In this document: positions 1-32,000 of the stretch, one piece after another
Numbering within the stretch: the first letter of the stretch is position 1
Layout of the letters: each line of letters begins with the position of its first letter
The notes under the pieces: generated by a model
The model's input: only the letters and a program-made list of their open reading frames with translations
Databases searched by the model: none
Told to the model about the DNA's origin: nothing
Origin: [Bacillus] selenitireducens MLS10
Lineage (GTDB): Bacteria > Bacillota > Bacilli > Bacillales > Salisediminibacteriaceae
NCBI RefSeq assembly: GCF_000093085.1
Contig: NC_014219.1
Coordinates: 1,634,384-1,666,383, forward strand
Reading direction: 5' to 3'
Length of the DNA stretch: 32,000 nt
Made by a program: the position numbers and the translations under genes

Positions 1-1
1 G

Positions 2-352
2 GTGATCGTGGATACGGCCCATAACGTCGAGGCGATCCGGACCACGATTGCCAATATCCGGACGCTTTATGCATCCAAAGAGGTCTCTGTCCTGTTTGCC
101 GCGATGCAGGATAAACCCGTTTCTGCGATGCTGAAGGCCTTTCAAGAAGCAGGGCTGAAACCGGTTGTCACAGATTTTTCGCATCCGCGTGCGATGAAGC
201 AAGAAGCGTACCCAAAGCCTTACGAACGGGCGGCCGACGCAAAGTCGTGGGTTAAAGCACACCTCAAGGAAGCCGCGTCAGAGGATGTTCTTCTCATTAC
301 GGGTTCTCATCAGTTTATCGGGGACATGCGGGCATTTGTAACAAAATGCTGA
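2..352 (+). CDS. folC: Folylpolyglutamate synthase / dihydrofolate synthase, C-terminal fragment (5' end outside window)
   Basis: The ORF is open at the window start. It has a Mur-ligase-type C-terminal tail (IVDTAHN..., LLITGSHQFIGD). It sits upstream of the prepilin-peptidase/maf/radC/mreB block, as folC does in B. subtilis. Confidence 0.6.
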   Translation: MIVDTAHNVEAIRTTIANIRTLYASKEVSVLFAAMQDKPVSAMLKAFQEAGLKPVVTDFSHPRAMKQEAYPKPYERAADAKSWVKAHLKEAASEDVLLITGSHQFIGDMRAFVTKC

Positions 353-364
353 ATTTCATCAATA

Positions 365-396
365 TGTCAATATTCGTACAACTTTTGTGGTATATT
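365..396 (+). promoter_or_regulatory. Candidate sigma-A promoter for the GGDEF gene (extended -10, weak -35)
   Basis: TGgTATATT at 388-396 is an extended -10. Only a poor -35 (TGTCAA at 365-370) lies upstream. The site is about 45 nt before the TTG start at 441. Confidence 0.35.
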
Positions 397-440
397 GGTG
401 ATATCTCTTTTAAATAACAGAAGCAGAGGAGGGGGAAGCG

Positions 441-2183
441 TTGCAGGAAAACAAACGGATCGGGATCTTTTTCGTCTGGCTGCTGACGGTTCCGCCTTTT
501 TTGTATTATATGATTGAAACGGCCGGAGCGATGTGGCTTGAGCATATGTGGTCCATCCTCGGTTTCATGATACTGATCACGCTCGTTTCGATTTTTCCGG
601 TAGAGATTAAAGGGACTACCTTTATCCCGGTTCACGGGGTATCACTTGCCGTATTTCTCCATTTTGGGCTTCTGACTGAGGTTCTTTTGACCCAGGTGGC
701 GATTCTCGTGGTCCTCTTGAGTCTGCGTCTTCCGCCGGAGGAGCGGTTCCGGATGCCGTTGAACTCGCTCATTTTTCTTTTGACGTCGCTTTTTTCAGGA
801 GGCGCTTTTTATCTCTTCGGGGGAACGACGGGCTCTGCCTCTTTTGAAAGCATTACAGCACAGGTGATTCCGGTCGTCATCTACACTTTGGTATATTTTC
901 TCGCAAACAATGTCCTGATCTACTTCGTACAGCGTGTCCTGCAGAAAAAGAAGGTCCGTTTTCTGAGCGAGGGACTCACGTGGGAAGCGGTGACGGCAAT
1001 CTTTATCCTCCCGGTCGGGGTGACGCTAGCATATCTGTATCACGAGCTCGGCATGGTCGCACTTCCCCTGATCGGGGTCCCGGTTGTGGCCGCTTCTCTC
1101 ATCCTCAAGTTCTACCACGACGGGAAGCATCTGATTGATCAGCTCCAGCAGGTCAGTGAATTCGGTCATGAGATCAATAGCATGACCGACAGTGAAGCGA
1201 TGTATGAGCGGTATCTCGAAGCCTGTTACACGATGTTTCCGGCAGACGGGGTGCTGTTATTCGATCCACCGATAAATGGGAATGACCGGCTTGTTCCGGT
1301 TTACCTCGACTGCCCCGGTAACCGCACAGATATGGCGATCCGAAACGGCGATCCTGTCAGCAAGACGGTGATCGAGTCCGGAGAAGCGATCCGTTACCGC
1401 TCACGGAGAGAAGCCGGAGCCCGCATGTATGAATTGTTCAGTTCGAAAGCGGAATCCATGCTCAGTGTACCGGCAGTCCGGGGAGGTCAGGTGACCGGGG
1501 TTTCAAGTCTTGTCAGTACGAGAAAGAAGGCCTTCACGAAGAAGCATCAGATGCTTCTGGAGATTCTGTTAAACCATTTAACGGTATCCATTAACAATGC
1601 CCGTCACCTTGAACGGGCGCAGAAAGAAAGCATGCAGTGTGCGCTCACAAAGCTCCATAACTACCGTTTCTTTGAACGGACGCTTCAGGAACATTATGAA
1701 GGCAACGATGATGATTTTGCGGTGATCCTCCTTGATCTCGATCACTTCAAATCGGTGAATGACCGGTTTGGGCACAGTGCCGGCAATCAGGTGCTCCATC
1801 AGGTGGCGAGAACGCTTGAATCGGCGGTCACATCCGGCAAAGCGTATACGGTTGCACGCTACGGCGGGGAAGAATTCGTCATCCTGCTTGATCAGACGAC
1901 GGCGGAAGACGCCACAGACCAGGCGGAACAGATTCGTCAGACCCTTGAAGAAACCGTGTTTCACGTTGATGATGACCTTCAGCAAGGCGGTCAGACGAAG
2001 GCCCTGACGCTCACGGCGAGTATCGGTGTCGCCGCGAGACGGGCTGACGATGAGGATCCCCTCGGCATCGTGCGTAACGCGGACCGGGCCATGTATACCG
2101 GGGCGAAGAACAACGGCCGAAACAAAGTGGCGGTCTATCCGTCTGAAGCAACGTTCCACCCGGGTAATCAAACTGCGCAATAA
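441..2183 (+). CDS. Membrane-bound diguanylate cyclase (multi-TM N-terminal domain, GAF-like domain, GGDEF domain)
   Basis: TTG start 7 nt after the GGAGGGGG RBS. The first ~220 aa are hydrophobic with several TM helices. The GGDEF domain has an intact RYGGEEF active site plus DLDHFKSVNDRFGH and GRNKV motifs. No RxxD I-site lies 5 residues before GGEEF. Confidence 0.9.
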   Translation: MQENKRIGIFFVWLLTVPPFLYYMIETAGAMWLEHMWSILGFMILITLVSIFPVEIKGTTFIPVHGVSLAVFLHFGLLTEVLLTQVAILVVLLSLRLPPEERFRMPLNSLIFLLTSLFSGGAFYLFGGTTGSASFESITAQVIPVVIYTLVYFLANNVLIYFVQRVLQKKKVRFLSEGLTWEAVTAIFILPVGVTLAYLYHELGMVALPLIGVPVVAASLILKFYHDGKHLIDQLQQVSEFGHEINSMTDSEAMYERYLEACYTMFPADGVLLFDPPINGNDRLVPVYLDCPGNRTDMAIRNGDPVSKTVIESGEAIRYRSRREAGARMYELFSSKAESMLSVPAVRGGQVTGVSSLVSTRKKAFTKKHQMLLEILLNHLTVSINNARHLERAQKESMQCALTKLHNYRFFERTLQEHYEGNDDDFAVILLDLDHFKSVNDRFGHSAGNQVLHQVARTLESAVTSGKAYTVARYGGEEFVILLDQTTAEDATDQAEQIRQTLEETVFHVDDDLQQGGQTKALTLTASIGVAARRADDEDPLGIVRNADRAMYTGAKNNGRNKVAVYPSEATFHPGNQTAQ

Positions 2184-2213
2184 CGCGCCATTACATATGA
2201 TTGAGGTGCTTTT

Positions 2214-3275
2214 ATGACAACGCTAGTATTTTTTTTCATTGGCTGGGCTCTTTTGTTTGTCCTGCTCCTGCTCTTACCTTCCATTTTTAACAGAAAAGTA
2301 ACGGCAACCCTTGCCGGGATCTCCGGGCTTCTTGCGCTTTTTGTCATCGCCACGGAAATGTTCGTGTCCTGGCAGATGGCGGTCGGCGCAGGGCTTCTTC
2401 TGACCGTGGTGACAAGCTTCCTCACGGCAAGACGGGTGGAGGTATTGGACGATGAGATCGACGGGGAAGAGTCGGCTGTACCGGCACTTTACGAACCGGT
2501 ATCACGCCGCGATCCGGAACCTGATCCTGAAACGGAATCAGCTGTCCAGGAAACAGGAGAACAGGCAAACGATGTAGATGCATCAGAGTCGGAGGAATCC
2601 GGCGCAGTTGCAGGAATGGACGAGACATCACAGTCCGAAGCGGAAGAGGCTGAGGAAGCATCTGAGCCCCAGGAAACTCCTGAGATGGATGAAGAAGACA
2701 AATCCACGATGGCGGAGGTGGAACTGGCATCAGATCCTGCAAAAGGCATCGGCGAGTCCCCTATACAAGAAGAGGAAGAGGAGACACCGGACGAAGCGGA
2801 AGGTGAGATCCCGAGACGGTTTGTTGTCGAGGCGGATGAAGAGGATCATGAGGCTCCGTCTGATGCAGATGATGAGGACGAAGCCGAAGAAGAAGCGGGT
2901 GCGAGCCGGCTGATGCATCAAGACGGGGAATCGTCCCTTACCGAGCGGCGGCCGTTAAATGAAGAGGATGAGGAGCCGATTATGAAGCGGTCGTCATCGA
3001 TTGATGTGGAAGAATTCAGCGAAGAAGCAGGCGATAAGGAGGCACCGGAGGAAGAAGAGCCGGAAGAAATGCCTTCTGTCACGGATCCGCATGATGTGAA
3101 TGAGAAACGGAAGCGCCTTTTTGAGGCCTTGGCCGATAAAGACGATGATGAAGCAGGGGGCAGGACAAATGAAAAAATCCTTTTTAGCAGTACTTCTCGT
3201 TACGGCGATGAGTGTGGTGTTTCTCACAACCTTTACATATGCCATGACGTTTACGTACGAAGTGCTGTTCTCTGA
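2214..3275 (+). CDS. Membrane-anchored, extremely acidic low-complexity protein (about 3 TM helices, then ~270 aa of D/E-rich sequence)
   Basis: GAGGTG RBS 5 nt before ATG 2214. The N-terminus is hydrophobic (LVFFFIGWALLFVLLLLL...) and is followed by a long D/E/P/S-rich tract. The 3' end overlaps the next gene by 107 nt in another frame, so the exact end is uncertain. Confidence 0.6.
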   Translation: MTTLVFFFIGWALLFVLLLLLPSIFNRKVTATLAGISGLLALFVIATEMFVSWQMAVGAGLLLTVVTSFLTARRVEVLDDEIDGEESAVPALYEPVSRRDPEPDPETESAVQETGEQANDVDASESEESGAVAGMDETSQSEAEEAEEASEPQETPEMDEEDKSTMAEVELASDPAKGIGESPIQEEEEETPDEAEGEIPRRFVVEADEEDHEAPSDADDEDEAEEEAGASRLMHQDGESSLTERRPLNEEDEEPIMKRSSSIDVEEFSEEAGDKEAPEEEEPEEMPSVTDPHDVNEKRKRLFEALADKDDDEAGGRTNEKILFSSTSRYGDECGVSHNLYICHDVYVRSAVL

Positions 3276-4653
3276 AGAACGCCTTGACCGCAATGCGATG
3301 ATTGCGTCAGTCGATCTCTCGGACATGAACCGGGAGGAAGCGCGGGAAACGTTACAAAATGAGATCCGCGACTGGCAGGAACAGGCGATTGTGGACGTGA
3401 CCTGGTTTGACGACGTATTGAGCCTCCCTGGAAGCGTCTTTGAGTTCAGAGTGGAGGAGACCCTTGATCACTATTTCTCCGATGAGTCGGATCATGAGGA
3501 ACTGATTGTGCATGTTCGTGAAACGAGCCTCGAAGATCAGCTTCGGAGTCTGACGGCACCGGAAGACATCATCCGGATCGTCGATATGCCTGAGCTGATG
3601 GATCAGCTTGAAGCGGAAGCCTCAGCCTTGAATCTGGAAATTTCAATTCCTTTGCGTGACACCCTTGAGCCCTTTGAACGTCTTGAAGAGACGGTGACGG
3701 TAAGCGTGTCTAGAGGCGTGGATCAGGGGCCGCTCCTTGAAGACTGGCTGTCAAGAGAGCCCGAATGGCTGGTGGAAGCGGGCGAAGAATTCAGAGTCAG
3801 TGATGAGCTCTCACCGTTTAACGGCGGGGAACTGATGAATATCCTGAGCTCCGGTGTGTATGAAGCGGTACTGACGATGAACTTTGACATCATCGAACGG
3901 CATACGAGAGAACAGCGCTATCCGAATGTCCCTCTCGGTTATGACGCCTTTATGGACGGAAACGGCCGGGATCTCGTGTTCCGTAATCCGATGGATACCG
4001 ACTATGTCATCGGGTTTGAAGAGGCATCGGGCGGTCTTTCCATTACGGTGACGGGTTATGAACTGCCGTATATGATGGAAGTCCGTCTCGAAGATGTCCG
4101 TACCGTCGATCCGAAGACGAAAGTGACGCATACCCGGGATCTTGAAGCCGGCGAGTCGAGAATGGACAGTTTTGGCGAGAACGGTGAATTTGCGCTCGTG
4201 ATGCGTTCTCGGTTTGATGAATTTGGCGAGCTGATCGATGAGGAAGTCGTCAGCCGGGACTTTTACCGGTCGGTCAACGCCCTTGAAGAACGAAGCAGCC
4301 TTGAACCGGAGCCAGAGCCCGAGCCGGAAGAAGAGCCAGAGAATGACGGCTTCCCTGAGAACGGCAACGGGGAGTTCCCTGATGAGTTTCCGGACAATGG
4401 CGACTGGGATGATTGGGACGACTGGAACGATTGGAACGGCGGCAACGGGTTTCCGGATAACGGCAATGGAATCGACGGGCAAAACGGGAACGGCTCAACG
4501 GGCAACGGCACAGATCCGTCAAACGGTAACAACAGCGGTACCGGTGACGGATCAGATCAGAACGGCGGTGGCGTGAATGGAACGAACGGGACGAATGGTC
4601 CTGATATACCGTCTTCCACCGATGAGGATGGGAATCCGATCAAAGGCATGTAG
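3169..4653 (+). CDS. Signal-anchored VanW/YoaR-like protein with a W/D/N/G-rich low-complexity C-terminal tail
   Basis: I prefer the internal ATG 3169 (MKKSFLAVLLV..., GGGGG RBS 8 nt upstream) over the ORF-track start at 3100. The segment LSSGVYEAVLTMNFDIIERHTREQRYPNVPLGYDAFMDGNGRDLVFRNPMDTDYVIGFEEASGGLSITVTG follows the VanW-domain pattern as I remember it (G.DA.V...DL.F.N.TDYPI). The tail reads DNGDWDDWDDWNDWNGGNG... Confidence 0.65.
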   Translation: MKKSFLAVLLVTAMSVVFLTTFTYAMTFTYEVLFSEERLDRNAMIASVDLSDMNREEARETLQNEIRDWQEQAIVDVTWFDDVLSLPGSVFEFRVEETLDHYFSDESDHEELIVHVRETSLEDQLRSLTAPEDIIRIVDMPELMDQLEAEASALNLEISIPLRDTLEPFERLEETVTVSVSRGVDQGPLLEDWLSREPEWLVEAGEEFRVSDELSPFNGGELMNILSSGVYEAVLTMNFDIIERHTREQRYPNVPLGYDAFMDGNGRDLVFRNPMDTDYVIGFEEASGGLSITVTGYELPYMMEVRLEDVRTVDPKTKVTHTRDLEAGESRMDSFGENGEFALVMRSRFDEFGELIDEEVVSRDFYRSVNALEERSSLEPEPEPEPEEEPENDGFPENGNGEFPDEFPDNGDWDDWDDWNDWNGGNGFPDNGNGIDGQNGNGSTGNGTDPSNGNNSGTGDGSDQNGGGVNGTNGTNGPDIPSSTDEDGNPIKGM

Positions 4654-4671
4654 ACAGAGCGTACGGACAGG

Positions 4672-6354
4672 ATGGGGGCAACCATAATGGCAAAACAGCG
4701 AAAGCGGATTGGGGACCTGCTTGTGGAAGCGGGTCTCCTCACAGAACAGCAGGTACAGGACGTACTGAAGGTCAAGGGGAGTGAGAAACTCGGGGATGCA
4801 CTGATCTCAAGGGATTATATTACGGAAAATCAGCTCATTGAAGTCCTCGAATTCCAGCTTGGGATTCCCCATGTGCACATCAATCAGCAACCGGTGGATG
4901 AATCGGTGATCCGCCTGATCCCGAGGGACTTCGCCGCACGAAATGAAGTCTTTCCGATACAGAAAAAGAACAATCAGCTCCAGGTGGCGATGAGTGATCC
5001 GATGGACTATGTGACCCTTGAAGACATTCGCATGTCCACGGGGTTCGAAGTCGATCCGGTCATTTCCGGAAGAAGAGAGATCCAGCAGGCGATTGAGCGC
5101 TACTATGATGATCAGGACGGGGATCTGGACCTCGATATCGAAGATCAGGAAGACGACACCATCATCAGCGCCAACGTGGATGCGGAGAACGAGGACGATG
5201 CGCCGATTATCCGTCTCGTTAATAAGGTCCTCGTCAAAGCTGTCGCCAAAGGGGCGTCTGACGTTCATATTGATCCACAGGAGAAGAAGGTCATCGTCCG
5301 GTACCGGGTGGACGGCGTTCTGATGACGGATCGGGCCGTTCCGAAGTCCGATCATAATGCCGTCGTGGCACGAATCAAAATTATGGCGAACCTGAACATT
5401 ACCGAAACCCGCCTGCCGCAGGGCGGACGGGTAAAAGTGTCCATTGAAGGTCGCCCCGTCGATCTGCGGATCGCGACCCTTGCCACCGTATTCGGAGAGA
5501 AGATCGTGATCCGGATCCTTGACATGGACAATGCCGTCAAGGACGTCTCGGAGATCGACCTGAATAAAATCAATCTCGATAAATTCAGACGGCTGATCAA
5601 ACGCCCGTCCGGGATGGTGCTCATTACCGGTCCGACGGGTTCGGGGAAGACGACGACGCTCTATGCGGCGATGACCGCTCTCAATACGCCGGACGTGAAC
5701 CTGATTACCATCGAAGACCCGGTGGAGTACCAGGTCAAGGGGATCAATCAGGTCCAGGTCAATGCGCCGATCGGCCTCACGTTTGCAAGAGGGCTCCGGT
5801 CGATTTTGAGGCAGGACCCGAATATCGTCATGATCGGCGAGATTCGGGATAAGGAAACGGCAGAGATTGCAATCCGTGCTTCCCTCACAGGTCACCTCGT
5901 CTTCAGTACGATTCACACGAACAGTGCCATCGGCACGATTCCGAGACTGATCGACATGGGGATTGAACCGTTCCTCGTCATGAGTTCCCTATCGGGGATC
6001 GTCTCCCAGCGTCTCGTGAGGAAGGTGTGCGCAGAATGCGGGGAGGACTACGAACCGACGGAGAACGAGCGGGCGATGTTCGACAAACGGGGTATACCCC
6101 TTACGAGACTTCGAAGAGGGAAAGGCTGCCCGATCTGTAATGAGACGGGCTACAAGGGCCGCATGGCCATTCATGAAGTGCTCGAAATCGATGACAAGAT
6201 CCGTCGCATGGTGATGAACAACCAGCCGATGGAGGATGTCCGGCTCTATGCGATGGAGCATGACATGATCTTCTTACTTGAAGACGGTCTCTTAAAGGTG
6301 AAACAGGGCAAGACGAGTCTTGAAGAACTTTACCGCGTAGCCATGGACGACTGA
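4672..6354 (+). CDS. pilB: Type IV pilus assembly (extension) ATPase PilB, GspE family
   Basis: Walker A GPTGSGKTTT, Asp box, His box and a tetracysteine CAECG...CPICNETGYKGR. The N-terminus has a GSPII_E_N/MshEN-like domain. ATG 4687 is an alternative start with better spacing to the GGATGGGGG RBS. Confidence 0.93.
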   Translation: MGATIMAKQRKRIGDLLVEAGLLTEQQVQDVLKVKGSEKLGDALISRDYITENQLIEVLEFQLGIPHVHINQQPVDESVIRLIPRDFAARNEVFPIQKKNNQLQVAMSDPMDYVTLEDIRMSTGFEVDPVISGRREIQQAIERYYDDQDGDLDLDIEDQEDDTIISANVDAENEDDAPIIRLVNKVLVKAVAKGASDVHIDPQEKKVIVRYRVDGVLMTDRAVPKSDHNAVVARIKIMANLNITETRLPQGGRVKVSIEGRPVDLRIATLATVFGEKIVIRILDMDNAVKDVSEIDLNKINLDKFRRLIKRPSGMVLITGPTGSGKTTTLYAAMTALNTPDVNLITIEDPVEYQVKGINQVQVNAPIGLTFARGLRSILRQDPNIVMIGEIRDKETAEIAIRASLTGHLVFSTIHTNSAIGTIPRLIDMGIEPFLVMSSLSGIVSQRLVRKVCAECGEDYEPTENERAMFDKRGIPLTRLRRGKGCPICNETGYKGRMAIHEVLEIDDKIRRMVMNNQPMEDVRLYAMEHDMIFLLEDGLLKVKQGKTSLEELYRVAMDD

Positions 6355-6396
6355 ACGTCACGACGATATACTGCATGAAGAAAGGGGCGAACGGCC

Positions 6397-7428
6397 GTGA
6401 AAGAACGGATTGAAGAGCTACTCAGAAAGGCATTCTATGATGGTGCGTCAGATTTGCATATTACCGTGGGTGTGCCCCCGGTCATGCGGACGAACGGTGA
6501 ACTTGAGAAGGTCGGGACCGACATGATGAAACCGGCGGACACGGAAGGGATGGCCCGAGCGATCATTCCGGAAGCGCTCTGGAAGAACTTTGAGAAGAAG
6601 GGGGAGCTCGACTTCTCCTATGGCCTTCGGGGCGTATCCCGCTTTCGGGTGAACGCGTACTTTCAGCGCTCCTGCGTGAGTCTTGCGATCCGCGTGATTC
6701 CGACAGTGATTCCGACGATTGACGATTTGAATATGCCGAAGATCCTGGAATCCATCGCCTCAAAGCCCCAGGGGCTCGTCCTTGTGACCGGACCGACGGG
6801 CTCCGGGAAATCGACGACCCTGGCAGCAATGATCTCATACATGAACACAAGGATGAACCGGCACATCATCACCCTTGAAGATCCGATTGAGTATTTGCAT
6901 AAGCACGGCACGTCGGTGATTGACCAGCGCGAGATCGGCTTTGACACGCAGAACTTCGCCAACGGCCTCCGGGCGGCGCTCCGTCAGGATCCGGATGTGA
7001 TTCTCGTCGGGGAGATGCGGGATCTTGAGACGATCTCCACGGCGATTACCGCGGCGGAAACCGGACACCTCGTCCTCGGTACGCTTCATACGACGAACGC
7101 GCCGTCAACGATTGACCGGATCATTGACGTCTTCCCCCCGGGCCAGCAGGATCAGATCCGCATACAGGTGGCCTCTGTCCTCACGTCGGTCATCTCGCAG
7201 CGTCTTCTTCGCACGAGAGACGGCGGCGGCCGGGTGGCGGCGACGGAGATTCTCATGAATACGCCGGCGGTGAAGAACCTGATCCGAAACGAAAAGATTC
7301 ACCAGATCCCGTCCACGATGCAGACCGGTAAGGCAGAAGGGATGCACACAATGGAGATGGCCGTGAAGGATCTCCTGCAGGAGCGCAAGATCAGTGAAGA
7401 AACGGCAGCTTATATCCTGTCGGAATAA
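6397..7428 (+). CDS. pilT: Type IV pilus retraction ATPase PilT
   Basis: 343 aa with a GTG start. Motifs are GPTGSGKSTT, the typical PilT LRQDPDVILVGEMRD and GHLVLGTLHT, and the AIRNLIRE-like box (AVKNLIRNEK). Confidence 0.93.
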   Translation: MKERIEELLRKAFYDGASDLHITVGVPPVMRTNGELEKVGTDMMKPADTEGMARAIIPEALWKNFEKKGELDFSYGLRGVSRFRVNAYFQRSCVSLAIRVIPTVIPTIDDLNMPKILESIASKPQGLVLVTGPTGSGKSTTLAAMISYMNTRMNRHIITLEDPIEYLHKHGTSVIDQREIGFDTQNFANGLRAALRQDPDVILVGEMRDLETISTAITAAETGHLVLGTLHTTNAPSTIDRIIDVFPPGQQDQIRIQVASVLTSVISQRLLRTRDGGGRVAATEILMNTPAVKNLIRNEKIHQIPSTMQTGKAEGMHTMEMAVKDLLQERKISEETAAYILSE

Positions 7429-7487
7429 CAGAAACAATCCATTCAAATGATCCATGAACGGATCCAGTCAGGAAAGGAGGACGGCAG

Positions 7488-8696
7488 ATGGCTTACTATC
7501 AATACGAAGCCCGCTCGAAGCAGGGCGAGCTTGTCTCCGGCAAAATCAAAGCCGATTCAAAGCTGCAGGCAGAGCGTAAACTGACGGATGAGAAGGGTGT
7601 CAATGTCTTGAACCTCAGTCAGATGGAAGGCATTCTCTATCAGGATATCGAGGTCTTCAGCCGGGTATCGAGCAAGGATATGGTCATCTTCCTGAGGCAG
7701 ATGACGACGCTCTTGACGGCCGGGATTTCCCTCGTCGACAGCGTGCGTCTCCTCGGAGAACAGACCCCAAACAAGGCGCTCCGCTCAGCCCTCGTCGAAG
7801 TGGAGGAAGACCTGAGGCAGGGCATCAGTATGTCCCAGTCCACAGAAAAGCACAGAAAAGTCTTTCAACCGCTCGTTGTGAACATGATCCGCGCCGGGGA
7901 GGCCGGGGGTAACCTCGATGAGATCTTCGAACGCCTCGCCGTTTATTATGAAAAACAGAACCGGATTAAGCAGAAGGTCATCTCCGCCCTCGCCTATCCG
8001 GCCACCCTTGGCGTCATCGCCATCGGGGTCGTCATGTTTCTTCTCGCGGTCGTCGTGCCTAGCTTTGCGGACATGTTCGCGGGCTTTGACAGTGAACTGC
8101 CCTGGATTACGCTGTTTGTCCTCAATGCCGGGGATTGGATGCAGTCGTGGGTATGGCTGATTCTTCTCCTCACGGTGGCCGCGATCTTCGGGATCCGTGC
8201 TGCGCGGAAGAATGACGATATGCGGTATTATCTTGACTATTTCATGTTAAAGATGCCGATCGTCGGAGGGATTCTTCAAAAATCCGCCCTGGCCAGGATG
8301 TCCAGGACACTGAGTTCACTCTTTACAAGCTCCGTACCCGTCCTGCAGGCGACATCGATCGTTGAGCGGGTCGTGGGGAACGAAGTCCTCGCGAACGTCA
8401 TACGCGACATCCGGACCTCCCTTGAAAAAGGGGAGTCCATGGCCGGACCGATGGAGAAGCACTGGATGTTCCCGCCGCTCGTTGTCCAGATGGTCGTTGT
8501 CGGGGAACGGACCGGTTCTCTTGACCAGATGCTTGACCGTGTGGCACTCTTCTATGAGGAGGAAGTGGATCAGGCAGCGGAGAGGCTGAAGAGTCTCATG
8601 GAGCCGATGCTTATTGCCGTTCTCGCCGTTGTAGTCGGGGTCATCGTCGCATCCATCGCCATCCCGATGTTTGAAATCTTTGACACGATTGGATAA
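7488..8696 (+). CDS. pilC: Type IV pilus platform protein PilC (GspF family)
   Basis: 402 aa with two GspF repeats (...VNMIRAGEAGGNLD..., ...VQMVVVGERTGSLD...) and 3 TM segments. GGAAAGGAGG RBS. Confidence 0.92.
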   Translation: MAYYQYEARSKQGELVSGKIKADSKLQAERKLTDEKGVNVLNLSQMEGILYQDIEVFSRVSSKDMVIFLRQMTTLLTAGISLVDSVRLLGEQTPNKALRSALVEVEEDLRQGISMSQSTEKHRKVFQPLVVNMIRAGEAGGNLDEIFERLAVYYEKQNRIKQKVISALAYPATLGVIAIGVVMFLLAVVVPSFADMFAGFDSELPWITLFVLNAGDWMQSWVWLILLLTVAAIFGIRAARKNDDMRYYLDYFMLKMPIVGGILQKSALARMSRTLSSLFTSSVPVLQATSIVERVVGNEVLANVIRDIRTSLEKGESMAGPMEKHWMFPPLVVQMVVVGERTGSLDQMLDRVALFYEEEVDQAAERLKSLMEPMLIAVLAVVVGVIVASIAIPMFEIFDTIG

Positions 8697-8762
8697 AGAC
8701 CTGCATGAATGAATAGAAATGGGTCAAAAGAACCTAAAAGACAGAAGAAACGCAGAAAAAGA

Positions 8763-8791
8763 TAGCAGACAGGTGCCAATCCGTGTATAAT
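8763..8791 (+). promoter_or_regulatory. Candidate promoter for the pilin leader (perfect -10, weak -35)
   Basis: TATAAT at 8786-8791. The hexamer 17 nt upstream is only TAGCAG (8763-8768). No terminator is visible after pilC, so read-through from pilC is also possible. Confidence 0.3.
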
Positions 8792-8871
8792 AGAGTCAGG
8801 ATAACGCACAAAATTGACAAAAACAGTCTAAAGTAATTGAGTGGAAAAATAATCGTTAACGTGAACCGTCA

Positions 8872-8982
8872 GTCTGAGGATTGAAGCTGGATCAGGGGTA
8901 ACGACAATTGGATGCTGAGAAGAAATGGGTACTATCTGGGCACTTAACCATTTTGGAGCTGCTAGTGCAACCGGCCGGAGAC
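8872..8982 (+). promoter_or_regulatory. Candidate c-di-GMP-II riboswitch aptamer in the 5' leader of the pilin genes (core 8921-8978; outer boundary uncertain)
   Basis: Four ordered blocks are present: AAATGGGT (8923-8930), TGGGCACTT (8937-8945), CATTTTGG (8949-8956) and TAGTGCAACCG (8963-8973). They reproduce, with the same 6-nt spacing between the first two, the core of the class II c-di-GMP aptamer as I remember it (...GAAUGGGUUUAAAUUGGGCACUUGACUCAUUUUGAGUUAGUAGUGCAACCGACCG...). GCACT and AGTGC can pair. P1 could not be assigned cleanly. Confidence 0.7.
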
Positions 8983-9007
8983 ATTTTTTTGTTTTGGCCG
9001 GTTTTTT
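8969..9007 (+). terminator. Intrinsic terminator acting as the riboswitch expression platform
   Basis: AACCGGCC (8969-8976) pairs with GGCCGGTT (8996-9003) and is followed by a T-run to 9007. The 5' arm is the conserved 3' end of the aptamer core. Confidence 0.6.
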
Positions 9008-9062
9008 ATATTCATTGATTGGGATTGATTCCGTACGAATTTTGTACTTCTTATAGGGGGGG

Positions 9063-9551
9063 ATGAAGATGAGGTTACGGATCAAAAGAACCGGAAACCA
9101 AAAAGGACTTACACTCGTTGAACTGCTCGCGGTCATCGTGATTCTCGGGATTATTGCGGCGATAGCTGTTCCGGCCATCGGATCGATTATCGAAAATTCC
9201 CGAAAAGACGCTCAGATTGCCAACGCCGAAAATATATACAATGCAGCAAGGCTGGCTGTTGCGTCAGAGAGCATTGTTGCATCGGACACGGATACGTGGA
9301 CTTTTTACGCAACTGAAGCCGAGACAGATAATACAGATACCTCGAGAACGGACAGCAGACTCAATCTCCTCGAAGAACGGTATCTGGACACCACTCCGCA
9401 GGATCCGCACGGAGACGGCGTGTATACAGATGCTTATATTACTTACGATGGCAGTGAGTACACGGTTGTTTTAAATGAATATTTCGGTGCAGGTGGCACC
9501 GCGATTTCCACAATCCGCTCGAGTGACCGGGATATCGTGAACCTGGATTAA
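9063..9551 (+). CDS. pilA: Type IV prepilin (pilin 1)
   Basis: Class III signal peptide ...NQKG|LTLVELLAVIVILGIIAAIAVP with Glu at +5. G-rich RBS at 9055-9062. ATG 9069 is an alternative start. Confidence 0.9.
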   Translation: MKMRLRIKRTGNQKGLTLVELLAVIVILGIIAAIAVPAIGSIIENSRKDAQIANAENIYNAARLAVASESIVASDTDTWTFYATEAETDNTDTSRTDSRLNLLEERYLDTTPQDPHGDGVYTDAYITYDGSEYTVVLNEYFGAGGTAISTIRSSDRDIVNLD

Positions 9552-9661
9552 GGAAGCTTCACATCAGAAAGCCGTTCTGACGGGAGTGGTCGTCCATTTT
9601 GATTGGGGATTACTTCATGAAGAACATCAAATAAAATATATTAAAAAAGGGAGAGATAAAC

Positions 9662-10132
9662 ATGAAAAAATGGTTGAAGAATCAAAAAGGTTTGACGCTT
9701 GTTGAACTGTTGGCAGTCATCGTGATTTTGGGGATCATTGCAGCGATTGCCGTTCCGGCGATTGGGAACATCATTGAGAACAGCAGGAAAGACGCGCAGA
9801 TTGCGAATGCGGAGGCATTGTATGATGCGGCAAGATTGGCACAGGCTGGGGATAATATAAGTGGGGATGTTACGTTTATTGCAGTTGAAGAAAATGATGA
9901 TAATTATATTGTGCCTCCCGAAAATGATAATACAGATGAATATTCACTAGTTAATTACATCGAATCTTCTTTTCCGGAAAGTGACTCGTTCAGTGATAGC
10001 TATATTAGTGCAGTAGTAGCTGTTGTGGATGGCGAGTATACAATTACTCTTGAAGGGCTTGAAGGGACGTATATTGATGCTACGATCCAAGAAATAAGAG
10101 AAGATGGACGAGATGTTGTTGAAGCTCCGTAA
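9662..10132 (+). CDS. Type IV prepilin (pilin 2, paralog of pilin 1)
   Basis: MKKWLKNQKG|LTLVELLAVIVILGIIAAIAVPAIGNIIENSRKDAQIANAE is nearly identical at protein level to pilin 1 for about 55 aa. The C-terminal domain is divergent and AT-rich. AAGGGAGAG RBS. Confidence 0.9.
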   Translation: MKKWLKNQKGLTLVELLAVIVILGIIAAIAVPAIGNIIENSRKDAQIANAEALYDAARLAQAGDNISGDVTFIAVEENDDNYIVPPENDNTDEYSLVNYIESSFPESDSFSDSYISAVVAVVDGEYTITLEGLEGTYIDATIQEIREDGRDVVEAP

Positions 10133-10174
10133 TCAATAATTATATATATAGTTTTTCGCCGATTTCAACCAGCT

Positions 10175-10204
10175 CTTCAGGAGTATTCCTGAGGGGCTTT
10201 TTTC
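10175..10204 (+). terminator. Intrinsic terminator after the pilin pair
   Basis: CTTCAGGA-gtat-TCCTGAGG stem followed by GGC and TTTTTT. Confidence 0.75.
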
Positions 10205-10288
10205 TAAAAGGATCTGCCGGTTTGTTTCTTTATCTTATCCCCTTACCGGTTTCATTTTGGACTTTAAAAATGAAAGGAGATTATTCGT

Positions 10289-11050
10289 GTGGATGGGTTG
10301 TGGTTCACCTATTTTGTCATTACCGGACTTGTAATGGGCTCCTTTTATAACGTTGTCGGCCTCCGCGTCCCTGCCGGCGAATCCTTTACCGGCAAGGCCC
10401 GATCCAAATGCCCGTCATGCGGGAAAACACTCGGTGCACCGGAACTGATCCCGGTCCTTTCCTGGTTCTTGTTACGGGGAAGATGCAAGGGCTGCGGGAA
10501 GCGGATCTCCCCGATGTATCCCCTGATGGAGCTTGTTACCGGGGTCTTGTTTGGTCTGGCCTTTTTACATATCGGGCTCAGTATGGAGCTTGTCGTGGCA
10601 TTGCTCTTCTTGTCGATGCTCGTGATCATTACGGTGAGTGACCTCTCAACGATGCTTATTCCTGACAAGGTGCTGCTTTTTTTCGGGATACCGATCCTTC
10701 TCTTACGTATGTCGGTGGCGCCTTTGGATCCTTGGTGGACAGCCTTTGCCGGTGCCGGGCTTGGATTTGGTATTTTGCTTCTTCTCGCAGTCGCGTCACG
10801 CGGCGGAATGGGAGGAGGGGATATTAAACTTTACCTCGTCATCGGTTTTGTGCTCGGACCGATCGAGACGGTGCTGTCACTGTTTCTCGCGGCACTCGTG
10901 GGACTCGTGTATGGCCTTCCCCGAATTGTGAAGAGACAGACGGGGCGTGGGAATCCGATTCCATTCGGTCCGTTTATTGCCCTCGGGGCTGTGATCGCCT
11001 ACTTTATGGGGGGTGCGATCCTTGACTGGTATGTCGGTTTGCTCTTTTAA
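10289..11050 (+). CDS. pilD: Prepilin peptidase / N-methyltransferase (A24 family)
   Basis: GTG start 8 nt after AAAGGAGA. It has the zinc-finger CPSCG...CKGCG, both catalytic Asp contexts (TVSDLSTMLIPD and GGGDIKL) and about 6-8 TM helices. It is positionally equivalent to B. subtilis comC. Confidence 0.92.
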   Translation: MDGLWFTYFVITGLVMGSFYNVVGLRVPAGESFTGKARSKCPSCGKTLGAPELIPVLSWFLLRGRCKGCGKRISPMYPLMELVTGVLFGLAFLHIGLSMELVVALLFLSMLVIITVSDLSTMLIPDKVLLFFGIPILLLRMSVAPLDPWWTAFAGAGLGFGILLLLAVASRGGMGGGDIKLYLVIGFVLGPIETVLSLFLAALVGLVYGLPRIVKRQTGRGNPIPFGPFIALGAVIAYFMGGAILDWYVGLLF

Positions 11051-11119
11051 AAGAATCCGTCAGAAAGTGCAATCTGCGCTGTATATTGTCATGTTTTTAC
11101 TGTAGAATAGGGACTAGAC

Positions 11120-11155
11120 GGCACGGATCAAGACCGGTAGTACCGGATCGGTGCC
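11120..11155 (+). promoter_or_regulatory. Imperfect inverted repeat / hairpin in the pilM leader
   Basis: GGCACGGATC..CCGGTA-g-TACCGG-ATCGGTGCC lies downstream of a TGtTAGAAT extended -10-like box at about 11099-11107. Confidence 0.3.
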
Positions 11156-11204
11156 AAAGACCCGAAACAATCGTGTATGTCAGAGAGAAGGCAGGGATGC
11201 AGGA

Positions 11205-12188
11205 ATGGATATCGTATTAAACAAACCGACGAAGCATGTCATGATCATCCACGATCACGTCATTCGCTACGTGAAAGGAAGAGGGAGCACCCTTGACGAT
11301 CTGAAGGTCGTGCGGAACCGTTTTTTGCCCCCCGGGACGATCGAGGGTGGCGTCATTAAAGAGACGGAAACGTTTCAGGCGATCATCGGTGAACTGAAGC
11401 GGCAATACAAGATGGCGAAGGGTGAACTGTACATAACGCTGCCGAATGAGACGAACCTCATCCGGCGTCACCAGGTACCGGCGGATGTGCCGGATCACGA
11501 ACTGAAGGGGTATATCTTCAATCAGCTTGGGAAAGAATTGCATTTGCCGATGGAAGACCCTGTTTTTGATCTCTGTATCATGAGTGAACAGAATGCCGAG
11601 AAGGATCTCCTCTTGTTCATCACAGCCCAGGAGATCATTGACAGCTATTTGCGTCTCTTTTACGAACTGAAGCTTGAACCGGTGGTCTTGGATTACGCGG
11701 CGATTTCCCTTGAGCGCTTCATTGAAGGAACCGGGGCTGCGTCTGTCGAGGGGCATTACGCCCTCGTGACGTGCTTTCCTACCGCCGTGACGGTGACGAT
11801 CTTTCACGGTGAGTTCCCGCTGATCACGCGAACGATCCCCACCATGGTGAGTGCGGATCATTGGCAGGTGAACGGGGAAGCGAGCGATGACATTAGCTGG
11901 ACGGGTCCGATGGATGAACTGGAGAGCGCTTGGCAAGACAACGGGGCGGAGATCGAGCGTCTGTTATCCTTTTACCAGTTCAACTACCGGCAGGGAGAAG
12001 GCGGCGTGGACCGGGTCATCATAACGGGTGATCATCCGGAGCTGAACCGGTTCTTCCATCACGTTTCGGAGCGTCTTGACGGGCCTGATGTGAAGCTTCT
12101 TGACGTTATGATGGATAAAAAAGGCTTTACGATTGACCCTCACCACTTCGAAGCCGTGGGATTACTGATGAAGGGTGAGGTGAAGTAA
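11205..12188 (+). CDS. pilM: Type IV pilus assembly protein PilM (actin-like ATPase fold)
   Basis: I prefer ATG 11205 (MDIVLNKPT...) with an upstream GAGAAGGCAGGG RBS. The ORF-track GTG 11151 lies inside the leader hairpin. Size and position before pilN/pilO fit PilM. Confidence 0.85.
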   Translation: MDIVLNKPTKHVMIIHDHVIRYVKGRGSTLDDLKVVRNRFLPPGTIEGGVIKETETFQAIIGELKRQYKMAKGELYITLPNETNLIRRHQVPADVPDHELKGYIFNQLGKELHLPMEDPVFDLCIMSEQNAEKDLLLFITAQEIIDSYLRLFYELKLEPVVLDYAAISLERFIEGTGAASVEGHYALVTCFPTAVTVTIFHGEFPLITRTIPTMVSADHWQVNGEASDDISWTGPMDELESAWQDNGAEIERLLSFYQFNYRQGEGGVDRVIITGDHPELNRFFHHVSERLDGPDVKLLDVMMDKKGFTIDPHHFEAVGLLMKGEVK

Positions 12189-12845
12189 ATGGCTGTTGAG
12201 ATTAATCTGTTACGTAAAGGCACGAAAAAAACCTCAACCTTCCGCTCGGCGATGATTCTCGCCGTTCTCGTCGTGATCCTGATCAATCTACTGATCGTTT
12301 ATGTCGGGGTACAGGCGGACCGGGAAGCGGCGGCTCTTGAACAGGAGCGCCTGATTCTAGAACAACAGGCCGAAGCGCTGAATCAGGAAATTGCCGAGCT
12401 CTCCGTCGGGGAACATCAGCTGTTGTTTGATGCCGTGGATGAAGTGGAAGGGATGATGATTTCGTCTTCACAGCTTCTTTTGGAGATGGTGAGACTCATG
12501 CCGGAAGAAGGCTATATGGTCTCCTATGACTATGTCTATCCGGATACGCTCTCCATGTCATTCATTTATCTTGAGCTTCCGCAGGTCGCGTATTACCTGG
12601 ATGCCCTGACGGCGTCCCCTTATGTCGACAGCGTCGATGTGCAGACGATCACCGGTGAAGCGATGGAAGAAGCGGTCATGGAGGACGCTGAGGCAGAGGA
12701 AGAAGATCTGCCGTTCTGGTATGAAGAGTTCCTCCCGAACTATTTCACAACCTATGACATCACCCTCGATGTCGCGGCTCTGATCGATAGAGATACGGAT
12801 GAAAGCGAAGAAGAGGACGATGAGGAGGGTGATGACGATGAATAG
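12189..12845 (+). CDS. pilN: PilN-like bitopic pilus alignment protein with an acidic C-terminal tail
   Basis: It starts 1 nt after the pilM stop. The N-terminus has the INLL box (MAVEINLLRK), followed by one TM helix and a coiled-coil segment. The poly-D/E C-terminus is atypical. Confidence 0.75.
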   Translation: MAVEINLLRKGTKKTSTFRSAMILAVLVVILINLLIVYVGVQADREAAALEQERLILEQQAEALNQEIAELSVGEHQLLFDAVDEVEGMMISSSQLLLEMVRLMPEEGYMVSYDYVYPDTLSMSFIYLELPQVAYYLDALTASPYVDSVDVQTITGEAMEEAVMEDAEAEEEDLPFWYEEFLPNYFTTYDITLDVAALIDRDTDESEEEDDEEGDDDE

Positions 12846-13602
12846 ACGGGAACGTGTTCTGCTTTATATCGTCTTCGGACTTATTGCCCTTGCAAGTTTT
12901 TACGGATCGTATACGCTGGTGACAGGACCCGCCATCGATGAGCGTGACCGCCTCGAGCGGAGCGTGGAAGCGGAAGAGGCTCAGGTCGATGCCCTCGAGG
13001 TCCAGCTTCTTGAGCGCCAGCGGGAATTTGAAGCGGGGGATACGAATACGGTGAATGCCCAGCGGAAGATGCCGGTTCCGCCGTTGACCGATCAGGTGCT
13101 CCTCGGGCTGAATCAGGCGCAGGAACTGAGTGGTGCCGTGATCCAGGACATCTTCATCAGTACGGAAGACGTGGTTGAACCTTTGCATCTCCTTACTGCG
13201 GAGGAAGACGAAGCGGCCGGAGGGCAGACGGCGGAGGATCTGATCGCAGAGAGCGAAGGAGAGGCGCCGCCTGAGGAGACGGATCCTGCGGAAGAGGCTG
13301 TGGAAAACACGGCTCTTGACGGGGTGCACCGTCAGATCTTCACCCTCGACGTGAAGGTAAATGCCTATGAGCGTCTGGCTGCGTTTTTGAATGAGCTTGA
13401 GGCCCTTGATCGCATCATGAATGTGGAGATGATCTATTTCACCGGGGCTGACGAGGTACAGATTTTCGAAGGGGACAGTGATATCTTTTTTGAAGTCACC
13501 GTCGCGACGTACCATTATCCGGGGCTTGATTCCCTCTTGGATGAGACCCCTGAACCGCATTACCTGCCGTCACCGAACCGTGACCAGCCGTTTTCAGACT
13601 GA
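12838..13602 (+). CDS. pilO: PilO-like bitopic pilus alignment protein
   Basis: ATG 12838 overlaps the pilN stop (ATGAATAG). The protein starts MNRRERVLLYIVFGLIALASF (TM helix), followed by a coiled coil and an alpha/beta C-terminal domain. The call rests mainly on architecture and gene order. Confidence 0.65.
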   Translation: MNRRERVLLYIVFGLIALASFYGSYTLVTGPAIDERDRLERSVEAEEAQVDALEVQLLERQREFEAGDTNTVNAQRKMPVPPLTDQVLLGLNQAQELSGAVIQDIFISTEDVVEPLHLLTAEEDEAAGGQTAEDLIAESEGEAPPEETDPAEEAVENTALDGVHRQIFTLDVKVNAYERLAAFLNELEALDRIMNVEMIYFTGADEVQIFEGDSDIFFEVTVATYHYPGLDSLLDETPEPHYLPSPNRDQPFSD

Positions 13603-13641
13603 CGGATATGCAGCTTTCTGACTGGAAGAAAGGAGCGGACG

Positions 13642-13974
13642 ATGAAGAAGAAATCAGGAAGGATTATTTCTCTTGACCATCATCGTAAAGGGCGTACCGC
13701 TAATGAAGCCGAGACGAGCCAGAAGACAGCGGAAGGGAATAATCTCGTAGATTTCTCTTCCCGTAAGAAGCAAAAAGAGATTATGTTCGATATGTATGAG
13801 GACGACGGGGAGAGCTCCTCAGGACCGAGACTGCCCTTTCATGACCGCCGTCATCGGGCGATGACCGAGTACCAGCGGGGGCCGTTTTTCTGGATCCTTC
13901 TGATCGGTTTGCCCCTCGGTTTTTTTGCAAGTGTCGCGTTTATGTCCTGGCTTCTCATTACCTATTTCTATTAA
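13642..13974 (+). CDS. Hypothetical tail-anchored membrane protein (basic N-terminus, one C-terminal TM helix)
   Basis: AAAGGAG RBS 7 nt upstream. It lies 39 nt after pilO with no terminator in between. It has no prepilin motif and I recognise no family. Confidence 0.5.
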   Translation: MKKKSGRIISLDHHRKGRTANEAETSQKTAEGNNLVDFSSRKKQKEIMFDMYEDDGESSSGPRLPFHDRRHRAMTEYQRGPFFWILLIGLPLGFFASVAFMSWLLITYFY

Positions 13975-14007
13975 CGAAACCAACGGTTATAAAAGGAGAT
14001 ACTCAAC

Positions 14008-15435
14008 ATGGCAAATGAAGCATTATTTCGCGTGGAAAAAGATTTGATGGGAGAAAAAGAGATTCCTGTATCGGCCTACTACGGAATACAGACCGTCCGG
14101 GCGAAGGAGAACTTCCCGATCACGGGTTATCCGATTCATGAGGAACTGATCCGCTCGTTGGGCTATGTGAAAAAAGCGGCGGCGAAGGCGAATATGGAAG
14201 TGGGTGTGTTGAACAAGCGGATCGGGGAAGCGATCATGAAGGCCTCTGACGACGTCATCTCCGGGAGTCTCAATGAACACTTCATCGTCGACAGTATCCA
14301 GGGCGGTGCCGGGACGTCGATGAACATGAACGCCAACGAAGTCATCGCGAACCGGGCGATCGAGTACCTCGGCGGGAAAAAAGGTGACTACCTGAAGGTC
14401 AGTCCGAATACCCATGTCAATATGGCACAGTCGACGAACGATGCCCTTCCGACGGCGATCCATCTGGCCGGTCTGTTTCTCTCAGATGGGCTGATTGAGG
14501 AACTTGAAATGCTGATTGAGTCCCTTGCCAAAAAAGAAGAGGAATTCGACAGCGTGATCAAAATGGGCCGGACGCACCTCCAGGATGCCGTACCGATCCG
14601 GCTCGGCCAGGAGTTCGGCTCCTACCGTCGGCTGTTGAACCGGGATTTAAAACGGATCCAGCGCTCCGTGGATCAGCTCTATGAAGTGAACATGGGGGCA
14701 ACCGCCGTCGGAACGGGCTTAAACGCGATGCCGGAGTACATCGAAGCGGTCACGAAGAACCTCGCGGAAATGAGCGGCATGCCGATTCACGGGGCGGAGA
14801 ATCTCGTCGATGCGACGCAGAATACCGATTCCTACACACAGCTCTCGAGTGCGATGAAGATTATGGCGATCAACCTCTCGAAGATGGCCAATGACCTGCG
14901 TCTCATGAGCTCAGGACCAAGAACGGGCTTTAACGAGATCAACCTGCCGCCCCGGCAGGCGGGCTCGTCGATCATGCCGGGGAAGGTCAATCCCGTCATG
15001 TGTGAAGTCGTCAATCAGGTGTCGTTTCAGGTGATCGGTAATGACCAGACGATCAGTCTTGCTTCCGAAGCGGGGCAGCTCGAACTGAACGTCATGGGGC
15101 CGGTTCTCGTCTTTAATCTCCTGCAGTCGTTTACCGTTCTCCGAAACGGCATCCGTGTCTTCCGTGAATATGCGGTGGACGGTATCGAAGCCAATACGGA
15201 GCGGAACCGGGAGATGGTTGAGAACAGCGTCGGGATCATCACGGCGATTAACCCTCACGTCGGCTATGAGACCGCGGCGCGGATCGCCAAGGAAGCGATC
15301 CAGTCCGGCCGATCGGTCCGGGAGATCTGCATCGAGCGGGGTATCCTCTCGGAGGAAGAGCTCGACCGCATTCTCGATCCGGTGGAGATGACGAACCCGG
15401 GGATCGCCGCAAAGGAACTCATATTCGGCGAATGA
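14008..15435 (+). CDS. aspA: Aspartate ammonia-lyase (aspartase)
   Basis: It carries the fumarate-lyase signature GSSIMPGKVNP. The N-terminus FRVEKDLMGEKEIPVSAYYGIQTVRAKENFPITG is the aspartase type rather than the class II fumarase type. Confidence 0.88.
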   Translation: MANEALFRVEKDLMGEKEIPVSAYYGIQTVRAKENFPITGYPIHEELIRSLGYVKKAAAKANMEVGVLNKRIGEAIMKASDDVISGSLNEHFIVDSIQGGAGTSMNMNANEVIANRAIEYLGGKKGDYLKVSPNTHVNMAQSTNDALPTAIHLAGLFLSDGLIEELEMLIESLAKKEEEFDSVIKMGRTHLQDAVPIRLGQEFGSYRRLLNRDLKRIQRSVDQLYEVNMGATAVGTGLNAMPEYIEAVTKNLAEMSGMPIHGAENLVDATQNTDSYTQLSSAMKIMAINLSKMANDLRLMSSGPRTGFNEINLPPRQAGSSIMPGKVNPVMCEVVNQVSFQVIGNDQTISLASEAGQLELNVMGPVLVFNLLQSFTVLRNGIRVFREYAVDGIEANTERNREMVENSVGIITAINPHVGYETAARIAKEAIQSGRSVREICIERGILSEEELDRILDPVEMTNPGIAAKELIFGE

Positions 15436-15482
15436 ATGTTTGTCTTTCCTGTGAACAAACACGGAATCGAATTGTTATTTCA

Positions 15483-15522
15483 GGAAGAGTTCATTATGAT
15501 AAATAGTGAACTCTTCCTTTTA
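15483..15522 (+). terminator. Intrinsic terminator after aspA
   Basis: A perfect 11-bp stem GGAAGAGTTCA/TGAACTCTTCC followed by TTTTAT. Confidence 0.8.
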
Positions 15523-15560
15523 TCACGGTGATTCATCTGATGATCAAAGGAGGAAAATGT

Positions 15561-16124
15561 ATGCAACCACTGATACTCGCGTCCAAATCCCCGCGCAGGC
15601 AGGAGCTGTTGAAGCAGGTGAAGATCCCCTTCGACGTCATCCCGAGCGACGTGGACGAGGCGCAGTACCCCATGAAATCCGGACCGGAAGAGTATGTGGA
15701 GACCCTTGCCCGTGCCAAGGCCACCCACGTCCTTGATCAGCATCCAGACCGGACGGTTCTTGGCTCCGACACCGTCGTCGTTGTGGACGGTGAGATTCTC
15801 GGTAAGCCAAAGGACAGTCAGGACGCAAGACGGATGCTCAGGCAGCTCTCCGGAAAGGTGCACACAGTCTTAAGCGGCGTGGCCATTTTGAGTGAAGACG
15901 GGGAAACCGTCTTTCATGGCCGGGCGGATGTGCGATTTTTTCCGCTCACCGACGAAGACATTCAAACATACATAGACAGCGGTGAACCGTTCGATAAAGC
16001 GGGTGCTTACGGCATTCAGGGCTTCGGTGCGATGCTGGTGGAGGAGATCCGGGGGGATTACTTTACCATCGTCGGCATGCCGGTGGCCCAGGTGGTTCGT
16101 GCATTGCGTTCATTTTCACACTAA
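15561..16124 (+). CDS. maf: Maf-like nucleoside triphosphate pyrophosphatase (septum formation protein Maf)
   Basis: ATG 15561 lies 7 nt after AAAGGAGG. MQPLILASKSPRRQELL... is the typical Maf N-terminus, with GAYGIQG near the C-terminus. Synteny with radC-mreB supports the call. Confidence 0.9.
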   Translation: MQPLILASKSPRRQELLKQVKIPFDVIPSDVDEAQYPMKSGPEEYVETLARAKATHVLDQHPDRTVLGSDTVVVVDGEILGKPKDSQDARRMLRQLSGKVHTVLSGVAILSEDGETVFHGRADVRFFPLTDEDIQTYIDSGEPFDKAGAYGIQGFGAMLVEEIRGDYFTIVGMPVAQVVRALRSFSH

Positions 16125-16158
16125 CCTTGGTCCAAATGGACAAACAGGAGGAAATGAC

Positions 16159-16845
16159 ATGGCAATGACACTGACAATGAACGACGTCCCAAAGGTGGAG
16201 CGCCCGAGGGAACGCATGCTGTTTGAAGGTCCGGAGGCATGTACGAATCAGGATCTGATCGCGATTCTTCTCGGCTCAGGGACGAAGAAAGAATCGGTTC
16301 TCGATCTGTCGAACCGCGTGATCAGTCACTTTAACGGAATCCGTCTCCTTGAAGAGGCGACGATTCAGGAGCTTACGGCACTGAGCGGGATCGGTGAGGC
16401 GAAGGCTGTTCAGCTGAGAGCGGCCATTGAACTCGGGAAACGCATCCGCAGTTATCCGAAGGAAATGAAGTATGTGATCCGCTCCCCGAAAGATGCGTCG
16501 GATTTTGTGATGGAAGATATGCGCACGTTGACGCAGGAGCACTTCGTCTGTTTGTTTTTGTCGACGAAGAATCAGGTCATTCACCGGCAGACGATCTTCA
16601 TCGGCAGTCTGAACATGAGCGTCGTGCACCCGAGAGAGATTTTCAAGGCGGCCCTTCGCTACTCGGCGGCTTCGATGATCTGCATTCACAATCATCCGTC
16701 CGGGGATACGGCTCCGAGTCAGGAGGACATCGATGTGACGAAGCGGCTCGTTGAAGTCGGCAAAACCATTGGCATCGACGTCCTTGATCACGTGATTGTC
16801 GGGGATCACAGCTTTTGTTCATTAAAAGAAAAGGGTTACGTCTGA
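16159..16845 (+). CDS. radC: RadC-family JAMM-motif protein
   Basis: ATG 16159 lies 7 nt after AGGAGG. It has an HhH-like region (LSGIGEAKAVQL) and the JAMM motif HNHPSGDTAPSQED. The longer ORF-track start at 15982 overlaps maf and is rejected. Confidence 0.9.
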   Translation: MAMTLTMNDVPKVERPRERMLFEGPEACTNQDLIAILLGSGTKKESVLDLSNRVISHFNGIRLLEEATIQELTALSGIGEAKAVQLRAAIELGKRIRSYPKEMKYVIRSPKDASDFVMEDMRTLTQEHFVCLFLSTKNQVIHRQTIFIGSLNMSVVHPREIFKAALRYSAASMICIHNHPSGDTAPSQEDIDVTKRLVEVGKTIGIDVLDHVIVGDHSFCSLKEKGYV

Positions 16846-16856
16846 AATTCCCGCAC

Positions 16857-16902
16857 ACACCTCGGTTCTGTAATGATATACTACAGAGCAGAGGTGTTTT
16901 TT
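16857..16902 (+). terminator. Intrinsic terminator after radC
   Basis: ACACCTC/GAGGTGT outer stem and TCTGTA/TACAGA inner stem, followed by a T-run at 16897-16902. Confidence 0.7.
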
Positions 16903-17014
16903 GTACTTCAGAAATGTTTAACGCCGATAAAGGATGATCGTATACGTGCAACGGAGGCTTTCGCCATTGAGGCTTGGCGAGAAGCCGCGTTTCCTTTATG
17001 GCCCGGATGACACC
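16903..17014 (+). repeat. Unassigned conserved structured element, copy A (paired with 29218-29335)
   Basis: A hand alignment gives 80 of 96 identical positions with copy B. A nested hairpin is conserved: TAAAGGA (16928-16934)/TCCTTTA (16992-16998) encloses GGCTT-TCGCCA-loop8-TGGCGA-g-AAGCC (16956-16986). It starts directly after a terminator T-run. Confidence 0.6.
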
Positions 17015-17094
17015 GGCAGCTCACGATCGGCAAAGGCTTTGATACCTCAGGCTAGGAAGAATTGAGGAATTTCATGTGATCCATGTAAAACCCT

Positions 17095-17122
17095 ACTCAA
17101 TCAACCTCTGATTGAGTATAAT
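17095..17122 (+). promoter_or_regulatory. Candidate mreB promoter -10 overlapped by a perfect 9-bp inverted repeat
   Basis: ACTCAATCA (17095-17103), a 5-nt loop, then TGATTGAGT (17109-17117). TATAAT sits at 17117-17122. The -35 position reads only TACTCA. Confidence 0.35.
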
Positions 17123-17248
17123 AAGGCGTACCGGGTTTTGCCGGTATTGCTCATTGATGATAATCGATCAAAAAAATGACAAAACGATACGATGCTTATA
17201 CGCACAGAAGCAAAAAGCTTCTTGACGATTGAAGGGAGAAATTGATTC

Positions 17249-18286
17249 ATGTTTGCAGGATTTTCGAAAGACCTTGGGATTGACCTCGGGACAGCCAATA
17301 CACTCGTTTATGTAAAAGGAAAAGGCGTTATTTTAAGGGAGCCGTCCGTTGTGGCGATCCGTCAGGATACAGGACATATTGAAGCCGTCGGCAGTGATGC
17401 ACGGAATATGATTGGGCGTACACCGGGAAATATTGTGGCGATTCGTCCGATGCGGGACGGTGTGATTGCAGACTTTGACACGACGGCGACCATGATGAAG
17501 TATTTTATCCGTCAGGCACTCAGAAACCGCTCGATTTTCACGCGAAAACCGAATGTCATGGTCTGCGTACCGTCCGGCATTACGGCCGTTGAGAAGCGTG
17601 CTGTGGAGGATGCGACGAAGCAGGCAGGCGCCAAGGAAGCTTATACGATTGAGGAACCGTTTGCCGCAGCAATCGGGGCGAATCTGCCGGTATGGGAACC
17701 GACGGGAAGCATGGTTGTTGACATCGGTGGCGGTACGACGGAAGTGGCGATCATCTCCCTCGGGGGGATTGTCACAAGCCAGTCCGTCCGCGTGGCCGGT
17801 GATGAGATGGATGAGTCCATCGTGCAGTATATCAAACGAACATACAGCCTGATGATCGGGGAGCGTACAGCGGAATCGATCAAGTTCGAAATCGGCTCGG
17901 CATCGAAGGAGCATCCGGGTGGCGATATGGATATTCGCGGCCGGGATCTCGTCACAGGCCTGCCAAAGACAATGACGATTACCGGCAGTGAGATTGCCGG
18001 GGCTCTTGAAGATACGGTCAATGCGATCGTCGCTGCGGTCAAGGATACCCTCGAACAGTCTCCGCCTGAACTCGCAGCGGATATTATGGACCGGGGTATC
18101 GTTCTGACGGGCGGCGGTGCGCTCTTAAAGAACCTCGATCACGTCCTTGGCAACGAGACGAATATGCCGGTACACGTGGCGGAAGATCCCCTTGACAGCG
18201 TGGCGATCGGGACCGGTAAGGCCCTTGAGAACCTCCATCTGTTCCGCTCGAAGGCGGGCATTACCGCACGTTCAAATCGAAAATAA
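17249..18286 (+). CDS. mreB: Rod-shape-determining actin homolog MreB
   Basis: [23 protein letters not shown]..., [10 protein letters not shown] and [11 protein letters not shown] motifs. GAAGGGAG RBS. Confidence 0.95.
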
Positions 18287-18302
18287 CAAGTAGGTGTCCG
18301 AA

Positions 18303-19169
18303 ATGCCTTCATTTTTTTCCAATAAACGTCTGATTGTCCTCCTGGTGTGCCTGGTGCTGCTCGTTGGCCTTGTTGGGTATTCCATGAGTGACCGAAAAGC
18401 GATGACACTCCCTGAACAGCTTGTGACAGATACGGTCGGAGCCGTGCAGTCCGCTTTTTCAAGACCCGCTCATTTTGCAGCGGGTTTCTTTGAGGATATG
18501 CGTGACATCCGAAACGTCTTTGAAGAGAACCGTTCATTGAAAGCGCAGCTTGATGAATATGCCGCCCTTCAGGTGGAAGTCAGTGAACTGAGACGGCGCA
18601 ATGCTGAACTCGAAGGTGCTGCGGGACTTGAAGAGGATCTCTATGACTTTACCGTCCGCACAGCCCTTGTCATTCAGCGTTCACCGGACCGGTGGAACGA
18701 GCAGGTGGGGATCAATAAAGGAGCGCAGCACGGGATTGAGGAGAATATGGCTGTGGTCACGAGCCAGGGACTGATCGGGAAGATCAACCGGGTGTCCCAG
18801 TTCTCATCCACAGTACAGCTCCTCAGTGACCAGGCGGTGACCAACCGGATTTCGGCGATGGTTACCGGAGGCGATGAGACCGTATACGGGTTTATCGAAG
18901 GGATCGATCATGACAGCGGTGCGCTTCGTTTTGCGAAGATCGACATCGATGCAGAGATTGAACCGGGCGAGACGGTGACGACGTCAGGACTCGGCGGAAT
19001 CTTTCCCCGGGGCCTCGTCGTCGGGGAAGTGCTCTCTGTGGAAAATGATGAATTCGGTCTGACACAGACGGCTCTCGTTGAACCGACGGCGGATTTCTAT
19101 CACATTGACTACGTACAGGTCGTTGAGCGCGGTGCTTCTTCACTTGAGGAGGAAGGTGACGGAGAATGA
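18303..19169 (+). CDS. mreC: Rod-shape-determining protein MreC
   Basis: I prefer ATG 18303 (MPSFFSNKRLIVLL...), 6 nt after AGGTG. It has a TM helix, a coiled coil and beta-barrel domains, and lies between mreB and mreD. Confidence 0.9.
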   Translation: MPSFFSNKRLIVLLVCLVLLVGLVGYSMSDRKAMTLPEQLVTDTVGAVQSAFSRPAHFAAGFFEDMRDIRNVFEENRSLKAQLDEYAALQVEVSELRRRNAELEGAAGLEEDLYDFTVRTALVIQRSPDRWNEQVGINKGAQHGIEENMAVVTSQGLIGKINRVSQFSSTVQLLSDQAVTNRISAMVTGGDETVYGFIEGIDHDSGALRFAKIDIDAEIEPGETVTTSGLGGIFPRGLVVGEVLSVENDEFGLTQTALVEPTADFYHIDYVQVVERGASSLEEEGDGE

Positions 19170-19693
19170 TCTTCCGCTATGGCTTTCTCATCCTCCTTTT
19201 TGCGGTCTTTGTCCTCGAAGGAACCGTCTATCAGGTGTTTGCACCGGATTTCCGGGGCTCAGATCAGCTGTATATTCCCCGGCTTTTGTTCATGCTGATT
19301 ATTACGGCAGGGATTTTCCGCGGAAGGGGTTATGGCCTGTTGTATGCCGTAATCTTCGGTGCCTTCTACGATATCGTCTATTCCGAGGTGCTCGGGGTTT
19401 ACACATTCGGGATGGGCTTTACGGCTTACTTTCTGTCATTGTCCTATCCGGTTGTGAAGCGTAATTTATCCATCGTTGTGGCCATTACCGTTTTCGCAGT
19501 TGCATTCCTAGAATATTATGTTTATGGTATGATGAGCTTAGTCGGCATCACCACGGTTTCACACGAGTTTTTTTTCTGGTCACGCCTCGTGCCGACACTG
19601 ATTATGAATGCTGTTATCATCATTGTGCTCGTCTGGCCATTGAAGAAATGGTTTGACTATGTGGAGACGAGACTGAGTCATTCCGAACCGTAA
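19166..19693 (+). CDS. mreD: Rod-shape-determining protein MreD
   Basis: ATGA start/stop overlap with mreC. 175-aa polytopic membrane protein in the conserved position. Confidence 0.85.
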   Translation: MIFRYGFLILLFAVFVLEGTVYQVFAPDFRGSDQLYIPRLLFMLIITAGIFRGRGYGLLYAVIFGAFYDIVYSEVLGVYTFGMGFTAYFLSLSYPVVKRNLSIVVAITVFAVAFLEYYVYGMMSLVGITTVSHEFFFWSRLVPTLIMNAVIIIVLVWPLKKWFDYVETRLSHSEP

Positions 19694-19729
19694 CACAAAC
19701 CGTGATTCTGCAAAGAGAGGTGCAAACCG

Positions 19730-20467
19730 ATGTCAGAGGGACAAGAAGAAGTGGAACTCGTCCAGATCCGAGGCACGAAGAGCGGCCTCGCCATTCAGCT
19801 TGACGATCAGGCAGAGTGGGATAAAGTCACGGAGCGGCTTAAGCGGATCCTTGACGATCAGCCAACGAATCATTCAACGGTCAGCGCGTCCCTGGTTATG
19901 GGCAAGCGCTACGTCACCGACCGGGAAACGGGCCGTCTCTGCGCATGGCTGAAAAATCAGTACAATCTTGATATTCACGATGTGGATAAAGAAGTCATTA
20001 CCCTTGAAGAAGCCAATGCGATGATTGAGGAACAGACCTTTCATCAGGAGATCCGCATGGTACGTTCGGGTCAGGTATTGGACGTAAAGGGCCATGTCCT
20101 TCTGATTGGTGACGTCAATCCCGGCGGCCTGATTCGGGCAACGGGAAACATATACATATTGGGCTACTTGCGGGGCATCGCCCACGCAGGGGCCTCAGGG
20201 AACGAAGAAGCCGTCGTATGCGCGGCGTTTATGGAACCCCGTCAGATTCGTATTGCCACCTCGATCTACCGTTCACCGGACGATGAGCCTGAAGAGGACT
20301 TGGATGCGGTCAACGAAAAAAAGGAGCCGGTGGATACAGAGCCGGATCAGGGGACACTTGAATGTGCCTTCCTGAATGAGGATCGGCAAATGACGATTGA
20401 ACGCATACAGAAGCTGCCGAAGCACCGGGTCAAGGTCGATATGGCGTTTCAGTATGCCAATGGGTAA
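19730..20467 (+). CDS. minC: Septum site-determining protein MinC
   Basis: It lies upstream of minD. The C-terminal beta-helix region reads GDVNPGGLIRATGNIYILGYLRGIAHAG. Confidence 0.9.
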   Translation: MSEGQEEVELVQIRGTKSGLAIQLDDQAEWDKVTERLKRILDDQPTNHSTVSASLVMGKRYVTDRETGRLCAWLKNQYNLDIHDVDKEVITLEEANAMIEEQTFHQEIRMVRSGQVLDVKGHVLLIGDVNPGGLIRATGNIYILGYLRGIAHAGASGNEEAVVCAAFMEPRQIRIATSIYRSPDDEPEEDLDAVNEKKEPVDTEPDQGTLECAFLNEDRQMTIERIQKLPKHRVKVDMAFQYANG

Positions 20468-20505
20468 CGGCTCTTAATGGAGCAGATGAAAGGGGAGAGT
20501 AGAAC

Positions 20506-21312
20506 ATGGGAGAAGCCATCGTGATAACATCAGGAAAGGGCGGGGTCGGCAAGACGACGACCACGGCGAACATCGGAACCGCCCTTGCCCTGTCCGGAAA
20601 AAAAGTCTGTCTGGTGGATACGGACATCGGGCTGCGTAATCTCGATGTGGTTATGGGTCTCGAAAACCGTATTATCTATGACCTGACGGATGTCATTGAA
20701 GGAAGCTGCCGCATTCCGCAGGCACTGATTAAAGATAAGCGGTTTGAACACCTCAACCTTTTGCCTGCGGCCCAGACGAAAGACAAGACGGCAGTCAATC
20801 CGGAAGATCTCGCCTGGCTTGTGTCAGAGCTCAAGCAGGACCATGATTATGTCCTCATCGACTGCCCTGCCGGGATTGAACAGGGATTCAAAAATGCCAT
20901 CGCCGGTGCGGATCACGCCATTGTCGTGACGACTCCGGAAGTGTCGTCAGTCCGTGATGCGGACCGGATTATCGGCCTTCTTGAACAGGAAGACCGGATT
21001 CAGTCGAAGCGGATGATCGTCAACCGCATCCGAAGCCGCATGGTGCAGGCGGGGGATGCCATGGATGTGGATGAGATCGTCACGATTCTCGCCATCGATC
21101 TGTTGGGGATTGTGCCGGATGATGACAGTGTCATCCTCTCGTCCAATAACGGCCAGCCCATCGTCATGGATCCGAAAGCAAAACCGTCCATCGCCTACCG
21201 GAATATCGCCAGGAGGCTGAACGGGGAGAGCGTGCCGCTGATGAGCTTTGAAGAGGAACCGGGGATGCTTGACCGTGTGAAGAAAATGTTCTCTTTTTCA
21301 AAAAATAAATGA
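20506..21312 (+). CDS. minD: Septum site-determining ATPase MinD
   Basis: Deviant Walker A GKGGVGKTT. Full-length ParA/MinD pattern with a C-terminal amphipathic helix (KKMFSFSK). Confidence 0.95.
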   Translation: MGEAIVITSGKGGVGKTTTTANIGTALALSGKKVCLVDTDIGLRNLDVVMGLENRIIYDLTDVIEGSCRIPQALIKDKRFEHLNLLPAAQTKDKTAVNPEDLAWLVSELKQDHDYVLIDCPAGIEQGFKNAIAGADHAIVVTTPEVSSVRDADRIIGLLEQEDRIQSKRMIVNRIRSRMVQAGDAMDVDEIVTILAIDLLGIVPDDDSVILSSNNGQPIVMDPKAKPSIAYRNIARRLNGESVPLMSFEEEPGMLDRVKKMFSFSKNK

Positions 21313-21328
21313 TCCGTTCCTGACGATT

Positions 21329-21363
21329 TCTCCCGCCAGTTTTCTGGACCGGGAGATTTTTTT
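21329..21363 (+). terminator. Intrinsic terminator after minD
   Basis: TCTCCCG/CGGGAGA stem with an inner CCAG/CTGG stem, followed by TTTTTTT. Confidence 0.8.
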
Positions 21364-21488
21364 GTCCTTAGGGAAATGTTCCTTTTGGCTCCTCCTTGAG
21401 AAGCCCGATAACAGGGCTTCGGTGTGAGATTTTGTAACAGCTGATCCTTAGAGCGGCAAGGGGTTCGCCCTTGGAATGTCAAATACAC
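21364..21488 (+). repeat. Possible decayed third copy of the element seen at 16903 and 29218
   Basis: It also starts right after a terminator T-run, with GTCCTTAGGGAAATGTT (compare GTACTTCAGAAATGTT and GTACTATAGGAATGTT). It contains TTGAGAAGCC, which equals the copy A sequence minus 10 nt, and ends ...AATACAC. The central hairpin is not conserved. Confidence 0.3.
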
Positions 21489-21521
21489 TAAAAAAATATC
21501 AAAAAAAGTTTCATGAAACAC

Positions 21522-21550
21522 TTGAAAACGATACCATAACGAATTATAAT
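21522..21550 (+). promoter_or_regulatory. Sigma-A promoter of the sugar-binding-protein gene
   Basis: TTGAAA (21522-21527), an exact 17-nt spacer, then TATAAT (21545-21550). Confidence 0.6.
21523..21536. promoter_or_regulatory. LacI-family operator / cre-like half-conserved site overlapping the -35
   Basis: TGAAAACGATACCA. The left half fits TGAAANCG and the right half is degenerate. Confidence 0.4.
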
Positions 21551-21558
21551 ACGAAGTA

Positions 21559-21572
21559 TGAAAACGATTACA
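21559..21572. promoter_or_regulatory. LacI-family operator / cre-like palindrome just downstream of the -10
   Basis: TGAAAACGATTACA has 12 of 14 palindromic positions. It fits both the cre consensus WTGNAANCGNWNNCW and the generic LacI/GalR operator shape. Confidence 0.55.
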
Positions 21573-21639
21573 GGTAACCGTCAATGACTTTTATTCGAGA
21601 AAACGAAGGAAAGGGGATTGATTTTTTATTCACCAAACC

Positions 21640-21653
21640 TGAAATCGTTATCA
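21640..21653. promoter_or_regulatory. LacI-family operator / cre-like site in the leader
   Basis: TGAAATCGTTATCA, 43 nt before the start codon. Confidence 0.5.
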
Positions 21654-21695
21654 TGTTGATCACGTCTATTTATTAATCAAAGGGGGCAACAACAC

Positions 21696-23060
21696 ATGAA
21701 AGTATGGAAAAAGGTAGTCACAGGTTCTGTCGCTTTGACAATGGCGGGCGCACTCGCAGCCTGCGGGAACGATGGCAACAACGAAGAGAACGCACCGGCC
21801 AACGACCCGGCGGATAATAACGCCAACGAGAATGATGCCAACGACAATGACAATGCCAACAGTAATGAAGCTGCTGAAGACCAGGAGGAAGTCACAATCA
21901 CATACGCACGCGGCTATGATGCAACAGGCGCAACGGATGTACTGATTGATGCATTCATGGAAGAGCACCCTCATATTACGGTTGAATTCCGGGAAATGCC
22001 GGCTGACACAGGTCAGTCCCATGACCAGTACGTAACGGAGTTCAGTGCAGGTGATGACACGATCGACGTCTTTGATGCCGACGTTATCTGGCCGGCAGAA
22101 TTTGCTCAGGCGCAGTACGTCCTGGAACTTGACCGCTTTATTGAGCGCGACGGCATTGACATGGATGAATTCTTCCCTGGAACCGTTGAAGCAGGTCAAT
22201 ACGAAGGCCGCCAGTGGGCGATGCCGAAATTTACCGATGCGGGCGTTCTTTACTACCGCTCCGACATCGTGGACACACCACCTGAAACGTGGGACGAGCT
22301 GATCGAAATGGCTGGCGAGTACATGGGTCAGGAAGGTACTGAATACGGTTACCTGATGCAGGCGAACCAGTATGAAGGCCTTGTCGTGAACGCGGTTGAG
22401 TTTATCGGTGCATACGGCGGAGCAGTTCTTGACGAGAACGAGAACGTTGTCGTAAACTCTCCGGAAACCGTAGCGGCCATTGAAAAGATGGTGGAAATCG
22501 TTAATTCCGACATCACACCAAGCAACATCAACAACTTTATGGAAACTGAAACACACAACGCCTTCCTGAACGGCGATGCAGTGTTTGCCCGTAACTGGCC
22601 TTACATGCAGGCGATGACTGAAAATGAAGAAGAGTCCAATATCGTGGGCAATTCCGCATTCTCCCTTCTTCCGGCAGGTGACGCAGGAAGCGCGTCCGGT
22701 CTCGGCGGATGGATGACGATGATTAACCGTAACTCCAACCACCCTGAAGAAGCGTGGGAGCTGATGAAGTTTATGTCCAGCTATGAAGGACAGAAGATTT
22801 CAGCTATCGAAGGCGGAAACGCGCCAACAATGCGTTCCCTTTACGATGACGAAGAAGTTCGTGATTCTGCGCCACTCTTTGCGGACGAAGGCTTTGTAGA
22901 GACGCTTGAGAATGCAGTACCGCGTCCGGTTTCACCAATCTACCCACAGATTTCCGACCTGATGCAGATCGAAATTTCCCGTGCTCTTGCGGAAGATATC
23001 ACACCACAGGAAGCCGTGGAAAATATGGAACAGGCAATTACAGACGCACTAGCTGAATAA
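21696..23060 (+). CDS. ABC transporter extracellular sugar-binding lipoprotein (family 1, CUT1 type)
   Basis: Lipobox LAAC|G followed by an N/D/A/E-rich tether. The length and motifs (WPYM, GGW) fit carbohydrate solute-binding proteins. The substrate is not assignable. Confidence 0.88.
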   Translation: MKVWKKVVTGSVALTMAGALAACGNDGNNEENAPANDPADNNANENDANDNDNANSNEAAEDQEEVTITYARGYDATGATDVLIDAFMEEHPHITVEFREMPADTGQSHDQYVTEFSAGDDTIDVFDADVIWPAEFAQAQYVLELDRFIERDGIDMDEFFPGTVEAGQYEGRQWAMPKFTDAGVLYYRSDIVDTPPETWDELIEMAGEYMGQEGTEYGYLMQANQYEGLVVNAVEFIGAYGGAVLDENENVVVNSPETVAAIEKMVEIVNSDITPSNINNFMETETHNAFLNGDAVFARNWPYMQAMTENEEESNIVGNSAFSLLPAGDAGSASGLGGWMTMINRNSNHPEEAWELMKFMSSYEGQKISAIEGGNAPTMRSLYDDEEVRDSAPLFADEGFVETLENAVPRPVSPIYPQISDLMQIEISRALAEDITPQEAVENMEQAITDALAE

Positions 23061-23073
23061 CATCAACGGTGCA

Positions 23074-23105
23074 GGGGGATGTTGAACACTCTGTTCACAT
23101 CCCCC
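23074..23105 (+). terminator. Strong hairpin after the binding-protein gene (possible partial terminator, weak T-tract)
   Basis: GGGGGATGTTGAACA-ctc-TGTTCACATCCCCC with one bulge. It is followed by TAACTGTTTAT rather than a clean T-run. Confidence 0.45.
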
Positions 23106-23199
23106 TAACTGTTTATAAGGATGAACTCTGCTATAATGAAAGGTGGTTCCGTTTTCAAGAACTGACCAAGTATTTTATAGAGATCGGCAGGAGATGGCA

Positions 23200-24189
23200 A
23201 TGGCTACAATCAAAGAAGTCGCAAAACGCACTGGTATGTCACCTACGACCGTATCCAGAGTCATAAACAATCATCCGTATGTCGATGATAAAAAACGGAG
23301 AATCGTGCTTGAAGCCATGGATGAACTGGGCTATGTGCCGAACTCTTCAGCAAGAAGGCTGCGGGGCCAAAAGACGAATACGATCGCTGTCATTATCTCA
23401 CGGATCGTCAATCCATTCTTCAGCCACCTGGTTGATGCCATGGAACTGATTGCAGGAGAGAAAGGCTATCAGCTGATTCTCTGCGATTCGAGGCTCGATA
23501 AAGAGCGTGAACTGAGACACTTGGAACTTTTGAAAGCAAAGCAGGTGGATGGTGTCATCCTCGCATCGCTTCAAAATGACTGGGAGACCATCAAGCCGTT
23601 TACGAAATACGGACCGATTGTGATGTGTAACGAATATGACCGTCGTGCCGAACTGCCCATGATCAGATGCAACCAGTATGAGGGCGGCTATATCGGTACG
23701 AAACACCTGATCGAAAAAGGGCACACGAACATTGCCTATGCTGGCGGTGCCAATCGCATTGAACTCACATATGACCGTTGGAAAGGATTCATGAAGGCCA
23801 TGGATGAGCATGGACTGACGATTCCGGATGAATGGATGTTTCCGAGTTTTTACGGGATCGAGGATGGGAAGAATATTTTCCACAGGATCTATGCCATGCA
23901 AAATGGCCCGACTGCGATTTTTGCCGGCGGTGACGAAGTGGCAGCAGGTATTATTCAAGAAGCGAAACGGTTTCATTGCCGTGTTCCTGATGATCTGGCT
24001 GTCGTCGGATACGATGACCAGCCCCTGGCAAGTTTGATAGACCCGGGGATCACGACGATTAATCAGCCGACAAAACTCATGGGGACAAGGGCAATGGAAA
24101 TTATGGTGGACATGATAAAAAACCAGCGCAAAGTGACATTCAAAGAGGAAATCCTTCCACTGGAGCTTGTCATCAGGCAATCAACCTGA
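23200..24189 (+). CDS. LacI/GalR-family transcriptional regulator
   Basis: I prefer ATG 23200 (MATIKEVAKRTGMSPTTVSRVINN, an HTH), 6 nt after GGCAGGAG. The periplasmic-binding-fold effector domain includes VVGYDD. A TGcTATAAT extended -10 sits at 23129-23137. Confidence 0.9.
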   Translation: MATIKEVAKRTGMSPTTVSRVINNHPYVDDKKRRIVLEAMDELGYVPNSSARRLRGQKTNTIAVIISRIVNPFFSHLVDAMELIAGEKGYQLILCDSRLDKERELRHLELLKAKQVDGVILASLQNDWETIKPFTKYGPIVMCNEYDRRAELPMIRCNQYEGGYIGTKHLIEKGHTNIAYAGGANRIELTYDRWKGFMKAMDEHGLTIPDEWMFPSFYGIEDGKNIFHRIYAMQNGPTAIFAGGDEVAAGIIQEAKRFHCRVPDDLAVVGYDDQPLASLIDPGITTINQPTKLMGTRAMEIMVDMIKNQRKVTFKEEILPLELVIRQST

Positions 24190-24228
24190 TGGGAAGGGTC
24201 TGGTGACGGGGATTTCCATACCCTCTTC

Positions 24229-24242
24229 TGAAATCGATTTCA
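24229..24242. promoter_or_regulatory. Perfect 14-bp LacI-family operator / cre-like palindrome upstream of the permease genes
   Basis: TGAAATCGATTTCA is perfectly palindromic and lies 52 nt before ATG 24294. Confidence 0.65.
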
Positions 24243-24293
24243 TATATCAGGAAAAAAGCATGACTTGCTTATCAGGTTGAAGGAGGATCAAAC

Positions 24294-25625
24294 ATGGGCA
24301 AAGAAAAGAAACGGAAATTCCAGCTGAATGAAAAACAACTGGGTTATTTAATGGTATTGCCTGCACTTATTTTGATTGCGGCGGTCACGCTCTGGCCGGT
24401 TGCCCAGTCGTTTTATAACAGTATGTTTGACTATCGTCTGAATGATCCGACGAGAAATCAGACGAACATTAATTATCAGGTGGATCTTGAATCGTACGTC
24501 AATAACTATTTCTATCTTGAACGGGATCTCGGTGATGCTTCAGAGCAGATAACCGATGAACAGCTGTCTGCGGCTGTCAATGACGCACTCGTTGAGATCG
24601 ATTCGTATCATGAGGACCTTGTCAGTCAGTTTCCTGATGAGTACGAACAGGTCGATGAACTGATTATGTCGTTTGAACCGGTTCGGGACAATGATCTCCG
24701 CTATCAGACCCTTGAGAATGAGTTTGCGAGGGAGTACCGGGCCCTGATCAATGATCTGCAGGACGATTTTGAGAATTATCTTGACAGTTATGAGGAGGGG
24801 GAGTCCACGGAAAATCTCCTCGAAGACGCACAGGCGTCACTTCGGGCGATGGACCGTTCCCTGATTGAACCGAACTTCATCGGGCTTGCGAATTACGGCA
24901 AGTATTTAACCGATGCACGAATGTGGCAGTCTCTTTGGAATACAACATTCTTCACCGTTGTCTCGGTTTTCTTTGAACTGACGATTGGTCTCGCCGTGGC
25001 ACTCGTGATTAACCGTGCCTTTATCGGACGGGGGGCTGTACGTGCCGCCGTTCTGATCCCGTGGGCGATTCCGACGGCCGTCAGTGCGATGATGTGGAGC
25101 TATCTCTATGACGGACAATTCGGGATTATTGCGCATTATTTTGCCCAACTCGGGCTCATATCCGATTCATCCGTTCTTCTCAGTACAGGATCGGGGGCCA
25201 TGTTCTCCATTATCCTGGCCGATGTCTGGAAGACGATGCCTTACATGGCGCTCTTATTACTCGCAGGCCTTCAGACGATATCCGATTCGCTCTACGAGGC
25301 TGCAGAAGTGGATGGGGCAGGTAAAGTCCAGCGGTTTATCTACATTACCCTGCCGATGCTGAAATCAGCCATACTGGTAGCACTCCTGTTCAGAACCCTC
25401 GATGCGTTCCGGGTATTCGACCTGATCTATGTCTTAACAGGCGGTGGTCCTGCCAACAGCACGGAATCCATCTCTGTTTACGCCTATCAGGTACTCTTTG
25501 CCCAGCAGAACTTCGGTGAAGGTTCCGTTCTGTCCGTGATCGTCTTCATCTCCATTGCCATCATCAGTATTACGTTTATTAAGCTGATTGGCTCTGAGCT
25601 GTTTGAAGGCCGAGTGAAAAAATAA
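24294..25625 (+). CDS. ABC sugar transporter permease (MalF-like) with a ~170-aa acidic extracytoplasmic insertion after TM1
   Basis: GAAGGAGG RBS. It has the EAA-type loop (LYEAAEVDGAGKVQRFIYITLPML). It is 443 aa, against about 290 aa for typical CUT1 permeases. The extra sequence lies between the first TM helix and the NFIGLANY box. Confidence 0.9.
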   Translation: MGKEKKRKFQLNEKQLGYLMVLPALILIAAVTLWPVAQSFYNSMFDYRLNDPTRNQTNINYQVDLESYVNNYFYLERDLGDASEQITDEQLSAAVNDALVEIDSYHEDLVSQFPDEYEQVDELIMSFEPVRDNDLRYQTLENEFAREYRALINDLQDDFENYLDSYEEGESTENLLEDAQASLRAMDRSLIEPNFIGLANYGKYLTDARMWQSLWNTTFFTVVSVFFELTIGLAVALVINRAFIGRGAVRAAVLIPWAIPTAVSAMMWSYLYDGQFGIIAHYFAQLGLISDSSVLLSTGSGAMFSIILADVWKTMPYMALLLLAGLQTISDSLYEAAEVDGAGKVQRFIYITLPMLKSAILVALLFRTLDAFRVFDLIYVLTGGGPANSTESISVYAYQVLFAQQNFGEGSVLSVIVFISIAIISITFIKLIGSELFEGRVKK

Positions 25626-25640
25626 AGGAGGTCTACCAAC

Positions 25641-26462
25641 ATGCGAAAAAAAGCAGGTATCGGTTTTTATATCTTTCTGAGCTTGTTCGTGTTCATTATC
25701 ATGTTTCCCTTTCTATGGGTATTTCTGACCTCGATCAAGCCAACAAATGAACTGTTTGGCGGATTCAACTGGTTTACATCGAATCCGACGTTAAGCTCTT
25801 ATGAAAGTGCCATCACAACACGGCCGCTATTCACGTATATCTGGAACAGCTTTGTCGTTTCGACGCTGACGACAGTCCTTGCCATCAGCGTAGCTTCGTT
25901 ATCGGCCTATGCACTGACGCGGCTGCCGATCCGATTTAAAGGAACGATTCTCGGGATCGTCCTCGCGGCAGCCATGTTCCCGCAGATCGCCATCATTTCC
26001 CCGATCTTCAACCTGATCCAGGGACTTGGTCTGCGTAACAGCTACATCGGGCTTGTGATCCCTTATATCACGATCAGTCTGCCGCTTGCGATCTGGATTT
26101 TGTCAACATTCTTCCAAAAGATTCCGTTTGAACTTGAAGAATCTGCCAAGCTTGACGGTGCAACACCGTTTCAGACGTTCAGGAAAATTATTTTCCCGCT
26201 CGCAGCACCAGGGGTCTTTACGACCGCCATTCTGGTTTTCATTGCAGCCTGGAACGAATTTCTCTTCGCATTAACGATCAACTCTGACGACAGCTGGCGC
26301 ACGATTCCTGTCGGGCTCAGTATGTATCAGTCCCAGTACACCGTACCATGGGGCGATATTACAGCCGCGACGGTCATGGTGACGATCCCGATCGTCATCG
26401 TCGTTCTCATCTTCCAGCGTCGCATTGTCGCCGGTTTGACGAGCGGATCTGTCAAAGAATAG
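25641..26462 (+). CDS. ABC sugar transporter permease (MalG-like)
   Basis: 273 aa with 6 TM helices and an EAA loop (LEESAKLDGATPFQTFRKIIFPL). AAAGGAGG RBS. Confidence 0.9.
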   Translation: MRKKAGIGFYIFLSLFVFIIMFPFLWVFLTSIKPTNELFGGFNWFTSNPTLSSYESAITTRPLFTYIWNSFVVSTLTTVLAISVASLSAYALTRLPIRFKGTILGIVLAAAMFPQIAIISPIFNLIQGLGLRNSYIGLVIPYITISLPLAIWILSTFFQKIPFELEESAKLDGATPFQTFRKIIFPLAAPGVFTTAILVFIAAWNEFLFALTINSDDSWRTIPVGLSMYQSQYTVPWGDITAATVMVTIPIVIVVLIFQRRIVAGLTSGSVKE

Positions 26463-26477
26463 AAACGTACAGACAGG

Positions 26478-26511
26478 CAGCCCTCATCCGTTTTGCGGAG
26501 AGGGCTGTTTT
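26478..26511 (+). terminator. Intrinsic terminator after the permease genes
   Basis: CAGCCCTC/GAGGGCTG stem followed by TTTT. A TATAAT (26515-26520) follows and may serve rng. Confidence 0.7.
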
Positions 26512-26562
26512 CGGTATAATAAGATACAGCATGAAGGGCAGAAGAACAGAGGGGACGTTAAG

Positions 26563-28050
26563 ATGAAGCGTACAATTGCAGTCCATACAGGGCTGACAGA
26601 AGCAAGAGGGGCCGTCATCGAAGACGGCAGGGTGACGGAGTGGCTCATGTCGCCAGGGCCGACAAGGCTCGAAACCGGCATGATCATCACCGGCCAAATC
26701 ACGGATATTCATGACGGGATGGACGCCGCTTTTATCGATATCGGCTCGGATAAGCGTGGTTTTTTACATAAATCGGAGCTGAACAGACCGGACAAAGGTG
26801 AAGACGTGCCGATCTCAAGGCAGGTGACAAAAGGGGCGTATCTTCTCCTCGAAGTACTGCGGCCCGGCACGGATACGAAGGGACCGAAGCTCACGGAGAA
26901 AATCAGTTTCTCCGGAAAATACGCTGTCTATATGCCGTTCAGCCGCTATGTGGCCGTTTCAAAAAAAATGAGTTCGGAATCGGTTCGCGAATCATGGCGG
27001 GCGTTTGGGAAAGAGCGTCTTCAGGAGGATGAGGGGCTCATCATCCGAACGAATGCCGAAGAAGAGGACCCCGAAGTCATTGACAGAGAAATCGATCTCT
27101 TGCGGGCAAAGGCCGATGAGGTGAAGCGCGCCTTTTTGGATCAGCCGATAAAAGCCGGGGCCGTGCATGTGGATCCTTCGGCGCTCGCGGCGAGAATTTC
27201 AAGAGATTTTCTTGCGGATGAGGACACGGAGGTAATCTGTGACGGAAGACAGCTGTATGAAGAGCTGGTAAGAGAACGTGAAGTCATGCCTCTTGGAGCT
27301 TCAGTCAGCTATACGAGAGAGAATGTCGCACGTCTGTACGAATTTGAACGGATGATGATGCAGACAGTCCGGCCCTATGTCTGGCTGCCTAACGGGGGCT
27401 CACTTCTTATTGAAGAAACAGAAGCGATGACCGTGATCGACGTCAACAGCGGACGGTTTACCGGGAAAGAAAATCTGAGAAAAACGGCTTATCAGACCAA
27501 CCTGCAGGCAGCGAAAGTCATTGCGAGAGAATTGAGACTCCGGGAGGTCAGCGGGATCATTCTGATAGATTTTATTGACATGGACACCGATGACGACCGT
27601 AAAGACGTATTAAAAACGTTGAGGCAGGGCTGTAAACAGGATCGGACCAGGGTGAATGTGATTGGGTTTACATCCCTTGGTCTCGTGGAGATGACGCGCA
27701 AAAAATCACGCATGCCCATAGGTGAGATTATGAAGGAGCCCTGCGGGTGCTGCGGAGGGACAGGAAGAGTCGATACTGCAAACGAACAGCTGTACAGAGT
27801 CTCTGAAGCCCTTCAGGAGGCAGTGCAGGGAAAGACGGAGTCGCTGTGGCTCGATCTAAACGTCCGGCTATATGAAGCACTCACAAGTAATCAGGAGGAC
27901 TGGGCTTCCGCCATCAAAGCGCGAATCGGGGTTCGTGTCTATGTGACACAGTCCGCATCCGATACCCCCTTTCAGATCAGAATGACAGCGGAATCCGGTG
28001 AAATCGAAGCCCGACTCGACCGTGAAGAAAAGGCGTGGCTGAAACTGTAA
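26563..28050 (+). CDS. rng: RNase E/G-family endoribonuclease
   Basis: It has an S1 domain (GQITDIHDGMDAAFIDIGSDKRGFLH), a DNase-I-like core (VIDVNSGRFTG) and a Zn-link-like CGCCGGTG that fits CxxCxGxG. Confidence 0.85.
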   Translation: MKRTIAVHTGLTEARGAVIEDGRVTEWLMSPGPTRLETGMIITGQITDIHDGMDAAFIDIGSDKRGFLHKSELNRPDKGEDVPISRQVTKGAYLLLEVLRPGTDTKGPKLTEKISFSGKYAVYMPFSRYVAVSKKMSSESVRESWRAFGKERLQEDEGLIIRTNAEEEDPEVIDREIDLLRAKADEVKRAFLDQPIKAGAVHVDPSALAARISRDFLADEDTEVICDGRQLYEELVREREVMPLGASVSYTRENVARLYEFERMMMQTVRPYVWLPNGGSLLIEETEAMTVIDVNSGRFTGKENLRKTAYQTNLQAAKVIARELRLREVSGIILIDFIDMDTDDDRKDVLKTLRQGCKQDRTRVNVIGFTSLGLVEMTRKKSRMPIGEIMKEPCGCCGGTGRVDTANEQLYRVSEALQEAVQGKTESLWLDLNVRLYEALTSNQEDWASAIKARIGVRVYVTQSASDTPFQIRMTAESGEIEARLDREEKAWLKL

Positions 28051-28057
28051 AAGGCGA

Positions 28058-28087
28058 TTGACACGGTCATTCGCGGTGTGGTATGAT
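28058..28087 (+). promoter_or_regulatory. Sigma-A promoter of the rplU-ysxB-rpmA operon
   Basis: TTGACA (28058-28063), an 18-nt spacer, then the extended -10 TGgTATGAT (28079-28087). Confidence 0.65.
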
Positions 28088-28094
28088 TTCCTTT

Positions 28095-28200
28095 GTTAGT
28101 TGTTTGGATGCACCCAAAGAACTGCAACCGCACAGATCAGGTTTGGTTTCCATGTAAGCACATTCGTGCACCTGTAATGGCGAGTCTGAGTATTGAAGGA
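28095..28200 (+). promoter_or_regulatory. Long 5' leader of rplU, positionally equivalent to the Bacillales L21 leader
   Basis: About 115 nt lie between the promoter and the AGGAGG RBS, with several short hairpins (TTTGG/CCAAA, GCAC/GTGC). I could not verify the family consensus by eye. Confidence 0.4.
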
Positions 28201-28209
28201 GGTGCGCAT

Positions 28210-28518
28210 ATGTACGCAATCATTGAAACAGGTGGTAAGCAGGTTAAAGTGACGGAAGGCCAGGAAGTTTACGTTGAGAAAGTCGACGCAGCAGAAGGCG
28301 ATACGTTCACATTTGACAAGGTTATCTTTGTCGGTGGTGAAACAGCCAAAGTTGGTTCCCCACTCGTCGAAGGAGCGACTGTTACAGCCAAAGTTGAAAA
28401 GCAGGGACGCGCGAAGAAGCTGACTGTTTTCAAGTATAAGGCGAAGAAGAACTACCGTCGTAAGCAGGGTCACCGTCAGCCTTACACAAAAGTCACGATC
28501 GAAAAAATCAACGCGTAA
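28210..28518 (+). CDS. rplU: 50S ribosomal protein L21
   Basis: [18 protein letters not shown]... from ATG 28210, after GAAGGAGG. The ORF-track extension from 28093 covers the leader and is rejected. Confidence 0.95.
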
Positions 28519-28531
28519 GGATGACTGTCCG

Positions 28532-28867
28532 ATGATCAAAGTTCATTTCGAACGGCAATCAGACGGCACGATCCGCGCTTTTACAATGAACGGACACGCG
28601 GACTCAGGGCCTTATGGCTATGATCTCGTATGCGCCGGTGCATCAGCGGTTTCCTTCGGGGCTGTGAATGCCATTGCAGAAGTCGCAGGCGTTGAGTTAG
28701 ATGCAGAAGTAAGAGATAATGGCGGCTTTCTTCACTGTACGGTTCCGGAGGGGATCCGGGACGAAGCAGGTAAGAAGGTCCAGGTACTGCTTGAGGGATT
28801 ACGGATTTCATTGTTGACAATGGAAGAGCAGTACGGCCGGTTTATACACGTAACCGATGTAAACTGA
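28532..28867 (+). CDS. ysxB: Ribosomal-processing cysteine protease Prp (YsxB family)
   Basis: 111 aa between rplU and rpmA. The conserved GHA...DLVCAGASA context holds the His/Cys dyad. Confidence 0.85.
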   Translation: MIKVHFERQSDGTIRAFTMNGHADSGPYGYDLVCAGASAVSFGAVNAIAEVAGVELDAEVRDNGGFLHCTVPEGIRDEAGKKVQVLLEGLRISLLTMEEQYGRFIHVTDVN

Positions 28868-28882
28868 CAGGAGGTGAAGACC

Positions 28883-29176
28883 ATGTTCTTGAAGTTGGAT
28901 CTTCAGTATTTCGCCCAGAAAAAAGGGGTAGGTAGTACGAAAAACGGTCGTGATTCGATCTCCAAACGTCTTGGTACCAAGACAGGTGACGGACAGACTG
29001 TTACAGGCGGCTCCATCCTCGTACGTCAGCGTGGAACGAAAATTTATCCAGGCGTAAACGTAGGCCGCGGAGGAGACGATACACTGTTTGCGAAAGCGGA
29101 CGGTATCGTGAAATTCGAGCGGGTTGGACGCAACCGTAAGCAGGTAAGTGTATATCCTGTTGCACAGGAAGCATAA
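28883..29176 (+). CDS. rpmA: 50S ribosomal protein L27 with an N-terminal Prp-cleaved propeptide
   Basis: ATG 28883 lies 6 nt after AGGAGGTG. The product starts [25 protein letters not shown] and contains GTKIYPG and GGDDTLFA. The ORF-track start at 28874 lies inside the RBS. Confidence 0.95.
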
Positions 29177-29188
29177 ACCGAAAAGCAG

Positions 29189-29217
29189 GAGACTCTCTCA
29201 TGAGGGTCTCTTTTTTT
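29189..29217 (+). terminator. Intrinsic terminator after rpmA
   Basis: GAGACTCTC-tcat-GAGGGTCTC followed by TTTTTTT. Confidence 0.85.
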
Positions 29218-29335
29218 GTACTATAGGAATGTTTAACCCCGTTAAAGGATTATAGTATAAGTGCAACTAAGGCTTTCGCCATCGTGGCTTGGCGACAAGC
29301 CAAGTTTTCTTTACAATAAATGGCGCGGATACACA
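29218..29335 (+). repeat. Unassigned conserved structured element, copy B (paired with 16903-17014)
   Basis: It has the same order of blocks as copy A. GGCTTTCGCCA/TGGCGAcAAGCC is an identical stem, and the differences fall in the loop and the bulge. The outer stem TAAAGGA/TTCTTTA keeps pairing through a G-U wobble. Confidence 0.6.
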
Positions 29336-29411
29336 TTAAAGACCTGATTTTGGAATTCGCTATCCGTTTTATGGTATTCTGTAGGTATGATGAATGAAGG
29401 AGGCCTTGAAT

Positions 29412-30152
29412 GTGAAGATGACCGTGATTGGACACTGGGGTGCTTACCCGGCGAAGGGTGAGGCGACGAGCTGTTACCTGATTGAAGAAGGAGACACGAA
29501 GCTGATTCTCGACTGCGGGAGCGGGGCAGTGTCGAATTTGCAAAACCATCTGGCGTTGAAACATCTCGACGGGGTGATCGTCAGCCACACGCACGCGGAT
29601 CATGTGGCGGATCTTGGTGTGCTGGCATACAGCCGCCTGATTGATATGCAGTTAAACCATACCCATCACAGGCTGAATGTCTATGCACATGAAGATGAGG
29701 AGACCTTGCACAGCGAACTGAACAAAGATCCTTACTCAGAATGCTATCCGTTCGTTGAGACAGATGAACTCGAATTTCCTGACGTGACAGTCCAATTTTG
29801 TAAAGGCAAACACAAAGTGGACAGCTACGGCATGAAAATTATTTCCCGGGAAACAGGGAAGAAGATGGTCTACACGGCAGATACCTCGTATACCGATCAG
29901 ATGGCGGCATTCGCCAAAGAGGCGGATCTGCTTCTCGCCGAGTGCAGCTTTTATCAGGGACAGAACGGAGAACAGTTCGGTCATATGACGAGTCTTGATG
30001 CAGGGCGTCTTGCCAGTCGGGGTGAGGTGGGAGAGCTGATTCTGACCCATCTGCCTCATTTTGGTGATCATGCGCAGCTCATCGAAGAGACAAGAAAGGT
30101 TTACGTTGGTCGTGTCAGTCTTGCCAGCGCAGGAATGTCAAAAACCATATAA
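29412..30152 (+). CDS. MBL-fold metallo-hydrolase (YhfI-like, RNase Z-related family)
   Basis: HTHADH (the HxHxDH motif). The N-terminus (V)KMTVIGHWGAYPAKGEATSCYLIE resembles B. subtilis YhfI as I remember it. GTG 29412 lies 8 nt after GAAGGAGG. ATG 29418 and ATG 29394 are alternative starts. Confidence 0.82.
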   Translation: MKMTVIGHWGAYPAKGEATSCYLIEEGDTKLILDCGSGAVSNLQNHLALKHLDGVIVSHTHADHVADLGVLAYSRLIDMQLNHTHHRLNVYAHEDEETLHSELNKDPYSECYPFVETDELEFPDVTVQFCKGKHKVDSYGMKIISRETGKKMVYTADTSYTDQMAAFAKEADLLLAECSFYQGQNGEQFGHMTSLDAGRLASRGEVGELILTHLPHFGDHAQLIEETRKVYVGRVSLASAGMSKTI

Positions 30153-30164
30153 TCATCAGTCATG

Positions 30165-30209
30165 GAAGCTCCGCGCCGTTATGAAACGGTGCTCGGGGCT
30201 TCTTTTTTT
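30165..30209 (+). terminator. Intrinsic terminator after the MBL hydrolase gene
   Basis: A long imperfect stem, GAAGCTCCGCGCCGT...ACGGTGCTCGGGGCTTC, followed by TTTTTTT. Confidence 0.8.
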
Positions 30210-30280
30210 ACAAACTTTACAAAGCCTTCACGGGATCTTTACGAATCGTTTATACGGTCTTAACAGTTCCGGACTATACT
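30207..30280 (+). promoter_or_regulatory. PhoP-type Pho-box array and -10 of the pst operon promoter
   Basis: TT(A/T/C)AC(A/G)-like hexamers occur at 30207, 30216, 30227, 30238, 30249 and 30260 (TTTACA, TTTACA, TTCACG, TTTACG, TTTATA, TTAACA). The last five have exact 11-bp phasing. TATACT follows at 30275-30280. No -35 hexamer is present, as is typical for PhoP-activated promoters. Confidence 0.7.
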
Positions 30281-30332
30281 GAAGTCTGTAAGTGATTAAA
30301 CAACCACACAGAAAACGGGAGGCTTTTACGAG

Positions 30333-31307
30333 ATGAAAAAATTTGCAATGACACTGGTATTTGGAGCGCTCATGACAACAGCAGCATGTGGAAACGGAGA
30401 TGACGCTTCAGGAGATGCCGCAGATGCTTCTGCGAATGGCGGCAATGAACAGACAAACAATGCCGGTGGTGAAGAAGGACCGGAAGGATATCTCGAAATC
30501 AGAGGTTCTGACACAATGGTGAACCTTGGACAGGCTTTTGCCGAAAATTATATGGATTACAATCTGAACGGCGATGTATCGGTAACCGGCGGTGGATCCG
30601 GAACAGGTATCGCGGCGATGATTAACAATGAGGTGGATATTGCCCAGTCATCCCGTGCGATGACAGAAGATGAAATGGCAGAAGCGGAAGCAAACGGCGC
30701 GGAACCGTATGAGTTTATCGTCGGTCAGGACGGACTGGCCGTTGCTGTAAACACCGATAATCCGGTAGATGAGCTGACACTTGCAGAGATTAAAGGCATT
30801 TTCACAGGAACGATTACAGATTGGTCTGAAGTTGGTTGGGATGAAGGCGGAGAGATTTCGGTTTATTCCAGACAGTCCAATTCAGGTACGTATGTTTACT
30901 TTAATGAAAACGTCATGGACGGCGAAGATTTCGCGCCGGGTACAAAATTCATGCCGGGTTCATCGGCAATCCGTGAAGCGGTTGAGCAGGAAGTAAACGC
31001 CATTGGGTATATCGGAATCGGCTATATCGAAGGCATCGATGCTTTGAATGTGGCGATTGATGAGGGCAGTGAATATGTGACACCGTTTGAAGAGGTCAAT
31101 GTTGATGAAGGCACATACCCGATCGCCCGTCCGCTTTTTTTCTATGTGAACGGAGCTCCGGAAGGGATCATGCTCGACTACCTCGATTGGATCCTGAAAT
31201 CTGAACGTGCAGAAGAAATCCGTTACGAAACCGGCTTCTATCAGATTGGTGGAGAGAATCAGGCACAAAACGAAGAAGCATATCAAACGCTTGGACTTGA
31301 TTGGTAA
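30333..31307 (+). CDS. pstS: Phosphate ABC transporter substrate-binding lipoprotein PstS
   Basis: Lipobox TAAC|G followed by an acidic tether. It has PBP-like motifs (GSDT, SGTG, SRQSNSGT) and lies upstream of pstC behind the Pho boxes. Confidence 0.9.
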   Translation: MKKFAMTLVFGALMTTAACGNGDDASGDAADASANGGNEQTNNAGGEEGPEGYLEIRGSDTMVNLGQAFAENYMDYNLNGDVSVTGGGSGTGIAAMINNEVDIAQSSRAMTEDEMAEAEANGAEPYEFIVGQDGLAVAVNTDNPVDELTLAEIKGIFTGTITDWSEVGWDEGGEISVYSRQSNSGTYVYFNENVMDGEDFAPGTKFMPGSSAIREAVEQEVNAIGYIGIGYIEGIDALNVAIDEGSEYVTPFEEVNVDEGTYPIARPLFFYVNGAPEGIMLDYLDWILKSERAEEIRYETGFYQIGGENQAQNEEAYQTLGLDW

Positions 31308-31320
31308 ACACATGGTGTTC

Positions 31321-31349
31321 GGAAAAGAAGGTCACGTGCCTTCTTTTCC
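31321..31349 (+). terminator. Perfect 11-bp hairpin between pstS and pstC (attenuator or mRNA stabiliser rather than a full terminator)
   Basis: GGAAAAGAAGG-tcacgtg-CCTTCTTTTCC followed only by CTTTTC. Confidence 0.5.
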
Positions 31350-31417
31350 CTTTTCATGAATAAAACCGGCTGAATTTGATGATGACAGACAGGGAACTGT
31401 TAGGAGGATGTACACAC

Positions 31418-32000
31418 ATGGCTTTACCCATTGAAAAAAAGGAAGAGACGGCCTTCCGTGATCTGGAGACGGTAACCCGATCAAAACTGACACAAAAATC
31501 ATTTAAATCAAACATACTCGACTATGTGATAGAAAAAATCTTTCTGATTTTCGGACTGATTGCTGTCTTTGTATTGTTTCTTATTTTGTTTTTCCTCATC
31601 CGGGAAGGATCCGGCGCTCTTCGTGAAGTCGGCATCATGGAATATTTGACGACGACACGCTGGTATCCCTCTTCACCTCAGGGAGCAGGGTATGGGGCAC
31701 TGCCGTTCATTATGAGTTCGATCATGGTGACGGTGGGAGCACTGATCATTGCGATTCCGTGGGGGATCTTTACCGCAATTTATATTGCAGAGATCGCGCC
31801 GAGACGGGTAAGGGAGATTCTCAAGCCTGCAGTGGAAATACTGGCGATTTTCCCGTCCGTTATACTTGGATTTATTGCGCTCGTGATCCTTTCGCCAATC
31901 GTTGCAAATATCTTTGGGCTGTCGAATGGTCTGACGGCACTGACGGCTTCACTGATTCTCTCCGTTATGGCACTGCCGACGATCATCAGTATAGCTGAAG
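31418..32000 (+). CDS. pstC: Phosphate ABC transporter permease PstC, N-terminal part (3' end outside window)
   Basis: This ORF is not in the supplied track because it has no stop codon. My own translation from ATG 31418 (TAGGAGGA RBS 9 nt upstream) gives MALPIEKKEE...IFLIFGLIAVFVLF...WGIFTAIYIAEIAPRRVREILKPAVEILAIFPSVILGF...SVMALPTIISIAE. That is the PstC pattern, and the frame is open to the window end. Confidence 0.85.
   Translation, partial: MALPIEKKEETAFRDLETVTRSKLTQKSFKSNILDYVIEKIFLIFGLIAVFVLFLILFFLIREGSGALREVGIMEYLTTTRWYPSSPQGAGYGALPFIMSSIMVTVGALIIAIPWGIFTAIYIAEIAPRRVREILKPAVEILAIFPSVILGFIALVILSPIVANIFGLSNGLTALTASLILSVMALPTIISIAE

Follow-up and report, generated by a model that had tools for sequence, protein, structure and literature searches.

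A predicted class II c-di-GMP riboswitch with an overlapping terminator in the type IV pilin leader of Salisediminibacterium selenitireducens and other Bacillaceae

c-di-GMP riboswitches and type IV pilins

The class II c-di-GMP riboswitch family (RF01786) was reportedly described by Lee et al. in 2010, and its crystal structures come from Clostridium acetobutylicum. According to reviews, class II c-di-GMP riboswitches are typical of clostridia and Deinococcus (PMC9495176, PMC12564702). In Clostridioides difficile the class II riboswitch Cdi-2-4 (Cdi2_4) lies before pilA1, where c-di-GMP leads to read-through and its absence to termination, and all four class II switches of this species are ON switches (PMC6366702, PMC6200980, PMC11477304). 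Only 11 of the 16 predicted c-di-GMP riboswitches of C. difficile are functional (PMC6366702), and prediction alone therefore does not prove function. Closer to the species studied here, the class I c-di-GMP riboswitch Bc2 of Bacillus thuringiensis is an ON switch which acts by antitermination before the cap gene (PMC4933901, PMC6366702).

We analysed a window of 32,000 nt from the genome of Salisediminibacterium selenitireducens (formerly Bacillus selenitireducens MLS10), and all coordinates given are positions in this window. The PilC encoded in the window matches the protein of this species at 100% identity. The NCBI taxonomy places the species in the Bacillaceae, the family to which an earlier note on this DNA had assigned the type IV pilus (T4P) locus. 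The same note had likened the pilin leader to that of pilA1, with a class II aptamer and an overlapping terminator as in Cdi-2-4, and this likeness stands: both place a class II aptamer ahead of a major type IV pilin gene, within its leader, both have a terminator in the ligand-free RNA (predicted in our case), and in both, control falls mainly on one or more pilin genes, while read-through may reach other pil genes as well. The differences are that the host here belongs to the Bacillaceae and not to Clostridium, being haloalkaliphilic and aerobic or facultative, that the riboswitch comes after pilB-pilT-pilC within the cluster whereas Cdi-2-4 is at the cluster head, that two tandem pilin genes here end at a terminator of their own (10171-10204), and that P1 is much weaker and function is predicted only. 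With the RF01786 family as a whole the element shares a full-length covariance model match, the conserved core, a covarying P3 and the pseudoknot complementarity, whereas the distal P1 shows little pairing in this lineage, and the presence of the element in 15 of the 25 Bacillaceae T4P loci examined contrasts with the range given in the reviews. Like Bc2 it is a c-di-GMP riboswitch in the Bacillaceae, Bc2 turning on an adhesion-related surface protein, but Bc2 is a GEMM-I element (RF01051) with another target gene, and the pilin leader has no GEMM-I match. We consider it very probable that the pilin leader contains, at 8901-8984, a true c-di-GMP aptamer of class II, and that this aptamer drives a terminator-based ON switch.

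Aptamer and terminator in the pilC-pilin gap

The gap between pilC and the first pilin gene (8697-9062) measures 366 nt and is, as had been pointed out before, by far the longest junction in the pil cluster, the next longest being 156 nt and the others 42, 59, 110 and 100 nt (Table 1). Two minus-strand open reading frames overlapping the riboswitch (8828-9178 and 8570-8809) lack a Pfam match and were judged spurious. Scanning the whole window with Rfam 15 at gathering thresholds gave two matches. One was a ribosomal protein L21 leader (RF00559) at 28116-28197 (+), an ordinary element (54.8 bits, gathering score 36) which sits 5' of the rplU region, with the Prp protease gene at 28532-28867. 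The other, RF01786 on the plus strand, covers model positions 1-84 (full length) and scores 53.9 bits (E = 2.1e-9), the gathering score being 53.5; this margin of just 0.4 bits is small because P1 scores poorly. Control of the pilins by a c-di-GMP-I riboswitch was ruled out by the lack of a c-di-GMP-I (GEMM) match in 8650-9100, even at E <= 10, and the same permissive scan gave no other credible family besides RF01786.

The earlier note had suggested these two covariance model searches, one as a check and the other as a control, and both came out in favour of its proposal. Equally, the four core blocks it had listed were all found in their places: AAATGGGT (8923-8930), TGGGCACTT (8937-8945), CATTTTGG (8949-8956) and TAGTGCAACCG (8963-8973). 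Their combined pattern has a single occurrence in the window, and none of 100 dinucleotide shuffles contained it even when two mismatches were permitted. The conserved core of the family (the UGGGCACUU loop, GGAGC and GUGCAACCG.C) is completely present in the window and invariant across the 15 aligned sequences, in which 27 columns do not vary at all.

With regard to the helices, P3 has seven standard pairs in the window and is 94% paired over the 15 sequences, and all 8 of its pairs show compensatory changes, with both sides varying. Two of the three P2 pairs are present in the window, and in the clade this helix is 80% paired with two compensatory pairs. The covariation score of the aptamer structure is 0.485 against a shuffle mean of 0.188, with none of 500 shuffles reaching the observed value and slid controls at or below 0.15. 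GCACU and AGUGC, which would form the pseudoknot of the family's crystal structure, had been proposed to pair, and indeed show perfect 5-bp complementarity and are invariant in 15/15 sequences; as they never vary, they give no covariation evidence. P1 is the weak part of the structure, as had been suspected when no convincing helix could be drawn. In the window there are only four proximal pairs (two G-C and two G-U), 5 of the 11 P1 positions are non-canonical in the Rfam alignment, and across the clade P1 is 56% paired with only the two innermost pairs well kept. The candidate P1 put forward instead, 8872-8879 with 8975-8982, has to be given up: neither of the two closest relatives (the metagenomic relative L082 and S. 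beveridgei) has kept this region, and unconstrained duplex searches, which placed the best 5' partner at unrelated sites from one orthologue to the next, found no conserved alternative P1 among the orthologues.

Table 1. Features of the pil locus and its pilin leader, and RF01786 matches in related pilC loci
Feature	Position in window	Strand	Evidence or description
pilB	4672-6354	+	Pfam T2SSE and MshEN
pilT	6397-7428	+	Pfam T2SSE
pilC	7488-8696	+	Pfam T2SSF, twice
Putative pilin promoter	8763-8791	+	-35 TAGCAG 8763-8768, 17-nt spacer, -10 TATAAT 8786-8791
c-di-GMP-II (class II) riboswitch aptamer	8901-8984	+	RF01786
P1, proximal part	UUGG 8908-8911 with CCGG 8975-8978	+	Rfam alignment, pair listing
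P2	8914-8915 with 8958-8959	+	Rfam alignment, pair listing
P3 hairpin	8922-8928 with 8948-8954	+	Loop bears invariant UGGGCACUU
Pseudoknot arms (presumed)	GCACU 8940-8944 with AGUGC 8964-8968	+	Perfect complementarity
Intrinsic terminator (predicted)	Hairpin 8969-9003, U-run to 9007	+	MFE and centroid folds of 8860-9015
Ribosome-binding site GGGGGGGA of pilin gene 1	~9050-9058	+	5' of gene
Type IV pilin gene 1	9063-9551	+	Pfam N_methyl, E = 1.5e-7
Type IV pilin gene 2	9662-10132	+	Pfam N_methyl, E = 2e-8
Terminator after pilin gene 2	10171-10204	+	12-pair stem, 6 G-C pairs, then TTTTTT
pilD, prepilin peptidase	10289-11050	+	Pfam Peptidase_A24
pilM	11151-12188	+	Pfam PilM_2
Unnamed ORF	12189-12845	+	Between pilM and pilO-like gene
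pilO-like gene	12799-13602	+	Pfam PilO
L001, S. halotolerans			RF01786, 63.8 bits
L002, Alkalicoccus chagannorensis			RF01786, 62.5 bits
L010-L013, four Oceanobacillus species			RF01786, 60-80 bits
L082, metagenomic relative (PilC 96%)			RF01786, 53.1 bits, just below gathering score
L083, S. beveridgei			RF01786, 65.4 bits
L084 and L086, two Alteribacter species			RF01786, 69.9 and 60.1 bits
L085, Bacillus shivajii			RF01786, 69.5 bits
L088, Anaerobacillus arseniciselenatis			RF01786, 65.5 bits
L089, Alkalicoccus halolimnae			RF01786, 61.1 bits
L090, Halalkalibacter nanhaiisediminis			RF01786, 71.5 bits

The predicted terminator hairpin has 9 + 5 pairs, one bulge and a 6-nt loop, and together with its U-run has 8969-8984 in common with the aptamer. 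Its 5' arm is made up of the nucleotides just after the pseudoknot and the 3' strand of P1, namely the aptamer's AACCGGCCG (8969-8977), which pairs with 8995-9003. Folding in this way bears out the proposal that the aptamer 3' end AACCGGCC (8969-8976) doubles as the terminator 5' arm, with the complement GGCCGGTT at 8996-9003 and the T-run ending at 9007. As the 5' arm is shared, the aptamer and terminator folds should be mutually exclusive, which gives the ON logic; this exclusivity was also part of the earlier proposal, and the overlap is real and the architecture kept in orthologues. On its own the hairpin reaches -19.8 kcal/mol, against -4.7 kcal/mol for the aptamer helices when ligand and pseudoknot are left out of the calculation, and the default state should therefore be termination. 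The architecture as folded predicts an ON switch. From the end of the aptamer to the first pilin gene there are 78 nt. A consensus promoter and terminator scan of 8400-9400 reported neither the pilin promoter nor the riboswitch terminator, because the terminator is bulged and the -35 box is weak, and both were recovered by folding and alignment instead.

Conservation in related Bacillaceae and alternative readings

For the comparison with relatives we used pilC-centred loci with one genome per species, plus the closest PilC homologues. Of the 24 other Bacillaceae loci examined, 14 have an RF01786 match in the interval from pilC to the first pilin gene (53.1-80.5 bits, Table 1), which makes 15 of 25 with the window included, and the block pattern, far from being absent in orthologous leaders, thus recurs at the same junction with compensatory changes. 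The core pattern was absent from all 66 other loci fetched, 65 of which were non-Bacillaceae pilC loci, and no aptamer was found in the pilC loci of Fredinandcohnia, "Bacillus sp.", Ornithinibacillus, Cytobacillus and Paenalkalicoccus. The Fredinandcohnia and Bacillus sp. loci (L003-L009, ~5200-5360) have a different conserved pilC-pilin spacer of ~150 nt, which contains a TATAAT promoter and a CTAGT...ACTAG inverted repeat and may represent an alternative, protein-based control of pilins.

In L082 the aptamer (8901-8976) and the terminator 3' arm with the U-run (8996-9007) are 100% identical to the window, whereas the flanking leader is 64-67% and the terminator loop 53% identical; at the level of sequence comparison, this pattern is the mark of selection acting on just those parts which the riboswitch model requires. 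All 11 non-Oceanobacillus leaders have a terminator hairpin and U-run beginning within the aptamer 3' end, and the terminator arms vary by genus yet stay complementary (GGCCAAUC/GAUUGGUC, GACCAAAU/AUUUGGUC and GGCUAAUUU/AAAUUAGUC).

These data bear on the possibility that the aptamer is a decaying, non-functional relic, with the terminator attenuating constitutively or ending the pilC transcript, and the pilins being blind to c-di-GMP. Several points count against the riboswitch model, namely the 0.4-bit margin of a marginal covariance model score (53.9 vs 53.5), the 53.1 bits of L082, a degenerate P1 of four pairs, a P2 with two of three pairs, and a putative promoter ~110 nt from the aptamer unlike in other genera, and non-functional predicted c-di-GMP riboswitches do exist in C. 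difficile (PMC6366702). However, the aptamer is fully conserved between window and L082 while the flanking leader drops to ~65%, the family core nucleotides are invariant over 15 species and P3 carries compensatory changes, and the weak P1 is common to the clade, including the 60-72-bit copies, and no peculiarity of this one. A terminator which lies 270-310 nt 3' of pilC and reuses aptamer nucleotides in the non-Oceanobacillus leaders is also hard to explain without switching, and we regard a relic as improbable.

Specificity variants are found in other classes of cyclic-dinucleotide riboswitches, and the aptamer could in principle be functional but respond to a ligand other than c-di-GMP, for instance to some other cyclic dinucleotide; the same has been proposed for variant motifs which resemble c-di-GMP-II. 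Rfam clan CL00127 joins RF01786 with related models, and lower-scoring overlapping clan matches do occur in the relatives, but RF01786 is the best-scoring clan member at every locus, the strongly conserved positions (UGGGCACUU, GGAGC and GUGCAACCG.C) are all canonical, and pilins together with a nearby GGDEF gene suit c-di-GMP, which leaves another ligand very improbable.

The four Oceanobacillus leaders (L010-L013) have no terminator. Instead, the aptamer 3' sequence ACCG(G/A)CC (~5265-5400 of these loci) complements a Shine-Dalgarno sequence GGCGG ~40 nt downstream, which suggests a translational ON version of the same switch logic, and platforms therefore vary within the group. While this could be taken to mean that the main target of the riboswitch is translation or mRNA stability, or that the riboswitch is an OFF switch, such a reading is the least probable of all for the window, where the ribosome-binding site lies ~45 nt past the terminator and is unpaired with the aptamer in the fold, where the terminator 5' arm held in common with the aptamer gives the ON logic, and given that in C. 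difficile those class II switches which have been studied are of the ON type (PMC6200980). The reading as a terminator-based class II ON switch is hence the one we retain. For the aptamer, family membership is established by covariance model, conservation and covariation, as are the overlap with the terminator and the greater stability of the latter; ligand binding, direction of regulation, promoter and physiological outcome are what we infer.

Transcription of the pilin genes and proposed c-di-GMP control of the locus

The putative promoter of the pilin genes combines a weak -35 box with a perfect -10 box, and the window, L082 and S. beveridgei all have the same TATAAT within a spacer that is otherwise 33-67% identical. 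In other genera the distance from a TATAAT/TACAAT box to the aptamer 3' of it is 15-25 nt, as opposed to ~110 nt in the window, where transcription would start near 8798. The resulting leader segment (8798-8900, +) provides ~100 nt extra between promoter and aptamer, with a predicted hairpin at ~8860-8895, and is poorly conserved (64% identical to L082). No terminator was found directly after pilC by the consensus scan, and read-through from pilBTC is therefore also possible. The first pilin has a prepilin leader (...NQKG/LTLVELL). Between the second pilin gene and pilD there is a strong intrinsic terminator (10171-10204), which divides the pil cluster into at least three units and is the probable end of the riboswitch-controlled unit. 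Most likely the riboswitch governs the two pilin genes, with read-through into pilD-pilMNO being possible.

According to the mechanism which we propose, the pilin transcript would start at the promoter of the pilC-pilin spacer, result from transcription continuing past pilC, or arise in both ways. Without ligand, AACCGGCCG (8969-8977) would pair with 8995-9003 to give the strong hairpin with its U-run, and transcription would end at ~9007, ahead of the pilin genes (OFF). With c-di-GMP bound, the same nucleotides would be kept in the aptamer core, as the stretch after the pseudoknot and the 3' strand of P1, the terminator would be blocked and RNA polymerase would enter the pilin genes (9063-10132; ON), and high c-di-GMP would thus translate into more pilin supply and piliation.

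Elsewhere in the window there are further genes with a possible connection to c-di-GMP. A GAF-GGDEF gene (441-2183, +), 2.5 kb 5' of pilB, encodes a membrane-anchored protein whose GGEEF motif, at residue 475, is intact and which is likely to be a diguanylate cyclase and could act as local supplier of the riboswitch ligand. It is followed by an open reading frame (2214-3275, +) of 353 residues, with a membrane segment at the N-terminus and a body that is very acidic, of low complexity and rich in Glu/Asp; this frame gave no match in a Pfam search and is flanked on its other side by a VanW-like gene. PilB (4672-6354) has two tandem 24-residue repeats at residues 12-62, RIGDLLVEAGLLTEQQVQDVLKVK and KLGDALISRDYITENQLIEVLEFQ, which resemble the MshEN c-di-GMP-binding motif, and the Pfam MshEN match covers residues 63-150. 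Judging by these motifs, c-di-GMP may have a second input, at the protein level, into the pilus motor through the PilB N-terminus.

A wider reading, which we put forward tentatively and consider rather unlikely to hold in full, is that haloalkaliphilic Bacillaceae exert multilevel c-di-GMP control of T4P within one locus, including P1-independent switching. At the first level, the in-cluster class II riboswitch would set pilin supply apart from the PilBTC machinery; as P1 is largely vestigial, switching would proceed by core invasion and not by P1 strand exchange, with the terminator (or the Shine-Dalgarno region in Oceanobacillus) directly invading the ligand-binding core. The PilB N-terminus with its MshEN-like motif would be the second level, and the neighbouring GAF-GGDEF cyclase, as local signal source, the third. 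If true, this would be a mechanistic class variant and the first c-di-GMP-to-T4P circuit described in Bacilli.

A literature search found no paper on a class II riboswitch in S. selenitireducens or at the T4P locus of any member of the Bacillaceae, nor any on c-di-GMP control of T4P in the Bacillaceae, in line with the earlier note, whose author knew of no such case. As the element passes the curated threshold of the Rfam model, it probably already carries a label from automated annotation, and a riboswitch before a pilin gene is conceptually not new; what we describe is apparently an undescribed member of a known riboswitch class, with a known design and a known type of target. Its meaning lies in that c-di-GMP riboswitch control of type IV pili, shown so far only in C. 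difficile, would be extended to many Bacillaceae (Salisediminibacterium, Alteribacter, Alkalicoccus, Anaerobacillus, Halalkalibacter, Oceanobacillus and B. shivajii). This gives a testable handle on the timing of pilus production in environmental bacilli, and also a natural series in which one aptamer is joined either to a terminator or, as suggested for Oceanobacillus, to a platform sequestering the Shine-Dalgarno sequence.

Follow-up and report, generated by a model that had tools for sequence, protein, structure and literature searches.

The window analysed here, a stretch of 32,000 nucleotides from [Bacillus] selenitireducens MLS10 (contig NC_014219.1, positions 1,634,384 to 1,666,383), contains two intergenic spacers that carry copies of the same non-coding repeat. 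Copy A is located 3' of radC (Pfam RadC) and upstream of mreB, and copy B 3' of rpmA (L27) and upstream of an MBL-fold gene. The repeat search of the window presented positions 16897-16998 and 29212-29313 as an ungapped direct repeat of 102 nt with 84% identity, and this pair is the sole long non-coding repeat in the window. Both observations agree with an earlier note on this DNA, which had described a repeat behind the radC terminator with a second copy in the window and had remarked that nothing else non-coding was conserved to that degree. The core of the repeat, GGCTTTCGCCA-N8-TGGCGA-N-AAGCC, has exactly two occurrences in the window, with 0 expected from 100 shuffles.

Each copy directly follows an intrinsic terminator. 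The T-run before copy A is that of the radC terminator (16897-16902), and the T-run before copy B belongs to the rpmA terminator (29211-29217), for which the terminator scan found an 11-pair stem followed by the T-run. The earlier note had counted the element as about 100 or 112 nt from the terminator onwards. This extent had to be reduced: comparison with empty sites, described below, set the boundaries of the element proper at 95 nt per copy (16904-16998 and 29219-29313), placed the T-run and the next base in the flank, and fixed the right end at the end of the T-rich tail. The features of both loci are the following.

16858-16896, + strand: hairpin of the radC intrinsic terminator, CACCTC...GAGGTG with an extended imperfect stem (read from the sequence); pre-existing host sequence.
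16897-16903, + strand: target of copy A, the T6 run of the radC terminator and one flanking base (G); the element begins directly after it.
16904-16998, + strand: copy A, a degenerate copy of the 95-nt repeat (covariance model R1, 69.2 bits, E about 1e-11).
16904-16942, + strand: remnant of hairpin 1 in copy A, TACTTCAG...TGATCGTA (alignment of the covariance-model search); the family consensus in this region is TACTATCAG...TGATAGTA-TAAG.
16943-16955, + strand: conserved single-stranded linker of copy A, TACGTGCAACGGA, with family consensus TAAGTGCAACTAA (alignments).
16956-16986, + strand: hairpin 2 of copy A, GGCTTTCGCCA, an 8-nt loop and TGGCGA-G-AAGCC, with one bulged base (fold and pattern count).
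16987-16998, + strand: conserved T-rich tail of copy A, GCGTTTCCTTTA, with family consensus AAGTTTTCTTTA or AAGTTTTTCTAA (alignments).
17110-17145, + strand: outside the element, a sigma-A-like -10 hexamer TATAAT (17117-17122) and the mreB 5'-UTR hairpin TACCGG-GTTT-TGCCGGTA, conserved.
29187-29218, + strand: target of copy B, the rpmA terminator hairpin, its T7 run and one flanking base (scan).
29219-29313, + strand: copy B, near-consensus (covariance model R1, 102.5 bits, all helices intact).
29219-29257, + strand: hairpin 1 of copy B.
29258-29270, + strand: linker of copy B.
29271-29301, + strand: hairpin 2 of copy B.
29302-29313, + strand: tail of copy B.

Covariance model R1, which was built from 28 copies, gave two matches only in the window, copy B and copy A. 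Hairpin 1 of copy B (TACTATAG...TTATAGTA) is the upstream structure that is conserved across the family, and both hairpins are present in the minimum-free-energy fold of this copy. In the R1 alignment of copy A, hairpin 1 retains only half of its eight outer pairs, four being broken, and from its score (69 vs 102 bits) copy A reads as an old, decaying copy. The 11-bp bulged hairpin that the earlier note had drawn corresponds to hairpin 2 and was recovered in the minimum-free-energy fold of both window copies. The copies of MLS10 were counted within the 32-kb window, where there are two. One Logan contig (SRR000237) matches the window without a single difference across rpmA and ends in the middle of copy B; this break inside the repeat is a hint that MLS10 probably carries more than two copies.

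Both window copies belong to a large family of interspersed non-coding repeats. The earlier note had considered that the two might be the only ones, with no conservation in related genomes, but the search for further copies yielded more than 170 of them, from more than 20 genera of Bacillaceae and from metagenomes. A scan of contigs from one genome per species with the exact pattern of hairpin 2 gave at least 120 loci. Nearly all the matches listed are from Bacillaceae, in more than 20 genera, and the genera among the matches listed include Thalassobacillus, Halobacillus, Virgibacillus, Lentibacillus, Natribacillus, Oceanobacillus, Gracilibacillus, Metabacillus, Salipaludibacillus, Evansella and Scopulibacillus, among others; a single Natribacillus genome presented at least 17 loci among the matches listed. 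The carriers are halophilic and alkaliphilic Bacillaceae. In addition, covariance model R1 detected 123 copies in loci totalling 0.8 Mb, some of the copies with a variant hairpin 2, and a metagenome scan anchored in the linker, and thus blind to hairpin 2, gave 63 loci of which about 50 are true copies.

The alignment of the flanking regions showed that the whole unit of about 95 nt is conserved, and not the hairpin alone. Its order is a T-run and one further base as flank, hairpin 1, the linker ATAAG(TGCAAC/AAAAAC)TAA, hairpin 2 and the tail AAGTTTT(T)CT(AA/TTA). The sequence variants of the repeat are genome-specific. No match was obtained by BLASTN with copy B in plasmid and phage collections, the exact-pattern scan of viral contigs did not find the repeat, and a 41-nt pattern specific to MLS10 had no match in the metagenomes.

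As for known RNA families, Rfam 15 at gathering score gave no credible match to either copy across the whole window, and at E<=10 over 16800-17300 only chance-level matches appeared (mir-239, E=0.59; ctRNA_pGA1, E=5.9). Near-consensus copies in 12 other loci were likewise compared with Rfam, and no match fell on the element. The opinion of the earlier note that the element fits no known riboswitch or small RNA family is therefore maintained, but its candidate Bacillaceae-1 (RF01690) can be discarded, since it gives no match on either copy.

The fold of the family consists of two side-by-side hairpins. In the model-fitted alignment 88.9% of the cells are paired, compared with 79.6% in shuffles, and changes on both sides are found in 23 of the 34 pairs. 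None of 500 shuffles reached the observed pairing values, and all slid registers drop to 33-49% paired. A hand-specified structure placed on a plain MAFFT alignment gave the same picture. Both stems covary strongly, as expected from the conserved structure proposed before for this repeat, while the linker and the tail are conserved as sequence. Hairpin 1 is found as ACTTTAA/TTAAAGT, ACTATCA/TGATAGT, ACTGAT/ATCAGT and GCAGTAAGAAAG/CTTTCTTACTGC, with a GC-rich version at one locus (L147). Hairpin 2 had seemed invariant in the first set of copies because the search had selected for it; among the copies retrieved through the linker, its covariation is free (GGTTGTCACC/GGTGACAACC, GACCATCGCC/GGCGATGGTC, GGCATTCGCC/GGCGAATGCC, GACATTTGCC/GGCAAATGTC), and the tail CAAGTTTTCTAA stays fixed while the hairpin varies. 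The earlier note had drawn a nested structure, of which the inner hairpin was confirmed and the outer stem was not. This outer stem, TAAAGGA/TCCTTTA, appears in the fold of copy A, but across the family 67.9% of its cells are paired vs 68.2% in shuffles, and it does no better than slid controls either.

The mismatches in the stems were also counted. G-T and A-C mismatches are present in similar numbers (28:31, 19:16 and 4:6), and this symmetry indicates that no RNA strand is favoured, the excess of G-U that selection on one strand of RNA would leave being absent. In both window copies, the terminator scan flagged hairpin 2 and its tail as terminator-like. Linker and tail pair with each other in the AAAAAC subfamily (AGAAAAACT/AGTTTTTCT), with C-G compensations, and the result is an arrangement of A-tract, stem and T-tract.

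The radC-mreB spacer could be compared with that of close relatives. In the Logan contig L122 (SRR33871320), whose RadC is 98% identical, the spacer lacks copy A: GGTGTTTTTT is directly joined to CATGGCT, and the spacer reads ...GAGGTGTTTTTT followed immediately by CATGGCTCAGACGACACC. The filled site of MLS10 reads ...GAGGTGTTTTTT-G-(95 nt)-TGGCCCGGATGACACC. The stretch absent in L122 measures 95-98 nt. At the junction there is a G in the filled site and CA in the empty one, so that the correspondence is near-exact, not perfect. Copy A is likewise absent from the radC-mreB spacer of L121, a 90% relative, and both relatives keep the hairpin and the T-run of the radC terminator. For copy B, the orthologous site in two more distant relatives (L124 and L125) is devoid of the element, in a spacer too diverged to provide a clean empty site.

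A second, clean empty site was found in a paralogous repeat associated with Bacillaceae-1 in Thalassobacillus (L035). Here the empty sequence is ...GTGACGTTTTTTG followed by TCACAGAGAGG, also given as ...CGTGACGTTTTTTG followed by TCACAGAGAGG, and the paralogues in L008, L090 and L111 contain exactly TAC...CTAA (95 nt) inserted, with unchanged flanks. The T-run at this site forms the loop of a small hairpin, GTGAC/GTCAC, instead of a terminator tail, which suggests recognition of the T-tract itself. There is no target-site duplication (TSD) at the clean L035 pair, and direct repeats at the junctions of 80 copies equal the shuffled control. Terminal inverted repeats (TIR) are also missing: neither end, TAC(T/A)TT... 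or ...TTTTCTAA, repeats the other in inverted form, and the inverted repeats in the element are its internal hairpins.

The insertion sites present a well-defined pattern. Copies begin one base past a run of six or seven T, usually the T-run of a terminator, and the target logo of 80 copies shows T at 74-93% in positions -7 to -2, a purine at 75% in position -1 and T at 60% in position +1. A strictly defined terminator stem ending 4-14 nt upstream was found for 22 of 104 copies, where 0.5 were expected. Imperfect terminator stems are seen by eye upstream of many more copies. The terminator association could be explained in part by the survival of harmless insertions instead of true targeting. 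Nearly all the copies (117 of 119) are intergenic, with a typical spacing of 30-90 nt 3' of the stop codon and a median distance of 39-44 nt to the stop of the convergent gene, that is, near gene 3' ends. For 71 copies the gene upstream has the same orientation as the repeat and for 38 the opposite one (28 vs 6 in the AAAAAC subfamily).

The copies adjoin unrelated genes in both orientations. An all-against-all BLASTP of 759 flanking ORFs revealed no enrichment of any neighbour family and no recurrent transposase, only generic paralogue clusters, and the search for long elements sharing the left end gave no autonomous one, only three decayed copies. Furthermore, copies are arranged in head-to-tail arrays at several loci (L033, with two copies; L044; L091/L093; and L147, with three copies at an 89-nt period), where a further copy immediately follows the terminator-like tail of the one before it.

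Considering all these data, copies A and B are probably two insertions of a non-coding, non-autonomous mobile repeat of 95 nt, selfish in nature rather than a regulator of mreB. As the sites show, the orientation of insertion is fixed and the position is one base past six or seven T, nearly always in a terminator T-tract; the target can also be the element's own terminator-like tail, which gives the head-to-tail arrays. The repeat comes and goes as an exact or near-exact unit between close relatives, with neither TIR nor TSD. Several points count against this reading: no transposase or autonomous partner was found near the copies; the two hairpins are unlike each other, and the ends of IS200/IS605 elements usually carry similar hairpins; the filled and empty sites of copy A do not agree perfectly at the junction; the link with terminators may in part be one of survival; and conserved unpaired motifs combined with covarying stems are also the classic signature of a functional RNA.

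This signature is the basis of a different explanation, in which the family would be a functional structured RNA, conserved for what the RNA does in the cell. It could be a small RNA that acts in trans and is made up of a 5' hairpin, the single-stranded seed AUAAGUGCAACUAA and a hairpin for termination, or alternatively a protein-bound module of the 3'-UTR. The covariation of both stems around a constant linker and tail is as expected for such an RNA, as is the conservation of the family across many genera, and the layout of a 5' hairpin, an unpaired conserved tract and a GC-rich hairpin with a U-rich tail resembles that of small RNAs. Our own inspection of the consensus also noted a weak sigma-A-like TTAACT-17-TATAAG in the type-1 hairpin 1, but no promoter is conserved between the two types of hairpin 1, and copies usually sit just 3' of a terminator, which would block upstream transcription. 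The exact or near-exact presence or absence at two sites, the head-to-tail arrays and the genome-specific variants are against this explanation, and so are the lack of preference for G-U over A-C in the stems and of any gene association or Rfam match. We regard it as unlikely.

A somewhat lower probability still is given to the proposal that the host has recruited the repeat as a back-up or bidirectional terminator and as a stabiliser of mRNA 3' ends, so that it spread as a repeat and is now kept for its function, as was proposed for SPRITE and REP. The terminator-like score of hairpin 2 and tail in both window copies, the A-tract/stem/T-tract form of the AAAAAC subfamily and the clustering near gene 3' ends are consistent with it. 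However, most copies are behind a terminator that was already present, the "bidirectional terminator" AAAAAC subfamily is not enriched at convergent genes, and copy A is absent from a near-identical strain and appears to be decaying.

At the radC-mreB locus in particular, two other roles had been suggested for copy A. The earlier note had proposed a functional RNA, which at this site is improbable because the nearest relatives (L122 and L121) have no element and hairpin 1 of copy A is damaged; the unrelated neighbours of the other copies and the symmetric mismatches point in the same direction. It had also pointed out an ECF-sigma-like promoter, and a promoter of the SigM/W/X type (TTTAAC-16-CGTATA) would drive mreBCD-minCD under envelope stress. 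The hexamers are indeed present in the hairpin-1 region, TTTAAC at 16917-16922 and CGTATA at 16939-16944, with the AAC and CGT motifs at the 16-nt spacing described, but that they form a promoter is doubtful. Only copy A has the C of CGT, since copy B and the family consensus read AGTATAAG there, and this C arose by the same mutation that breaks hairpin 1; a simple sigma-70 scan found no promoter in copy A.

Regarding the precedent in B. subtilis, where the earlier note placed SigM-dependent transcription in the maf-radC-mreB region, an ECF-dependent promoter of this operon does exist, but this promoter (P2) lies inside maf, and P3, the promoter between radC and mreB, depends on sigma-A (PMC4474612). 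Moreover, the whole element is missing from the closest relatives, which keep the TATAAT located further downstream. This TATAAT and the 5'-UTR hairpin, both downstream of the insertion, are invariant in the window, L122 and L121, in a spacer that otherwise diverges. The region of 17110-17145, with the TATAAT at 17117-17122, is likely the native promoter region of mreB and the better candidate, judging from conservation, and an ECF promoter in copy A is very improbable as the driver of mreBCD-minCD; the insertion may accidentally have created a weak one. In summary for this locus, copy A has no demonstrated role in mreB expression, and a new regulatory RNA is unlikely.

Returning to the mobile repeat, it is useful to compare it with described systems. 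Like a MITE, it is short (95 nt), non-coding, multi-copy and polymorphic for presence or absence, yet it has neither the TIR nor the TSD of a classical MITE. By described properties, the closest in behaviour is SPRITE (2011, PMC3049150), with which it shares being short, AT-rich, non-coding and interspersed, the long stem followed by a U-rich tract, the location near gene 3' ends and the lack of convincing TIR, TSD or transposase. SPRITE differs in its single 18-bp duplex, in its restriction to S. pneumoniae and S. mitis, and in that no empty sites were found (PMC3049150). The Bacillaceae repeat, in contrast, presents two hairpins, conserved linkers, many host genera, defined empty sites and a sharp T-tract target.

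By architecture, the closest are the HUH elements with hairpin ends. PATEs derived from IS200/IS605 and the REP/RAYT systems have neither TIR nor TSD, carry conserved hairpins at their ends, insert in an oriented manner 3' of a short target and reach many copies. The Bacillaceae repeat is like the IS200/IS605 type in the lack of TIR and TSD, in its subterminal hairpins and in its oriented insertion 3' of a conserved target. The differences are that IS200/IS605 and REP elements target tetra- or pentanucleotides, such as TTAC, whereas the repeat uses a T6-7 run, and that their left and right hairpins resemble each other whereas those of the repeat are dissimilar. To our knowledge, no Y1 transposase is linked to the family. 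REPs are defined by a GTAG (or CGTC) tag beside a GC-rich palindrome (PMC3733652); the GTAG tag is absent from the consensus of the repeat, whose hairpin 1 starts with TAC... or GCAG... and is AT-rich.

IS91 has GAAC/CAAG as targets. With IS91/ISCR, the Bacillaceae repeat shares the lack of inverted or direct repeats on insertion, and its head-to-tail arrays are such as imperfect rolling-circle termination would yield. No Rep or Y2 gene was found among the ORFs flanking the copies. Neither IS91 nor IS200/IS605 leaves inverted or direct repeats, and the IS91 transposase is a relative of the Reps of the pUB110 family (PMC5714925, which also offers an overview of HUH elements). A motif resembling Rep origins is limited to the Natribacillus-type subfamily of the repeat and absent from the window copies. 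In that subfamily, the 3' arm of hairpin 1 and the linker read CTTTCTTATC(A/C/T)TG-C-ATAAG. The nick region of the pC194 origin is TCTTTCTTATCTTG followed by ATAATA (PMC5037232). The 13-mer resembling this origin, with one mismatch at most, has 12 matches outside the element in 2.46 Mb, and the resemblance is a hint only, because it is restricted to one subfamily and the motif is common in these AT-rich genomes.

By target, the closest are the class C group II introns, whose insertions share one orientation and immediately follow the T-run of intrinsic terminators. These introns exceed 400 nt and contain domain V, whereas the Bacillaceae repeat has 95 nt and no ribozyme domains, and neither Intron_gpII nor, beyond the chance-level matches named above, any other Rfam family matched the element at E<=10. 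Bacillaceae-1 RNA (RF01690) is found in the same taxa and is also multi-copy, but it differs from the repeat in sequence and structure. In Halobacillus and Thalassobacillus the repeat has insertions within or beside units of Bacillaceae-1 (L090, 7253-7321; L008, 1973-2093; L052), and the RF01690 matches in other genomes lie beside the element, none of them on it. Exact insertion one base past a T-tract, the lack of TIR and TSD, and two covarying hairpins with invariant single-stranded motifs form a combination that we did not find among the described small repeats of bacteria. The full-text search of the literature returned no description of the family, only general reviews and the paper on SPRITE, which is not proof that none exists; as far as the literature found allows, the repeat appears to be a previously undescribed family of small non-autonomous bacterial repeats.

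HUH enzymes (TnpA of IS200/IS605, RAYT, TnpA of IS91, Rep proteins and relaxases) recognise a hairpin and an adjacent single-stranded motif. An enzyme that acts in trans and recognises single-stranded DNA by its fold could mobilise the repeat, whose architecture fits best an enzyme of the HUH type, IS200/IS605-, IS91- or Rep-like. With such an enzyme, the stems would be kept by compensatory changes because the fold, and not the stem sequence, is recognised. A bolder version, in which the family would represent a previously unrecognised class of non-autonomous transposons without TIR or TSD that target T-tracts, move as folded single-stranded DNA by an HUH enzyme and have colonised terminator 3' flanks in much of the Bacillaceae, with the pC194-like motif of one subfamily as the nick site, is possible but rather doubtful.

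In an inserted copy, hairpin 2 and the U-rich tail would serve as an additional terminator or as a 3'-end hairpin on transcripts that read through, and in the AAAAAC subfamily this action would run in both directions. The terminator-like character of hairpin 2 would then be a by-product, and insertion behind genes would be nearly harmless, or mildly useful. Harmless or mildly useful insertion behind genes has also been argued for SPRITE in pneumococcus (PMC3049150).

In practical terms, the element could pass for a promoter, a riboswitch or a small RNA upstream of mreB, as well as of dozens of other genes. It also breaks assemblies of short reads. The covariance model and the boundaries defined here allow the repeat to be masked or annotated across the Bacillaceae. 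The identification of the partner enzyme would add an insertion system directed to terminators or T-tracts, and would explain the pile-up of the repeats at gene 3' ends.

In Halobacillus and Thalassobacillus, Bacillaceae-1 RNAs (RF01690) directly adjoin the 95-nt two-hairpin element, at the loci listed below together with one vacant insertion site.

L090 7253-7321, Bacillaceae-1 RNA and neighbouring element
L008 1973-2093, Bacillaceae-1 RNA and neighbouring element
L052 1758-1796, Bacillaceae-1 RNA and neighbouring element
L035 ~1180-1200, empty copy of the Bacillaceae-1-associated insertion site

The insertion there lies within a GTGAC/GTCAC hairpin, in its T-rich loop, and this hairpin is itself part of a larger repeated unit, CCCCCGACAAGCTTAAG...CTTAAGACCTCGAGGGGG, located around Bacillaceae-1. 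This larger unit seems to extend the Bacillaceae-1 motif in a form that has not been described.

A different arrangement was observed in contig L147 (RWZD01000083.1), where the minus strand carries at ~4490-4760 three perfect copies of the element placed head-to-tail with a period of 89 nt. Hairpin 1 of these copies is GC-rich (TCGGAAAGGC-tgtt-CGCCTTACCGA); the copies meet at ...TTTTCT|TCGCTG junctions, and the last one ends in ...TTTTCTAA.

In Natribacillus halophilus, the 3' arm of hairpin 1 and the linker read CTTTCTTATC[A/T]TG-C-ATAAG in the following copies.

L034 3032, copy with this 3' arm and linker
L022, L024, L074, L079, L082, L099 and L105, copies with this 3' arm and linker

This sequence is close to the nick region of the pC194-family double-strand origin, TCTTTCTTATCTTG|ATAATA, a likeness that was not seen in copies A and B of the window. 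At three Natribacillus loci (L024 ~5260-5300, L034 and L079), an identical ~45-nt sequence, ggtttgcgctgctccaataatggttgttttcat, is present instead of the 5' arm of hairpin 1. Its reverse complement reads as the start of an ORF (MKTTIIGAAQT), and in L024 no long ORF follows this start. At these loci the element may be carried by a segmental duplication or a composite repeat.

As regards hairpin 2, in both window copies (16967-16986 and 29282-29306) it holds GGCTT twice, in the 5' arm and in the loop, and therefore a shorter alternative hairpin, GGCTT-GGCGAN-AAGCC, can form. This alternative is confined to subfamilies whose loop ends in GCTT.

Other features of the window were also noted.

17110-17145, plus strand, conserved segment TTGAGTATAATAAGGCGTACCGGGTTTTGCCGG of the radC-mreB spacer
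28116-28197, plus strand, L21 leader (RF00559), 54.8 bits
8901-8984, plus strand, c-di-GMP-II riboswitch, 53.9 bits, marginally exceeding the gathering score of 53.5

The spacer segment is unchanged in MLS10 and two relatives, the remaining spacer being divergent, and probably comprises the -10 of the native sigma-A promoter of mreB together with a 5'-UTR hairpin. The L21 leader, an expected feature, lies upstream of rplU-ysxB-rpmA. Downstream of the riboswitch there are two paralogous genes (ORFs 9063-9551 and 9662-10132), each carrying the N-methylation motif of type IV pilins and sharing a 161-nt repeat of 73% identity (9096-9256 vs 9680-9840). Both genes lie within a cluster that, judged by ORF size, looks like a set of type IV pilus genes, with pilB/T/C-sized ORFs at 4672-8696.

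Finally, L123, a Logan contig (SRR000237) from an independent assembly, is 100% identical to the window and terminates at position 1572, within copy B (...AAGTGCAACT). This contig end suggests that more near-identical copies of the element exist elsewhere in the MLS10 genome.
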